From contig CAVXGK010000002.1 of NCBI GenBank assembly GCA_963761305.1, positions 2,528,001 to 2,592,000 on the forward strand: a stretch of 64,000 nt of DNA, written 5' to 3'. The notes beneath the pieces were generated by a model. It saw nothing but the letters and a program-made list of their open reading frames with translations, made no database searches and was not told the DNA's origin. Of this stretch, positions 1 to 64,000 are shown one piece after another. The DNA is from an uncultured Gemmatimonadaceae bacterium. GTDB lineage: Bacteria; Gemmatimonadota; Gemmatimonadetes; Gemmatimonadales; Gemmatimonadaceae. Numbering within the stretch: position 1 is the stretch's first letter; each line of letters begins with the position of its first letter. The position numbers and the translations under genes were made by a program.

Positions 1-151
1 AAACGGCGGGGGCCCCGGCTTGCGCGACAGGTGGCGAAGCTCAGGCGTGAGGTGTCCCCACGAGAGCGCAAAGTGGCGCCGTGGGAGTCTCAGGTGCTCG
101 CGCCGAAGTCGAATGTGCCCCACGAATACGCTGGACCGTCGTATACCCTGT

Positions 152-203
152 ACATGCACGAACTCGCAAAACGGTCTAGACCGTTTTTCGGGTTCGTGCA
201 TGT
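152..203. repeat. 52-bp near-perfect palindrome upstream of ECF sigma gene
   Basis: Left arm ACATGCACGAACTCGCAAAACGGTCT versus reverse complement of right arm ACATGCACGAACCCGAAAAACGGTCT: 24/26 matches, no spacer. Confidence 0.9.
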
Positions 204-282
204 TCTAAGTGGGGACCGCCGAGCGGCGGACCAACGGTGAGCGGCCGCACAGCGGCTGCGTGACGCACCTTTACGAGACCGG

Positions 283-990
283 ATGACCGATCAATCCACA
301 ATCCTGCAGGTTGTGGGCGCTCCGCCGGCGGATTCTTCCGACGGCCGGGGCGATCAGGGGGCCCGCGAGACACGCGAACCGGGCCCGGAGCTCGAGCGCG
401 AATTCGAGGCGATTTACCGCCGCGAGTTCCCGGTCGCGCTGCGATTCGCGCGGCGCTATGTGGACGATGCGACGGCTGAAGACGTGGTGCAGTCCGTATT
501 CATGAAATACTGGGAGGGCTACACGCAAACGCCGGCGCTGGTGTTCCGACCGGATGCAGCGCGCACGCAGGCGGCCATCCTGGCGTCGGTGCGCAACGAG
601 TTGGGGATGGCGCGCCGACACGCGAAAACGTTGCTGCGGAAGGCCGACCAGATCCGCGCCGCGGTCGTCGACACGATGCGCAACGCGGCGGCGCCGGAGC
701 GGCGGCCGGCCGAGTTGGAGTTGTCGGAGGCCGTGGCGCGGGCCCTCGACCGGTTGCCAACGCGCCAGCGCGAGGTCTTCGCGCTCGTGAAGTTCGACGA
801 GAAGTCGTACGAGGAGGCAGGGGAAATTCTGGGTATCTCACCACGAACCGTTCATCAGCACTTGGTGAAGGCGAACGCGCGGCTCCGCGCGGAACTGGCG
901 GAGTACGCGATCCCGGAGCCCGATTGGTCGTATCTCGACTACTACGAAGACGTGCGCGACGGCGGAGGGAGGAAGGATGAGCAACCTTGA
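283..990 (+). CDS. ECF RNA polymerase sigma-70 factor
   Basis: Region 2 (AEDVVQSVFMKYW) and region 4.2 (LPTRQREVFALVKFDEKSYEEAGEILGISPRTVHQHLVKA). Confidence 0.9.
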   Translation: MTDQSTILQVVGAPPADSSDGRGDQGARETREPGPELEREFEAIYRREFPVALRFARRYVDDATAEDVVQSVFMKYWEGYTQTPALVFRPDAARTQAAILASVRNELGMARRHAKTLLRKADQIRAAVVDTMRNAAAPERRPAELELSEAVARALDRLPTRQREVFALVKFDEKSYEEAGEILGISPRTVHQHLVKANARLRAELAEYAIPEPDWSYLDYYEDVRDGGGRKDEQP

Positions 991-1378
991 TGGGGAGGCG
1001 GCGCCGGTGACGGCGACGGACGCCGACGCGGCCATGGCTGCCGGGCTGGCCCGACTCAAGGATCTGGTGGCAGACTGGCGACTGACACTCGACGCGGCGA
1101 TGGCAGTCGAGCGAATCGCCGAGCGGTCATTGAGCATCGTGACGGCCTATCTGGCCGGCGAGCTGCCACCGGCGATCGCGGGCGAGGTGACGGACATTCT
1201 GCGGACCGAGCCGTGGTTGCGCGCCGCGCACGCCAAACTATTCGCGGCCTGGCAGGCGCCGAACGCCGAGCGAGCGGTGAGCAAAGAGGAAGTCGATACA
1301 GCGTATGGCCGATTCGAGGCGATGCGCGCGGCGAAGTTCGGCCGAGGTGCGGCCGGGCGGGGGCCATCGAGCGCGTGA
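977..1378 (+). CDS. Hypothetical protein, putative cytoplasmic anti-sigma (degenerate zf-HC2-like)
   Basis: Overlaps sigma stop; AYLAGELP...EVTDILRTEPWLRA resembles an anti-sigma N-domain without Zn ligands. Confidence 0.55.
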   Translation: MSNLDGEAAPVTATDADAAMAAGLARLKDLVADWRLTLDAAMAVERIAERSLSIVTAYLAGELPPAIAGEVTDILRTEPWLRAAHAKLFAAWQAPNAERAVSKEEVDTAYGRFEAMRAAKFGRGAAGRGPSSA

Positions 1379-1674
1379 GACCGAATCTCGGTCCGCCGCG
1401 CGAGCTGCTCGTCCGCCCGCTCGAAAGCGATCATCGCCGCGCGGTGGTACGCTTGGCGTCGGCAACAGGTATCATCGGCGGCAGCTCGCTGGCGGCGATG
1501 GCGCTGTTCGCGTCGCACGCGAGGCTCGGCTGGCGTCTCGTCAGCCTGATCGGGGGCGTGGCGTCGGTGGCGCTGGCTGCGTGGCGCTTCAGACGGCCGA
1601 GCAAACGGAACCTGCTCGGCATGGTGGTTCTGGGGTGGACCATCGCGGCGGCCGCGCTCGCGATGTGGACCTAG
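1375..1674 (+). CDS. Small membrane protein (about 3 TM helices)
   Basis: GTGA overlap with previous stop; three hydrophobic stretches. Confidence 0.6.
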   Translation: MRPNLGPPRELLVRPLESDHRRAVVRLASATGIIGGSSLAAMALFASHARLGWRLVSLIGGVASVALAAWRFRRPSKRNLLGMVVLGWTIAAAALAMWT

Positions 1675-1675
1675 C

Positions 1676-2677
1676 TCAGAGCTCGCGACTGAGAATGCGG
1701 CGCAGCATCGACGTGTCGATGTTGCCGCCACAGAAGATGATGCCGACGCGCTTGCCGGCGAGGCGGTCGGCGAGCTTGGGCAGCGCGGCGAAACCCATCG
1801 CGCCCGCGCCTTCCACCAGATTGTGCGTCTCGGCGACGATCGTACGCAGCGATTCGGCGATCTCGGCGTCGGTCACGGTCACGAATCCGGCGAGACCGTC
1901 TTGCAACGCGGGAAACGTGAGGTCGTAGGTCGTCCGCGTCGCGACGCCTTCGGCGAACGTGTCCGAGCGCGGCGTCGTGAGACGCGTGTGCGCGTGCCAC
2001 GAATCGTGAATCGCGCTCGCGCCGGCGGCCTGCACGCCGTACACCTCGAGCGCGGGTGACAACTCGCGCGCCACCGTCATCGCGCCGACCGCCTGCGAGC
2101 CGCCGCCGACGGCGATCACCAGCGCGTCGATCGCCGGCTCCTGCGAAAGAATCTCGAGCGTCATCGTACCCGCGCCGGCCACGATGCGCGGATCGTTCGT
2201 CGAGTGCGCGATCGTGCGCCCTTCCCTCTCGGCGATGCGCAGCATCACGCCGACGGCCTCGTCGTAGTCGTTGCCTTCTTCGACGACGGTGGCGCCGAGG
2301 GCGCGCATCGCGGTGTTCTTGCCGGGATTGTTGCCCGCCGGCACGCACACGGTGACGCTCACGCCGAGCAGTTGACCGCCGAACGCGATCCCTTGCCCGT
2401 GGTTTCCCGTGGAGGCCGCGACGACACCGCGCCGGCGTTCGTCGGGCCCAAGCGCCGTCATGAACGAGAGGCCGTTCCGGATCTTGAACGAGTTTGTCGG
2501 CTGGTGGTTCTCGTGCTTGACGTAGACGTCGATGTCGTGGCCCGCCAACTGGGCGAGACGCGGGTATCGGCGAAACGGAGTCGGCGCGAGAAAAGGCGCG
2601 ATTCGTTCGCCGGCGGCCCGCACGTCGTCGAACGTGATCGGCCAGGCCGTCCTGGTCGCGTCGGGGGTCGCGGTCAT
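1676..2677 (-). CDS. PLP-dependent threonine/serine dehydratase family protein (catalytic domain only)
   Basis: KHENHQPTNSFKIRN PLP-lysine motif, ASTGNHG, VGGGS, CGGNID. Confidence 0.9.
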   Translation of the reverse strand: MTATPDATRTAWPITFDDVRAAGERIAPFLAPTPFRRYPRLAQLAGHDIDVYVKHENHQPTNSFKIRNGLSFMTALGPDERRRGVVAASTGNHGQGIAFGGQLLGVSVTVCVPAGNNPGKNTAMRALGATVVEEGNDYDEAVGVMLRIAEREGRTIAHSTNDPRIVAGAGTMTLEILSQEPAIDALVIAVGGGSQAVGAMTVARELSPALEVYGVQAAGASAIHDSWHAHTRLTTPRSDTFAEGVATRTTYDLTFPALQDGLAGFVTVTDAEIAESLRTIVAETHNLVEGAGAMGFAALPKLADRLAGKRVGIIFCGGNIDTSMLRRILSREL

Positions 2678-4029
2678 CGAGGCAGTTCTGTCGAGATGAG
2701 CATCGACGTGAGCGCCACGATGATGACGCCAATGATCAGCTCACCCAGCGCGCTGCGGGCGAAGCGCCGTCCGGTGTCGTTGGTCCACTCGGACGTGACG
2801 AATCGCCGCCAATGATAGACGCCGAACGCCAACGCGACGACCACGAATATGAGTTTGCGAAAGAGCCAGCTGCCGTAATCGGTCGTCCAGAGCGTGCTCA
2901 ACGTCGGCAAGCGCAGGAACGCTGCGATGACGCCGCTCGCCACCACGAGCACGACGCCGTCGACCGCGGCCGTATGGTACGAGCGGGTCAACGATGAGCC
3001 GGCTCGCGGCGATTCGGCGGAGCTCATGCGTCCGAGCGCCGGCAGTCCGACGAGGACCATCATCGCCAGCGCGCCCATCCAGGCACCGGCGCCCAGCACG
3101 TGGGTCACGTCGGCGGAGATCGAGAGCGCCGGGTGTCGAAGCGCCGCGGCGTGGCCGGTCAGCGCTTCGCTCACGCAGATGAGCACCGCGCCCAGAGCGG
3201 CCAGAAACCACCCTGCCGTCGAACGCGCGGCGATCATGAGACCGAGCAGCACGGTCACGGCGCCGACGGCCCCCGTGAACCAACCGTGGCCCCATCGCGT
3301 GTCGCGTGCGACGTCGACGACCGCTCCGAGGGATGAACTGGCCCCCGCCAGAAGTTGCGATTGCAACACGACGCGCGCGATCGTCGCGGCGATGAACACC
3401 ATGATCGCGGCGACCGCCCACCGCCGCGATCGGGTCGCCGCGTCGCGAACGGCATCGTCGGGCCAGCCCGCCTGCGCGAGCACGCCGAGCCTGAAGACGA
3501 CGGCGCCAATCACCAACAAAAGAGCGGCCAGCTCAGCCCACCGCACCGGGGCCGGGGTCGCCGCACCTTGGGGCATGGGCATCGACGTCGGCGCGACCGG
3601 AGTGACCGTCACGCTGGGCTTCTGCGCGGGAGGAGCAGCGGGCGCCGCCACGCCGTTCACGCGAAACGAGAATTTGCCGTTCGTCGCGTGTCCGTCGGAC
3701 GCGGCCGTACGCCATACGATGGAGTAGGCCCCCCGCGACAGCGAGCCATTTATCGCGAGCGACAGCCCATTCTGCGGGAGGGCCGTCGGCGGTCCGAGCG
3801 GGATCTGAGCGCCGGCGGAGTCGAGCAACTGAACGGTCGTGAAGCGCAGCTCGGGTTGCTCGGAGAACCAAAGCGAGATCGTGGTCGGCGCCGTGTCGAG
3901 CACGGCGTTCGCGGCGGGCGTGCTCTTGACGAGCCGCGCATGCGCGAAGAGAATCGCGGGCGTGGCCAACACGGCGATCGCGGACAGCGCGACGGCGATC
4001 GGATGACGGAGAGCTCGGGGGATTCGCAC
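2674..4029 (-). CDS. Copper resistance CopC/CopD fusion protein
   Basis: Signal peptide then HARLVKSTPA, WRTAASDGH (CopC); multi-TM CopD part with LTGHAA and HVLGAGAWMG. Confidence 0.9.
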   Translation of the reverse strand: MRIPRALRHPIAVALSAIAVLATPAILFAHARLVKSTPAANAVLDTAPTTISLWFSEQPELRFTTVQLLDSAGAQIPLGPPTALPQNGLSLAINGSLSRGAYSIVWRTAASDGHATNGKFSFRVNGVAAPAAPPAQKPSVTVTPVAPTSMPMPQGAATPAPVRWAELAALLLVIGAVVFRLGVLAQAGWPDDAVRDAATRSRRWAVAAIMVFIAATIARVVLQSQLLAGASSSLGAVVDVARDTRWGHGWFTGAVGAVTVLLGLMIAARSTAGWFLAALGAVLICVSEALTGHAAALRHPALSISADVTHVLGAGAWMGALAMMVLVGLPALGRMSSAESPRAGSSLTRSYHTAAVDGVVLVVASGVIAAFLRLPTLSTLWTTDYGSWLFRKLIFVVVALAFGVYHWRRFVTSEWTNDTGRRFARSALGELIIGVIIVALTSMLISTELPR

Positions 4030-4158
4030 GCCCTAAGATCGAGACCAGAGGCGTCGCGCGCAAACGCACCCGTCGCGCTCCGTTCGCCGGCCCGTCGTGC
4101 GCCAGGGGCGGAACCACATACATTTCGCGCCACTCGAAACGCCCACCCAAGTCCGGCG

Positions 4159-4794
4159 ATGCTTTCGTTCACTTCGATTCTGCTGCTCGGATTCGTGCTC
4201 GGCATGCGACACGCGACCGATCCGGATCACGTGGTCGCCGTCACGACCATAGTGAGCGACGAAAAATCCCTCTGGCGTGCGAGCATGGTGGGGGCGGTGT
4301 GGGGCGTGGGCCACAGCATCACGATTCTCGCCGTCGGCGGCGCGATCGTGCTGTTCCGTCTCGTCATTCCGCCGCGACTCGGCTTGATGCTCGAGTTCTG
4401 CGTTGCACTCATGCTGATCGCGCTCGGCATGCTCACGCTGAGCGGCCGGCGGCTCGGGTCGCCGAACAACATGGCTCGGCCGCTCGTCGTTGGAATCGTG
4501 CACGGGCTGGCGGGATCGGCGTTCGTCGCGCTGCTCGTGCTGGCGGCGGTGCCGGGGGCGGTACTCCAACTTCTGTACCTGGCGCTCTTCGCGACCGGGA
4601 CGATCGGCGGCATGGCGCTCATCACCGCGGTGGTCGCGCTCCCGTCGGCGGTGACGGCACGTCGATTCGTGCGCGTTCAGGGATATCTTCGCGTCGCGAG
4701 CGGACTGGCGAGTCTCGTGTTTGGCGTGGTGCTGGTGCAACGCGGCGTATCACAAGGCCTGTTCGACGCCGTACCGCACTGGACGCCGCAGTGA
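4159..4794 (+). CDS. High-affinity nickel/cobalt transporter-like (NiCoT/UreH/RcnA superfamily) membrane protein
   Basis: GMRHATDPDH, WGVGHS and GIVHGLAGS motifs; multiple TM helices. Confidence 0.85.
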   Translation: MLSFTSILLLGFVLGMRHATDPDHVVAVTTIVSDEKSLWRASMVGAVWGVGHSITILAVGGAIVLFRLVIPPRLGLMLEFCVALMLIALGMLTLSGRRLGSPNNMARPLVVGIVHGLAGSAFVALLVLAAVPGAVLQLLYLALFATGTIGGMALITAVVALPSAVTARRFVRVQGYLRVASGLASLVFGVVLVQRGVSQGLFDAVPHWTPQ

Positions 4795-5525
4795 CCGCGG
4801 TCGCGCGCCGGCGGGGGGAATTCAGCCGGCGGCTGCGACGCTGGTACGCTCGAAACGCACGCGATCTCCCGTGGCGGCGCACCAGAGACCCGTACGAGGT
4901 ACTCGTCTCGGAGCTCATGCTGCAGCAGACGCAGGTGTCGCGCGTGGTGACCCGGTACGCCGAGTTCCTCGAACGGTTCCCCACTCTTCACGATGTTGCG
5001 CGCGCCACGCCGGCTCGAGTCATGGAAGCGTGGGAGGGACTCGGCTACTACGCGCGAGCGCGCAATCTCCATAAACTCGCGCGCGAGGTGACGAATCACG
5101 GCCGCTCGCGCGAGGCACGACTCCCGGCTGATCCCGGCGAGCTCCGCGGGCTTCCGGGAATCGGTGCGTACACGGCTGGGGCCGTGTCATCGTTCGCCTA
5201 CGAGCGGAGAGCCGCGCTGGTCGACACGAACGTGTCGCGGGTCATCAAGCGAGCCTTCGTGCCGTCGGTCGACGCGAAGTCGTCGCGCGGGCAACGCAAG
5301 GTGTGGGCGATCGCCGAATCGCTGCTGCCGCGCACGGGCCGCGCCACCTGGACGCACAATCAGGCGCTGATGGAGCTTGGCGCGCTCGTATGCACAGCCC
5401 GCGTGGCCCATTGCGGCCGGTGCCCGGTCCGCGCAATGTGTGCCTCAGCGGCGAAACCCGGCCGAGGGCGCCGGCGTAGTTCGAGTGTGACCAGCCCGAT
5501 ACACAGCGCGGAGGAAGCCCGGTGA
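4791..5525 (+). CDS. mutY: A/G-specific adenine DNA glycosylase (HhH-GPD, 4Fe-4S), short form
   Basis: RDLPWRRT..PYEVLVSELMLQQTQV, WEGLGYYARARNL, LPGIGAYTA, VDTNV, C-x6-C-x2-C-x5-C. Confidence 0.9.
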   Translation: MTAVARRRGEFSRRLRRWYARNARDLPWRRTRDPYEVLVSELMLQQTQVSRVVTRYAEFLERFPTLHDVARATPARVMEAWEGLGYYARARNLHKLAREVTNHGRSREARLPADPGELRGLPGIGAYTAGAVSSFAYERRAALVDTNVSRVIKRAFVPSVDAKSSRGQRKVWAIAESLLPRTGRATWTHNQALMELGALVCTARVAHCGRCPVRAMCASAAKPGRGRRRSSSVTSPIHSAEEAR

Positions 5526-5839
5526 GCGAGGACGCGATGATCCTGCGAGATATTTTCGCCTTCGTGATCGGCGTCGTGGCCATCGGATGCTTCACGGGCG
5601 TGCTTACCACGTGGATCAAGTACCGCGCGAAGCGCGTGGTGAACGCCGACGTCAACGCGCGGCTGGGTGAGATCGCCGATCGCCTGGCGAAGCTCGACAA
5701 TGCCGTCGATTCGATGTCGGTGGAGGTCGAGCGGATTTCGGAAGGCCAGCGCTTCGTGACGAAGCTGTTCGCCGAGCGCGGCACGGCGGCTGCTCTGCCT
5801 GATGGCGTGCGAGCCGGCGGGTCGACCCCCCGCCACTAG
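5522..5839 (+). CDS. Hypothetical membrane-anchored coiled-coil protein
   Basis: N-terminal TM then RLAKLDNAVDSMSVEVERISEGQRFVTKL; overlaps mutY stop. Confidence 0.7.
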   Translation: MSEDAMILRDIFAFVIGVVAIGCFTGVLTTWIKYRAKRVVNADVNARLGEIADRLAKLDNAVDSMSVEVERISEGQRFVTKLFAERGTAAALPDGVRAGGSTPRH

Positions 5840-5906
5840 GCCAACTAGATTTTAGCTCACGTGAGACGGAGCCAGCGCGCTCCGTCTCGGTCACTTTTGG
5901 AGATTC

Positions 5907-7313
5907 GTGAGCATGAGCACCACATTGGCCGCGCCGACTGGGGGGGGGGCCTCTCCATCGGGCGAGCTCCGAGCCACCGGCACGCTGGACATCAAGGACT
6001 CTCGCACCGACAAGTCCTACTCCGTTCAAATCGTGCAGGGCGGCGTCGAAGGCGACACGGCCTCGCGCGCGATGGATCTCCGGCAGATCAAGACGTCGCC
6101 CGACGAATTCGGTCTGATGACGTACGATCCCGCTTTCATGAATACGGCGTCGTGCAAGAGCGCGATCACCTTTATTGACGGCGACAAGGGAATCCTCCGC
6201 TACCGCGGCTATCCCATCGAACAGCTCGCCGAGAAATCGACATTTCTCGAAGTGGCGTGGCTGCTCCGCAACGGCGAGCTGCCCACGCAGAGCGAGTACG
6301 ACTCGTGGGTGCACGACATCACGTACCACACGTACGTGCACGAGAACATCAAGACGTTCCTGCAGGGCTTCCGCTACGACGCGCATCCGATGTCGATGCT
6401 CTGCTCGACCGTCGCGGCGCTGTCGTCGTTCTATCCGGAAGCGAAGAACATCCACGAGCCGGAGCAGCGGAACATTTCGATCATCCGCTTGCTCGCCAAG
6501 CTGCCGACGCTCGCCGCGTTCTGCTACCGGCACATCAAGGGTCTGCCCTTCATCTATCCCGACAACGACCTGAGCTACGTCGAGAATTTCCTGTCGATGG
6601 TGGCGCGGATGTCGGAGCCGAAGTACGAGGCGAATCCTGTTTTCGTGAACGCGCTGGAGATTTTGTTCATTCTCCACGCGGACCACGAACAGAATTGCTC
6701 GACCAGCGCGGTGCGCGCCGTCGGGTCATCGTACGTCGACCCGTTCTCGGCGATCGCGGCCGGCGTCGCGGCACTGTACGGCCCACTGCACGGCGGCGCG
6801 AACGAGCAGGTGCTCCGCATGATCAGCGAGATCGGCCACCCGAAGAACGTCGCCGGCTTTATCGACGACGTGAAGGGCGGAAAGGGGAGCCGCCTCATGG
6901 GCTTCGGCCACCGCGTGTACAAGAGCTACGATCCGCGCGCCAAGATCGTGAAGAAGCTGGCCGACGAGGTGTTCAAACAGGTCGGCGTGGACAAGGATCT
7001 CGAGATCGCGCTCAAGCTCGAGGAAGCGGCGCTGCACGACGACTACTTCATCTCGCGCAAGCTCTATCCGAACGTCGACTTCTACACGGGGCTGATCTAT
7101 CGGTCGATGGCGTTCCCGACCGACTTCTTCACCGTGCTCTTTGCCGTCGCGCGCACCGCCGGTTGGCTCGCGCAGTGGGAAGAGATGCTCAACGACAAGG
7201 AGCAGAAGATCGCGCGCCCGCGGCAGATCTACACCGGCTATGGCGAACGGCCGTTCAAGTCCCGGCTGTCGAACCGGTTTCCGCCCGCGAAGCGCGACCC
7301 GATGAAAGTGTAA
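5907..7313 (+). CDS. gltA: Citrate synthase
   Basis: GILRYRGYPI, LHADHEQNCST, GPLHGGANE, LMGFGHRVYK..DPRA, YPNVDFY. Confidence 0.97.
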   Translation: MSMSTTLAAPTGGGASPSGELRATGTLDIKDSRTDKSYSVQIVQGGVEGDTASRAMDLRQIKTSPDEFGLMTYDPAFMNTASCKSAITFIDGDKGILRYRGYPIEQLAEKSTFLEVAWLLRNGELPTQSEYDSWVHDITYHTYVHENIKTFLQGFRYDAHPMSMLCSTVAALSSFYPEAKNIHEPEQRNISIIRLLAKLPTLAAFCYRHIKGLPFIYPDNDLSYVENFLSMVARMSEPKYEANPVFVNALEILFILHADHEQNCSTSAVRAVGSSYVDPFSAIAAGVAALYGPLHGGANEQVLRMISEIGHPKNVAGFIDDVKGGKGSRLMGFGHRVYKSYDPRAKIVKKLADEVFKQVGVDKDLEIALKLEEAALHDDYFISRKLYPNVDFYTGLIYRSMAFPTDFFTVLFAVARTAGWLAQWEEMLNDKEQKIARPRQIYTGYGERPFKSRLSNRFPPAKRDPMKV

Positions 7314-7325
7314 GTCCGCGGGAAG

Positions 7326-7970
7326 TCAGACAGGCTTGCCGCGCGACAGCTTCAAGACCGTGTCCCACTCTTTCGGCGTGACCGGCTGCACCGACAGCCG
7401 GCCAAGCCGGACGAGGGCCATCGACGCGAGCGCCTTCGTCTTTTTGATCTCGTCCAGCGAGACGGGGCGCGGCAACGGTTCGATGCCGCGGATGTCGACC
7501 ATGAACCACGTCGGCGCGTCGGCGTTGCTCTTGGGATCGAAGTGCGGGTCGTTGGGGTCGAGCGCCGAATGGTCCGGATATGCCTCGCGCGCGACCTCGG
7601 CGATGCCGACGATGGCCGACGGATCGGCGTTCGAGTGGTAGAAGAAGACCCGGTCGCCCTTCTTCATCGCCCGCAAATGGCCACGCGCGGCGAAATTCCG
7701 GACGCCGTCCCAGAACGTGGTTCGATCCGGGAGCCCCAGCAGATCGCCGAACGAGAACGTGTTTGGCTCCGATTTGACGAGCCAGTAGCCGCCGCTTTCG
7801 GCGGCCGCGGGTCGCGGGCGAGAGCGTTTCGCGCCGCGCTTCGCTGGAGCTCGCTTGGCGGGAGCGGACGACTTGCGACTCTTGGTGCGCTTCGGGGGGG
7901 AGTTGCTTTGGGCATCGGATGAGCGCGGTGGGACCGACAACAGCCTAGTTTTCGCGCGTGAACATCGCAA
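7326..7970 (-). CDS. EVE domain protein with basic low-complexity N-terminus (true start probably downstream of 7970)
   Basis: YWLVKSEP, WDGVRNFAAR, FFYHS, RLSVQPV. Confidence 0.88.
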   Translation of the reverse strand: MRCSRAKTRLLSVPPRSSDAQSNSPPKRTKSRKSSAPAKRAPAKRGAKRSRPRPAAAESGGYWLVKSEPNTFSFGDLLGLPDRTTFWDGVRNFAARGHLRAMKKGDRVFFYHSNADPSAIVGIAEVAREAYPDHSALDPNDPHFDPKSNADAPTWFMVDIRGIEPLPRPVSLDEIKKTKALASMALVRLGRLSVQPVTPKEWDTVLKLSRGKPV

Positions 7971-8539
7971 GCGGTTTCGGAGCGATCGTCCTCGGCGTGA
8001 AGTCGGCTTTGCTCGCCATTGGAGGCCTCGTCGCGCTCGCCTGCGTCCTCGACTGGGCAGTGCGGACGCGTCGAATCAATCCGTTCAGCAGAGCGGCGCG
8101 CTTCGTTCGCGCGCGCGTCGATCCGCTGATGTCGCCGATCGAGCGGGTCATCGTGCGCACCGGTGGGGTGCCGTCGTCGGCGCCGCTGTGGATGATCGTC
8201 GGCTACGCGCTGTTCGGCATCCTGCTCGTGACGCTGCTTCAGCTACTCGGCGGCGTGCTCGCCGAGGTAGCCTACGGCGTCCGAACGCCGGCGGCGATCC
8301 CGATCCTGCTCGCCTCGTGGGCGTTCTCGCTGCTCCGGCTGGCGCTTCTGGTGCGCGTGATCTCGTCGTGGCTGCCGATTTCGCCGTATTCGGGATGGAT
8401 TCGCTGGTCGTACGTGCTCACGGAGTGGATGGTCGCGCCGCTGCGGCGGCTGATTCCGAACCTCGGACCGATCGACATCACGCCGATCGTCGCCTGGCTC
8501 TTGCTCAGTTTGTTGCAGAGCGTGCTCGGCGTTCCGTGA
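7958..8539 (+). CDS. yggT: YggT family membrane protein
   Basis: Two YGGT-like repeats; RVISSW, TEWMVAPLRRLIP..G.IDITPIVA. Confidence 0.85.
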   Translation: MNIASGFGAIVLGVKSALLAIGGLVALACVLDWAVRTRRINPFSRAARFVRARVDPLMSPIERVIVRTGGVPSSAPLWMIVGYALFGILLVTLLQLLGGVLAEVAYGVRTPAAIPILLASWAFSLLRLALLVRVISSWLPISPYSGWIRWSYVLTEWMVAPLRRLIPNLGPIDITPIVAWLLLSLLQSVLGVP

Positions 8540-8844
8540 GTCCGCTCCGCGTGAACGTATCGAAGGGTCGAGTCCGGTTGTCGGTTCGCGTTCAGCCGCG
8601 AGCGGCGCGCAGCGAGATCGTCGGCGTTCACGGCGACGCGCTCAAGGTGCGACTCGCCGCGCCGCCGGTGGATGGCGCGGCGAATGAAGAGTTGGTTCAA
8701 TTGTTTTCACGTACCTTCGCAGTGGCGCGGCGATCGGTTAGAATTCTCGCCGGCGAGCACTCGCGATCGAAGATCGTCGAGATCGATGGAGTCACGGACG
8801 GCGCCATTCGCGCCGTCGTCGAAGGCGGGGGTGGGGCTCAATGA
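8536..8844 (+). CDS. yggU: DUF167 (YggU) family protein
   Basis: VRVQPRA, LKVRLAAPPVDGAAN, GEHSRSK; follows yggT with GTGA overlap. Confidence 0.9.
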   Translation: MSPLRVNVSKGRVRLSVRVQPRAARSEIVGVHGDALKVRLAAPPVDGAANEELVQLFSRTFAVARRSVRILAGEHSRSKIVEIDGVTDGAIRAVVEGGGGAQ

Positions 8845-9278
8845 CGGGTTCTGCCGCGGAAACCATGGCGCAAATTCTTCTGATCGGCACGGAGACGCCT
8901 CTCCTCGAGGGTCTCGCCCAATCGTTCGCGGCGCTCGGACTCGGGACATCGGTGATTCCGACGCTCCACGAGGCGCGAGAGGTCGCGGCGCAGCAGGCTC
9001 CCCTGATCGCCCTCGTGAGCCACGCTCTCGCGGCCGAGTCGACTGGAGAGACGCTGAACATTCCGCTGGCTCCCGGCGGCGCGCTCGTGCTCTACCGAGC
9101 GGGCACGACCGGCACCGCGGCTCTGTCTCCGACGCTCCAACGCGCCGTGCTCGCGGATCTGGCTTTGCCGCTGGAACGAAACCGCCTCATCGCGCTCGTG
9201 CAGCACGTCGGCGAACGCGCGAAGACGACGGGCCGTGGTTTCGACGATTCGAATCGCGAGCGTCCGACGCGCGCCTGA
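8841..9278 (+). CDS. Hypothetical protein, degenerate receiver-like alpha/beta fold
   Basis: ILLIG...LEGLAQSF...L.LPLERNRL pattern; ATGA overlap with yggU. Confidence 0.6.
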   Translation: MTGSAAETMAQILLIGTETPLLEGLAQSFAALGLGTSVIPTLHEAREVAAQQAPLIALVSHALAAESTGETLNIPLAPGGALVLYRAGTTGTAALSPTLQRAVLADLALPLERNRLIALVQHVGERAKTTGRGFDDSNRERPTRA

Positions 9279-9323
9279 CGCGCCTGACGCGTCTCTACCA
9301 AATCCGAGGCGTGTGAATCGTCG

Positions 9324-10883
9324 ATGACGACCTGGCGGATTGGTCTGTTCGCGCTAGCGCTGGGTTCGCTCGGCGCATCGGTGGCGGCGGCGCGCCATTC
9401 GGGGCCGCCGCGACTCCGCGTCATCGGCACGAACGACTTCCACGGTGCGCTCGAGCCGCGTCCCGATACGCGCGGCGTGTTGCGCGGTGGCGCGGCCGCG
9501 CTGGCGGCGACGATCGAGCGCGCCGAAGGCGAGTGCGCGGCGCCTGACTGCCAATGGATTCTGGTCGACGGCGGCGACGAATTCCAAGGCACGCTGGCGT
9601 CGAACCTGGCGTTCGGACACCCGGTGTCGGGGATCTTCAACGAGCTGCACTACACCGCGGCCGCGCTCGGGAATCACGAGTTCGACTGGGGACAGGACAC
9701 GCTTCGCGCGCGGATGCGCGAGGAGCACTACGACGTGCTCGCGGCGAACGTGCGCTACGAGGACGGTCGCGACGTTCCTTGGATTCGCGACGACACGCTC
9801 GTCACGCGGGGCCCGTTCAAGATCGGGATCATCGGTCTCGTCACCCGCAGCACCAAAACGGCGGCGAAGGCGAGCGTGATCGCCGGACTCCGGTTCGACG
9901 ACCCGGCGCCGATCGTCGACAGCCTGTCGGCCGACCTGCGCAGACGCGGCGCCAACACGGTGATCGTCGTCGCCCATTCCGGCGGCTTCTGCGACGCGAA
10001 CGGATCCGGCGCCTGCAGCGGCGAGATCTTCGACATGGTGCGTTCCCTCAAGGAACACATCGACCTGGTCGTCGCCGGCCATTCGCATTCGCTCATCAAC
10101 ACGGTCATCAACGGCGTGCCGATCGTCCAGGCGTACTCGCACGGTTCGGCGATCGATGTGGTGGACATTCCGCTTCTCGACCGCACGAACGGTGCGATAC
10201 GCCACGAGGTTCGAAGCGTCTATCCGGACTCGATCCGCCCCGATCCCACGATTGCCAAGGACGTCGACGCCGCCGTGGGCGCCGTCGCGTCTCGCGCCGC
10301 CGAGCACATTGCGACGATCGCCGAGGACATGCCGGGCACCGATGAATCGCCGCTCGGCGATCTCGTCGCCGACGCGATGCGCGCCGCCGGTCACGCGGAC
10401 TTCGGCGCGATGAATCACGGCGGCATTCGGGCGGCGCTGCACAAAGGGCTCGCGACCTACTCGGACGTCTTCGAGGTCCAGCCGTTCGGCAACACGCTCT
10501 ACAAGCTCACCGCCAAGGGCGCCGACATGCGGCGCTACTTCGAGAAGGTCGTCGGTGGCCGGCGGCCCAATGCATGGCTCAGCGGAGTTCAGCTCACGTT
10601 CGAGCCGACACGCCCGGCGGGATCACGGATCACGTCGATCACTCTGGCGGACGGGCGGCCGTTCGACGACGCGGCGACCTACGCGATCGTGATCAACGAT
10701 TTCATGCTCACCGGCGGCAGCGGACTCGGATTCCCCGGCCAGCCCATCTCCTCGCAATCGGCCGACATCACGGACCTCGACGCGATGATCGCCTATCTCA
10801 AGAGTGCTCCGCAACCGGTGCAGCCGCCCCGGGATGCGCGCATTCGAACGGCCGCGGCGACCGGTGGAACGAAAACGGGCTAG
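9324..10883 (+). CDS. Secreted bifunctional metallophosphoesterase / 5'-nucleotidase
   Basis: Signal peptide; NDFHG, DGGD, GNHEFD, GHSH, NHGGIR, QPFGN. Confidence 0.92.
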   Translation: MTTWRIGLFALALGSLGASVAAARHSGPPRLRVIGTNDFHGALEPRPDTRGVLRGGAAALAATIERAEGECAAPDCQWILVDGGDEFQGTLASNLAFGHPVSGIFNELHYTAAALGNHEFDWGQDTLRARMREEHYDVLAANVRYEDGRDVPWIRDDTLVTRGPFKIGIIGLVTRSTKTAAKASVIAGLRFDDPAPIVDSLSADLRRRGANTVIVVAHSGGFCDANGSGACSGEIFDMVRSLKEHIDLVVAGHSHSLINTVINGVPIVQAYSHGSAIDVVDIPLLDRTNGAIRHEVRSVYPDSIRPDPTIAKDVDAAVGAVASRAAEHIATIAEDMPGTDESPLGDLVADAMRAAGHADFGAMNHGGIRAALHKGLATYSDVFEVQPFGNTLYKLTAKGADMRRYFEKVVGGRRPNAWLSGVQLTFEPTRPAGSRITSITLADGRPFDDAATYAIVINDFMLTGGSGLGFPGQPISSQSADITDLDAMIAYLKSAPQPVQPPRDARIRTAAATGGTKTG

Positions 10884-10923
10884 CCATCGTCCGTCTGAGG
10901 GGTTTACACTATAGAACAACAGT

Positions 10924-10972
10924 CCGTGGCGATTTTTGGCAACTTGCGGCCACGTTAAACATTCCGCTAAAG
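10924..10972 (+). ncRNA. SAM-II (SAM-alpha) riboswitch aptamer
   Basis: CCGTGGCGATTTTTGGCAACTTGCGGCCACGTTAAACATTCCGCTAAAG matches the SAM-II pattern (P1 CGTGGC/GCCACG, GATTT, TTGC, TAAA, GCTAAA); lies directly upstream of metH. Confidence 0.88.
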
Positions 10973-10977
10973 CGCCG

Positions 10978-11010
10978 GCCCGAGCGCTAGCGTTGCGGGC
11001 ATTTTTCTTT
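10978..11010 (+). terminator. Intrinsic terminator-like hairpin in metH leader
   Basis: GCCCG-AGCG-CTAG-CGTT-G-CGGGC followed by ATTTTTCTTT. Confidence 0.7.
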
Positions 11011-11027
11011 GTCGCACGGCACCCTCG

Positions 11028-14000
11028 ATGGCTGACCCGACGTTCTCCCCTCGAACGACTACGCCCGCCCATCGCACGAACGAGTCCGCGTACCTGGCGG
11101 CCATCGCGCGCGGCGTGGTCGTGTTCGACGGCGCCATGGGGACGAACATCCAGCGGTTTCACCCCACGCCCGAAGACTTTGGCGGCAAGTCGCTCGAGGG
11201 GTGCAACGACCACCTGGTGCTCACCCGGCCCGACATCATCCAGTCGATCCACGAGTCGTTTCTCCAGGTGGGGTGCGACGTCGTCGAGACGTGCACCTTC
11301 CAGTCGACACCGCACCGCTTGCGCGAATGGGGGATCGAGGAAAAGACGCGCGAGTTGAACGTCGCGGCGGCCAGGCTCGCAAGGGCGGCGTGCGACAAGT
11401 ACGCCACGCCCGACCGTCCGCGGTTCGTCGCCGGGTCGATCGGACCGACGGGTTTGCTCCTCTCGAGCAGCGATCCGGTTCTCTCGAACACGACGTTCGC
11501 GGCGCTCGAGGAGAACTACTACACGCAAGCGAAGTATCTCGTAGAAGGGGGCGTCGACGTCCTCCTCATCGAGACGGCGCAGGACATCCTCGAGGTGAAG
11601 GCGGCGATCGCCGGCTTCGAGCGGTTGTTCGACGAGATCGGCCGGCGCGTGGCGGTCCAGGCTCAGGTCACGCTAGACACGAGCGGCCGCATGCTGCTCG
11701 GCACCGACATCGCCAGCGCGATGACGACGTTGGAGGCGCTGCCCATCGATGTGATTGGGCTCAACTGTTCGACGGGCCCCGAGCACATGCGCGAGCCGAT
11801 CCGCTTTCTCGCGGGCAACGCGTCGCGGCCGGTGTCGTGCATTCCGAACGCCGGACTTCCGCTCAACACGGGCACCGGCGACGCGGTCTATCCGCTCGAG
11901 CCGGAACCGATGGCCGCCATGCTCGGCGAATTCGTCGAGCAGTTCGGCGTGCGGATCGTCGGCGGATGTTGCGGCACGCGCCCCGAGCATCTGGCGGCGA
12001 TCGTCGAACGCGTGCGAGCGGGAACGACAGCGAAGCCGCCGGAAACCCACGCCGCGCCGGAGGCCGGCTCGGTGCGCGGATCGCGCGTGCCACGCGCGGC
12101 GTCGGCGATGCGCGCGACCGACTTCGACCAGAATCCCAAGCCGCTACTCATCGGCGAGCGGGTGAACTCGCAGGGCTCGCGCAAAGTGAAGCGCTTGCTT
12201 CTCGCCGACGACTACGAGGGCATCGGCACCGTCGCGCGCGAGCAGGTCGAGTCGGGCGCGCACGTGCTCGACGTGTGCGTCGCGCTCACCGAGCGCGCCG
12301 ACGAAGCCGAGCAGATGGCGAAGGTGGTGAAGCTGCTGTCGATGACCGTCGAGACGCCGATCATGATCGACTCGACGGAGCCGGCGGTCGTGCAGCGCGC
12401 GCTGGAAGCGATTCCGGGACGCGGCATCATCAACTCCATCAACATGGAGAACGGCCGCAAGCGCATCGACCAGGTCGTGCCGCTCGCCAAGCGCTACGGC
12501 GCGGCACTCGTCGCGCTCACGATCGACGAGATCGGGATGGCCAAGACGCGCGATCGGAAGCTCGAGGTCGCGAAGAAGATCTACGAGATCGTCGTCGGCG
12601 AGTACGGGCTCACGGCGCAGGACCTGATCTACGACGACCTCACGTTCACGCTGGCGACGGGCGACCCGGAGTGGATCGAGTCCGCCGTCGAGACGATCGA
12701 GGGCATTCGACTCATCAAGCGCGAGCTGCCGGGCGTGTTCACCAGCCTCGGCGTGTCGAACGTGAGCTTCGGCCTCGCGCCGGAAGCGCGGGCGGTTCTG
12801 AATTCCGTGTTCCTGCATCACTGTGTCGAGGCGGGGCTCGACATGGCGATCGTGAATCCGGCTCACGTGCAGCCGTACGCCGAGATTCCCGCCGACGAGC
12901 GCGCGCTGGCCGACGACCTGGTGTTCAATCGCCGGGCGGACGCGCTCCAGCGGTTCATCGAGCATTTCGAGGCGCGCAAGGGCGGCGGCAACGCACGCGC
13001 GTCGGAGGTCGAAGATCCCACCGCCTCGATGACGCTGGACGAGCGCGTCCACTGGATGGTGGTTCACCGGAAAAAGGAAGGCATCGAAGCGGCGCTCGAC
13101 GCGGCCGGCGTGCGCGAGCAACCGGTGCGCGTGCTCAACGAGGTGCTGCTGCCGGCGATGAAGGAAGTCGGCGACAAGTTCGGCGCCGGCGAGCTGATTC
13201 TGCCGTTCGTCTTGCAGTCGGCCGAGGTGATGAAAAAGGCGGTCAAGCATCTCGAGCAGTTTCTCGAGCGCGCGGAGGGTTACACCAAGGGCCGCGTGGT
13301 GCTGGCGACGGTCTATGGCGACGTGCACGACATCGGAAAATCGCTCGTCAACACCATTCTCTCGAACAACGGCTACACGGTGTTCGACCTCGGCAAACAG
13401 GTTCCTGTAAATACTATTATTGAGAAGGCGCTCGAGGTGAACGCCGACGCGATCGGACTCTCGGCGCTCCTCGTGTCGACGTCGAAACAAATGCCGCTGT
13501 GCGTGCAGGAGCTGGATCGGCGCGGACTCAAGATTCCCGTGCTGATCGGCGGCGCGGCCATCAACCGGCGGTTCGGCCGCCGCGCGATGTTCGTGGAGGG
13601 TGAGCGCGCGTACGACTCGGGCGTCTTCTATTGCAAGGACGCCTTCGAAGGACTCGAGACGATGGACCGCCTGCAGGACGGCGGCTCTCGCGATGCCTTC
13701 GTCGCCCGCCTGCTCGACGACGCGCGCAACGACAAGTTTCTCACGACGACGGTCGGCAAGGACGTCGCGGCGGGCGTTGCCGCCGGCGCGCGGAGCGACG
13801 TCAACGCCGACAACCCCGTTCCGGCGGCGCCGTTCTTCGGCGTGCGGACGCTCGACGACATTCCGCTCGACGAAGTGTTCTCGCTGCTCGATCTCGACGA
13901 GCTGTATCGCCTGCAATGGGGCGCTCGCGGATCGGGCGAAGCCTACGAAGCGACGGTGCGCGAGTTCGAGCCGACGCGCGCGCGTCTGCAGGAATCCGCG

Positions 14001-14612
14001 AAATGCGACGGTTGGCTGCGGCCGCGAGCCGTCTACGGACTCTTCCCCGCTCAATCGACGGGCAACCATCTCGTCATCTACGATCCCGCGGCGTACGCGA
14101 AAGACGGCACGACGCGCGAGATCTCGCGCTTCCATTTCCCCCGCCAGGACGGCCGCGAACGCCTCTGCATCGCCGACTACTTCCGTTCTGTCACCTCGAG
14201 CGACGTAGACGTCGTGGGCTTCCAGATCGTGACCGTCGGCGACGCGGCCAGCGAGCGATTCCAGTCGCTGCAAACGGCCGGCGAATACACCGAGGCGTTT
14301 TACGTGCACGGCCTCGCCGTCGAGACGGCGGAGGCGGTCGCCGAGTGGATGCATCGACGGATCCGGCACGAGCTGGGCGTGCCCGGCGGACAGGGCAAAC
14401 GATACTCGTGGGGCTACGGCGCCTGTCCCGACCTCGAGGACCACGCGCAGCTCTTCACGATTCTGCCGGCCGAGCAGTCACTCGGCATGCAACTCACGAG
14501 CGCGTTCCAGCTGATTCCCGAGCAGAGCACGGCGGCGATCATCGTGCATCACCCGCAGGCGAAGTACTACGCTGTGCGCGCCGAGGGCGCGAGCGCCGCC
14601 CCTCCCCGATGA
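11028..14612 (+). CDS. metH: Cobalamin-dependent methionine synthase
   Basis: DGAMGT, GLNC, GGCCGT, pterin-binding domain IGERVN, B12 motif GDVHDIGK, activation domain RYSWGYGACPDL. Confidence 0.97.
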   Translation: MADPTFSPRTTTPAHRTNESAYLAAIARGVVVFDGAMGTNIQRFHPTPEDFGGKSLEGCNDHLVLTRPDIIQSIHESFLQVGCDVVETCTFQSTPHRLREWGIEEKTRELNVAAARLARAACDKYATPDRPRFVAGSIGPTGLLLSSSDPVLSNTTFAALEENYYTQAKYLVEGGVDVLLIETAQDILEVKAAIAGFERLFDEIGRRVAVQAQVTLDTSGRMLLGTDIASAMTTLEALPIDVIGLNCSTGPEHMREPIRFLAGNASRPVSCIPNAGLPLNTGTGDAVYPLEPEPMAAMLGEFVEQFGVRIVGGCCGTRPEHLAAIVERVRAGTTAKPPETHAAPEAGSVRGSRVPRAASAMRATDFDQNPKPLLIGERVNSQGSRKVKRLLLADDYEGIGTVAREQVESGAHVLDVCVALTERADEAEQMAKVVKLLSMTVETPIMIDSTEPAVVQRALEAIPGRGIINSINMENGRKRIDQVVPLAKRYGAALVALTIDEIGMAKTRDRKLEVAKKIYEIVVGEYGLTAQDLIYDDLTFTLATGDPEWIESAVETIEGIRLIKRELPGVFTSLGVSNVSFGLAPEARAVLNSVFLHHCVEAGLDMAIVNPAHVQPYAEIPADERALADDLVFNRRADALQRFIEHFEARKGGGNARASEVEDPTASMTLDERVHWMVVHRKKEGIEAALDAAGVREQPVRVLNEVLLPAMKEVGDKFGAGELILPFVLQSAEVMKKAVKHLEQFLERAEGYTKGRVVLATVYGDVHDIGKSLVNTILSNNGYTVFDLGKQVPVNTIIEKALEVNADAIGLSALLVSTSKQMPLCVQELDRRGLKIPVLIGGAAINRRFGRRAMFVEGERAYDSGVFYCKDAFEGLETMDRLQDGGSRDAFVARLLDDARNDKFLTTTVGKDVAAGVAAGARSDVNADNPVPAAPFFGVRTLDDIPLDEVFSLLDLDELYRLQWGARGSGEAYEATVREFEPTRARLQESAKCDGWLRPRAVYGLFPAQSTGNHLVIYDPAAYAKDGTTREISRFHFPRQDGRERLCIADYFRSVTSSDVDVVGFQIVTVGDAASERFQSLQTAGEYTEAFYVHGLAVETAEAVAEWMHRRIRHELGVPGGQGKRYSWGYGACPDLEDHAQLFTILPAEQSLGMQLTSAFQLIPEQSTAAIIVHHPQAKYYAVRAEGASAAPPR

Positions 14613-16486
14613 CGGCGACCATCGAACGTCTGCTCGACCCGAATGCCATCATCGTGTTCGACGGCGCGATGGGCACGATGCTGTACAGCAAGGGCGTGTT
14701 CATCAACCAGTGCTACGACGAGCTGAACGTCCGCGCGCCGGAGCTCGTACGCGACATCCATATGCAGTATGTCAAAGCAGGGGCGGATGTCATCGAGACG
14801 AACAGTTTCGGGGCCAATCGCCTCAAGCTCGTGCAGCACGGACTGCAAGATCAGGTGAAGGAGTTGAACCGCGCCGCGGCGAAGGTGGCGCGCGACGCCG
14901 CCGACGGCCGCGCACTGGTCGCGGGCGCGGTCGGTCCGCTCGGCGTTCGCCTCGAGCCGTACGGCCCGACGAGCAAGGCCGAAGCGTGCGCGACCTTCAG
15001 GGAACAGCTCGAGGGGCTCGCCGAGGGTGGCGTCGATCTGTTCATCCTCGAGACCTTCTCCGATCTCGACGAGATCGAGCAGGCCATTCTCGCCGCGCGC
15101 GAGGTCGACGCGAACAAGCCGATCATCGCGCAGATGACGATCGGCGCCGACGGCCGCACGCCCTATGGCGCCGAGACCGACGTCGTCGCGCGCAAGCTCG
15201 ACGCGTGGGGTGCCGACATCATCGGATTGAACTGCTCCGTCGGTCCGCAAACGATTCTCGAGTGTGTCGAGAAGATGGCACCGGCTACGCGGCGCAAGTT
15301 GAGCGCCCAGCCGAACGCGGGCATGCCGCGCGACGTCGGCGGCCGCAGCATGTACATGGCGAGCCCCGAATACATGGCGACCTACGCGCGTCATCTCGTG
15401 CAAGCGGGCGCGAAGATCGTGGGCGGATGCTGCGGTACGACCCCTGAGCACATCCACGCGATCGTCGAAGGGATTCGTCCTCTCGCGCCTCGCCTCGCCG
15501 GAACCGCCGTGATTCATGACCCCGTGCCGGCGGGCAACGGCGCTCCTGCCGAGCGGCGGCCGCCGGCCGCCGTGGAGACGGTGCCGCTCGCCGAGCGTTC
15601 CCATTGGGCGAAGAAATTGGCGACGCGGGAGTTCGTGTCGTCGGTGGAGATCGTGCCGCCGCGCGGCGTCGACGCGTCGCGCATGCTCGCCGACGTGAAG
15701 AAGCTCAAGGATGCCGGTGTCGACGCCGTGAACGTGCCGGACGGACCGCGCGCGCAGAGCCGGATGGGCGCGCTCCTGACGAGCGTGTTGATCGAGCAGC
15801 AAGTCGGCATCGAGACGGTCACGCACTACGCTTGCCGCGACCGCAACCTGCTCGGCATGCTGAGCGACCTGTTGGGTGCCTCGGCTGTAGGCCTTCGCAA
15901 TTTGCTCATCGTCACCGGGGATCCGCCGAAGATGGGTCCCTATCCCGACGCGACGGCCGTCTTCGACGTGGACTCGATCGGCCTCACCAACCTGGTGAGC
16001 CACCTCAATCGGGGGCTCGATCCCGGCGGCAACGCGATCGGCCAACCGACCCGTTTCGCGATCGGCGTCGGCGTGAACCCGGTGGCGATCGACGTCGAGC
16101 AGGAGATTCGCAGGTTCACCTGGAAAGTGGACGCCGGAGCTGAGTTCGCGATCACCCAGCCGGTGTTCGACGCGGCTCAGCTGGAGAAGTTCTTCGAGCG
16201 GATCGGCGGCAAGCACATTCCGGTAGTGGCCGGCATCTGGCCGCTCGTGTCGGTGCGGAACGCCGAGTTTCTCGCCAACGAGGTGCCGGGCGTGTCGGTG
16301 CCGGAGGCCGTGATCGCGCGCATGCGTCGCGCGAACGAGAAGTCAAAGGAACACGCGGTGGCCGAGGGGATCGCGATCGCGCGTGAGATGTTCGAGCGGA
16401 TCCGGCCGCTCGTGCAGGGGATTCAGGTCTCGGCGCCGTTCGGCAAGGTGGAGCTGGCGCTCCAGGTCCTCGAGAGTCGCGCCTAA
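14609..16486 (+). CDS. yitJ: Bifunctional homocysteine S-methyltransferase / methylenetetrahydrofolate reductase (YitJ-like)
   Basis: N-terminal DGAMGT..GLNC..GGCCGT; C-terminal MTHFR motifs HYACRDRN, TGDPPK, AITQPVFD; ATGA overlap with metH. Confidence 0.9.
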   Translation: MTATIERLLDPNAIIVFDGAMGTMLYSKGVFINQCYDELNVRAPELVRDIHMQYVKAGADVIETNSFGANRLKLVQHGLQDQVKELNRAAAKVARDAADGRALVAGAVGPLGVRLEPYGPTSKAEACATFREQLEGLAEGGVDLFILETFSDLDEIEQAILAAREVDANKPIIAQMTIGADGRTPYGAETDVVARKLDAWGADIIGLNCSVGPQTILECVEKMAPATRRKLSAQPNAGMPRDVGGRSMYMASPEYMATYARHLVQAGAKIVGGCCGTTPEHIHAIVEGIRPLAPRLAGTAVIHDPVPAGNGAPAERRPPAAVETVPLAERSHWAKKLATREFVSSVEIVPPRGVDASRMLADVKKLKDAGVDAVNVPDGPRAQSRMGALLTSVLIEQQVGIETVTHYACRDRNLLGMLSDLLGASAVGLRNLLIVTGDPPKMGPYPDATAVFDVDSIGLTNLVSHLNRGLDPGGNAIGQPTRFAIGVGVNPVAIDVEQEIRRFTWKVDAGAEFAITQPVFDAAQLEKFFERIGGKHIPVVAGIWPLVSVRNAEFLANEVPGVSVPEAVIARMRRANEKSKEHAVAEGIAIAREMFERIRPLVQGIQVSAPFGKVELALQVLESRA

Positions 16487-17793
16487 GCGCGACCCAGCGC
16501 CTTCTTCGCCGCTTCTTCGCCGCTGATGAACGCCTGGTCCGTCCAGGCGTGGTTCCAGTCGCCGTAGCGGCCGCAGTAGTGAATCCCGACGTCGCTCAGA
16601 AAACCGTGAATCGTCTTCACGGCCGCCGCGCGGTCGAGATCGTAGATCACGTTGGCGTAGCGGTTGATCGCGACGTCCTGGTGCAGAATCTTGTCCGTGT
16701 CTCGGATGAAATCGGTGCGACGCAGATCCGTGATCACGCGCTCCATGAGGTCGGCCGGGTTGGCCGGCACCGGACGGTACTTGTCGGAAAAGTACACCTC
16801 GGCCTGAATCGTTCCGCAGCCCGGCGGCGCGTTGCGCGGCGAGAACATGTGCGGGAGGTTGACCCGCGAAAAGATGATGTCCTCGTCGTAGAAATACGTG
16901 ATGCCGCCCTCCGACAGATCCGCGCGATCGATGCCGAAGTTGAACAACACGGCCGTCGTGAACGCGAGCTGCTTGGCGGCTAGCCGAACGTCGTCCGGAG
17001 CGCGCGCGATGAGCGGCACGAGATCCGGAAGCGGAATCGACGAGATCACCTGGTCGTACGTCGCCTCTTTGCCGTTCGTGAACCGTATCCGTCTCGCCTT
17101 CGGATCGATCTCGGCCACGCCGTGGTCGAGCTTCAGGTCGTATCGCTCGGCGAAGGCGGCGAGATAGGTCTTGAATCCGCCGACCTTCGGATAGCGGAAC
17201 ATGTCGACGTAGTGCGCGGCGTTGCCCTGCGACGCGCCGGGGATCGCGCCGCGGAACACCTCCTCGATGCTCGGCCGATACATTCGCGGACCGATCCAGT
17301 CGGTCGTCAACCGGTCCATCGTCGTCGTGTGATACTTGTGGCCGTAGACCATCGGGAACATGCTCGCGAAGGTCTTTCCGTACGCATCGACCAGCCATTC
17401 GGCGTAGCTGGCGCCCGGCGTCGACTCCTTCCCGCCCTGCGACACGTACTCGGTCATGATCGTGACGGCGAGGTCGGGCGGAAGCTTGGCGAGATTGCAC
17501 TGCACGGGATGCGGGATGCGCCGACCCTTCCAATAGTTGTCCGCGCCCAGCCGCCGCTCCTCGAACTCACCCTTCACGTTCTCGGCGAGAATGTCTCGCA
17601 CGTGGGCGTGTTTGGTGAACGACACGTGGCCGCCTTCGTCGTAGACGAAGCCGCTCTCGTAGCGAAGCGAGTGCGTGTGCCCGCCGTAATAGGGATTGCG
17701 ATCGTACATGACGAACGGCATCCCGGCGGCTTCGAGGGCGTGCCCGGCACCGAAGCCGGCCATGCCCGTCCCCAAGACGGCGAAGCGAGTCAC
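16483..17793 (-). CDS. FAD-dependent oxidoreductase (protoporphyrinogen oxidase / UDP-galactopyranose mutase-like)
   Basis: AVLGTGMAG dinucleotide motif, YDEGGH, CGRYGDW; last gene of sugar cluster. Confidence 0.8.
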   Translation of the reverse strand: MTRFAVLGTGMAGFGAGHALEAAGMPFVMYDRNPYYGGHTHSLRYESGFVYDEGGHVSFTKHAHVRDILAENVKGEFEERRLGADNYWKGRRIPHPVQCNLAKLPPDLAVTIMTEYVSQGGKESTPGASYAEWLVDAYGKTFASMFPMVYGHKYHTTTMDRLTTDWIGPRMYRPSIEEVFRGAIPGASQGNAAHYVDMFRYPKVGGFKTYLAAFAERYDLKLDHGVAEIDPKARRIRFTNGKEATYDQVISSIPLPDLVPLIARAPDDVRLAAKQLAFTTAVLFNFGIDRADLSEGGITYFYDEDIIFSRVNLPHMFSPRNAPPGCGTIQAEVYFSDKYRPVPANPADLMERVITDLRRTDFIRDTDKILHQDVAINRYANVIYDLDRAAAVKTIHGFLSDVGIHYCGRYGDWNHAWTDQAFISGEEAAKKALGRA

Positions 17794-18824
17794 GAAGCTT
17801 TTCTCCAGCGCAGGTCGGAATCCACGCGTCCCTGCTCGAGCAGGCGAAGCAGCGATTTGACGCGCGAGTAGCGGGCCCCCTCGAGATCGTCTCGCGTGAG
17901 GCCGATGGCCATGAACGCGTCGCGCAACTGATTGATGCCGCGCTCGACGTTCCAGGTGGGCCGGAACCCGGGAACCATCCGCGTGATCTTGGAAAAATCG
18001 ACGCGGTAGCAGCGAGGATCCGCGCCGGCGCCTTCGGCGAAGCTCACTTCGCTTCCCGCGACCGCGCGCTGCACCATCTCGGCCACGGTGCGAATGCGAT
18101 AGTTCTCGCCCTGGCGTCCGACGTTGAATGCCTGCGAATGGATCGACTCGCGCGGCGCGACGAGGATCGCCGCGAACGCGCGGCACACGTCTTCGACGTG
18201 CACGAGCGGTCGCCACGGCGATCCGTCGCTCTTGAGCACGACCTTTCCCGTGGTCACCGCCCAGCCGACCAGGTTGTTCACCACCACGTCCCCGCGCAGA
18301 CGAGGCGACACGCCGTAGCAGGTGGCATTGCGAAGGAACGTCGGGCTGAAGGACTCATCGGCCAGGCCGAGCAGCTCGTGCTCGACCGACACCTTCGATT
18401 CGGCGTAGGGAGTGATCGGCGCGAACGTCGCCTGCTCGTCGAGAATGTCGTCGGGACTCGACGCCCCGTAGACGCTGCACGACGAGGAAAACAGGAACCG
18501 CTGGACGCCGGCCGCCTTCGCGAGGCGGGCAAGGTGAATCGACGCGCGGTGATTGATCCCGTACGTACACTCGGGATTGAGATCGCCGACCGGGTCGTTG
18601 GACAGCGCCGCCAGATGCACGACCGCGTCGAAGCCGGCCAGATCCTCGGCGCGGATGTCCCGCAGGTCGCGATCGATGACCGAAACACGCGGCGTGTCAT
18701 CTCCGAACGCGCAGTCCCGGTAGTATCGCGTGTCGAGGCCTACGACCTCGTGTCCTTCGTTCTGGAGAAACGGCCCCAGGACCGCGCCGATATATCCATC
18801 GTGACCCGTCATCAACACTCGCAC
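17790..18824 (-). CDS. NAD-dependent epimerase/dehydratase (extended SDR)
   Basis: TGHDGYIG, HLAALSND, SSCSVYG, YAESK. Confidence 0.92.
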   Translation of the reverse strand: MRVLMTGHDGYIGAVLGPFLQNEGHEVVGLDTRYYRDCAFGDDTPRVSVIDRDLRDIRAEDLAGFDAVVHLAALSNDPVGDLNPECTYGINHRASIHLARLAKAAGVQRFLFSSSCSVYGASSPDDILDEQATFAPITPYAESKVSVEHELLGLADESFSPTFLRNATCYGVSPRLRGDVVVNNLVGWAVTTGKVVLKSDGSPWRPLVHVEDVCRAFAAILVAPRESIHSQAFNVGRQGENYRIRTVAEMVQRAVAGSEVSFAEGAGADPRCYRVDFSKITRMVPGFRPTWNVERGINQLRDAFMAIGLTRDDLEGARYSRVKSLLRLLEQGRVDSDLRWRKAS

Positions 18825-18976
18825 GTCTGCACCTCGCGGGGGGGCAACTGACGACGGAATTGTACTGTGCGGGAGTGGTGAGCGCTCATCGACGAGAAGA
18901 CTGAATCGGAGGGGGTGCGGGACTGCCTATTAGACGCCCGGCGCCTGTTTTCGGCACACGCGCGGAGCGCGCGCGC

Positions 18977-19648
18977 TTACTTGGCCGAGCCAGGGGCGAT
19001 CAAGATCTTGCGGGCGTGAAATGCCTCGGCGTATCCCTCGGGGGCGGCGCATTCGACGCCGCGAATGCGCATGAGTCCGTCGAAGGTGGACGCGGAATAC
19101 CAGTGCTTTCGCCGCTGGCTGGGGAAGGACGTCATCAGGTGACGCACTTTGCGCCGTCGGATCGCCGGACTCAGCGGCACGAAGACGCTCGGACGACCGA
19201 GGTCCCCGTCGTACTTCGGGATTTCATATTCGAGGATACAATAGTCGCGGAACGTGTTCCAGGTGAGCTCCGAGACCATCCGATGATCCTGGTGCGCGTC
19301 GTCGCCGCGGTGCGTGAACACGAGATCCGGATCCGCGCGTTGCTTGATCTGCTCGAAGCGATCTTTGAGCTCGGCGCCCTGAAAGGGAAAGAAGCCGTCG
19401 CGGAACTCGGCGACCTCGATGTCCAACCCCGCCGCTCCACGCGCCAGGCGGGTGGCGCTCCTGCGCGCCTCCTGTGCGCGCCGGCGGTCGCCGCTGAGGA
19501 CGACCCAGTGGAGCATCACGCGCCGCCGTTCGGCGATGAGCCGGAGCAGCGTGCCGCCGCATCCGATCTCGATGTCGTCCGAGTGCGCGCCCAAACAAAG
19601 CACCGCGAGAGGGCCACGCGGAGGGAGACCGAACGTAAACGGCAGCAT
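18977..19648 (-). CDS. PIG-L/LmbE family deacetylase
   Basis: GAHSDDIEIGCGG, HQDHR. Confidence 0.9.
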   Translation of the reverse strand: MLPFTFGLPPRGPLAVLCLGAHSDDIEIGCGGTLLRLIAERRRVMLHWVVLSGDRRRAQEARRSATRLARGAAGLDIEVAEFRDGFFPFQGAELKDRFEQIKQRADPDLVFTHRGDDAHQDHRMVSELTWNTFRDYCILEYEIPKYDGDLGRPSVFVPLSPAIRRRKVRHLMTSFPSQRRKHWYSASTFDGLMRIRGVECAAPEGYAEAFHARKILIAPGSAK

Positions 19649-19656
19649 CTCGTCGT

Positions 19657-20430
19657 CTACTTGCGGCCGTTCTCCCACGGCGGTCCGCCGCGGGCGTACA
19701 ACTCGTCGAGCTGTTGCTTGTCCTTGAAGGTGTCCATGGCCTTCCAGAAGCCGTCGTACTCGTACGACATGAGCTGCCGGTCGGCGATGAGCCGCGTGAG
19801 CGCGCCGTCCACGAGGTCCTCGCCTTCGCGCAGGTAGTCGAAGATCTCGCGCCGGAAAATGAAGAATCCTCCGTTCACGCGAACCCTGGCAGCGCGCACG
19901 TCGGTGAGCGCGGTGACGAGCCCATTCGAGGTCGCGACGTAGTGGTAGCTGACGTTCGGCGACACCGTGACCATGGCGGCGATCACGCCACTCTTGCGGA
20001 ACCGGTCGGCATAGGCCGTGAGGTCCATGTCGGTGAGGCAGTCGGTGTAGTTGGCGAAGAAGATCTCGTCGTCGCCGACGTAAGCGCGCACCTGCCGCAG
20101 GCGCTCGCCGATGGCGGTCGTCGGACCGGTGTCGGCAAAGGTGATGCGCCAGTCCTGAATGTCGGTGTGGAGGAGCTCGACCTTTCGGCCGCCGTCGGCG
20201 AGGATGAAGTCGTTCGACAGCGCTTCGTTGTAGTTCAAGAAATACTGCTTGATGACGTCGCCCTTGTACCCGAGACAGAGCACGAATTCGGTGTGGCCGA
20301 AACGGGCGTAGTATTTCATCAGATGCCACATGATCGGGCGGTACCCAATCGTGACCATCGGCTTCGGGAGGCTCGCGTCGTAGTCCCGAAGCCGCATCCC
20401 CAAGCCGCCGCAGAACAGCACGACCTTCAT
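19657..20430 (-). CDS. rfbF: Glucose-1-phosphate cytidylyltransferase-like
   Basis: LFCGGLGMRL, PKPMV, CLGYKG, NGGFF, GFWKAMDTFKD. Confidence 0.85.
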   Translation of the reverse strand: MKVVLFCGGLGMRLRDYDASLPKPMVTIGYRPIMWHLMKYYARFGHTEFVLCLGYKGDVIKQYFLNYNEALSNDFILADGGRKVELLHTDIQDWRITFADTGPTTAIGERLRQVRAYVGDDEIFFANYTDCLTDMDLTAYADRFRKSGVIAAMVTVSPNVSYHYVATSNGLVTALTDVRAARVRVNGGFFIFRREIFDYLREGEDLVDGALTRLIADRQLMSYEYDGFWKAMDTFKDKQQLDELYARGGPPWENGRK

Positions 20431-21755
20431 CGAGCCGCCAGTTCGCGGGCCGGCGGCGTCCGGCCCGCACCGACCGTCTTGGCCGGCCATCGCTCCTGCT
20501 GCTCTTTCCAGAGCTTGTCGGAGAGCCGTTCCGCCGGTAGACGAACGTCGGCGAACGTGAGCGCGGAATCCTTGGCGACGTCTCGAACGAGGGTACATCC
20601 CTCGGCGAGGCCGATCGGGAGCGCGTTGATCGAGCGAGCCGTCGAAGCGTTGTCGATCAGCCCGTAGGTGCAGAACCCCCCGATCGCATCCAGCCGCTCG
20701 CCGCTCTTGAGATCACGTTTCGCCATCGCCAACACCTCGCAACGCGGTCCGTCGAGCGGCGTGACCGTCGGGTCGCCGAACACCGCGGCGCGGCCGATCG
20801 TCGAAGCGATCTGCAGATGCGGCAAATGAAACGGCGTGAAGAACACGTGGAACGGACCGTCGCCCATGCGATAGTACGTGAGCTGCGCCGATTTCAGCGG
20901 GTTCGTCTCGTGCACGATCGCGAATCCGCCGGTGCGCGGCTCGGCGCCGAGTGAATAGTCGACGATGCCGCCGTCGAGCATCGCTTCGGCGGGCAGCAGC
21001 GACGCGAGCTCTCGCACATCCTTGCACGCCGGCCCGTACATGCCGCGGCGCCCGACGTGGAAGCCAGTGGCGTTCGCGAGGACGGTCGTTTCCATCGACA
21101 GCTTGGTGGCGTCGGCGAACGACGTCACCTTCCACACGTTCTGATCGTAGCGCGCGGCGAATTCCCGCTGTGTTTCCGGCGTGCGGTAGTGATCGACCAT
21201 GCCCTTGATGTTGCCCGCCGCGACGACGCTCAGACCCAGTCCGCGCAGGTAGCGCACGAGCGTCATCGCCACGCCCGGTTCGTCGCCGTCGGTGTTGGTG
21301 AGCACCACGCCGGCGGCGTCCGCTTTGGTCTTGAGAATCGGTCCGATGAGCGAATCGAGCTCGGCATTCACGATGACCGTGTGCTTCTTGTGATCGATCG
21401 CGTCGAGCACGAGGCCCGCGGCGTAGTCGATGGAACCGGTGGCCTCGACGATCAGATCGATTTCCGGCGAGCGAACAAGCAGCTCGGCGTCGTCGGTGAG
21501 GACCGGCACGCCGCGCCGAATGCTCTCGGACGCCGCCGCGGCTTGGTCAGCGTTGGTCCACTGCGTGATGCCGGCCTCGCGAAACGCGCGCTCCGCGTTC
21601 GCCGGCGTGCGATTGGCGATTCCGGCCAGCCGGATTCCCGGCACGGGAGTACCGAGTTGGAGGGCGATGGCGCGGCCAGTCGCGCCGGCACCGATCATTC
21701 CGACGCGGATCGGCCGACCCTCGTTCTCTCGTCGTTGCAGAGCCGTATCGAGCAT
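20427..21755 (-). CDS. NAD(P)-dependent oxidoreductase with C-terminal SAF domain (homoserine dehydrogenase-like)
   Basis: GMIGAGATG, DGDEPG, AKRDLKSGERLDAIGG, LPIGLA. Confidence 0.85.
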   Translation of the reverse strand: MLDTALQRRENEGRPIRVGMIGAGATGRAIALQLGTPVPGIRLAGIANRTPANAERAFREAGITQWTNADQAAAASESIRRGVPVLTDDAELLVRSPEIDLIVEATGSIDYAAGLVLDAIDHKKHTVIVNAELDSLIGPILKTKADAAGVVLTNTDGDEPGVAMTLVRYLRGLGLSVVAAGNIKGMVDHYRTPETQREFAARYDQNVWKVTSFADATKLSMETTVLANATGFHVGRRGMYGPACKDVRELASLLPAEAMLDGGIVDYSLGAEPRTGGFAIVHETNPLKSAQLTYYRMGDGPFHVFFTPFHLPHLQIASTIGRAAVFGDPTVTPLDGPRCEVLAMAKRDLKSGERLDAIGGFCTYGLIDNASTARSINALPIGLAEGCTLVRDVAKDSALTFADVRLPAERLSDKLWKEQQERWPAKTVGAGRTPPARELAAR

Positions 21756-22306
21756 CAGCGTGACACCGCCTGAAGATGATCCTGCAAGGAGGGCCATCGC
21801 TTGTCCTGGTCGGACATCGCACCGGGAGGCAGCGGCCACTGAATTGCAACGGTCTCGTCGTCGTACTTGAGTCCACGCACCGCGCTCGGCTCGTATACCG
21901 CCGACGTCATGTAGTAGACGTCCGAGTCGTCCTGGAGTGTCTGATATCCCGTCGCGCAACCGCGCGGGACGAACAGCATCCGCGCATTTTCGGCGCTCAA
22001 CTCAGTGCCGAACCACCGTCCGAACGCCGGAGAGTCGTGACGCAGGTCGACGATCACGTCGAACACGGCGCCGCGCGTGCAACGGACCAACTTCGCTTCC
22101 TCGTGCGGCGCCGATTGGTAGTGCAGTCCGCGCAACGTTCCCGCCGTGTGGCTACTGCCGACGTTGGCTTGAAGCGGCAGAAAATCGATCCCGTGCTCCT
22201 TGAACTCGTTCGTGCACCACGCCCTGAAGAATCGTCCGCGATGGTCGGCGTGTGCGGACGGATCGATGGTCCAGGCTCCAGGAATGGGCAGTTCGGTAAA
22301 GTGCAT
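21755..22306 (-). CDS. rfbC: dTDP-4-dehydrorhamnose 3,5-epimerase family
   Basis: DHRGRF, GTLRGLHYQ, KLVRC, DVIVDLR, GYQTL. Confidence 0.9.
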   Translation of the reverse strand: MHFTELPIPGAWTIDPSAHADHRGRFFRAWCTNEFKEHGIDFLPLQANVGSSHTAGTLRGLHYQSAPHEEAKLVRCTRGAVFDVIVDLRHDSPAFGRWFGTELSAENARMLFVPRGCATGYQTLQDDSDVYYMTSAVYEPSAVRGLKYDDETVAIQWPLPPGAMSDQDKRWPSLQDHLQAVSR

Positions 22307-22315
22307 CCGGCGTGT

Positions 22316-23362
22316 CTATCGCGTGACCGCTTTGACCGGGGCGGGCGCGACGTGGGTGGAGTCGTGCTTGGGTGCGAAGCGCGACGCGACGTAGTGCGCG
22401 AACTTGACGCCGGTGTTGAGCGGATTCAACGCGCCGTCAATGAAGCGCATGGCCACGTATTTCGCGAGCTTCGCGTTGTCGATCGGGTTCTCGAGATCGG
22501 TCGCCGAGTGTCGATGGAATTCCCAGAAGTCCTTGCCCAATCCGTCGTACCAACTCCGCGACAGCATCGAGTAGTAGTCGTGCTCGGCGTTGCGCAAGCA
22601 TCGCTCGAACTCGTCCGGCGTGAGGTAGAGCGGGCCGTACCGGGTCAATAGGTCGAGCACCGCGGCCGGATAGGCCCGCATGCGAGCGAGATAGGGCGTC
22701 GTCGCGGCTTGCTGCGCCCGGCGCTGGAACGACAACACCTGGTGCACGTAGCCGAAGTCGTGTCGTTGGAGGAGGCCGAGGTAGGCCTCGGTGTCGCCGT
22801 GATAGACGTGCGGATTGTAGAACGGCCTCTGCTCGCGCAGGACGGACGCGCGAATCAACGAGGTCGACGGGCCGCCGAAGACGTGGACTCCGTCGAGAAA
22901 ATATCGGCGAACGACATCACGCCCGTTCCACATCGGCCCGCCGAGCGGCAGACCGTCGAACACGACGCGCGAATCGCGCAGCACCAACGACGACACCATG
23001 CCGATCGTCGGATACGCCTCGGCGACGGGCACCATCTCGGAGAGACAGTGCGGGAAGAGCGTGTCGTCCGAGTCGAGGATCTTACAGTACTTCGCGTCGT
23101 CGGAGACCAGCGTGAAGGCGCGATTGTGGCTGTCCACGACCGACACGAACTCCGTGGCGTTGTAGACGCGGACCCGTGAATCTTTGCGCGCGAACTCTTC
23201 GGCGATCGCCTGTGTTCCGTCAGTGCTGCAGTTGTTGGCGATCGTGAGCTCGAAGTTGTCGTAGGTCTGCGCCAGCACGCTGCGAATGGCATTCGCTATG
23301 ACATCCCCGCCGTTGTAGACCGGGATGACGACGCTGACGAGAGGCGATCGGGTCGAGTTCAT
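22316..23362 (-). CDS. Glycosyltransferase family 2
   Basis: VSVVIPVYNG, NNCSTD, LDSDD. Confidence 0.9.
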   Translation of the reverse strand: MNSTRSPLVSVVIPVYNGGDVIANAIRSVLAQTYDNFELTIANNCSTDGTQAIAEEFARKDSRVRVYNATEFVSVVDSHNRAFTLVSDDAKYCKILDSDDTLFPHCLSEMVPVAEAYPTIGMVSSLVLRDSRVVFDGLPLGGPMWNGRDVVRRYFLDGVHVFGGPSTSLIRASVLREQRPFYNPHVYHGDTEAYLGLLQRHDFGYVHQVLSFQRRAQQAATTPYLARMRAYPAAVLDLLTRYGPLYLTPDEFERCLRNAEHDYYSMLSRSWYDGLGKDFWEFHRHSATDLENPIDNAKLAKYVAMRFIDGALNPLNTGVKFAHYVASRFAPKHDSTHVAPAPVKAVTR

Positions 23363-23409
23363 GTGCACAGACCAGAGAGTGTTCTGTATCACAGTTCGGC
23401 GGGCGCCGG

Positions 23410-23592
23410 GCTGGAGTGTCGCACTAATTCTCCATAACTGCCGTTTTTTCTGCAATAGACAGAATCTGACCTAACACGATTCGTGGCTATCCTTATAAGC
23501 TACAGTGAATCATGAGCTTGGCACGTTGGACCGCCGTGTGGAATTCTTCGTGTCGGCACCATGATTTCTGGAGGTGTTGCGTGGTCGCTACA
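23410..23592. promoter_or_regulatory. Conserved intergenic element, copy A
   Basis: Shares blocks GTGTCGCACTAAT, TGCAATAGAC, GTGAATCATGAGCTTGGCA and TGTTGC.TGGTCGCTACA with 24645-24824. Confidence 0.65.
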
Positions 23593-23611
23593 AACTCCGG
23601 GGGCTGCTGCG

Positions 23612-24583
23612 TCACCCGAGGGGCGTGATCTCCGCACCTGCTGTCGGTCCATGATCATTGCGTTGCTTGCGGCGACGCCACTGCTCAGAAAGCGTGCCCC
23701 ATGAGCGAGATGCGTCGGTGAAGGTGAGGAACCAGCCGGGATTCCTCGTCAGTCGTTGCCAGACGTATCGCACGTGCAGGCGCGCGGTGTTGAGGACCAA
23801 CCAGCGCGACACCCCAAAGATGAAGTGCACCCCGTCGCTCTTGTCGGCTAGGCGCACGCGGGTGACGCCCTGGCCCACATAGTTCCGTCGAACCAGGTCG
23901 AGCGTAAGGTGCTCCGGACCAACCACATGCTGCACTTTCGCGCTGGGAACCCACACCCCTTGGTGTCCGGCCTTTTCCAGCGCCTCGCAGAACACCTCGT
24001 CCTCGCGGTCGGCGCGGCTCTTCCCGCTGCGTCCGATGTCGACGCGGAATCGTGCGCTCTCAAAGGCGCTGCGCCGATACGCCATGGATGGACCCCACGG
24101 CCATTCGCCCCGTTGGAGGACGCGCTCCGGACCGCCAAGGTCGTGACCCTCTCCCACGAAGGTCCTTAGAAACTGCTCATGGGCGCGGAACCAGGGCGGC
24201 GGCTCCTTCTCGTACAGCGGCGTTACCACGCCGCCGAAATAGCTCGCCTCCGGCCACCGCTCTGCAGCAGCGGCGAAGGCCACCAACCAATCCTCGTCGA
24301 CGAGGACGTCGTCGTCGGTAAAGATCACGAGGTCGCCGCGCGCGGCTCGCAGAGCGCGGTTTCTCGCATGCGAGAGACCTTGAACCGGTTCTACCAGTCG
24401 CGCGATTGGCAACCGATCCTCATACGACCGGATGATTGCGGGCGTCTCATCCGTGCAGTTGTTCTCCACGACCAGCAGCTCCCACTCGAGCCCCGCCGGA
24501 ACACGGACTCGGCACAACTGCTTGAGCGTCCTGTCCAGGATCTTCGCTCGATTCCAGGTACAGATCGCGACCGAGACGTACAT
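23612..24583 (-). CDS. Glycosyltransferase family 2 (paralog 1)
   Basis: VAICTWNR, ENNCTD, FTDDD. Confidence 0.92.
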   Translation of the reverse strand: MYVSVAICTWNRAKILDRTLKQLCRVRVPAGLEWELLVVENNCTDETPAIIRSYEDRLPIARLVEPVQGLSHARNRALRAARGDLVIFTDDDVLVDEDWLVAFAAAAERWPEASYFGGVVTPLYEKEPPPWFRAHEQFLRTFVGEGHDLGGPERVLQRGEWPWGPSMAYRRSAFESARFRVDIGRSGKSRADREDEVFCEALEKAGHQGVWVPSAKVQHVVGPEHLTLDLVRRNYVGQGVTRVRLADKSDGVHFIFGVSRWLVLNTARLHVRYVWQRLTRNPGWFLTFTDASRSWGTLSEQWRRRKQRNDHGPTAGAEITPLG

Positions 24584-24644
24584 GGGGTGGTCCTCGCCCG
24601 CGCTTTCGAGTTATTGCCGCACCGCTTCAGGGCGGCCCGTGCGA

Positions 24645-24824
24645 GCTGGCGTGTCGCACTAATGTTCCGCTAGTTCTGTTCTTCTTGCAATAGACGGACT
24701 CTGGCGTACCACAATTCACGGCTGCCGTGTAAGCACCGTGAATCATGAGCTTGGCAGGTTTGGCGACCGTGTGACGTCGTCGTGTTGACGCTTCAGTTCC
24801 CGGAAGTGTTGCCTGGTCGCTACA
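24645..24824. promoter_or_regulatory. Conserved intergenic element, copy B
   Basis: Same blocks as 23410-23592 in the same order. Confidence 0.65.
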
Positions 24825-24842
24825 GAACGAGGCGCCGCCGCG

Positions 24843-25811
24843 CTACTGCGGGTGTGTGGTCGGCACAGGTGCGGTTGTGTGATCCGGGCGATTTTTGCGG
24901 CGGCGCCATTGCTCCGAAAGCGCGCCCCATGAGCGAGACGCTTCCGCGAAAGTCGCGAACCAGCCCGGATTCCGCGTTGCGCGCTGCCAGACATATCGCG
25001 CGTGCAGAAGCACCGTGCTTAGTAGCAGCCAGCGCGACACTCCAAAGATGAAGTTGACTCCCTCACTCTTCCCGGCCAGGCGCACGCGGGTGACACCCTG
25101 ACCGATGTAGTTCCGTCGAACCAGGTCGAGCGTAAGGTTTTCCGGGCCGACTACGTGCTGCACTTGCGCGGTGGGAACCCATACCCCGTGGCGTCCAGCC
25201 TTCTCCAGCGTCTCACAGAACACCTCGTCCGAGCGGTCGGTGCGTTCCTTTCCGTTGCGCCCGATGTCGGCCCGGAAGCTGGCGCCCTCCAGCGCGCTGC
25301 GGCGGACCGCCATGCAACCACCCCACGGCCACTCGCCAGGTTGCATGACCCGCTCCGGCCCACCAAGGTCGTGGGCCTCGCCCACGAATGTGTGGAGGAA
25401 CCTGTCGTTCGCTCGAAACCACGCCGGCGGTTCGCTCTCGTAGAGCGGCTCTATGACGCCGCCGAAGAAGCTCGCGTCCGGCCAACGATCCGCGGCGGCG
25501 GCGAAAGCCGCCAGCCAGTCCGGGTCGACGAGGACGTCGTCGTCGGTGAAGATGAGCAGGTCGCCGAGCGCGGCCCGCAGCGCGCGGTTCCTCGCATGTG
25601 AGACACCCTGGAGCGGTTGAGAGAGCCGAACGATCGGCAACCGATCTTCGTACGACCGGATGATCGCCGGGGTCTCATCAGTGCAGTTGTTCTCAACGAT
25701 CAACAGCTCCCACTCGAACCCCGGCGGAACGTGGATCTGGCACAATCCTTCGAGGGTTCTATCCAGGATCTTCGCTCGATTCCAGGTACAGATCACAACC
25801 GAGACGTGCAC
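24843..25811 (-). CDS. Glycosyltransferase family 2 (paralog 2)
   Basis: Colinear and highly similar to 23612-24583; GTG start with GGAGG RBS. Confidence 0.92.
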   Translation of the reverse strand: MHVSVVICTWNRAKILDRTLEGLCQIHVPPGFEWELLIVENNCTDETPAIIRSYEDRLPIVRLSQPLQGVSHARNRALRAALGDLLIFTDDDVLVDPDWLAAFAAAADRWPDASFFGGVIEPLYESEPPAWFRANDRFLHTFVGEAHDLGGPERVMQPGEWPWGGCMAVRRSALEGASFRADIGRNGKERTDRSDEVFCETLEKAGRHGVWVPTAQVQHVVGPENLTLDLVRRNYIGQGVTRVRLAGKSEGVNFIFGVSRWLLLSTVLLHARYVWQRATRNPGWFATFAEASRSWGALSEQWRRRKNRPDHTTAPVPTTHPQ

Positions 25812-25923
25812 GGTAAGGTCCTCCACCGCCCGATTCAAACTGGTGGCCGGCGGTGCGTCCGTCGCACTCGCATCTCGGCCGTAACCGTCGTCGCCGCACT
25901 GCCGGGGAACGATCAAACCCGTC

Positions 25924-25957
25924 GACAATCACATCCGTCTGACAATCACATCCGTCT
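25924..25957. repeat. Perfect 17-bp tandem duplication
   Basis: GACAATCACATCCGTCT x2. Confidence 0.9.
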
Positions 25958-26068
25958 ATGGTGCCCTCGCCCACGTCCGCGCAGTGACGCGCGACACTAC
26001 CAGTCATTAGATGGGAATCTTAGCCTAGTGCGGTCGAGGGACGGAGCGATTCGCATATATTTCCGCCC

Positions 26069-26554
26069 ATGCGAGCGATTCTGCTCATCGACCACGGCTC
26101 CGTGAAGCCCGAGGCCAACCACATGGTCTCGTGCATGGCCAACCTGGTCCAGAACGTCGTCGGCGACAGCGTGGTTGTCCGACACGCCCACATGGAGCTC
26201 GCCGAGCCGTCCATCGCCGCCGGATTCGCGGAATGCGTCCGCGCCGGCGCGACCGAAGTGATCGCGTTTCCATATATGCTGTCGCCGGGGAAGCACGTCA
26301 CCCGCGACGTCCCGAGGCTGGTCGCCGAGGCCGCTCGCGAGTTTCCGAGCGTCTCCCACCGGGTGACGGATGCGTTCGGCGTGCACGAAAAGCTCGCCGA
26401 ACTGATCGCCCTGCGCGCCGGAATCGACGTCGCCCACAACATCGAAGCAGCCGAAGCGTGCCGCTGCTGGGAGCCGAACGGTCAGGTTGGCTCGTGCGGG
26501 GCCGCCTGCGCCGCGCGTGCCACGCCGAGTGTTCCGCTCGAGCGCTCGGCGTAG
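26069..26554 (+). CDS. CbiX/SirB-type single-domain chelatase with Cys-rich tail
   Basis: LLIDHGS, AHMELAEPSI, PYMLSPGKHVTRDVP. Confidence 0.88.
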   Translation: MRAILLIDHGSVKPEANHMVSCMANLVQNVVGDSVVVRHAHMELAEPSIAAGFAECVRAGATEVIAFPYMLSPGKHVTRDVPRLVAEAAREFPSVSHRVTDAFGVHEKLAELIALRAGIDVAHNIEAAEACRCWEPNGQVGSCGAACAARATPSVPLERSA

Positions 26555-26569
26555 AAGATTCTACCCGCC

Positions 26570-27730
26570 ATGACGCTCGCCACCGCCCACGCACCGCTGA
26601 CGATCCTCTCCGACGACGAAGCGGCGTTTCGCGACGCCGTCGCCGGATTCGCGAACGACGAGGTTCGGCCGCGGGTGCAGCAGATGGAACGCGACGGAAA
26701 ACTCGACAGCGCGCTGATCAGAAAGTTCTTCGAGATGGGGCTGATGGGGATCGAAGTCCCCGAGGAATTCGGCGGCGCGGCCGGCTCGCTCGCGATGGTG
26801 GCGATCGGCGTCGAAGAGATCAGCAAGGTCGACCCCGCGGCGGCGATTCTGATGGACGTTCAGAATACACTGGTCAACTACCCCATCCGCTCGTACGGCA
26901 GCGACTACCTCAAGTCGACGTATCTGCCGCGCCTCACGTCGGAGAGCGTCGGCGCGTACGCGCTCTCGGAGCCGTCGTCGGGTTCCGACGCGTTCGGGAT
27001 GCAGACGCGCGCTGAGAAGCGCGGCTCCTGCTGGGTGCTCACCGGTCGCAAGATGTGGATCACGAACGGCGCCGAGGCGGAAGTTTACGTCGTCTTCGCC
27101 AACGCGAATCCGTCGGCCGGCTACAAGGGCATCACCGCGTTCATCGTCGAGCGCGATTTCAAGGGATTCAGCGTCGGCAAGAAAGAGGACAAACTCGGCA
27201 TTCGCGCGTCGAGCACCACGGAGCTCATTCTCGACGACGTCGAAGTGCCCGAACAGAACGTGCTCGGTCCGGTGGGCCAGGGCTACAAGATCGCCATCGA
27301 GACGCTGAACGAAGGACGCATCGGCATCGGCGCGCAGATGATCGGCGTCTCGGCCGGCGCGCTGAATGCGGCGACCGAGTACGTGAAGGAGCGGATGCAG
27401 TTCGGAAAAAAGCTCTGCGACTTCCAGGGAATCCAGTTCCAGCTCGCGCAGGCCCGCACCGAGCTGGAGGCGGCGCGACTCATGGTCTACAACGCCGCGC
27501 GGCTCAAGGACGCCGGCCACGACATCGCGATGGAAGGCGCGATGGCCAAGCTCTTCGCGTCGCAGGTGGCCGAGCGCGTGACATCCGTGTCGCTCGAGCT
27601 GTTCGGTGGATACGGATATACAAAGGACTACCCGGCCGAGAAGTTCTACCGCGACGCGAAGATCGGCGCCATTTACGAGGGCACGAGCAACATGCAGCTG
27701 CAGACCATCGCGAAAGCGATGCTGCGCTGA
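26570..27730 (+). CDS. Acyl-CoA dehydrogenase (short/branched-chain type)
   Basis: [43 protein letters not shown]. Confidence 0.95.
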
Positions 27731-28701
27731 TGAAAGCGATCCGCGTCCACGAGAAGGGCGGACGCGAGGTCCTGCATCTCGAGAACGTCGACGTGCCGGT
27801 GCCGGGACCGGGCGAGCTTCTGATCGACGTCGAAGCGACCGGAATCAATTTCATCGACGTCTACAATCGGGAAGGCTGGTACTCGGTCACGCATCCGTTC
27901 ACGCTCGGCTCGGAGGCGGCCGGTGTGGTCCGGACGATCGGCGCCGGCGTGAACGGCTTCAAGGTCGGCGACCGAATCGTATCGCAGGGTGTTCGCGGAT
28001 CGTACGCCGAGAGCGCTGTCGTTCCCGCGGCGACGGCCGTGGTCCTTCCCGATGGGTTCCCGTCGAAGGTTGCCGCCGCGATGTGGCTCCAAGGCCTGAC
28101 CGCGCACTACTTGTCGACGTCTCTCTTTCCGCTGGCGCGGGGACATCGCGCGCTCGTGCACGCGGCGGCCGGTGGAGTTGGCTTGCTCTTGTGCCAGATG
28201 GCGAAACGGCGCGGCGCGATCGTGATCGGAACGGCGTCGACACCGGAAAAGCGCGCGCTGGCGACGGACGCCGGTGCGGACGAAGTCATCGACTACACGA
28301 CGCAGGATTTCGTGGTGGAGACGCGCCGCATCACCGACGGCGCGGGCGTGCACGTCGTCTACGATTCGGTGGGGCTGACGACGTTCGACAAATCGCTCGA
28401 CTGCCTGATGCCGCGCGGCATGATGGCGCTGTTCGGACAATCGAGCGGCCGAGTGCCGCCGTTCGATCCGCAGATCCTCAACCGGAAGGGGTCGCTCTTC
28501 CTCACTCGGCCCACACTCGGCCACTACGTCGCGACGCGCGACGAGCTCGAGCAGCGCGCCAAGGACCTGTTCGATTGGGTCAACCGCGGCTTGCTCCACG
28601 TGCACGTCGGCGCGGAGTTTCCGCTGTCGCGCGCCGCCGACGCGCACGCGGCGCTCGAAGGGCGAAAAACGACGGGCAAGGTATTGCTCTTGCCGGACTG
28701 A
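27730..28701 (+). CDS. qor: NADPH:quinone oxidoreductase (zeta-crystallin/MDR family)
   Basis: [33 protein letters not shown]. Confidence 0.9.
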
Positions 28702-28794
28702 TTCGCGCCGCGAAACCATCCGTTCGCGGTTGGGGTATGTGCGAACAGTGATGTAGTGGTCTTCTCGTCGGGCCGTTCGGGGGGGGAAGGAATC

Positions 28795-29631
28795 GTGCGC
28801 GTCCGCCTCATTGTTGGATCAGTTGCAGGGTTCGCAGCCGCCGCGGCGATCGCGGCATCGCCCGCCCGCGTTTCCGCGCAGTCGTCTCACACGATCGTCC
28901 AGGTGACGGCGCGCGATTCGAGCGGGGCCCCGATCGCGAACGCCGAGCTGGCGGTGATGCGCGGGCTGCACGACGTGCTTGCTCACGCCAACACGGATTC
29001 GACCGGGCATGGCACGCTGACCGTCGACGATTTGCGAGACTCGACCGATCTGCAGGTCGTGATGCGCAAGATCGGCTATCAGCGCGGCGACCGCTTCTTC
29101 ACGGCGTTGCCGCACGACAGCGTCGCGCTCAAGATCGTCGTCGGGCCCGTCCCGGCCAAGCTGGCCGCGATGGAGGTGAACGCGTCGACCGATCTCAAAT
29201 GGAAGAGCTATCACCTCGACGCCGACGACATCGCCAACGCCGGCATGCCGTTGAGCGACGGGTGGGACGTCGTAAAGCGGCTTCGGCCGGACATCCTGAC
29301 GAGCCGCGGTGGCTGCGCGACGGGCGTACAGGAGGTGTGGATCAACGGCAAGCGAATCGTGCTGCCGTTGCTGCCGATCGGGATGGCGAAGGCCAGAGAG
29401 CGCATCGGCGTTCCGGCGAGGGCGCGCTTCAGCTACGTCCCGGTGTCGGTGCTCTCCGACATTCCGCCGGAGCACATCCAGGAGATGACGTACCACGACT
29501 GCTTCGACTCGTCGATGGCGGCGGTGGGAAGCGTGAACGCGCTGTTCGTCACGCTCAAGCCGGGTGTGGCGTACGTCCAGGACGTCGGTAGTTTCGTAAT
29601 CGACTCGGGGAGCGACAAGAAAACCAATTAG
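28795..29631 (+). CDS. Secreted protein: carboxypeptidase-regulatory-like domain plus TonB-plug-like domain
   Basis: Signal peptide; RDSSGAPIANA..TDSTG..RKIGY; C-terminal DVVKRLRP..WING..LSDIPPEHIQEM..ALFVTLK. Confidence 0.65.
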   Translation: MRVRLIVGSVAGFAAAAAIAASPARVSAQSSHTIVQVTARDSSGAPIANAELAVMRGLHDVLAHANTDSTGHGTLTVDDLRDSTDLQVVMRKIGYQRGDRFFTALPHDSVALKIVVGPVPAKLAAMEVNASTDLKWKSYHLDADDIANAGMPLSDGWDVVKRLRPDILTSRGGCATGVQEVWINGKRIVLPLLPIGMAKARERIGVPARARFSYVPVSVLSDIPPEHIQEMTYHDCFDSSMAAVGSVNALFVTLKPGVAYVQDVGSFVIDSGSDKKTN

Positions 29632-29652
29632 CGCTGACGCGCCGGTGAATCC

Positions 29653-31341
29653 GTGATCGACGACCGCGACGACCAGTCAACCATCAGCCGTCGCGGTTTC
29701 GTCGGCTCGACCATCGCCGCCGCGGCGGCGCTCGGATGCGGCAAGGTCGATGCGGCGGCCGACGCGCAGATCGGCGTCGCCAACGCAGCCGGCGTTCCAC
29801 CGCAGGTCCCGGCGTTCGCGCTCGACGAGCTGACGATCGACGACCTGCAAGCGCGAATGAAGTCGGGTCAGGACACGGCGCAAGCGCTCCTGCGCCAGTA
29901 CCTCACGCGAATCGACCAGATCGATCAGCGCGGCCCGGCGATCAACGCCGTGATCGAGCTCAATCCCGAAGCGTTCTCGATCGCGCAACTGCGCGACGAC
30001 GAGCGCAAAGCCGGCAAGACGCGCGGTCCGCTCCACGGCATCCCGGTGCTGATCAAGGACAACATCGACACGGCCGACCGGATGCACACCAGCGCCGGCT
30101 CGCTGGCGTTGGCGTCGCACATCGCGGCGAAGGATTCGTGGGTCGCCGAGCGGTTGCGCGCGGCCGGCGCGGTGATCATCGGCAAGACCAACTTGAGCGA
30201 GTGGGCCAACTTTCGGTCGACGCATTCGTCGAGCGGGTGGAGCGGCCGCGGTGGACAGACGCACAACCCGTACGTACTGGACCGAACGCCGTCGGGGTCG
30301 AGCTCCGGCTCCGGTGCGGCCGCCGCCTCGAACTGCTGTGCCATCGCCATCGGCACGGAAACCGACGGTTCGGTGACGTCGCCGTCGGCCGCGTCGGCGC
30401 TGGTCGGCATCAAACCGACCGTCGGATTGATCGGGCGCTCGGGCATCGTTCCGATCGCGCACAGCCAGGACACGGCCGGCCCGATGGCTCGCACGGTTCG
30501 CGACGCCGCGATTCTCCTCGGCGCGCTCACCGGCGTGGATCCGCGCGACGCCGCGACGCGCGCGAGCGCCGGTCATTCACAGACGGACTATACGACGGCG
30601 CTGAACAAGGACGGCCTGCGCGGCGCACGCATCGGCGTCGCTCGCAAGCACTACACCGGGTACTCGCCGGAGACCGACAAGGTGTTCGCCGCCGCGCTCG
30701 ACCTGATCCGCCAGCAAGGCGCGACGATCGTCGATCCGGCCGACATCGAGACCGCCGGCAAGACCGACGACTCCGAGTTCGAGCTTCTGCTCTACGAGTT
30801 CAAGGCCGATCTCAACGCGTATCTCGCCGGGGTCGAACCGACTGTCGGGATCAAGTCGCTGGCCGACGTGATGGCCTTCAACACGAAGAACGCGTCGCGC
30901 GAGCTACGCTACTTCGGCCAGGAGATCATGGAGCAGGCGGACAAGAAGGGTCCGCTCACCGAGAAGAAGTATCTCGACGATCTCGCCAACAACCGCCGCT
31001 TGATGGGCGCGCAGGGCATCGACGCGACGATCGCGAAGCACAAGCTCGACGCCATCGTCGCGCCGACGCAGGGACCGGCGTGGCTGATCGATCTCGTCAA
31101 CGGCGACGCGGGCGGCGGCGGATCGTTCACAGCGCCGGCGGCGGTCGCCGGCTATCCGCACGTGACCGTGCCGATGGGGCAGGTGCACGGGCTACCTGTC
31201 GGGCTGTCGTTCGTCGGCCGCGCGTGGAGCGAGGCGACGCTGCTCAAGCTCGCGTACGCGTTCGAGCAGGCGGCTCCGGCGCGAAAGAAGCCGACGTTCG
31301 CGGAGACGGTGGCGATCGGGGATACGAGGCGCGGAGCGTGA
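29653..31341 (+). CDS. Amidase signature family protein with Tat signal
   Basis: SRRGFV Tat motif; IKDNI, GKTNLSEW, GSSSGS, GTETDGS. Confidence 0.95.
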   Translation: MIDDRDDQSTISRRGFVGSTIAAAAALGCGKVDAAADAQIGVANAAGVPPQVPAFALDELTIDDLQARMKSGQDTAQALLRQYLTRIDQIDQRGPAINAVIELNPEAFSIAQLRDDERKAGKTRGPLHGIPVLIKDNIDTADRMHTSAGSLALASHIAAKDSWVAERLRAAGAVIIGKTNLSEWANFRSTHSSSGWSGRGGQTHNPYVLDRTPSGSSSGSGAAAASNCCAIAIGTETDGSVTSPSAASALVGIKPTVGLIGRSGIVPIAHSQDTAGPMARTVRDAAILLGALTGVDPRDAATRASAGHSQTDYTTALNKDGLRGARIGVARKHYTGYSPETDKVFAAALDLIRQQGATIVDPADIETAGKTDDSEFELLLYEFKADLNAYLAGVEPTVGIKSLADVMAFNTKNASRELRYFGQEIMEQADKKGPLTEKKYLDDLANNRRLMGAQGIDATIAKHKLDAIVAPTQGPAWLIDLVNGDAGGGGSFTAPAAVAGYPHVTVPMGQVHGLPVGLSFVGRAWSEATLLKLAYAFEQAAPARKKPTFAETVAIGDTRRGA

Positions 31342-31353
31342 GCGCGCGTGGGG

Positions 31354-31467
31354 CGGTGGACCGGTGGACCGGAAAGGCTAACGGCGTGAAACGAGACATC
31401 AGACATCTGACGTCAGATGTCGCGCGTCTCCACCCGTCCACCCGTCCACCCGTCCACCCGTCCACCC
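31354..31467. repeat. Composite short-repeat element: inverted GTCCACCC-type octamers around a 20-bp palindrome
   Basis: CGGTGGAC x2 (31354-31369), GACATCTGACGTCAGATGTC (31402-31421), about 5 x TCCACCCG (31429-31467). Confidence 0.85.
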
Positions 31468-31483
31468 AGTCTCACCCCTTGCC

Positions 31484-31517
31484 CTTCTACAAGACAGACC
31501 CTAGTCTCTTGTAGAAG
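31484..31517. promoter_or_regulatory. Inverted repeat, candidate PadR operator
   Basis: CTTCTACAAGA-N12-TCTTGTAGAAG immediately before the PadR start. Confidence 0.6.
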
Positions 31518-31533
31518 CGCACAGGGAGCCTCG

Positions 31534-31866
31534 TTGGCCGACGACCGACTCGATCTTCCGCAGGGGACGCTCGATCTCTTGATCCTCAAAGCGCTCTCGC
31601 TCGGGGCGATGCACGGCTGGGCGATCTCCGAGCGCATCCACGACGTGTCGCGCGCGACGCTGCAGATCCCGCAAGGATCGCTCTACCCCGCGCTGCACCG
31701 CCTCGAGCGCCGTGGCCGGATCCGCGCCGAGTGGGGCGCGTCCGACAACAACCGCAAGGCGAAGTACTACGAGCTCACCAAGGTGGGCCGCAAACAGCTC
31801 GCCACCGAAGCCGACGATTGGGCGCGCCTCACCGCCGCCGTCGCGCTCGTGCTGCGCATGGACTGA
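31534..31866 (+). CDS. PadR family transcriptional regulator (acidobacterial type)
   Basis: QGTLDLLILKAL..MHGWAI..GSLYPALHRLE..W..SDNNRKAKYY.LT; TTG start inferred. Confidence 0.92.
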   Translation: MADDRLDLPQGTLDLLILKALSLGAMHGWAISERIHDVSRATLQIPQGSLYPALHRLERRGRIRAEWGASDNNRKAKYYELTKVGRKQLATEADDWARLTAAVALVLRMD

Positions 31867-31890
31867 TCCTCCGCCTCGTCTGGAGTACGC

Positions 31891-32442
31891 ATGCTCATTG
31901 AATTCTGGAACGACCTGCGCTTTCGCCTGCGCGCGCTGTTTCGGCGCGCGGACGTCGAGGGCGAGCTGAACGACGAAGTACGATTTCACATCGAGCGCGA
32001 AGCCGAGCAGCTCGAGCGGCGCGGGCTGTCGCATGCCGCGGCGATACGTGCGGCGACGATCGCGTTCGGCGGCGTGGACCGCATCAAGGAGGAGTCGCGC
32101 GACGCCCGCGGCGTGACGTTCGTGGAGCACGTCGGGCAGGACGTGAAGTACGCGCTGCGAGGCATTCGCTCCCGTCCCGCGTTCACCGCCGTGGTCATCG
32201 CGACGCTGGGACTGGGCGTCGGCGTGAACGCGGCGATGTTCGACGTGATCGACCGGCTGATGTTCCGCGCGCCGCGGTACCTGATCGATCCGGCGTCGGT
32301 GAGTCGCGTATACACGGCCGAGCTGAATGCGCAGGGCGAACGGCCGGTCGACCGCAGTCTCGAGTATCCCCGCTACGAGGACGTGACCCGGTTCGCGCGC
32401 TCGATCTCGCAAACGGCCGCTCATCCGTCCACCCGCTACTGA
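31891..32442 (+). pseudogene. Truncated ADOP/MacB-like ABC permease (N-terminal 183 aa only)
   Basis: ELNDEVRFHIE, FGGV..IKE, QDVKYALR..P.FT..VIATLGLGVGVNAAMF; stops early in the periplasmic domain with no FtsX domains. Confidence 0.75.
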
Positions 32443-35297
32443 ATCGGTCCGCCCTTCTGCGTTTGTGGCACGCCGTCGGTCATCCACTTCGGCGCCGGCG
32501 TTCCCTTCAAGTAGTGGTCGAAGAACTGCTTCATACGCTCTTGGAAGTCCTTCTGATTCTCCTTGCGTGCCAGGTGATGCGGCTCGCCCGGATATGAGAG
32601 GAGAATCACCTGCTTGCCCCACCGCCGCGCCGCGCCGTAGAGCTCGAGGCCCTGGTGCCAGTCGACCGCGTTGTCGGCCGTCCCATGAAGAATCATGAAC
32701 GGCGCTTTGATGTCGCGCACGTGGTAGAGCGCCGACTGATCTTCGAACAGTTGCAGGTTGTCGAACGGGTTCGTGCCCATGCGCACCTGTCCGACTTCCA
32801 CGATGCCTTGCTGCAGCGTGCCCGTGCCCGGATACGTCTCGTCGTAGAAGCTCACGAGATTCGTCGGTGGCGCGCCGGTGACCACGGCGGCGAACGTGTC
32901 ACCGCTGCGCGAGAGGATGTACGACGTCTCGTATCCGCCCCAGCTATGTCCCTGAATGCCGACGTGCTTGGGATCGGCGTAGCCGAGGTCGATCACCTTC
33001 TTCACGCCGCTCGTCACGCAGTCGAGCGCCGAGCTGCCCGGCTTGCCGATCTCGTAGACGATGTCCGGCTCGAACACGAGATAGCCGTCGCTGGCGTACT
33101 CGGCGAAGTGCGGCCGGTCGTCGAACACCGGCATCGGGAAACCGTGATGCGTGTTCGACAATAGCTCGTAGAAGTACACGAGCATCGGGTACTTCTTGCC
33201 CGGCTGATAGTCGGCGGGCAGCGTGAGGGTGCCCTGGAGACGCTGACCCTTGCCGTTCTTGAAGTCGACCAGGATGCGCTTGCCCCACTTGTACTCGCCG
33301 ATGAACGGATTGGCGTCCGTCACCTTGGTCGGCGACGCGAACGACGTGTTCGTCACCCAGTAGTCGGGCGACTCGGCGAAATCCTGCCGCGTGAAGATCA
33401 CGCGATCCGACTTCTCGGCCTTCTGCGCCTGCCCGATCTGTTCGTCGTCGTAGAGGAGCGGCGCGGGTTTGCCGCCCGGCGCGAGCGTGTAGTAGCCGGA
33501 CTTCTTCGTCCATTCGCCATACGCCGAGAGCAGCAGCGGCTTCGAGAGATCGACGCCGGCATCCTCGTCGTCCCCAGCCGGCGCGCCGAACCCTCCGCCA
33601 CCGCGGCCACCGCGACCGCCACCGCCCGCGCGGTCGAGTCGCACGAGCCGGAAAACGATCTGCTGCGAGTCGCCCAACCCGGCGGTGAGATTGGTGATCT
33701 TGCCGCCGTCGAGCGGCACGGAGTAGATGTCGAAGCGGTGGTTCAACAGCACCGACCTTCCATCTTTTGACCAGCCTGCGACCCCATAGACGGGCTTCTC
33801 GTAGGGATGATCGTCCTGCGCGTCGACGAAGCTGAGGTTGTCGCTCGCGCCGAGCGTCGTCGAACGACCGGTCTCTGTGCTGTACGCGACCACCTTTCCG
33901 GATTTCAGATAGAGGAACCACTTGCCGTCCGGCGAGCTGCCCATGGTGCGGGCCAAACCGCTGGCGATCGGCGATCGCTCGCCGGTCTCGGTGTTCACGC
34001 GGTAGTAGTCGGACTTGGTGCCGCCCCATTGCACTTCATTCCGGTACGCCGTGTCGATCCGGCCGATGGCCCACCGCGGATCGGGCGTCGGCGTCACGTT
34101 GCGCATGGTTTCGTCGGACACTCGCACGAGCTTGCCCGTGGCGACGTTGAACACCGCGGGCAGCGTGGCACGCCGCTCCTGCGCGACGCGCACGATCTGC
34201 ACCGACTGCACCTCGGCGTCCTTCCAGTGCCAGACGTCGACGTTCGCCTGCGGTTCGCTGGTCGTCGGCCGTTCGGCTTCCTGCTCCTTGATGCCGACAT
34301 AGACCCGCGACCCGTCGCGCGTCCAGCGGAGCGGCGACATCTCGCTCACCACGTACGACTTCGGGAACGACGGGTCCTTGGTCGGATCGTACTCGACGGC
34401 GTGCGACTCGGCCGAACCGACGTCGCGCCACACGAGCAGCACGTTGTCGCGCAGCACGTTCTCCTTCTTCTTGTCGCCGCGCAGCACGGCGAGCGACGCC
34501 GACTTCTCGTCCCACGTGAGCAGGTCGAAGTCCGCCGTCGCGGAGCTCAACACCCGCGACTGATGGGTACCGAGGTCGATGACGTAGACGCCGTTGCCGA
34601 CACGCTCCGCCGCGTCGACCGTGTAGCCGAGGAATCGGCCGGATTGATCGAAGTCGTAGAGGTTGACGTTGCCGATGTTCTGCGTGAGTCCGGTGGAGAG
34701 CTCGCGCAACACGACGTCGGCGCCATTCTGTTTGGCCGCCGCGTTCGCCTTGTTGGTGCGAACGGCGACGAACTTCGAGCCTTTCGAGAACTTGAACGAC
34801 GCGGCGTCGGGAACCGGGTACTTGTCGCCCGTCGTGAGGTCGAGCACCTCGAAACGGCGCGCCGCCGCGCCGGCGAACGGAACCGCGGCGCCGCCGCGAC
34901 CACCGCCGCCTCGTCCGCCGCGACCCCCGCCGCGTCCTTCACTCGGCGGACTGACGAAGTAGCCGACGAAGCGCGAGTCGTCGGAGAACTGTGGCGCCGA
35001 ACCGACGGGAATCGAGTACACCTTGGCGCCGCCGAGCTGGCGGACGAACAGCGTGTCGTCGCCCTCGTTCGGCGCGTAGACGTAGCTCATCCACGCCCCA
35101 TCGGCGGACAGCGCGGCGTTGTCGATGCGTTTCCACCGTCCGATGTCGGCCAGGCCGAGGACCTTCTTGACGCCGGGATCGACCTTGGTGCCTAGCTGCG
35201 TCGCGCCACCCTCGGCGTTCGACTGGGCGGCGAGGACCGCGGGTGACAGCAGCAGCGCGCAGGCGAGCACGCGGCGAACGATGGGCAGACGACGCAT
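32436..35297 (-). CDS. Secreted S9 family (prolyl oligopeptidase-like) serine peptidase
   Basis: Signal peptide; beta-propeller; GHSWGG nucleophile, HGTAD, GEPHH. Confidence 0.92.
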   Translation of the reverse strand: MRRLPIVRRVLACALLLSPAVLAAQSNAEGGATQLGTKVDPGVKKVLGLADIGRWKRIDNAALSADGAWMSYVYAPNEGDDTLFVRQLGGAKVYSIPVGSAPQFSDDSRFVGYFVSPPSEGRGGGRGGRGGGGRGGAAVPFAGAAARRFEVLDLTTGDKYPVPDAASFKFSKGSKFVAVRTNKANAAAKQNGADVVLRELSTGLTQNIGNVNLYDFDQSGRFLGYTVDAAERVGNGVYVIDLGTHQSRVLSSATADFDLLTWDEKSASLAVLRGDKKKENVLRDNVLLVWRDVGSAESHAVEYDPTKDPSFPKSYVVSEMSPLRWTRDGSRVYVGIKEQEAERPTTSEPQANVDVWHWKDAEVQSVQIVRVAQERRATLPAVFNVATGKLVRVSDETMRNVTPTPDPRWAIGRIDTAYRNEVQWGGTKSDYYRVNTETGERSPIASGLARTMGSSPDGKWFLYLKSGKVVAYSTETGRSTTLGASDNLSFVDAQDDHPYEKPVYGVAGWSKDGRSVLLNHRFDIYSVPLDGGKITNLTAGLGDSQQIVFRLVRLDRAGGGGRGGRGGGGFGAPAGDDEDAGVDLSKPLLLSAYGEWTKKSGYYTLAPGGKPAPLLYDDEQIGQAQKAEKSDRVIFTRQDFAESPDYWVTNTSFASPTKVTDANPFIGEYKWGKRILVDFKNGKGQRLQGTLTLPADYQPGKKYPMLVYFYELLSNTHHGFPMPVFDDRPHFAEYASDGYLVFEPDIVYEIGKPGSSALDCVTSGVKKVIDLGYADPKHVGIQGHSWGGYETSYILSRSGDTFAAVVTGAPPTNLVSFYDETYPGTGTLQQGIVEVGQVRMGTNPFDNLQLFEDQSALYHVRDIKAPFMILHGTADNAVDWHQGLELYGAARRWGKQVILLSYPGEPHHLARKENQKDFQERMKQFFDHYLKGTPAPKWMTDGVPQTQKGGPIQ

Positions 35298-35404
35298 ACG
35301 GTCTCCGACGGGACGGGGGCTGGATGACCAGTATACGCCCAGCGGCCGGCGAACGCTCGCCTTGACGCCCTACGCCAAACCCGCCGCGCCCGTCATGTTC
35401 ATGG

Positions 35405-37387
35405 ATGCGCATCTCGGTCCTCGTTGTCGCCCTGGGCGCCGTGGGCTGTTCCACGCTCGCCAACCTGCGCCAACGCCATCCCGCCGCACCGCCCCCTCCC
35501 GCAGCGCCGAAGGAGACGCGCCCGATTCCCTATCCGGTGTTCGAGACCCACGCCTTCGCGAAAGCGGTCGCCAACGGCACGCGCACGCGCGTGGGGGAGA
35601 CGGGACCGAACTACTGGCAGCAATTCGCCCACTACACGATCGACGCGGAGCTCGTCCCCGCGACGAGCCGCATCAACGGGCGCGAATCGGTGCGCTACTA
35701 CAATCGGTCGCCAGACACGCTCCGCACGCTGTGGATCGAGCTCGATCAGAATCTCTTCGCGCCGTCGTCGCCGCGCGTCGTCGCGGTACCGGTGACCGGG
35801 GGAACGGAGATCCTGCGCGTCGCCGCGTTTGGACAAGCGCTGGCGAGTCGCGACACCGGTGCCGGCTACTCGGTCTCGGCCACGAACATGGAAGTTCGGC
35901 TTCCGCGCGCGCTCGTGCCTCACGACTCGGTGGACCTCGACATAGCCTGGGCGTTTCAGCTTCCGCCCGACGGCGCGCCGCGCGAGGGCACGACCGGCGA
36001 CGTGTTCATGGTCGCGTACTGGTATCCGCGGCTCGCGGTCTACGACGACGTCACGGGTTGGCAGAACGACCCGTACCTCGGCGCCGCCGAGTTCTACATG
36101 GGGTACGCGGACTACGATGTGAATCTGACGGTGCCGCAGGGTTGGCTGGTCGCGGCGACGGGCGAGCTGACGAATCCGAACGACGTGTTGTCGAAGCAGA
36201 CCCGCGACCGTCTCGCCGAAGCACGCCGATCGACGGACGTCGTGCACGTCGTGCGCGAGCAGGATCGCGGCGTCGGCGCGACGAAGGCGACGATGACGGG
36301 ATTCGACAAAGCGCTCACCTGGCGGTTCCGCGCCCACAACGTGCGCGACTTCGACTGGGGCGCGTCGCCGAACTATCTGTGGGACGCGACGGTCGCCGTC
36401 GTCGGCGATCGTGACGGCGACAACGCGCCCGACACGACGCGAATCAACACATTCTACCGTCCTTCGGCGCGAAAGTGGGCTTGGGATCTCTCCGCCGCGT
36501 ACGAACGAAGCGCAGTCGAATTCCTGTCCAACTATTTGTGGCCGTATCCGTGGCCGCAGATGACCGCGCTCGAGGGGCCGGTGTCCTGCTCCGGCATGGA
36601 GTACCCGATGCTCACCTGCATCGGCGGCGCGCGCGACACGCTGCTGCTCTACTCCGTGCAAGTACACGAGACGGGACACATGTGGTTCCCGATGCAGGTG
36701 GGATCCGACGAGCGCCGCTACGCGTGGCAGGACGAAGGAGTCACGCGCTTCAACCAAGCGCAAGGAATGCAGGCGTTCTTCAAGGGGTACGACCGCGAAG
36801 GGCCGACGCGCGAGAGTTATCTCGACTATGCGCGTACCGACGGCGAAGTCCCGCTCATGCGCCCCGGTGACCAGTACCCGCACGACTTGCGAGCGTACAG
36901 CGTCGCGTCGTACGAGAAGATGGCGACCAACATGCACGCGCTCCGCGCGCTGCTCGGCGATTCGGTCTTTCTCGGTGCATACCGGACGTACGGGCTGCGC
37001 TGGCAATACAAGCATCCGACGCCGTATGACTTCTTCAATACGTTCAATTCGCTGAGCGGCCGAGATTTGTCGTGGTTCTGGCGTACGTGGTGGTACGAGA
37101 CGTGGACCCTCGACCAGGCCGTCGGCGCGGTGCAGACGGTGAACGGAAAGCTTGTCGTGACGATCGAGGATCGCGGGCTCGCGCCGATGCCGGTTCGACT
37201 CGCCATCACGCGCCGCGACGGGCACGTCGAGCGTCGAGAAATTCCCGTGGACGTCTGGCTCAGCGGCGCAAAGAAATATTCGCTGACGCTCAACTCGCCT
37301 GAGACCGTCACCGCGATCGAGATCGACCCGGAACAAGCGTTTCCCGACATCGATCGCTCGAACAACAAGTGGACTCGACCGCGATGA
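35405..37387 (+). CDS. M1 family zinc metallopeptidase, probable lipoprotein
   Basis: AVGC lipobox-like; GMEYPM, HETGH..DEG, YEK. Confidence 0.92.
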   Translation: MRISVLVVALGAVGCSTLANLRQRHPAAPPPPAAPKETRPIPYPVFETHAFAKAVANGTRTRVGETGPNYWQQFAHYTIDAELVPATSRINGRESVRYYNRSPDTLRTLWIELDQNLFAPSSPRVVAVPVTGGTEILRVAAFGQALASRDTGAGYSVSATNMEVRLPRALVPHDSVDLDIAWAFQLPPDGAPREGTTGDVFMVAYWYPRLAVYDDVTGWQNDPYLGAAEFYMGYADYDVNLTVPQGWLVAATGELTNPNDVLSKQTRDRLAEARRSTDVVHVVREQDRGVGATKATMTGFDKALTWRFRAHNVRDFDWGASPNYLWDATVAVVGDRDGDNAPDTTRINTFYRPSARKWAWDLSAAYERSAVEFLSNYLWPYPWPQMTALEGPVSCSGMEYPMLTCIGGARDTLLLYSVQVHETGHMWFPMQVGSDERRYAWQDEGVTRFNQAQGMQAFFKGYDREGPTRESYLDYARTDGEVPLMRPGDQYPHDLRAYSVASYEKMATNMHALRALLGDSVFLGAYRTYGLRWQYKHPTPYDFFNTFNSLSGRDLSWFWRTWWYETWTLDQAVGAVQTVNGKLVVTIEDRGLAPMPVRLAITRRDGHVERREIPVDVWLSGAKKYSLTLNSPETVTAIEIDPEQAFPDIDRSNNKWTRPR

Positions 37388-37426
37388 ATTGGCGAGCGTG
37401 GCAGACGATTTGCGACGGCCGCGGGT

Positions 37427-37912
37427 ATGGCATCTCGCGCGTTCCTGTATCCGCCGACCATCGAACCGCCCACGACTCGAGCGCCGGGCGCTGAAACCGG
37501 ACTCGCGTCTCGCGGGGCACCGGAGGCGCTGAGTGTTCTGCGCATCGTCGCCGCGCTGCTGTACTGGCAACACGGACTGCAAAAGATCTTCAACATCCCG
37601 CCGTCGGCGCATCCGATGCCGTTCGTCCTCGACTCGCTGCTCGGCGTCGCCGGGGTCATCGAGACGGTCGCCGGAATCCTGCTCGTCGTCGGGCTGCTCA
37701 CGCGGCCGATCGCGTTCATTACGTGCGGCGAGATGGCGGTCGCGTACTTCAAGGCGCATTTCCCGCGATCGTTCTTTCCCATCAGCAACATGGGTGAGAC
37801 ACCTGTCCTGTTGTGCTTCATCTTCCTGCTGCTCGTGTTCGCCGGCCCGGGTCCGTGGAGCCTCGACGGGTGGATCGCCCGCCGCCGGCCGCCCGTCAAC
37901 ATTCGGGCGTGA
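37427..37912 (+). CDS. DoxX family membrane protein
   Basis: LRIV..HGLQK, GLLTRP.A, GEMAVAYF, GPGPWSLD. Confidence 0.9.
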   Translation: MASRAFLYPPTIEPPTTRAPGAETGLASRGAPEALSVLRIVAALLYWQHGLQKIFNIPPSAHPMPFVLDSLLGVAGVIETVAGILLVVGLLTRPIAFITCGEMAVAYFKAHFPRSFFPISNMGETPVLLCFIFLLLVFAGPGPWSLDGWIARRRPPVNIRA

Positions 37913-37953
37913 ACGCCCGACCTCGCGAGCAGCGAGGTAGCAACAGCCGGAAA

Positions 37954-37980
37954 CTGAGAATGACGCGCCCCGTGGTGCGT
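37954..37980 (+). promoter_or_regulatory. Putative ECF promoter CTGAGAAT-N14-TGCGT (copy 1)
   Basis: Same bipartite motif and spacing on the minus strand at 46228-46254; 10 nt before GTG 37991. Confidence 0.65.
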
Positions 37981-37990
37981 TCATTCGGGC

Positions 37991-40084
37991 GTGAGCCATT
38001 TCTTCCGGCCGGCCATCCTCATCCTCGTAGCGGTACGCGTCGCCGGTGCCCAGCCGACGTCAGCGATCCGTGCGACATCGAACGTCGACCGCGTCGCCAC
38101 GATCGGGACGCGGGCGCCTGTCGAGATGACGCTGAGTCGTCCGCTCGCCGGCGACGAAGGGGAGCTCGCGCTCGTGGTCGGTGGAATGGACGTGACGGCG
38201 GTGTCGGATCGGACCGACTCGTCGATCGCGTATCGACCGACGGCCCTTCCGCTCCCCGAGGGCAGGACCGAGCTCGTGCTCTATCGCCGCAGCGGAACGC
38301 GATGGGCGGAGATTCGCCGCGTCTCCGTTCGCGTCGCACAGGCCGTCACCGGACAACACGGCCCGTTCAGTGAAAGCGCGACGGTCGGCAACAAGGGCCA
38401 GGTCGCCGAAGGACGGTCGGCGGGCGTGCCGGCGCCCGATCGTCGCGTGTTTCAGGATTTCGTGCTCAACGGCGGACTTCACTCGTCGAGCGAGAACGGC
38501 GGCTGGACGTTCACGACGCAGTCGAACTACGTCGGCGTGACACGCCGGCAGGAAGCGCTCGGTTTCTCGACGCGCGGCAACGCTGCCCCGCTGCTCGACC
38601 TGTCGGACTACTCGGTCGGACTGCGCTCGTCGAACGCGACGTTGTCCGTCGGCAGCGTGACGTTCGGCGCGAGCCGCCACCTCGCGAGCGGATTCGCGGC
38701 GCGCGGCGGCACACTCAACGTCGTCGAGGGTGGAACGTCGCTCGTGGTCGGCGCGATGAGCGGCTCGTCGCAGGTCGGCTGGTCCGACTTCACGGGGCTC
38801 GACCGGCCGACCGACCGCGTTTTCGGCGCGACGCTCGGCCAGGAGATGGTCGCGTCGCATCCGGGCTCGCTTCGCGTCGACGTGACGATCCTCGACGGGT
38901 CGAAGCAGCCGCGGCCATCGTTCACGCAAAGCGCGGTCGTCGACGCCGAGCAGAGCGCGGGGGGAAGCGTGCAACTGACGGCGGCGCTTCCCAACCAGCG
39001 CGCGAGGCTCACGACGGGCTACACGCGCAGCCGCTTCGAGAATCCGTCGAACGACCCGCAATTGCTCGGCGATACGACGCTCAAGCGCCCGCAACCGGCG
39101 ACGCGCGGCGCGCGATTCGTCGAAGGAAGCGTCGTCGCCCTGCAAGATCTCGCGACGCCGCTCGGCGGGCCGGCCAACGTCACGATCGGCTTTCACGACG
39201 AGCGCGTCGACCCGCTGTTCGGGAGCGTCGGGGCGCAGCCGAACGCGGACCACCAGCAAGACGGCGCGGATGCGACAGTCTCGCTGGGTGCGATCTCGGG
39301 ACAGCTGTCGCAGAGCTGGACGCGCGACAACCTTGGCAACGTGCAGTCGGTGCTCACGACGCGCGGCGCATCGACGACGGCGAGTCTCGCGGTGCCGGTC
39401 GCGGCGCTCGGCGGCGCTCGCCTGCAGCAGCACGCCGCGCTGTTTCCGATGTTGGCGTTCACCTTCAATCAGACGCGGCAAGTTGGCGACGGCACGCCGG
39501 TGAACGGCGCGTTTCGGCCGACCGACCTTCCCGACCAGGTCAATTCGGTCGGCGATGCGACGGCGACGTGGCAGGCGGGAACGACTCGACTCTCGTTTCA
39601 CGCGAACGCCGCGACGCAGGACAATCGCCAACCCACGCGCGAGAACGCCGACTTCGATTCCGGCGTGCTCGGCGTGTCGGTGGGGCGCGCGCTCGGCACG
39701 CGCGGCGACGTTTCGCTCGACGTGGGGAACGAGTATCAGACGGCGCGAGAGCGCGACGAGACGACGCGCACCAAACGCGTGACGATGAACGGCTCGTACC
39801 GCCCGCGCACGACGTTCAACGTGATCGCCGCCTTTTCGGTGATCGACGTCCGCGCGCCTGCCGGCACGACGACGGTCAACACCGAACAGCATCTCGAGCT
39901 GTCGCAGGGATTCAACCTGTGGCCCGCGCCCGCGGGCGAGCCGCAGCGCGGCCAGCTGTTTCTGCGATTCGCGCGCACCGGTTCGCTGGTGCCGAACATC
40001 GCCGCGACGGGCGTCGTAGCCCAGGCGGCCTCCGATCGCGCGCAGTGGACGGTGGCGACCGGCGTCAACGTGAGGCTTTTCTGA
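37991..40084 (+). CDS. Putative outer-membrane beta-barrel protein with N-terminal Ig-like domain
   Basis: Signal peptide; amphipathic beta-strand pattern; C-terminal TGVNVRLF resembling a BAM beta-signal. Confidence 0.65.
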   Translation: MSHFFRPAILILVAVRVAGAQPTSAIRATSNVDRVATIGTRAPVEMTLSRPLAGDEGELALVVGGMDVTAVSDRTDSSIAYRPTALPLPEGRTELVLYRRSGTRWAEIRRVSVRVAQAVTGQHGPFSESATVGNKGQVAEGRSAGVPAPDRRVFQDFVLNGGLHSSSENGGWTFTTQSNYVGVTRRQEALGFSTRGNAAPLLDLSDYSVGLRSSNATLSVGSVTFGASRHLASGFAARGGTLNVVEGGTSLVVGAMSGSSQVGWSDFTGLDRPTDRVFGATLGQEMVASHPGSLRVDVTILDGSKQPRPSFTQSAVVDAEQSAGGSVQLTAALPNQRARLTTGYTRSRFENPSNDPQLLGDTTLKRPQPATRGARFVEGSVVALQDLATPLGGPANVTIGFHDERVDPLFGSVGAQPNADHQQDGADATVSLGAISGQLSQSWTRDNLGNVQSVLTTRGASTTASLAVPVAALGGARLQQHAALFPMLAFTFNQTRQVGDGTPVNGAFRPTDLPDQVNSVGDATATWQAGTTRLSFHANAATQDNRQPTRENADFDSGVLGVSVGRALGTRGDVSLDVGNEYQTARERDETTRTKRVTMNGSYRPRTTFNVIAAFSVIDVRAPAGTTTVNTEQHLELSQGFNLWPAPAGEPQRGQLFLRFARTGSLVPNIAATGVVAQAASDRAQWTVATGVNVRLF

Positions 40085-41397
40085 TGATGACTCGCTCGGG
40101 CCGGCTCGCGCTGTTCGCACTCGCGCTGTCGACGCTACTCGAGGCTCAGGTCCGCGTGAGTCCGACGGGCGTGAGCGTGAGCTCGATGTCCGCCACGACC
40201 GTGTTTCTCACCTTCGGCGGACTGCGCAATGAGCGGCCGGCGGACGCGTATTGGTGCGGCGAATTGATCGCGGCGTCACCCGGTGTCGGCACGCGCTGCG
40301 ATCCGAGCACGCTCTACGGACGTTTGCCGGCGCGCTACGACCTGTCGCAACTGAGCACCGTGGGCGGCGTCTTCACCGACGTCATGTCGATTCCCCCGTC
40401 CGTTGCGCGCGCGGCGTATCAAGCGGCGGTTCGCGGCGCGACGTCGACGTTCTTCTACGTCCGTCGATTCCAGAGCGTCACCGGCGGACCGGACGAGTAT
40501 GTCGCGGTCACCTGTCGGTTGACGGGCGGCGGTGCGCGCTCGCCCTTCTCGCTCACCGATGTCCACCTCCAATTCGACGGCCAGGACGCGATTCCCTTCA
40601 TCGCGGCCGGCGGCGCGCCGCCGCAAGTCGCGGCGCGAATCTCGTACACGGGCACCGGCCGTCTCACCGGACGCTGGGAGATCGTGTTGCCGGGCGAGGA
40701 CCCGCCGTCGGCGCGCGATCTGCTCACCGAGGCATCGCTGCCGCTCGACCAACGAGGTGCGCAGCGACGATTCACGCAGCTCGAACGCTTCAGCGTTTTT
40801 CTTCCGCCGGACGGCCGCGTGACGTTGCCCGGCCCGGATCCGAGCCGCTTGCCGTCGGCGATCGATGGGACGTACCAGGTTCTGCTCCGCGTCGAAGCGA
40901 CCGACGATCGCGAGGGCGATTCGAATCTCTCCGAGGCCGGCGCGGGAACGGGCATCATTCACAGCGGCGCCGTCGCCGGTTTCCCGCTGCCGGTGCTCCG
41001 CTACGTCGTCGCGGGCGATGGTGCGCGAACTCCCGATGCCTCCGCATTGACATTCAGGTTGCTCGGCGCGCGCGACGGCGATTCGTTGACGGCCGACGGT
41101 GGCGTCACGGCGCTCTGGATTCCGCCGGAAGAACGCGGCGTCGAATTCTATCGCGTCGAACTCGCGACGGACCGCGGGGACGCGCTCTTCTCGGCGCTGC
41201 TGCCGCGCGCCGCGCGCCGTTACGACGTTCCCGCATGGGCAATCGCCAAGGGCGCCGGAACGCCGATTCGCTGGCGCGTGAGCGCGCTCGGCGCGTCGGG
41301 AACGGTGTTGCGCTCGAGCGCCTGGCGGCGAGTGAAGAATGGCGCCACACTCACGTCGCCGAGCGCGCAGGCGACTACGCGCCGCAACGAGCCATGA
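40084..41397 (+). CDS. Secreted hypothetical beta-rich protein with C-terminal FN3/Ig-like domain
   Basis: Signal peptide (..LLEAQ); TGATG overlap with previous gene and ATGA overlap with the sigma gene. Confidence 0.75.
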   Translation: MMTRSGRLALFALALSTLLEAQVRVSPTGVSVSSMSATTVFLTFGGLRNERPADAYWCGELIAASPGVGTRCDPSTLYGRLPARYDLSQLSTVGGVFTDVMSIPPSVARAAYQAAVRGATSTFFYVRRFQSVTGGPDEYVAVTCRLTGGGARSPFSLTDVHLQFDGQDAIPFIAAGGAPPQVAARISYTGTGRLTGRWEIVLPGEDPPSARDLLTEASLPLDQRGAQRRFTQLERFSVFLPPDGRVTLPGPDPSRLPSAIDGTYQVLLRVEATDDREGDSNLSEAGAGTGIIHSGAVAGFPLPVLRYVVAGDGARTPDASALTFRLLGARDGDSLTADGGVTALWIPPEERGVEFYRVELATDRGDALFSALLPRAARRYDVPAWAIAKGAGTPIRWRVSALGASGTVLRSSAWRRVKNGATLTSPSAQATTRRNEP

Positions 41398-42071
41398 CGC
41401 CCTCCTCCTCGAACGTCCCGCACCTCCGGTTGGTCGAGAACGGCCAGCTGCCGGTGGGTCAGGACGCCGCGTCGTCGACGACCGATCCAACGCCGGCGGA
41501 CGACGGGTCGGTGGTCGCTGCGCCGGACAACGACGCGTCGCGCGCGTTAGAGCACGTCGTGAATCGATTCGACGGTTTTATTCGACGATCGGCACGACGA
41601 CACGGTTTGTCGGGCGCCGACGTCGACGAAGTCGTACAAGAGTTGCGGCTTCGCATGTGGAAGTCGCTCGGAACGGCGGAGCTCATTCGTCGCGCGAAGG
41701 CGTCGTACATCTACCGGGCGGCGATCTCCGCGTCGATCGACATCATTCGGCGCCGGCGCGCGCGCCGGTTCGAGACGGCGACCGACGACGCGGTCGCGGA
41801 CGTTTCGCCCGACCCGCGCCGCCGCGCCGATTCGCGCCTCGACGAGCGCGAGCTCGCCGACGCCGTGCATCGCGCGATCGGGCTGCTTGCCGAGTCGCGG
41901 CGCGCGGTGGTGCGAATGCACCTTGCGGGGTACGAACGACAAGAGATCGCCGACCTGCTCGGCTGGACGGAAGCGAAGACACGCAACCTGCTGTATCGAG
42001 GCCTCGCCGATCTCCGGCAGATTCTGGAATCGTGGGGCATCGGACCGGCGAGCGCGGAGAGATCGCCATGA
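41394..42071 (+). CDS. ECF RNA polymerase sigma-70 factor
   Basis: DVDEVVQELRLRMW, ASIDIIRRR, L.ESRRAVVRMHLAGYERQEIADLLGWTEAKTRNLLYRGL. Confidence 0.92.
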   Translation: MTPSSSNVPHLRLVENGQLPVGQDAASSTTDPTPADDGSVVAAPDNDASRALEHVVNRFDGFIRRSARRHGLSGADVDEVVQELRLRMWKSLGTAELIRRAKASYIYRAAISASIDIIRRRRARRFETATDDAVADVSPDPRRRADSRLDERELADAVHRAIGLLAESRRAVVRMHLAGYERQEIADLLGWTEAKTRNLLYRGLADLRQILESWGIGPASAERSP

Positions 42072-42688
42072 ACGACGAAAAACTTCGAGACGCATACGAG
42101 CGCGGACTGCCGCGCAGCGACGGCTCGCCGGCTCTGGACGACGTCACGGCGGAACGTCTTCGCCGCCTCGTCGAAGGCGAGGGACCGGAGAGCGAGCGTT
42201 TGCGAACGCTCGACGTCGCGCTGTCGACGGCGGAGGGACGGCGCGAGCTGGAGATCGCGTGGGCCGCGGCCAAGGCGGCGCGTCCACCGCGCCGGTCGTG
42301 GCAGCGATTCGCGACGGCAGCGTCGATCGTCGTCGTCGTCGGCGCGTCAGCGATGTGGCTGCGGGAACGGAACGCGCCGACCGGCACGGTGCTGCGTGGA
42401 TCGGAGTCGCCGGTCACACTGATCGCGCCCGTGGGCGCGGTGCGCGCGGACCACGCGACGCGTTTCTTGTGGCGCGCCGTCGGCAACGCCGAGCGATACC
42501 AGATCGTCGTGGTCGACACGACGGGAACCGAGTTGTACGCCGGTGAGACGCGCGACACCGCGGTGTCGCTTCCGGACAGCGTCCGGCTCGTCCCCGGGCG
42601 CGCGTATCTGTGGTGGGTGCAGGCCCGCCTCAACGATCAATCGACCGTCACCGCCGTGACGCAACGCCTGGTGGTCACGCCGAAGTAG
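42068..42688 (+). CDS. Putative membrane-anchored anti-sigma factor with extracytoplasmic FN3/Ig-like domain
   Basis: ATGA overlap with sigma; helical N-domain, one TM (FATAASIVVVVGASAMWL), beta-rich C-domain. Confidence 0.75.
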   Translation: MNDEKLRDAYERGLPRSDGSPALDDVTAERLRRLVEGEGPESERLRTLDVALSTAEGRRELEIAWAAAKAARPPRRSWQRFATAASIVVVVGASAMWLRERNAPTGTVLRGSESPVTLIAPVGAVRADHATRFLWRAVGNAERYQIVVVDTTGTELYAGETRDTAVSLPDSVRLVPGRAYLWWVQARLNDQSTVTAVTQRLVVTPK

Positions 42689-42714
42689 TTCGAAGCATCT
42701 CCTCGGCGAAGCGG

Positions 42715-45636
42715 TCAGCGCTTCGCGCTCGTATCGCGCGTGGGCTGTGCGGCGTCGCGCAGCCACGGGAGCGGCGCGAGGTTGGCCGGACGCAGCGGCG
42801 GCCGCATCGACGCATCGCCGATCACGGTGAATGCCGCCCAATCGGAGATGCGCGCGCCCTCGCGAATCGCCGCCAGCTTCGTCTGCCGCAGCGCGTCGCC
42901 GACGGAAAGTCCTGCCGCCATCGCCGCGTAGAACCGATCGACGAACGGCAGCACGCTGCGGTCGCCGATCGACCAGTGAGTCACAACCACCGTGCGCGCG
43001 CCCGCCTCGAACAACGGACCGACCAGACCGCGCAACCCTTCGCCGCCCAGAATCTGACCGCCGAGCGTCTCGCACGCGGACAGAACGACAAGCGAACCGT
43101 TGAGATGCAGCGCAGCTACTTCCGACGTCGAGAGAAACCCGTCGTCGCCGGGACTCGGCGCCAGCGCGAGCGCAGTGCGCGCTTGTCCTTCGCCGTCGAT
43201 CAGCGCGTGCGTCGCGAAGTGAGCGACGGCGACTTCGCGCCAATTCACCGCGCGCAACGCCGCCTCGCTCGCGTTGTTGCGAGTGAGCACGACGCTCTTG
43301 GCCGCGTAGCGAGCGACACGCGTCGCTTCGTCGGCCGAGCGGGGAAGACGCGCCAGCGATACCTCGCGGAATGGCGCCGCCGAATCAGACGCGGTCGGGT
43401 CGGTGCGCAGCTCGATTCGCCGTCCATCGCGCTCGCGCGCGAAGGCCGGATCTCCTATCGCGAGCAGGCGTGTCGCCGTTGCCGGCGCGCGCACGCTGCG
43501 GAGCGCGAGTCCGACCGTCGCCGACGGCACGATGGAGATCGCGTAGCGCTCGACCGCGAAATGATCGTCCGCCAGACGCAGCCCGTCGAACGGAATTCGA
43601 TATAGGTCGCCGTCCGGCGAGATCGAGAGACGCGTGACACGCGCCGGCAGCGCGCGGACGATCGGCTGCAGCAGCGCGGCGCCGAGCTGGCGGCTCAACG
43701 CGATCGGCTCGACGCCGGTCGCCGCGACTCGAAGGTAGTGGTCGATGAGCGGCGCGACGGCCGCGCGGTCACCGAGCGAGACCGCGAACGCCGTGTCGTT
43801 CGTGATTACGATGGCCGTCGTCGGGGCGCCGGCCTCGCCGAGGGTGAATTCCACGAGCGCTTCGTCGGCGGACAGTTGTCGCCGAACGTCGTCGACGCTC
43901 AGTGCGGCATCCGACGCCGAGATGCGTCGAAAACCGGCGAGCGCCGTCGACGAATCCGCCATGCGTCCGACGGTGCGCAGCGAGGCGTCGGCGACTTCGC
44001 GCGCGCGAACGCTTTCGATGAACCGGAACGCCGACGGGAGCCGTCCGCCGGCGACGAGTCCGGCGACGAGCTCCGGATACGCGTCACTCAACCCGCCCCA
44101 TTCGCCGCGCAGTTGCGCCAAGCCCGCGCGCAGATCGTCGTTGCTCATGACGCGCCGGCGCAGCGCGATCGCCGACGAGAGGTACGCGATCGCGCTGTCG
44201 GCGGTCGCGACGCGATGTGCGCGCAACGCGAGCTGCGCCTCGAGCGCCGCGAACGGCATTGCCTGAACGTTGTGCTGGTCGCCGTTGCGCCACAGGAAAT
44301 GCGGCCGCGCCACGGCGACCAGCGAGTCCGCCGTTTGCAGATCACCGCGCAGCATCGCCAACCGCGCCAGATACACCGGCAGTTCGATCTGCCAACCCGT
44401 GTTCGCCGACGCGCGCGCCAGGCGCGTTCCCTCGTCGAGCGCGCGCTGCGCGCTGTCGAGGCGGCCGGCGCGCATCTGCGCGGAGGCGAGCAGCCGCAGC
44501 GAACTCACGGCGTTGAAGCTCAGCCCAGCGCGGCCGAAGGCGGCGACCGACTGCGCGTACTTCGCGCACGCGTCGTCGAACGCCCCGCGCGCCTCGGCGA
44601 CGAGCCCCTCGAACTGCAGATCCACGGCGAGGCCCCACAGGTCGCCGTACGACGCGTGCATCGCCGCCGCTCGCTCGGCTTGCTTTCGCGCCGATTCCGC
44701 GTCGCCCAACGCGAAATAGAGGTCGGCGAGATCCGTGCGCGCCCAAGCCTCGGTCTGCGTGAAGCGCGCGAGCTGCGCGTCGCGCACCGCGTGCTCGAGA
44801 TCGATGCGCGCACGGACGAAGTAGCCGCGCGTGAGTCGCCCGTAACCAAGCCATTGGTTCGCCGACGCGGCGCCGTACGCAAAATGGATCTGCTCGAAGA
44901 TCCGAACCGCCTCGGCGGCGGCGCGCTCGGCCTCGAAGAACGATTGCGAGCGCTCCACGATCGTCGCGAAGCCGACATCGCAGACGCCAAGCTCGCGAAG
45001 CGACCTGCTGCTCCGCGCGACGCGGATCCCGTCGGCGAGATGCGCGCGTCCCGTCGTGTCGCCGGCCATCTCCAGGAACATGCCTTCGGTGCAGAGCAAC
45101 TCGGCCCGCTCCTCGGCGATCGGACTCTTCGCGATCGCCCGCGCCTCGCGCACCAGCTCGAGCCCCGCCTTGGGACCGGCGCGGCGGCTTCTGAGTTTTC
45201 CAACGTTCACCAGCGCCTGAAAAGCGACGTGCCAATCGCCGGCCGCGAGATCCTCGGCGCGGGCCAACATGAACAGCGAATCGGCGCGCACGACGTCGGA
45301 CCCGATCGCGCGCCAGAGCGCCATCGAGACATGGGCCGCCGCGGTGTATTGCGAGGCGGTCGGAGTCAGGCGAATGATGCGGTCGTAGAGCGAATCAGCG
45401 CGTTCGTATTGGTAGCGTTGCTGCGCCAACGCGCCCAGCGCGAGCAACGCGCGTGGATCGTTCGGATCGCGCAGCGCGGCGGCGGTCCATTCCTTCTGAA
45501 ATTTGGATTCCGTCGCGGTCTCGACGGCCGTTTGCGCCGCGCGGACGATGCGCCACGCATCGCCGGCCTCCGGCAGCTTGCCCTGCGCGGCGCCGGCGCC
45601 GACAAAGGCGGCGATCGCGAACACGAGTGAAGTCAT
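42715..45636 (-). CDS. TPR-CHAT (caspase HetF associated with TPRs) cysteine protease
   Basis: TPR-like helical repeats; ISPDGDLYRIPFDGL, AHFATH (catalytic His), VVLSACET (catalytic Cys), VVTHWSIGD, WAAFTVIG; GGAG RBS. Confidence 0.92.
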   Translation of the reverse strand: MTSLVFAIAAFVGAGAAQGKLPEAGDAWRIVRAAQTAVETATESKFQKEWTAAALRDPNDPRALLALGALAQQRYQYERADSLYDRIIRLTPTASQYTAAAHVSMALWRAIGSDVVRADSLFMLARAEDLAAGDWHVAFQALVNVGKLRSRRAGPKAGLELVREARAIAKSPIAEERAELLCTEGMFLEMAGDTTGRAHLADGIRVARSSRSLRELGVCDVGFATIVERSQSFFEAERAAAEAVRIFEQIHFAYGAASANQWLGYGRLTRGYFVRARIDLEHAVRDAQLARFTQTEAWARTDLADLYFALGDAESARKQAERAAAMHASYGDLWGLAVDLQFEGLVAEARGAFDDACAKYAQSVAAFGRAGLSFNAVSSLRLLASAQMRAGRLDSAQRALDEGTRLARASANTGWQIELPVYLARLAMLRGDLQTADSLVAVARPHFLWRNGDQHNVQAMPFAALEAQLALRAHRVATADSAIAYLSSAIALRRRVMSNDDLRAGLAQLRGEWGGLSDAYPELVAGLVAGGRLPSAFRFIESVRAREVADASLRTVGRMADSSTALAGFRRISASDAALSVDDVRRQLSADEALVEFTLGEAGAPTTAIVITNDTAFAVSLGDRAAVAPLIDHYLRVAATGVEPIALSRQLGAALLQPIVRALPARVTRLSISPDGDLYRIPFDGLRLADDHFAVERYAISIVPSATVGLALRSVRAPATATRLLAIGDPAFARERDGRRIELRTDPTASDSAAPFREVSLARLPRSADEATRVARYAAKSVVLTRNNASEAALRAVNWREVAVAHFATHALIDGEGQARTALALAPSPGDDGFLSTSEVAALHLNGSLVVLSACETLGGQILGGEGLRGLVGPLFEAGARTVVVTHWSIGDRSVLPFVDRFYAAMAAGLSVGDALRQTKLAAIREGARISDWAAFTVIGDASMRPPLRPANLAPLPWLRDAAQPTRDTSAKR

Positions 45637-45746
45637 GGACCGCTCCGGCGGCGAACGGAGTGGGAGGTGCGCCCGCCGCTGACCCCAGTAGGCAGCACTC
45701 GGCGCGGTCCGTCAAGGTTGCTCATGATCGTCCGCTGACGAAGCAT
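45633..45746 (-). CDS. Possible 37-aa bridging micro-ORF
   Basis: Start overlaps upstream stop (TGATG) and stop overlaps CHAT start (ATGA). Confidence 0.3.
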   Translation of the reverse strand: MLRQRTIMSNLDGPRRVLPTGVSGGRTSHSVRRRSGP

Positions 45747-46216
45747 CAACGCGGCCGGTCCGTTCGCGCGCAGATCGACGCCTTGAGCACGTTGCTCTCG
45801 ACTCGGGCGGGCTGGAGCTGACGCTGTCCGTCCACGATGCGGACCTCTTCGCCGAGCGTCGCGCGCACCTGGAGATACAACGTCACGCGATGCGACGGAC
45901 GCGCAGCGTCGCATGGGTCGCCGCTTGCCTCGTACCAATCGCGCAACATCGGCGTGTCGGCATACGGCTCCCACCGCGCGCCGAGGAAGTCGGCGCGATG
46001 GCTGACCCGGTACTCGGACGGGCGGGCGCCGACGGTTGTGTGCACGAGAGCGATCGCGGTCGACGACGCCGCGACCGTGTCGCTCCCACCGTTGATGGAG
46101 AACGCGGTGAGCACGGGCGGTTGCCCGCCGCTCCGCTGCGCCAGCGCGAGCGCGGGAGCACCGCCGACGAGCGCGACGACAGCGGCCGCGCGGATGTGGC
46201 GCGCTAGCGGAGCCAT
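45746..46216 (-). CDS. Small secreted hypothetical protein (Ig-like, two Cys)
   Basis: Signal peptide MAPLARHIRAAAVVALVGGAPALALAQ; FSINGG..YRVS..F..ARWEPY beta-rich pattern. Confidence 0.7.
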   Translation of the reverse strand: MAPLARHIRAAAVVALVGGAPALALAQRSGGQPPVLTAFSINGGSDTVAASSTAIALVHTTVGARPSEYRVSHRADFLGARWEPYADTPMLRDWYEASGDPCDAARPSHRVTLYLQVRATLGEEVRIVDGQRQLQPARVESNVLKASICARTDRPR

Positions 46217-46227
46217 ATGAGGGACAG

Positions 46228-46254
46228 ACGCAGCCCGTCGCCCGGGATTCTCAG
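46228..46254 (-). promoter_or_regulatory. Putative ECF promoter CTGAGAAT-N14-TGCGT (copy 2)
   Basis: Minus strand CTGAGAAT-CCCGGGCGACGGGC-TGCGT, 11 nt before ATG 46216. Confidence 0.65.
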
Positions 46255-46322
46255 GCACGGCGGAGAGTCGACGTTGGCCTCTCCGCTTCCGTTCCGGGTC
46301 GCCCGTCGAAAGGTTTGTCACG

Positions 46323-48335
46323 ATGACGGGAAGCCCCCCACCCCGCCCGCCGCGCGTGCTCACCGACCGCGAACGTGCCGCGCTCGTCGCGGCATGCGAC
46401 GCGTTTCATCCGACTCTCGCTGCCGAGGGCACGGATGATCCGTCGCTGTTCGTCGCCAGCGCGACAAGTCTTGGCGTCCCCGCAGCGGCGGAAGAAGCGA
46501 TCGGCATCCTGGCGCCCGCCGACCGTTCGGCGCTCAAACGACTGCTCCGACTGCTCGAAAGTCCGATCCTTCCGCTCCTGATCGGCAAGCCGCGGCGAAT
46601 CTCGAAGTTGAAGAGCGCGGATCGGGAACGGCTGCTTCGCGCGATGTCGACGAGCCGCTTGCCGTTCTTGCGGAGCGGATTTCAAGCGCTCAGGCGGCTT
46701 TCGAGTTTCCTCTTCTACAGCACGACAGACGAGACGGGCTGCAACGCGACCTGGCCGCGCATCGGCTACACGCCGTCGCCGAAAAGCATGGTGGGCGCCA
46801 GCACGATTCGCACGATGCGCTACGACACCGACGCGACCGTCGATTGCGACGTGTGCGTGATCGGATCGGGCGCCGGCGGCGGCATCGTGGCCGGCGAGCT
46901 CGTGGCGCGCGGCTTCAGGGTCGTCGTCATCGAAAGCGGACCGGGCGACCAGGCCCCGAATTTCTCGCAGGACGAGTTGGCCGGAACGCGCCGGCTGTAT
47001 CTCGACAGCGGCCTCACTGCGTCGCACGATCTCGGCGTGTCGATCCTCGCCGGCGCGTGTCTCGGCGGCGGCACCACGGTGAACTGGCAGACGTGTCTTC
47101 GCACGCCAGACTACATCCGCGACGAATGGGCCGAGCGGTCGGGCTGCGGACTCTTCACCAGCGATCAGTTCACGCGCGCGCTCGACATGGTGACGATGCG
47201 CCTCGGCGTTTCGCCGGACGAGAGCGAGGTGAACGCCAACAACGCGGTGATCCGCCGCGGCTGCGAATCGCTCGGCTACGCGTGGTCGGTCTGCGAGCGA
47301 AACGCGCGCGGATGCGACACGGCGCAGTGCGGCTACTGCGTTTACGGCTGCCGCGCCGGTGGCAAGCAGTCGACCGTCGTCACGTATCTGCACACGGTGG
47401 GACGCAGCCGAAAGTCGAAAATCGTCACCGACTGCCGCGCGGATCGCCTGATCATCGAGCGGAATCGCGTCGAAGGTGTCATCGCGAAAACCGTCGATGG
47501 CTCGGGTGCCGAGATCACGGCGGAGATTCGCGCGAACGTCGTCGTCGTGTGCGCGGGCGGCATCGGAACGCCTGCGCTGCTGGAGCGATCCGGAGTCATG
47601 CTCCCGCAGCTCGGACGCAACCTGTTCATTCACCCGACGACGGCGGTCGCCGGCGTCTACGGCGATCGCGTCGAGCCGTGGCGTGGTCCGCCGCAGTCGA
47701 TCATTTCGAACCAATTCGAGCGCGTCGACGGGAACTACGGGTTTCGGCTCGAGGCGGCGCCGGTGCATCCGGGACTGCTCGCGCTCGCCGCGCCATGGAC
47801 GTCGCCTTGCGCGCATCGGCGGTTGATGCAGCGGAGCGCGCACGTCAGCGCGACGATCGCGCTCGTCCGCGACGCGACGGCCGGCCGCGTTCGCCCGCGA
47901 GGCGACGGCACCGTCCGCATCGACTACAAGCTCGGCAAGCCGGAACGCGCGCTCGTCGCTCAGGGTATCGCCGCGGCAGCGCGCCTGCACCTCGCCGCCG
48001 GCGCCGACGAAGTTCACACGCTCTTCACGCGGGGAATGACGTTGTCGAAGTCGGCGTCCACCTCCGAGGCAGACGCCTTCTACCGACGCCTCGAGACGGA
48101 GCCGGTCGACCGCAACTGGTCGATGCTGTTCAGCGCTCATCAGATGGGCACGTGCCGCATGGGTCGCGACGCCCAAACCGCCGTGTGCGACCAGCGCGGG
48201 CAGGTCTTCGGCGTCACCGGGCTCTACGTCGCCGACGCGAGCCTGTTCCCGGCGTCGAGCGGCGTGAACCCCATGATCACCGTGATGGCGATGGCGACCT
48301 GCGTCGCCGAAGGAATCGCCAACGGCGGCGAATGA
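46323..48335 (+). CDS. GMC family oxidoreductase (long-chain alcohol oxidase-like)
   Basis: VIGSGAGG, LGGGTTVNW, SAHQMGTCRMG, DASLFP..SGVNP. Confidence 0.9.
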   Translation: MTGSPPPRPPRVLTDRERAALVAACDAFHPTLAAEGTDDPSLFVASATSLGVPAAAEEAIGILAPADRSALKRLLRLLESPILPLLIGKPRRISKLKSADRERLLRAMSTSRLPFLRSGFQALRRLSSFLFYSTTDETGCNATWPRIGYTPSPKSMVGASTIRTMRYDTDATVDCDVCVIGSGAGGGIVAGELVARGFRVVVIESGPGDQAPNFSQDELAGTRRLYLDSGLTASHDLGVSILAGACLGGGTTVNWQTCLRTPDYIRDEWAERSGCGLFTSDQFTRALDMVTMRLGVSPDESEVNANNAVIRRGCESLGYAWSVCERNARGCDTAQCGYCVYGCRAGGKQSTVVTYLHTVGRSRKSKIVTDCRADRLIIERNRVEGVIAKTVDGSGAEITAEIRANVVVVCAGGIGTPALLERSGVMLPQLGRNLFIHPTTAVAGVYGDRVEPWRGPPQSIISNQFERVDGNYGFRLEAAPVHPGLLALAAPWTSPCAHRRLMQRSAHVSATIALVRDATAGRVRPRGDGTVRIDYKLGKPERALVAQGIAAAARLHLAAGADEVHTLFTRGMTLSKSASTSEADAFYRRLETEPVDRNWSMLFSAHQMGTCRMGRDAQTAVCDQRGQVFGVTGLYVADASLFPASSGVNPMITVMAMATCVAEGIANGGE

Positions 48336-48383
48336 CGCGCGGTCTGTGCCCGCGCCGAGGCCGCCGTTAGGATTCGACGATCA

Positions 48384-49685
48384 ATGATTCGAACCACGCT
48401 CGGTACCCTCCTCGTCGTTTTCTCGACAACCGTGTCGCCGGCGGCCGGGGCCCAGGCCCGTCCGGCGCAACGGGCTGCCCCGGTCGACACGCGCACCGAC
48501 CCGCTGCACCAGGCCGGGCGCGACGTCACCATCTCTCTCCTGACGATGGGCAACGGCACCCAGGTCTGGGAGCTGTTCGGCCACGACGCGATCTGGATCC
48601 ACGACCTCGTCACGAATCGCGATACGGTGTTCAACTGGGGCGTGTTCAACTTCCGCCAGCCCCGGTTCCTTCAGCGTTTTCTCAAGGGCACGATGCTCTA
48701 CTCCATGGGCGGCGATTCCATGGAGAACATCTTGTACGAGTACCGGGTCTGGAATCGCACCGTGCTGGCGCAGGAGTTGGACCTGACGGCGGCGCAGAAG
48801 GACTCGATCCTCGCGGCGATCCGGCTCAACGCGCAGCCGGAAAACATCGACTACCGCTACGACTATTTCCGCAACAACTGCTCGACCCGCGTCCGCGACA
48901 TTCTGGACAACGCGCTCGGCGGGGCGTTGCGCAAAGAGGCGGCCGCGCTCACCGGCACGACGTACCGCTGGCACGCGCTCCGGCTCATGCAGCCCCAACC
49001 CGCCATCATGCTCGGCGCGGACATCGGCATGGGGCGGCCGGGAGACGTGGAGATCTCGAAATGGCAGGCGATGTTTCTGCCGCGACAGCTGCACGATTTT
49101 GTGGCCAGCATTCGCGTCGTCGACAGCACCGGGACTGCGCACCGCCTCGTGAAGCGGGAAACGGTGCTGTTTCAGTCGAACCGCCCGCCGGAACCCGACG
49201 CGCCGCCCAAGTTCGGCAACTGGGCGCTGCTCGGCGGGATCGCCATCGCCGCGCTGCTCACCTGGCTCGGCGTCGCCGCGACGAGTCGGGGCGATTGGAC
49301 GAGGTTCGTCGCGGGCGCCGCATTCGCGCTCTGGTCGCTGGCGGCAGGATTTCTTGGCACGATCCTCGTGCTGCTCTGGGGCGTCACGGACCACGTGTTC
49401 GCGCACCAGAATGAGAACTTGCTGATCTTCAATCCGCTCTGGCTGCTGCTCGTCGTGCTCGCCCCCGTCTACATCATTTCCGGCCGCGCCGGCGGGGCAA
49501 CGCGCGCGGTGGCGCGGACGATCGGCGCGCTCGCGGTGATCGCGCTCCTCATCCATCTAGTCGGGCTGTCGGCGCAGACCAACCTTGCGATCATCGCCCT
49601 CGGACTGCCACCGGCCCTCGCCGTCGCCGTCGTTACGGGGCGACGGCCAGTGACGGCAAGCCAGCGGCTCGCAGCTTTGCGTTGA
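48384..49685 (+). CDS. DUF4105 domain membrane protein (Lnb-like)
   Basis: FGHDAIW, FNWGVF, YRYDYFRNNCSTRVRD, then about 5 TM helices. Confidence 0.85.
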   Translation: MIRTTLGTLLVVFSTTVSPAAGAQARPAQRAAPVDTRTDPLHQAGRDVTISLLTMGNGTQVWELFGHDAIWIHDLVTNRDTVFNWGVFNFRQPRFLQRFLKGTMLYSMGGDSMENILYEYRVWNRTVLAQELDLTAAQKDSILAAIRLNAQPENIDYRYDYFRNNCSTRVRDILDNALGGALRKEAAALTGTTYRWHALRLMQPQPAIMLGADIGMGRPGDVEISKWQAMFLPRQLHDFVASIRVVDSTGTAHRLVKRETVLFQSNRPPEPDAPPKFGNWALLGGIAIAALLTWLGVAATSRGDWTRFVAGAAFALWSLAAGFLGTILVLLWGVTDHVFAHQNENLLIFNPLWLLLVVLAPVYIISGRAGGATRAVARTIGALAVIALLIHLVGLSAQTNLAIIALGLPPALAVAVVTGRRPVTASQRLAALR

Positions 49686-52600
49686 CGGCGGCGAGCTCCG
49701 TCGTGCGGAGCGCCGTCCAACGTTTGTTCAGCGACTCCGCGGCGCGATGCGCGTCGACCGCCGTGACGAGACCCTGGTCGGTCAATTCGGCGTCGGTGTC
49801 ATCGACGAGCGACATCGCGGCCTGCAGTTCACCGTTGGTCGAGGCGATGCTCGGCTGACCAGCCGCGCCTCGTCCACCGCGCCCGCGGCCTCCGCCACCT
49901 CCTCCGCCACGACGTCCGCCACCGCCTTGACCGGCGAGCTCGTTGAGCTTCTCGTCGTACGTCGTCAGCGTTGGCGCCAGCGACGCGTCGGCGCGGGCGC
50001 GGACGTCGGCAATCTTGGCGCGAAGGTCGCGAATCTTTGCCGTCGTCGCCGAATCGTCCGCGATGTCCTGCCACAGCGCGACGGCCAGCGTATGCTGGCG
50101 CGCGAGAATCGCCGGCGGCGTCTTCACGCGCGGATCCATGCGAATCGTGAGCGGCTGCGTCTGGCTTTTGTCGCCGACGGTGAGACGTACTCGGTACGTA
50201 CCGGCGATGGCGAGCGGTCCACGCGGTTCGCGCGGCGTGTCGAACGGAACAGCCGAGATCGGATACTGACCCGGCTGCGTGCTCGTTCCCGCGGGCGGGA
50301 AGTACCGCAGATCCCAGACGAAGCGATGAAAGCCAGGCGCGGCGGACAACACCTTCGTCGGACGAATCCAGTACGAGGGAGTATTGCCGAGGTCCGTCGG
50401 AGCCATCGAAGTGTCTCGGCTCGAGTAACGACGAATCACACGGCCGCCGCCCGCGTCGAGAATCTCGAGCGTGGCGTCGCCGCTCGTTCCCGCGCCGACG
50501 TAATAATCGATGATCGCGCCGTCGGGCGGATTCTGCGCGCCCGGTTCGTCGGGCGGAATCGGCGTGTCGGGGTACTTGGCCGATCGAAAACGAATCGCTG
50601 TCGCCGGCTTGAAGAGCGTGAGCGACGACGAGGACGCACTCGGCGCGATCTCACGCAGCGGCTCGACATCATCGAGAATCCAGAACGATCGCCCGTGCGT
50701 GCCGACGGCGATGTCGTCGTCCTTGACCACCAGGTCGCGAATCGACGTCGCCGGCATGTTGAGGCGGAGCGACGACCAGTGGTCGCCGTCGTCGAATGAC
50801 ACCCAGACCTGCGTCTCGGTTCCGGCGAACAGCAGGCCGCGCCGTTTGGAATCCTCGCGGACCACGTTCACCGTCGCGCCATCGGGAATTCCGTTCGTGA
50901 TCTGCGTCCACGTCTTGCCGCCGTCGTGCGTGCGGAAGATGTGCGGCCGCAAGTCGTCGAGGCGGATCGTGTTGACCGCCGCGTACGCCGTTCTCGCGTC
51001 GAAGCGCCCGGCGTCGATGATCGAGACTTTGCTCCACGGATGATCGCGCAACTCGGGCGGCGTGACGTCGGTCCAGTGCGCTCCGCCGTCGCTAGTCGTG
51101 TGAATCAGACCATCGTCGCTTCCCGCCCAGATGCGGTTGATGTCGACGTACGACGGCGCGACGGTGTACACCACCCCCGGATGTCGCGCGCGCGCCACCG
51201 CCGAGGTGGAGTACACGCCGACGCTCGGCGGCACGACCGAGTCGGTGCGGGTGAGATCCGGACTGATCGCCGCCCACGTCTTGCCGCCGTTGATCGTTTT
51301 CCAGACGACGTTCGACGCGAAGAACAGCGCGTGCGGATCCACGGTCGAGAAGACGAGCGGCGCCGTACGCAGCGTGCGATAGTCGGTCACGCCGCCGGGC
51401 GGCGGACCGCCGCCGCGCCCGATGCGCGGCCCGACTTCCTCGATCAAACCGGTGCGCCGATCGTAGCGCGTGACTTTTCCGCCGTAAACCAGATCCGGGT
51501 CGAGCGGATCCGGCGCGACGTAGCCGTACTCTTCGGTCCCGACCGGATGCCAGTCCCAGGCGAGAATCCGTCCGTCGTCGCCGCGGCTGCGCACGCACGC
51601 CGAGCCCGACTCCTGCTGGCCGCTGCACACGCGGTACGGAAACGCGTTGTCCGTCGCCACGTGATAGAACGCCGCCGTCGGTTGGTTGAGCCACGAGCTC
51701 CACGTCGCGCCGCCGTTGACGGTGACGATCGCACCCTGATCGCCCACCAGCAGGATGATGTTCGGATCGATCGGGTTGATCCACAGCCGTTGGTAGTCGT
51801 CGCCGCCCGGAGCGCCGCGAAGCGCCTTCCACGTCTTGCCGCCATCGGTCGACTTCCACGACACCACGCTCGCCGTGTACACGACTTCCGGATTCTTCGG
51901 ATCGACTTTCACTTCGGCGAAGTCCGACGCGCGGCTCGCTACACGATCGTCAGTCGTCGCGGGATGGAACGTTTCCCCGGCGTCGTCGGAGCGGTACAGA
52001 CCCGCGCCGCGGCGCGCATCGATCGTCGCGAACATGCGGCTCGGCATGCTCGGCGCGACGGTGATGCCGATGCGGCCCAGGCCATCCTGCTCGTACGTCG
52101 GCAGCCCGGAGCCGACACGCTTCCACGTCCCGCCGCCGTCGGTCGACTTGAAGAGGCCGCTGCCCGGCCCGGAGAACTGGCCGTTCTCCCACGGCCCCTG
52201 CCGCGCCTCCCACAGCACGGCGTAGACGACGTCCGGGTTTGCCGGATCGAGGACAACGTCCACCGCCCCGGTATTCTCGTCCTTGTATAGGACTTTCTGA
52301 AACGTGCGGCCGCCGTCGGTGGACTTGAACAGGCCGCGCTCGGCGTTCGGCCCGTACGGGTGGCCGAGCACGGCGACGAAAAGCTTGTCGGGATCGCGCG
52401 GGTCGACGGCGATCTGCGGGATCTGCTGCCCGTCGCGAAGGCCGAGGTGCGTCCACGTGGCGCCGGCGTCAGTCGACTTGTAGATGCCGTCGCCGACCGA
52501 AAGGTCGGGGCGCTGGAGTCCTTCGCCGCTGCCCACGTAGATGACGCTCGGATTCGACGGTGCGACGGCGATCGCGCCAATCGAGCCGGTCGTGGCCTCG

Positions 52601-52842
52601 TCGAAGATCGGATTCCACGTCCGACCGAAGTCGGTGGTCTTCCACACGCCGCCGTTCACGACACCGACGTAGAACACGTTCGGCTGATTCGGGATGCCGG
52701 CCGCCGCCTTCGTGCGGCTGGCGCGGAATGGGCCGACCATCCGCCAGCGCATCTCGGAGTACATCGACGGGTCGATGTGTTGCGCGGCGAGCACTATGGG
52801 GCAGCCGGCCAGCAAGACGAACGCCAAGCGCGAGAGACGCAC
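49633..52842 (-). CDS. Secreted VPS10/sortilin-like BNR-repeat beta-propeller protein (putative glycosyl hydrolase)
   Basis: Signal peptide; WRMVGP; many KSTDGG.TW Asp-box repeats. Confidence 0.88.
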   Translation of the reverse strand: MRLSRLAFVLLAGCPIVLAAQHIDPSMYSEMRWRMVGPFRASRTKAAAGIPNQPNVFYVGVVNGGVWKTTDFGRTWNPIFDEATTGSIGAIAVAPSNPSVIYVGSGEGLQRPDLSVGDGIYKSTDAGATWTHLGLRDGQQIPQIAVDPRDPDKLFVAVLGHPYGPNAERGLFKSTDGGRTFQKVLYKDENTGAVDVVLDPANPDVVYAVLWEARQGPWENGQFSGPGSGLFKSTDGGGTWKRVGSGLPTYEQDGLGRIGITVAPSMPSRMFATIDARRGAGLYRSDDAGETFHPATTDDRVASRASDFAEVKVDPKNPEVVYTASVVSWKSTDGGKTWKALRGAPGGDDYQRLWINPIDPNIILLVGDQGAIVTVNGGATWSSWLNQPTAAFYHVATDNAFPYRVCSGQQESGSACVRSRGDDGRILAWDWHPVGTEEYGYVAPDPLDPDLVYGGKVTRYDRRTGLIEEVGPRIGRGGGPPPGGVTDYRTLRTAPLVFSTVDPHALFFASNVVWKTINGGKTWAAISPDLTRTDSVVPPSVGVYSTSAVARARHPGVVYTVAPSYVDINRIWAGSDDGLIHTTSDGGAHWTDVTPPELRDHPWSKVSIIDAGRFDARTAYAAVNTIRLDDLRPHIFRTHDGGKTWTQITNGIPDGATVNVVREDSKRRGLLFAGTETQVWVSFDDGDHWSSLRLNMPATSIRDLVVKDDDIAVGTHGRSFWILDDVEPLREIAPSASSSSLTLFKPATAIRFRSAKYPDTPIPPDEPGAQNPPDGAIIDYYVGAGTSGDATLEILDAGGGRVIRRYSSRDTSMAPTDLGNTPSYWIRPTKVLSAAPGFHRFVWDLRYFPPAGTSTQPGQYPISAVPFDTPREPRGPLAIAGTYRVRLTVGDKSQTQPLTIRMDPRVKTPPAILARQHTLAVALWQDIADDSATTAKIRDLRAKIADVRARADASLAPTLTTYDEKLNELAGQGGGGRRGGGGGGGRGRGGRGAAGQPSIASTNGELQAAMSLVDDTDAELTDQGLVTAVDAHRAAESLNKRWTALRTTELAAVNAKLRAAGLPSLAVAP

Positions 52843-52937
52843 TGAGACCTGAGCGTGAGAAGGAAGGCCGCGCGCCGAAATGGCGCGCCGCGTCGGATTC
52901 TGGCACCGGAGGTTGGCGGCGGCAAGACATTTCCTCC

Positions 52938-53393
52938 ATGACCGAACTTCTGCTTTCCCTCGTCGGCCACATGCGTTGGGCCGATGCGATCGTCGCCGAG
53001 TCGCTGCAGCGCGACGCCGACTCCGAGGCGGCTCGCCTCTTTGCGCATATCGCGGCCGCCGAGCATCTCTGGTTCGCTCGGATCGAGTCACGAGCGCCGG
53101 ACTACCCCGTGTGGCCCGACGCAATGACTCCTTCACAGGCCGCCGCGGTCGCGGCGGAGCACGCGGATTTGTACGAGCGGCTCGTGCGCGCCGCGAGCAC
53201 GAGCGAGCTGGCGCGCATGGTGGCGTATCGCAACAGCGCGGGGCGCGACTTCCAGAGCCGCGTATCCGACATCGTCACGCACGTCGCGATGCACGGCAGC
53301 TACCACCGCGGTCAGATCGCGCGTCAGCTGCGCGCGGCGGGACGCCAGCCGCCATACACGGATTTCATTCAGTACACCCGGCGGGACCAGTAG
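52938..53393 (+). CDS. DinB family protein
   Basis: HMRWAD, HIAAAE..W, HVAMHGSYHRGQ. Confidence 0.9.
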   Translation: MTELLLSLVGHMRWADAIVAESLQRDADSEAARLFAHIAAAEHLWFARIESRAPDYPVWPDAMTPSQAAAVAAEHADLYERLVRAASTSELARMVAYRNSAGRDFQSRVSDIVTHVAMHGSYHRGQIARQLRAAGRQPPYTDFIQYTRRDQ

Positions 53394-53550
53394 GCGGGCT
53401 GGATGATCTGCGCAGCCCAGGTCTCAGTGGACGGACGCGTGCGCCCTTCGGCGAATGTCGCCGCCTGGCGTCCGCTGCGGCATTGATCCTGCCCTTTTCG
53501 GAGCGACCGGTTCGCGGTACGCGCGAGACCGGTAGAAAGGGAGAAAGGGT

Positions 53551-53955
53551 ATGCAAAGAACGCGAATGCGACGCGCGCGCTCGTTGCTCGTCGTCGCGCT
53601 CGGCGTCGGATGTGCGCGATATCACGAAACATCGGCCGGCGGTGAAGTCACCAAACCCGGCGACCTAGATGCCACGGTAGTGCTGCACGTCCAGAACCTG
53701 GGCATGAGAAGCGTCGAGCTGCGGGCGATTCAGGACGGACGCTCGAGATTCATCGCTTCGGTCGGCGCTCAGGACACGACGAGCATTCAGCTCGATCCGC
53801 TCCTCTTCCCGACGGCGAGCCTGTTCATCGCGGCGTACGCGCAGGCGGGCGGACAACGCATCGTGGTCGGGCCGCTGGCCGCGGGCAAAGGCGACCAGAT
53901 CGACTTCACGGTTCAAGAAGGTCTGGTGGGGAGTCAAGCGAACGTTCATCGGTAA
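53551..53955 (+). CDS. Hypothetical lipoprotein
   Basis: Basic N-terminus, hydrophobic stretch, LGVGC lipobox; GGAG RBS. Confidence 0.7.
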
Positions 53956-55210
53956 CGACGGCTGTCAGCTCGGCCAATCGTTTCTCGATGAATCGGCGCT
54001 CCGGTTCGAGCGTCGCGAGCGCCAGCGCCTTGCGATAGTCACGCGCCGCAGCGTCGAGCTTTCCCACGCGACGGCGCAGATCCGCCCGAACGGCGTAGAG
54101 CAGGTGATACTCGCGCAGCTCGCCCCGCGCGTGAATCGCGTCGACGAGCAGGAGCGCCGCCGACGGTCCGTCGACCATGGCGACGGCCACGGCGTGATTG
54201 AGCTCGACCACCGCGCTCGACGTCTGCGACAGGAGCAGCGCGTACAGGCCGGCGATCTGCCGCCAATCCGTCTCGGCGGGTGACGACGCCCGCGCGTGCA
54301 GCGCCGCGATCGCCGCTTGAATGGCGTACGGCCCGGCACGCCCGCGCCTGAGCGTCTTCTCCACGAGCACCAGCCCTTCGTCGATCTGCCGACGATTCCA
54401 TCGCGACCGATCCTGCTGCTCGAGCAACACGAGCTCACCGTCGGGCGAGCTTCGCGCCTCTCGACGCGCGTCGTGCAGAAGCATCAGCGCCAGAAGCGCC
54501 GACGCCTCGCGCTCGTCGGGCATCAGCGCCACCAGCACACGCGCCAGCCGAATCGCTTCCGCGCACAGCTCGCGACGCACGAGCGCGTCGCCCGCCGTCG
54601 CGGCGTAGCCTTCGGTGAAGACGAGGTAGATCACCGACAGCACCGATTCCACCCGATCGGGAAGCTCGCGAGCCGGCGGCACGCGGTACGGAATGCGCGC
54701 GTGGCGGATCTTCGCCGTCGCACGGACCAATCGCTGCGCCATGGTCGGCGGTTGGACGAGAAACGCGCGGGCGATTTCGTCCGTCGTGATGCCGCACACC
54801 GTGCGCAGTGTGAGCGCGACCTGCGCCTCGCGCGCCAGCGCCGGGTGACAGCAGGTGAACATCAGCCGCAGGTAGTCGTCGTCGACCTCGTGGTCGTCGC
54901 CGCCGGAATCAGCGTCGAGCTCGGTCTCCGACATGGACGCCGCGAGTTGGGGAGCGCGTTCGGCGAAGCGCGCGTCCCTGCGCATGCGATCGATCGCGCG
55001 ATGGCGCCCCGCGCTCACGAGCCACGCGCGTGGATTCTCGGGCCAGCCCATTGCGGGCCACTGCTCCACCGCCGCCGCAAACGCGTCCTGCGTCGCCTCC
55101 TCGGCGGTGTCGAAATCGCCGAGGAGGCGGATGAGCGTGGCGCGCACGCGCCCGGATTCGTCGCGATAGAGCGTCGCGATTCGGTCGTGGGCCGGCGCGG
55201 TAGCGGTCAC
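53906..55210 (-). CDS. ECF42-type sigma factor with C-terminal TPR-like extension
   Basis: [42 protein letters not shown]; downstream of a DGPF gene. Confidence 0.92.
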
Positions 55211-55569
55211 GCAGGAACTGGGGCCGTCATTTCCTGAATCGGACGCACCTCGATGGCGCCGGTGCGCGCTCCGGGGATGCGCTCGGCGAGCGAGATCGCC
55301 GCGTCGAGATCCGGCGCGTCGACCAGATAGTAGCCGGCGAGCTGCTCGCGCGTCTCGGCGAACGGTCCGTCGGTCGTCTGGCGTTTGCCGTTGCGCACGC
55401 GGACCGTGGTGGCCGTCTTCGTCGATTGCAGACCGTGCCCGCCCTTGTAGTTGCCGCTGGCGACGATGGTCTCCGTGTAGTCGCGGTACTCCTTCGACAT
55501 CTCCCGCACCGCCCCGTCGGACATGACTCGATCTGATTCGTTCTGGTAGATGAGCAAGAGGTACTGCAT
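55207..55569 (-). CDS. YciI/DGPF family protein
   Basis: [21 protein letters not shown]. Confidence 0.93.
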
Positions 55570-55619
55570 CGGGCCTTCTCCTGTTGAAGTGAGTTGTCGT
55601 TCGCTGCACCCGACAACTG

Positions 55620-55646
55620 GTCGAACGAGGCGGCGCGGAATCGACA
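55620..55646 (-). promoter_or_regulatory. Putative ECF42 autoregulatory promoter
   Basis: Minus strand TGTCGA-N17-CGAC upstream of the DGPF gene. Confidence 0.7.
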
Positions 55647-55784
55647 GAGCACCCGAACGCGTTGGGCCGGCATACGTTACGGCGCCGATTTGACCGGCGC
55701 GACCGAACGCGGGTTATAGGGGTAGAAGCGGCCGCGATCCACTCGTAGCTTTTGCCGAGTCGGCTCCCTCACCAGTCCACGTCT

Positions 55785-57215
55785 ATGAAGCATCTTTCTG
55801 TTGTGCTCGCCATTGTCGCGGCGACGCCCGCCATACTCTCTGCGCAGGCTACCCCGCCGGCGGCCGGTTTTGCCAAAGTCCAAGGCTTCGTCATCGACAG
55901 CGTCCATAATGGGCCGCTGTCGAACGCGGTGGTGCTCGTTGAGGGCGCATCGCGCCAAACGATGACCGACGCGGACGGTCGCTTCGAGCTCGACAGCATC
56001 CCGCCGGGCCAACACCGCGTCCAGGTGCTGTCCGCGGTTCTCGACACGCTCGGTCTCTCGATGCGCACGCCGCCGCACACGTTCACGGTGGACAAGACGG
56101 ACGAGCTCGACCTCAGCATTCCCAGCCCGAACCGCATCGCCAACGCGATTTGCTCGTCGGCCCAGCGCAACCTCGGACCGGCCGTGATGGTCGGCTTCGT
56201 CCGAGACCCGGACACCAAAGAGCCGGCGATGGGCTCGAAGGTGCAGCTCGTGTTCTACGTCGCGGACTTGATCGGGCGAAAGCAATTGCGCACGCGCGAG
56301 GCCACCGTCGATTCCTCCGGCTTGTACAAGATCTGCGGATTGCCCGGCGACATGACCGGCAAGGTGCAGGTGTTCCGCAATGGCGTGAGCTCGGGTGAGG
56401 TTCCCGCCGAGGTGACCAACGGGTTTCTGGCGCTGCGCGGCTTCAGCATCGTCGGAAAACACGAGGCGATGGTCGCCATGCAGGGAGACAGCGGGAAGAC
56501 CAAGATGGTCGCCCGGGGCAGCGCCCGCGTGACGGGCCGCGTGCTGGACAAGAAAGGACAACCGCTGCGTGACGCCCGCGTCATGCTCCAGGGCGGCGGC
56601 GACGTGGCGCTGACGAAAGCGAACGGAACGTTCGCGCTCGACAGCCTGCCGTCTGGGACGCAGGCACTCCAGATTCGCAAGCTCGGATACACCGTGACCG
56701 AGATACCGGTCGAGCTGTCGGCGAACGCGCCCGCCGTGGCGAACGTGACGATGAGCGACGCCGTGCCGCTGTTGGCGACCATGCGCGTCGAGGCGACGAA
56801 GGACAAAGGACTGTCGAAGGTCGGCTATCTGGAACGCAAGCAGACGGGCATGGGCTACTTCATGGACGGCGACCAGATCAATCACGAAGCGCTCTCGTTC
56901 GCCGACGTCATGCGCGTCGCCCCCGGGTTGAAGGTCGTTCCGTTGGGAGACGGCCGCACGTACGTCATCACGGATTCGCGCAATCCGGCCGGCAACGGCT
57001 GCGTGAACTTCTATGTCGACGGAACGCGGTGGACGGAGATGTCGCCGGGCGACGTGAGCACCTTCGTCAACCCCAGCGAACTGGTTGCGGTGGAGATCTA
57101 TCACGGGTCTGAGACGCCGGCGCAGTACACCGCGCCCGGCATGTCGAGCTGCGCGACGGTGGTCGCGTGGACGGTCGCCCGCGTCGGAACCCCGACGAAC
57201 AGCAAGAATCCCTGA
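55785..57215 (+). CDS. Secreted protein: three carboxypeptidase-regulatory-like repeats plus TonB-plug-like domain
   Basis: G.V.D...P..A.V repeats; C-terminal DVMRVAPGL..FYVDG..NPSELVAVEIY..VVAWT. Confidence 0.75.
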   Translation: MKHLSVVLAIVAATPAILSAQATPPAAGFAKVQGFVIDSVHNGPLSNAVVLVEGASRQTMTDADGRFELDSIPPGQHRVQVLSAVLDTLGLSMRTPPHTFTVDKTDELDLSIPSPNRIANAICSSAQRNLGPAVMVGFVRDPDTKEPAMGSKVQLVFYVADLIGRKQLRTREATVDSSGLYKICGLPGDMTGKVQVFRNGVSSGEVPAEVTNGFLALRGFSIVGKHEAMVAMQGDSGKTKMVARGSARVTGRVLDKKGQPLRDARVMLQGGGDVALTKANGTFALDSLPSGTQALQIRKLGYTVTEIPVELSANAPAVANVTMSDAVPLLATMRVEATKDKGLSKVGYLERKQTGMGYFMDGDQINHEALSFADVMRVAPGLKVVPLGDGRTYVITDSRNPAGNGCVNFYVDGTRWTEMSPGDVSTFVNPSELVAVEIYHGSETPAQYTAPGMSSCATVVAWTVARVGTPTNSKNP

Positions 57216-57239
57216 CGTGACCGAACGGAACCGCCGCAC

Positions 57240-57449
57240 GTGAGCTCTCGCGTCCGCGTCTTCGCCCACAGCGAGATCGCGACCGAGTGCGACGCGTGCG
57301 GCGTGCGGTTTCACATCACGTCGGGCGGCGCGTGCGTGAAGTGCCGGCGCGTCTTCTGCGCGCGACATCTCTACGGGTCGTGGCTCCGGCGGCTCGCGGT
57401 GGATCTCGGCGCGGCCTCCGTGTGCGTCGCCTGCCGCCACGCGGCGTGA
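57240..57449 (+). CDS. Small Cys/His-rich zinc-finger-like protein
   Basis: CxxC..CxxC-x4-CxxH..CxxC in 69 aa; GTGA overlap with next gene. Confidence 0.7.
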   Translation: MSSRVRVFAHSEIATECDACGVRFHITSGGACVKCRRVFCARHLYGSWLRRLAVDLGAASVCVACRHAA

Positions 57450-57898
57450 CGAATTTCGAGCCGCAGGATCCCGACTTCGAGCGGCGAGTTCGCGAGAGCT
57501 TCGGGCGGCAGCGGTTCATGACCACGATCGGCGCGCGGCTCGCGCGGGTCGCGCCGGGTGGAGTGGACATCGAGCTCGCGGTGCGCGACGACCTCTTGCA
57601 GCAGCACGGATTCCTGCACGCCGGCGCGCTCGCTACCGTCGCCGACAGTGCGTGCGGCTACGCGGCCCTCTCGCTCATGCCGGCAGGGGCCGCTGTGTTG
57701 AGCATCGAATTCAAGATCAACATGCTCGCGCCGGCCAAGGGCGACCGCGTGGTGGCGCACGGCAGCGTGCTTCGCGCGGGCAGAAACATTACCGTGTGCC
57801 GCGGCGACGTCGTCGCGCATTCCGGGGAAGGCACGCGCCTCGTCGCGACGATGGTCGGTACGATGATGACCGTGCGCGACCGCGGTCTCTCCGACTGA
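57446..57898 (+). CDS. PaaI family thioesterase
   Basis: QQHGFLHAG..DSACGYAA, EFKINMLAPA. Confidence 0.92.
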   Translation: MTNFEPQDPDFERRVRESFGRQRFMTTIGARLARVAPGGVDIELAVRDDLLQQHGFLHAGALATVADSACGYAALSLMPAGAAVLSIEFKINMLAPAKGDRVVAHGSVLRAGRNITVCRGDVVAHSGEGTRLVATMVGTMMTVRDRGLSD

Positions 57899-57907
57899 CT
57901 CGCCGCG

Positions 57908-58861
57908 TCAGGCGAGCAGCGTGCGCAGCTTGTCGATCGCGATGTTGCCGCCGCTGACGACGGCGGCGATGCGCTCGCCGTCGCGAAACGGCACCGCGCG
58001 AGACAACACGGCAGCCGTCGCGGCGGCGCCCGCGGGTTCGGCGAGGAGCTTGGCGCTCAACAGCAATTCGCCGAGCGCGCTCTGGATCACGTCGTCGTCG
58101 ATCAACACGACGTCGTCCACGTAGCGGCGGATGATCTCGTAGTTCACCTGCCCCGTCATCGGCGCGGCGAGGCCGTCGGCGATGGTGTTCACCGACTCGA
58201 GCGTCACGGCGCGCCCCGCGTCGAGGCTGAGGCGCGTCGACGGCGCGCCGCGCGGCTCGACGCCGAACACGCGGATGCCCGGATTCATCTCCTTGATCGC
58301 GACCGCCATTCCGGAGATCAAGCCGCCGCCGCCAATCGGAATCACGACCGCGTCGAGCTCTTCGGCCTGCTCGATGAGCTCCATGCCCGTCGTCCCGGCG
58401 CCGGCACACACGACCTCGTCGTCGAACGGGTGGACGAAGACGAGGTTGCGTTCCTTCTCCAGCTCCCGCGCGCGTTCGATCGCCTGAATGCTCGTCGCGC
58501 CGTGCAGGACGACCTCCGCGCCGTAGCCGCGGCTGGCGTCGATCTTGGCCGGCGACGCCGCTTCGGGCATCACGACCACCGCGTGAATGCCCGCCGAGTG
58601 GGCTCCCCATGCGAGCGCCTGGGCGTGATTCCCCGCCGAGACGGTGACGACGCCGCGCGTGCGCTCCGACGCGCTGAGCCGGCTCAGCTTGTTGAGCACA
58701 CCGCGGACTTTGAACGAACCGGTCTTTTGCAGATTCTCGCATTTGAGAACCAGTCGGACGCCGACGCGCGCGCCGATGCGGCTTGCCGACATCGTCGGAG
58801 TGACGTGGACGCGGCCGGCAATGCGTTGGCGAGCGTCGCGGATCTCATTCAGACCGATCAT
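57908..58861 (-). CDS. PLP-dependent threonine/serine dehydratase (second copy)
   Basis: KCENLQKTGSFKVRG, SAGNHAQ, IGGGGL, SGGNI. Confidence 0.92.
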   Translation of the reverse strand: MIGLNEIRDARQRIAGRVHVTPTMSASRIGARVGVRLVLKCENLQKTGSFKVRGVLNKLSRLSASERTRGVVTVSAGNHAQALAWGAHSAGIHAVVVMPEAASPAKIDASRGYGAEVVLHGATSIQAIERARELEKERNLVFVHPFDDEVVCAGAGTTGMELIEQAEELDAVVIPIGGGGLISGMAVAIKEMNPGIRVFGVEPRGAPSTRLSLDAGRAVTLESVNTIADGLAAPMTGQVNYEIIRRYVDDVVLIDDDVIQSALGELLLSAKLLAEPAGAAATAAVLSRAVPFRDGERIAAVVSGGNIAIDKLRTLLA

Positions 58862-58907
58862 CGCTGAAATATGAGACTCACACGGTCGGCCAACCACCCG
58901 CGACGAG

Positions 58908-59996
58908 TTGGACCGCAGGTTACATTGGCGCGTGCTCAAGCGACACGACTCCGTCGTCATTTTCGCCACGGTCGTGGCCATCGTCGCAACGGCGAGCTTC
59001 CGCATCGTCGGCGCGAACGACGTGCTCCGGTTCATCGCGGCCGCCGCCGCGCTGTCGCTGCTCGCCGTCAACGTATCGCGCGGCACGGAACAGCTTGGCG
59101 CGCACCTCGGTCCGGCGGGCACGGGAATTCTCCAGGCGGCCCTTGGGAATCTGCCCGAGCTCCTCGTCTGCATTTTCGCTCTGCGCGCGGGACTGGTGTC
59201 CGTGGTGCAGGGTGCGCTGATCGGGTCGATCCTCGCGAACTCGCTTCTCGTACTGGGGCTCGCGATTTTCGTCGGCGGCCTCAAACACGGCCGCATGCAC
59301 TACGACGCCGAGTCGCCGCGCCTCATCGTCTCGCTGATGATGCTCGCCGTCGCGGCGTTGACGATTCCGACGCTGGCCTCGGAGCTCCACACGCCGGCCG
59401 CGGGCCACGAACGGTCGCTCAGCGTCGCGTGTTCCGTCCTGCTCCTCGTCGTATTCGTGGCGAGCCTGCCCTTCTCGCTCGGCTCCGACCCCGAGCGCTC
59501 CGCGCGGCGCGTCGACCGCGGATCGCCGGTCGCCGAGTGGTCGCCCACTCTCGCCATCGTGGTTCTCGCCTGCGCCTCGATCGGCGCCGCGGTGGTGTCC
59601 GAGTGGTTCGTCGAAGCGCTCGAGCCGGCGATCAACGCATTGCACATCTCTCAAGCGTTCGCCGGCATCGTCGTGGTGGCGATCGCGGGCAACGCCGTGG
59701 AGAACGTCGCCGGCGTTCGACTCGCCTCGAAGAACCGCCCCGACTACGCAATGAGCGTCATCCTCAACAGCTCTCTGCTCATCGCGCTCGTCGTGATCCC
59801 CGTTCTGGTGCTGTTCTCGTTCGCGTTCGGCGGCGGCGGGTTGACGCTCGTGCTACCGCCCCTCCTCATCGCCGCGCTGCTGCTCACGACGCTCACCTCG
59901 GCGCTCATCGTCTACGACGGTGAGGCGACGTGGATCGAAGGAGTCGCGCTCATGGGCTTGTACGGCATTTTCGCCGCCGCATTTTGGTGGGGATGA
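58908..59996 (+). CDS. cax: Ca2+/H+ antiporter (CaCA family); start may be GTG 58932
   Basis: Alpha repeats GNLPE and GNAVE; GSILANSLLVLG. Confidence 0.88.
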   Translation: MDRRLHWRVLKRHDSVVIFATVVAIVATASFRIVGANDVLRFIAAAAALSLLAVNVSRGTEQLGAHLGPAGTGILQAALGNLPELLVCIFALRAGLVSVVQGALIGSILANSLLVLGLAIFVGGLKHGRMHYDAESPRLIVSLMMLAVAALTIPTLASELHTPAAGHERSLSVACSVLLLVVFVASLPFSLGSDPERSARRVDRGSPVAEWSPTLAIVVLACASIGAAVVSEWFVEALEPAINALHISQAFAGIVVVAIAGNAVENVAGVRLASKNRPDYAMSVILNSSLLIALVVIPVLVLFSFAFGGGGLTLVLPPLLIAALLLTTLTSALIVYDGEATWIEGVALMGLYGIFAAAFWWG

Positions 59997-60003
59997 GCAC
60001 CGT

Positions 60004-60083
60004 GTCCACCCGTCCACCCGTCCACCCGTCCACCCGTCCACCCGTCCACCCGTCCACCCGTCCACCCGTCCACCCGTCCACCC
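60004..60083. repeat. Octamer tandem repeat (GTCCACCC)x10
   Basis: Ten perfect units plus one degenerate unit in the intergenic gap. Confidence 0.95.
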
Positions 60084-60096
60084 GTCCCCCCGACTC

Positions 60097-61149
60097 ATGA
60101 CGCGAATCACGATGACCGCCTTCCTGCTGGCTTTCGCGACGCGCGCGAATGCGCAGTGGGCTCCGCAACAGAGCGGAACGAACGCCGAGTTCCGCGGCCT
60201 CGTCGCGGCCAGCGCGTCGGTGGTGTGGGCGAGCGGCACGCGCGGCCGCGTCGCGCGAACCACGGACGGCGGTGCGACGTGGACGATCGACTCGCTGCCG
60301 GGGGCGTCGACGCTCGATTTTCGCGCGATCGCGCCGCGCAGCGAACGTCTCGCCTGGGTGATGAGCGCCGGTCCCGCCGAGAGCGGGCAGGCGCAGATTT
60401 TCCGCACGACCGACGGCAAGAGTTGGACGAAGCAGTATTCGACGTCGCAGACCGGTGTCTTCCTCGACGCCATCGCGTTCTGGGACGACCGCCACGGCAT
60501 CGCGATGAGCGATCCGGTCGGTGGGACACTGTTCCTCATCGCGACGGACGACGGCGGAGAAACGTGGAATCAGTTGCCGACCGACGCGGCGCCGCCGGTG
60601 CTTCCGGGTGAAGCGGCATTTGCCGCCAGCGGAACGTGCCTGATCGTTCAGGGCTCGTCGAACGTGTGGATCGGAACCGGCGGCGGCGCTCGCGCGCGCG
60701 TTTTTCGCTCGACCGATCGCGGACGAACCTTTCACGTAGCTGACACGCCGCTGCACGGCGGCAACTCGGCGTCGGGCATCTTCTCGGTCGCGTTCAGCGA
60801 CGAGCGGCACGGCGTTGCTGTCGGCGGCGAGTACTCGAAGCCGAAGGAAGCGTTCGACAACGTCGCGGTTACCGAGGACGGAGGAGCGACGTGGCGCCGC
60901 GCACGCGGACCGTTGCCGCCAGGCTACATGTCGGCCGTGGCGTACGTGCCCCGCTCCGGCGGCCGCCAACTCGTCGCGGTGGGTTTGGCCGGCACGGCTC
61001 GCTCGGACGACGCCGGCGAGAGTTGGACGATGGTGGACACCGTCGCGTATAACTCGATAACGTTCGCTCCGAACGGCGACGGCTGGGCCGCGGGTCCGCG
61101 CGGGCGGATCGCCAAGTGGTCCCCAGCGCCGGCGTCGAGGAAGCCGTAA
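60097..61149 (+). CDS. Secreted YCF48/BNR-repeat beta-propeller protein
   Basis: Signal peptide; TTDGG.TW repeats; EAAFAASGT. Confidence 0.85.
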   Translation: MTRITMTAFLLAFATRANAQWAPQQSGTNAEFRGLVAASASVVWASGTRGRVARTTDGGATWTIDSLPGASTLDFRAIAPRSERLAWVMSAGPAESGQAQIFRTTDGKSWTKQYSTSQTGVFLDAIAFWDDRHGIAMSDPVGGTLFLIATDDGGETWNQLPTDAAPPVLPGEAAFAASGTCLIVQGSSNVWIGTGGGARARVFRSTDRGRTFHVADTPLHGGNSASGIFSVAFSDERHGVAVGGEYSKPKEAFDNVAVTEDGGATWRRARGPLPPGYMSAVAYVPRSGGRQLVAVGLAGTARSDDAGESWTMVDTVAYNSITFAPNGDGWAAGPRGRIAKWSPAPASRKP

Positions 61150-61214
61150 GACTCGCGTCGGACGAGCTTCTCGGATCTCGATTCTCGCATCACCCCCCCC
61201 AGACGAGGGCGATC

Positions 61215-61877
61215 ATGGCTGCTGGACGAATTCTGCTCGTCGCCGTTGCGGCATGCGCCGTGTTGTCATGTAGTCACGGAGCGGCGAGCTCCTCGCCGGC
61301 TCCGGCATCGCCGGCTCCCCGCCCGTCGCAACCTGCGTCGAATCAGGCGACGCCCGCGCAGGAAGTGGTGACGTTGGCCCCGCGCCGGCCGCCGCCGTCG
61401 CGCGACAGCCTCGAGAAGCTGCGCGCGGTGTACGTCGCGCAGATCATGAGCCAGATCGCCGGCCGGGAGAACGACCCGGCCGAGCAAGTGTTCAAGAATA
61501 TTCAAGTGCTCAAGGGCATCACAGCTCGTGAGCTCGTCACGAAGATGGAAAAGGAATACGCGACGCCGCTCAGCTGGAACTGCACCAACTGCCACCGTCT
61601 CGCTCCGCAGGGGAACTGGGCCAGCGACACGTCGAACGACAAACGCCGCGCGCGCTTCATGCAGCAGATGACGAACGACATCAACCTCGTCCAGCTGCCC
61701 AAGCTCTACCCGAAAGACACACCGAAGGTGACCTGCGCGACGTGCCACCGCGGCTACAACGAGCCGCCGCCGCCCGAATACTTGCTTCCCGAGCGCGGCA
61801 AACCCGGTGGACTGCCCATCCTGCCGCCGCGTGGCCAATCGGGTCCGCCGCCGGCCGCGCGGCCGCCCGGCATCTAG
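61215..61877 (+). CDS. Diheme c-type cytochrome lipoprotein (PufC-fold family)
   Basis: VLSC lipobox; FKNIQVLKG, CTNCH, ARFMQQMT..IN, VTCATCHRG. Confidence 0.85.
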   Translation: MAAGRILLVAVAACAVLSCSHGAASSSPAPASPAPRPSQPASNQATPAQEVVTLAPRRPPPSRDSLEKLRAVYVAQIMSQIAGRENDPAEQVFKNIQVLKGITARELVTKMEKEYATPLSWNCTNCHRLAPQGNWASDTSNDKRRARFMQQMTNDINLVQLPKLYPKDTPKVTCATCHRGYNEPPPPEYLLPERGKPGGLPILPPRGQSGPPPAARPPGI

Positions 61878-63499
61878 CGCGAGCCGCACTCCGCGAGCAC
61901 CCGCTTCGGCTCGGCGGCGTTGGGCAACAGCGCACGCGCCGCGCGAGCCTCGGCGCGCGCGCGCGCGCATTCGCCGCGGGCGACGTACGCTTCGGCGAGC
62001 TTCACGTGGATGCGGTACGATCCCGGATCGAGCCGCGCCGCCCGCTCGATCGTCGCGATGTGTGTGTTCGCGCTGAACGATGCGATCGCCGCCATCTGAC
62101 CGATGCTGCGCGTCACGGCGACCAGTCCGAACGCCACCGTCGTGAGCAGCGCGGCAAATCGCAGCCACGTCTGCGCGACGATCGTCCGATCCGACGGCGG
62201 CGCCAGCGCACCGGCGAGCGCCCACACGAAGTAGGCCGGAATCGCCACGATGAGCGCCGCGTCGAACGAGCCGACGACGATCGCCGCGACGAGCGTCCCG
62301 ATGAGCGCCATCGACATCATCACGTGTTCCTCGTCGGGTATCTCGCCGCGCGGCTCCGTCGACCGCACGTCGACGTACGCGCGCCGCAGAAGCCCGAGCA
62401 GCACCACGGCGATCGCGCCGAGCCCCAGCAACCCGCGCTCCGACGCGTACGCGACCCAATCGCTGCTCGGCCACGGGTTGGCGGTCGTGCCCTCGTCCGA
62501 CGAGAGCGAGGGGTCGCCGCGCGAGGCGTACTTGGGGTAGACGACCGGCCAGTTCCCCGGTCCGACGCCCAGCAACGGCCGCGACTCCATCATGTGCAGC
62601 GAGTTCGTGTATTGGATCAGCCGGCCGTGTCCACTTCCCTCTCTGTAGTTCACTAACCCAACCGCTGAATCGATGTACGGCGTGTCGCTCTTCCACTCGA
62701 GGCGATTGGGGAGAAGGATCGCCGCGATCACCCCGACCGCCGCGCCCGCGGCAAGCCGCGTCAGCCGCGGAAGTGTTCGTGGGGTTCGCCACTGCCCTCG
62801 GCTCAACGCGGCGGCGAGGATCACCGCCAACGCCGAGAGGATCACGGCGAGCCACGCCGCGCGCGTGCGAGACATGGCGAGAACGCCCGCGACCGCGACC
62901 GTGCCAAAGACACCGAGCGCGACGCCATAGCCGCGTCGCGCGGTGACGGTCACGTACACGAGCACCGGAATGCCGATCGCGCAGAGGTGCGCGACGAAGT
63001 TGCGATTGCCGAACGTGCCGCCGGGCGCGCGATTCAGGCTGAAGTATTCGGTGCGGAGACCGTAGGCCTGGGCGATTGCGGTCAGTGCGCCGACCACGAC
63101 AGCGGTCGCGAGGCTGATGAGCAGCGGTCGGGCCAGACCGGATCGACGCAGCGCCGACGCACACCAGAAGAGAGCGGCGCCGGCCGCCGAAATTGCCAGC
63201 GCTCGCTCCGCGGCCCAAGGGTTCGTCGCGCCCAGCGCCGACACGAATCCCGCGGCGAGGAACAGCACCATCGCCAGATCCACCACGGTCAACGAAATGC
63301 GAACCAGACGCGACGCGACGGCGAGCGCGGCGACCGCCGCCGCGACGATGAGAACGAGCTCCTTCGGCACGAAGTAGCGGTCGAGATCGAAAGCTTTGTA
63401 TGGCGTCGCGGCCAGCACGACGGCGACCGCGCCGGCCTGCAGAATTCTTAGCGCCAGGCGTTCGCCTTTGGCGGTGTCTGCCGGCCGAGTGGCGTGCAT
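61874..63499 (-). CDS. O-antigen ligase (WaaL/Wzy_C) family membrane protein with C-terminal TPR-like segment
   Basis: GTFGNRNF, SRTRAAWL, PLLGVGPGNW; many TM helices. Confidence 0.85.
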   Translation of the reverse strand: MHATRPADTAKGERLALRILQAGAVAVVLAATPYKAFDLDRYFVPKELVLIVAAAVAALAVASRLVRISLTVVDLAMVLFLAAGFVSALGATNPWAAERALAISAAGAALFWCASALRRSGLARPLLISLATAVVVGALTAIAQAYGLRTEYFSLNRAPGGTFGNRNFVAHLCAIGIPVLVYVTVTARRGYGVALGVFGTVAVAGVLAMSRTRAAWLAVILSALAVILAAALSRGQWRTPRTLPRLTRLAAGAAVGVIAAILLPNRLEWKSDTPYIDSAVGLVNYREGSGHGRLIQYTNSLHMMESRPLLGVGPGNWPVVYPKYASRGDPSLSSDEGTTANPWPSSDWVAYASERGLLGLGAIAVVLLGLLRRAYVDVRSTEPRGEIPDEEHVMMSMALIGTLVAAIVVGSFDAALIVAIPAYFVWALAGALAPPSDRTIVAQTWLRFAALLTTVAFGLVAVTRSIGQMAAIASFSANTHIATIERAARLDPGSYRIHVKLAEAYVARGECARARAEARAARALLPNAAEPKRVLAECGSR

Positions 63500-63721
63500 G
63501 TGCGGGGAAACAAACCAGCCCGCTGCGTGCTTCGCCAGCGCGCCGGCCAGCGCATTGGGTGCGTCCTAATGTCGTGGTACGGCTGTTGTAAGAGGCAGAA
63601 TGGTCCGGAGCGTCAAAACGGCTGGCGCCGCTAGGTTACGTCACCTCGAGTCCGGCTCACTGCCGAAACGATGGTGTACAGACTCCGGAAGGCCAGCGCC
63701 GCGGGACTCCACATTCGCACC

Positions 63722-64000
63722 ATGAACATGAAAATCTCCAGCTCACACGTCGCGTCGGTCGTTGCCGTGTTGGTCGCCATGTCCGCCCCACTCGGAGCGC
63801 AGAACGGCGCTCAGGGACAGCGTCCCACGACACCGAATCCGGTCACGCGCTTCGACGCGACGGGCGCGGCGGACACCTCGATCTTCGCGCCGCTCAATCT
63901 GCCCCCGGGCAACATCTATCGCAGCGGCGACGGCTCGCCGGGACCGAAATATTGGGAGCAGCGCGCCGACTACGACCTGCACGGCACGCTCGACACGGCG
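63722..64000 (+). CDS. Secreted M1 family metallopeptidase, N-terminal part (runs off window)
   Basis: Manual translation MNMKISSSHVASVVAVLVAMSAPLGAQ...YRSGDGSPGPKYWEQRADY, matching the GETGPNYWQQFAHY segment of the M1 peptidase at 35405. Confidence 0.75.
   Translation, partial: MNMKISSSHVASVVAVLVAMSAPLGAQNGAQGQRPTTPNPVTRFDATGAADTSIFAPLNLPPGNIYRSGDGSPGPKYWEQRADYDLHGTLDTA

Follow-up and report, generated by a model that had tools for sequence, protein, structure and literature searches.

A six-gene cluster in the genome of a Gemmatimonadaceae bacterium consists of two modules, and may represent a known type of regulatory switch in a new variant, which would control a candidate for a new system of export or display. 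The first module is formed by an ECF sigma factor (G3), a membrane anti-sigma factor (G4) and an exported TPR-CHAT protein (G5), the second by a predicted 26-stranded outer-membrane barrel (G1) and its partner with three Ig domains (G2). We consider it slightly more likely than not that the first module is a split DdvA-type switch that drives the second as a separate surface module. The cluster lies in a stretch of 64,000 nt (the window) of a genome of 5.2 Mb, and comprises the following features.

37954..37981, + strand: putative promoter motif 1, with -35 box GAGAAT, 16 nt and -10 box CGTT, 9 nt ahead of the G1 start
37991..40084, + strand: G1, 697 aa, GTG start; predicted outer-membrane barrel
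40084..41397, + strand: G2, 437 aa; secreted, three Ig/FnIII-like sandwiches
41394..42071, + strand: G3, 225 aa; ECF sigma factor with regions 2 and 4.2
42068..42688, + strand: G4, 206 aa; single-pass anti-sigma factor of the ZAS family
42715..45636, - strand: G5, 973 aa; exported TPR-CHAT protease
45746..46216, - strand: G6, 156 aa; small secreted protein of no known family
46227..46254, - strand: putative promoter motif 2, 10 nt ahead of the G6 start

The six genes are real as first read: gene calling shows G1 to G4 coupled by overlaps (TGATG, ATGA and ATGA in turn), and GC3 lies at 0.81-0.86 against a GC2 of 0.52-0.59 in all six. The G1-G4 operon converges with G5 across 26 nt, and G5 is located downstream of G6 on the same strand, at a spacing of 109 nt. 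Pfam assigns Sigma70_r2 and r4_2 to G3 and CHAT (E 1.4e-59) with TPRs to G5, gives a single match below the cut-off for G4, and has no match for G1, G2 or G6. Signal peptides and the transmembrane helix of G4 (KD19 1.62) were called from hydropathy alone.

The original suggestion that the protease is gated by the barrel or secreted partners, as parts of one conserved system, is not borne out. G1 and G2 were found at none of 40 other loci of the sigma/anti-sigma/CHAT trio, G3 and G4 follow G2 at none of 31 distant G2 loci, and two near-complete genomes that hold G1-G2 have no CHAT match.

In the proposed model, the membrane anti-sigma factor G4 would hold the sigma factor G3 at rest. Some signal would activate the periplasmic TPR-CHAT protein G5, which would cleave G4 in its extramembrane linker, directly behind Arg110; a second, intramembrane cut by an RseP-type protease, of which the genome offers candidates in four M50 peptidase matches, would then free G3. 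The released factor would transcribe its own operon, the protease operon, with positive feedback, and remote secreted genes from GAGAAT-N16-CGTY promoters. The output would consist of the G1 barrel and the G2 protein that constantly accompanies it, whose most likely role would be to export small, beta-rich secreted proteins (G6, for instance) or to anchor them on the cell surface. The genes, their linkage, the motif conservation and the predicted folds were computed here; from them we infer the remaining steps, namely cleavage, the RseP step, promoter function and the role of G1-G2.

Several observations stand against this model. The CHAT step of DdvA is itself hypothetical (PMC11506125), and the match to the anti-sigma domain of DdvA is weak (E 0.3). 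Some G4 loci have no CHAT gene nearby, some G1-G2 loci (L021, L027) have no secreted neighbours, and an all-against-all search of the putative clients found no domain common to all. Conservation in G1 sits on the outer face. Of 16 remote occurrences of the motif inspected across five related genomes, only one is clearly ahead of a secreted gene.

The upstream motif reported as common to both operons was confirmed. The pattern CTGAGAAT-N14-TGCGT, defined after the fact, matches twice in the window and never in 100 shuffles, and the same pair are its only matches in all 5.2 Mb of the genome. At orthologous loci both boxes are retained with a changed spacer, and the motif precedes G1 in all nine close metagenome loci that include upstream DNA, which supports one promoter type ahead of both operons. 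Judged from sequence, GAGAAT-N16-CGTY behaves as a putative promoter of G3; its distance of 9 nt from the G1 start would imply a nearly leaderless transcript. At two remote sites the motif stands ahead of genes for secreted proteins that have relatives in distant G1-G2 operons, and the remote secreted genes of the putative regulon belong to the same client families as the neighbours of G1-G2. It follows that the switch most likely has the barrel and secreted genes as its output and is not gated by them.

The greater novelty of the cluster lies in the G1-G2 pair, which was at first regarded as accessory. G1 comprises a signal peptide, an N-terminal beta-sandwich (28-115), the barrel and a C-terminal Phe; its predicted structure (pTM 0.67) has 26 consecutive strands, ends on the last strand and contains no internal plug domain. 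Domains 1 and 2 of G2 are highly conserved, with C58, C72 and C144 invariant, and domain 3 is related to the outer domain of G4; G2 contains three cysteines and no CxxCH. The two genes are nearly always adjacent and occur in Gemmatimonadota, Acidobacteriota and some cyanobacteria, abundant and little-studied phyla; the barrel family, which has no Pfam match, falls into about 1,000 clusters at 50% identity.

Few large barrels lack a plug, and those known serve the passage of LPS, electrons or pilus subunits. FimD ranks first in a Foldseek comparison with G1 (TMq 0.37, rmsd 15), a match of generic barrel level. Chaperone-usher systems (FimD, PapC) resemble G1-G2 in having a large barrel with an N-terminal periplasmic domain, a partner composed of several Ig domains, and variable genes for secreted beta-sandwich proteins. 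The subunits that these systems handle have an incomplete Ig fold, which a donor strand completes. Usher barrels have 24 strands, whereas G1 has 26 predicted strands, appears to lack the mid-barrel plug and the C-terminal periplasmic domains, and is conserved on the outer face. Neither usher nor PapD Pfam matches were found in the G1/G2 family (PapD in 0 of 102 G2 members; the fold matches listed for G2 are taken up by domain 3). MtrB and LptD, 26-stranded barrels filled by their partners MtrA and LptE, share barrel size and a constant partner gene with the pair. MtrB aligns over the whole G1 barrel at about 10% sequence identity, but its partner is multihaem, whereas G2 is made of Ig domains, has three cysteines and lacks any haem motif. 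FecA-FecR-FecI signalling depends on TonB and a 22-strand barrel with a plug and a TonB box; G1 differs in its 26 predicted strands and lack of a predicted plug, and none of 69 G1 members matches the TonB receptor Pfam.

Variable secreted beta-rich proteins and many different regulators flank the G1-G2 pairs. Among co-oriented neighbours, 33 of 54 look secreted, against 158 of 575 control genes, and in Blastocatellia up to eight secreted beta-rich genes stand in a row beside the pair. G6 has relatives in close loci, where they form a second copy, and in a distant G1-G2 operon. The absence of a Pfam match, the constant Ig partner and the variable secreted neighbours mark this family as a candidate for a new pathway to the surface of the cell. 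It is possible, and we propose it tentatively, that G1-G2 is an undescribed outer-membrane system by which Gemmatimonadota, Acidobacteriota and some cyanobacteria export or display proteins: the 26-stranded barrel, with the three-Ig protein as its adaptor, would pass a changing set of folded proteins (lectin-, Ig- and Cys-rich) or hold them at the surface, and would be switched on here by a caspase-like periplasmic protease cutting an anti-sigma factor after one arginine. The outer-face conservation of G1 counts against an export role, since an usher-like exporter would show conservation of the periplasmic face.

The pair might instead be an anchor or a lidded uptake pore that secretes nothing, the secreted proteins being merely co-regulated and either periplasmic or exiting by another route. 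We regard this as somewhat unlikely, given the variable secreted beta-rich genes that flank the pair across phyla and the remote regulon genes of the same families. Also unlikely is a role as a signal port, in which the G2-capped barrel would admit or present a ligand read by a periplasmic TPR sensor, here the TPR-CHAT protein. The conserved outer loops of G1 are receptor-like, domain 3 of G2 resembles the outer domain of G4, and TPR or propeller domains are frequent in the regulators near distant pairs: kinase-TPR with ECF, BTAD-TPR, wHTH-TPR and unrelated CHAT trios. On a quick tree, the CHAT proteins beside G1-G2 require four label changes, two of them forced by strong branches, which also favours a port. 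However, TPR regulators are abundant in Gemmatimonadota, Acidobacteriota and cyanobacteria, several adjoining regulators (BTAD-AAA, wHTH-hydrolase) bear no sign of facing the periplasm, the periplasmic face of G1 shows little conservation (5 of 64 turn residues), and the other trio loci are devoid of the pair.

The trio, by which the model explains activation of the surface module, is common in Gemmatimonadaceae. A neighbourhood survey of 40 G4 relatives found an adjoining CHAT gene at 34, none nearby at six, and a G3-like sigma factor at 33; for comparison, 201 genomes hold about 300 CHAT matches, and G5 is the only one in its genome. A signal-like stretch is present at the expected N-terminus of 22 of the 27 complete unfused CHAT partners (hydropathy). 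The His/Cys pair described as intact in G5 is so (HFATHA, H810; LSACET, C855), and is conserved among the partners (31/34 and 34/34). Anti-sigma domain, helix, FnIII and TPR-CHAT are joined in one frame in natural fusions in two genomes (L111, L118). The ZAS zinc ligands H, C and C are kept in 31, 32 and 33 of 41 alignment rows and lost in G4 of the window, which has V50, T54 and G57 instead. R110 in the G4 linker (TVLR/GS) is retained in 39 of the 41 rows while adjacent residues vary; [VLMI]R[GS], a pattern picked after inspecting the alignment, occurs in 24 of the 41 linkers, compared with 3.7 +/- 1.8 in 2000 shuffles. This arginine is a likely cut site, judging from its conservation. It persists in all five aligned relatives from the six loci without a nearby CHAT, and could thus serve another protease or a structural role. 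Trio linkage, signal-like N-termini, fusions and linker arginine together lend inferential support to a CRISPR-independent, extracytoplasmic CHAT protein acting on the anti-sigma factor, as originally predicted. That CHAT is an output and not the trigger, G3 inducing G5 to process secreted proteins while another signal frees the sigma factor, is quite improbable: the sigma motif ahead of the G6-G5 operon and the six CHAT-less loci fit it, but the trio is conserved while outputs change, anti-sigma-CHAT fusions exist and the linker arginine is conserved.

The closest precedent is DdvA/DdvS of Myxococcus xanthus, and not Csx29/Csx30, the system named at first; its description already places a TPR-CHAT in the periplasm and proposes a model of cleavage, cleavage being a hypothesis there and dyad mutants behaving as wild type (PMC11506125). 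Module 1 looks like a split form of this system, a variant of a known switch type. The CHAT profile matches the DdvA structure 8rot (E 5e-9). Both have an ECF sigma factor with regions 2 and 4 only, an anti-sigma gene directly behind it, and a His-Cys dyad in an extracytoplasmic TPR-CHAT, export being called here by hydropathy alone; further parallels are a ZAS-type single-pass anti-sigma factor, autoregulation, putative here, and a flexible linker as the proposed cut site (PMC11506125). The AAc/cGT-type promoter ahead of the DdvA/DdvS operon (PMC6061681) agrees with GAGAAT-N16-CGTY here. Release of the DdvA/DdvS sigma factor depends on RseP, for which the four M50 peptidase matches are candidates here. 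In DdvA the TPR-CHAT shares a chain with a zinc-binding anti-sigma domain, whereas here it is a separate exported protein from a convergent gene (fused in L111 and L118), G4 has lost the zinc ligands, and its outer domain is, unlike that of DdvA, a small FnIII-like one. The CHAT step proposed for DdvA has escaped testing, since its trigger is not known and a single chain holds both protease and substrate. With the two on separate chains, a specific candidate cut site (R110), the catalytic cysteine C855 and a defined putative promoter, the proposed step becomes directly testable. The regulon is a CBASS-CRISPR island for DdvA/DdvS (PMC11506125), and would be the barrel and secreted proteins here; PADLOC matched none of 14 cluster, flanking and remote proteins, no cas gene was found among them, and the window has no array-like repeat.

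In the type III-E Csx29/Csx30/CASP-sigma system, a TPR-CHAT likewise cuts the inhibitor of an ECF-like sigma factor whose motifs lie within the locus, but that protease is cytoplasmic, triggered by RNA via Cas7-11, and acts on a soluble substrate (PMC10028731); no Cas7-11 partner was found here, and G5 is predicted to be exported. ECF54 sigma factors are also encoded near TPR-CHAT genes, in Actinobacteria only, with a subtilase partner, no anti-sigma factor and a GTATCAG/CTCC promoter (PMC7826278), whereas the cluster analysed here includes an anti-sigma factor and has GAGAAT-N16-CGTY as its putative promoter.

The six reading frames of the cluster are present with the sizes and overlaps originally predicted. 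Pfam assigns G3 to the ECF sigma factors and G5 to the TPR-CHAT proteins, and the HFATHA and LSACET motifs of G5 are intact. The predicted barrel G1, its secreted partner G2 and the small secreted protein G6 match no Pfam family, and the anti-sigma factor G4 has a single match, below threshold. G5 is the sole CHAT match in its own genome. The nearest named relatives are from Gemmatimonadaceae.

The linkage between sigma, anti-sigma and protease extends across the family. Of the 200 other genomes of the family, 76 contain a G4 relative and 119 a CHAT match; both tallies take in genome G134, which is marked unpublished and enters no other result. Forty regions centred on top-scoring G4 matches were analysed, to the exclusion of the own genome, two loci covered elsewhere in the analysis and G134. 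Of these, 34 contain CHAT and 33 a G3-like sigma, and none carries G1 or G2. Since the 201 genomes hold about 300 CHAT matches between them, the estimated chance expectation is below 1% per region. At loci L111 and L118 the anti-sigma part, helix, FnIII domain and TPR-CHAT form one frame without an internal signal stretch, and their near kin L108 and L117 display the split arrangement. The anti-sigma part of both natural fusions (L111:4756-8829 and L118) is of the zinc type, and a different ECF gene lies directly upstream of the L111 fusion.

The nearest described system is DdvA/DdvS, the fused switch of Myxococcus xanthus. The CHAT profile matches DdvA (E 5e-9), and the G4 profile matches the DdvA anti-sigma domain weakly (E 0.3). 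DdvA/DdvS has a fused protease and a zinc site and controls a defence island, whereas in the window the protease is a separate protein, G4 has lost the zinc site and no defence island is controlled; these differences rule out the trio as a DdvA/DdvS member. That it functions as a DdvA-like switch is likely. The literature search, with subscription journals mostly outside its scope so that a mention could be missed, returned no account of a split exported trio or of the G1 barrel family.

In an alignment of 41 G4 sequences, from which two fused ones were dropped, the HxxxCxxC zinc motif is found in 31-33 rows and is absent from the window G4. Behind the zinc region come a helix, a linker that varies and an outer domain that is conserved, and the profile matches an FN3-like structure (E 7.7e-5). 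Among 27 complete unfused CHAT partners (12 of 39 rows, truncated, fused or frameshifted, were left out), 22 have a signal-like stretch as their most hydrophobic segment at the expected N-terminus. The trio partners keep the catalytic His in 31/34 and the Cys in 34/34. One linker arginine, R110, is conserved in 39/41 G4 rows. Arginine plus a small residue precedes the outer domain by 4-13 positions in 40/41 linkers, against 25 +/- 3 in shuffles; [VLMI]R[GS], a pattern picked after the fact, occurs in 24/41 against 3.7 +/- 1.8. Separase, a CHAT relative, cleaves after arginine, according to PMC11506125. G4 relatives without a nearby CHAT also keep the arginine, which counts against R110 as the CHAT cut site.

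In the most likely mechanism, a signal would activate G5, which would cut G4 at R110; an RseP-type cut (the own genome has four M50 genes) would then release G3, and the freed sigma would drive transcription of both operons and of remote clients, the variable secreted proteins otherwise met near G1-G2. Whether G1-G2 exports or anchors these clients is evenly balanced. Conservation of the predicted outer face would fit surface docking of G2 or clients better than an usher-type periplasmic platform.

The G1-G2 pair has a distribution of its own. G2 occurs in 14/200 family genomes; G1 adjoins it in 15/18 regions (the others fall at contig ends or hold a fragment), and the trio lies beside it in 2/18. 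Named relatives include Blastocatellia, Thermoanaerobaculia and cyanobacteria; the cyanobacterial G1-G2 copy at L051 is fragmented and close to a transposase-like ORF. We split 85 further loci into close (G2 at 62% or more) and distant. Close loci have G1 upstream (18/18) and G3 with G4 downstream (12/12); distant loci have G1 in 50/56, G3 with G4 in 0/31 and CHAT in 3 of the 19 having 5 kb downstream. Genomes G020 and G028 (100% and 98% complete) contain G1-G2 and no CHAT match. The six-gene layout is therefore kept in one clade only.

Distant G1-G2 pairs have various regulators as neighbours: a kinase-TPR protein with an ECF factor, regulators of BTAD-TPR, wHTH-TPR or hydrolase type, or two-component systems. 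Some adjoin unrelated ECF/anti-sigma/CHAT trios. On a quick CHAT tree, location beside G1-G2 changes four times, two changes being forced by strong branches. By a heuristic applied to related, non-independent loci, 33/54 co-oriented neighbours look secreted, against 13/35 opposite ones and 158/575 control genes. Thr, Ser, Asn and Cys are enriched in the co-oriented neighbours, some of which have CARDB, Calx-beta, Big_1 or prealbumin-like domains. At L166 a G6 relative follows G2, with no CHAT on the contig. In Blastocatellia (L042-L046, L048, L202) G1-G2 stands last in operons that encode as many as eight small secreted paralogues. Most of these loci have a divergent regulator of the wHTH-alpha/beta-hydrolase type, which was not found at L044 or L045.

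The motif proposed to be common to both operons was recovered: CTGAGAAT-N14-TGCGT has two copies in the window, none in 100 shuffles and none elsewhere in the 5.2 Mb own genome. Close loci keep both boxes before G1 and before G6 with a varying spacer, and several also have the motif before a paralogue of G6, a gene absent from the window. A relaxed motif, with a genome-wide background of 0.016 sites per kb, lies before G1 in 9/9 close metagenome loci whose upstream DNA is available, and before G6 in 3/5. The motif agrees with the AAc/cGT pattern of ECF promoters given in PMC6061681, and is very probably the promoter that G3 recognises. A stricter pattern has 35 matches in five related genomes, 14 within the cluster; among the 16 examined of 21 remote sites, 10 lie inside genes and one directly before a secreted protein. 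In a distant operon, the gene immediately upstream of G1 encodes a relative of that protein (E 1e-12). A third strong site in the own genome precedes a probable remote regulon member:

C2:3064708-3065667 (own genome, outside the window; L208), strand -, secreted orphan protein of 319 aa carrying two Cys-rich repeats, motif 35 nt upstream

Among 4,118 ORFs it scores highest against a profile built from distant G1-G2 operon proteins (E 0.003), and its repeats are presumably jacalin-like. The regulon would thus comprise the barrel pair and its usual companions, for which the remote sites are modest independent evidence.

At L226 a motif match at 1501 lies 38 nt before a 327-aa gene that we take to resemble an integron integrase. 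Beside distant G4 relatives (L101, L106, L109), GAGAAT-N16-CGTC stands before the gene of an OmpA-domain protein and before genes of small barrel-like proteins that follow an S8 protease gene. In close relatives the G6 paralogue is a seventh gene behind G4 (L036:12614-13105, L037-L040, L134-L136, L142), with its own motif in L036-L038 and L040; the window has lost this gene. At window 31891-32442 a truncated ABC-permease-like gene lies behind a PadR-like gene, and a creatininase-family gene found before G1 in close relatives is missing. Perfect 8-bp tandem repeats of GTCCACCC or a rotation occupy window 31429-31477 (6 copies), in the gap behind an amidase-like gene, and 60004-60092 (11 copies).
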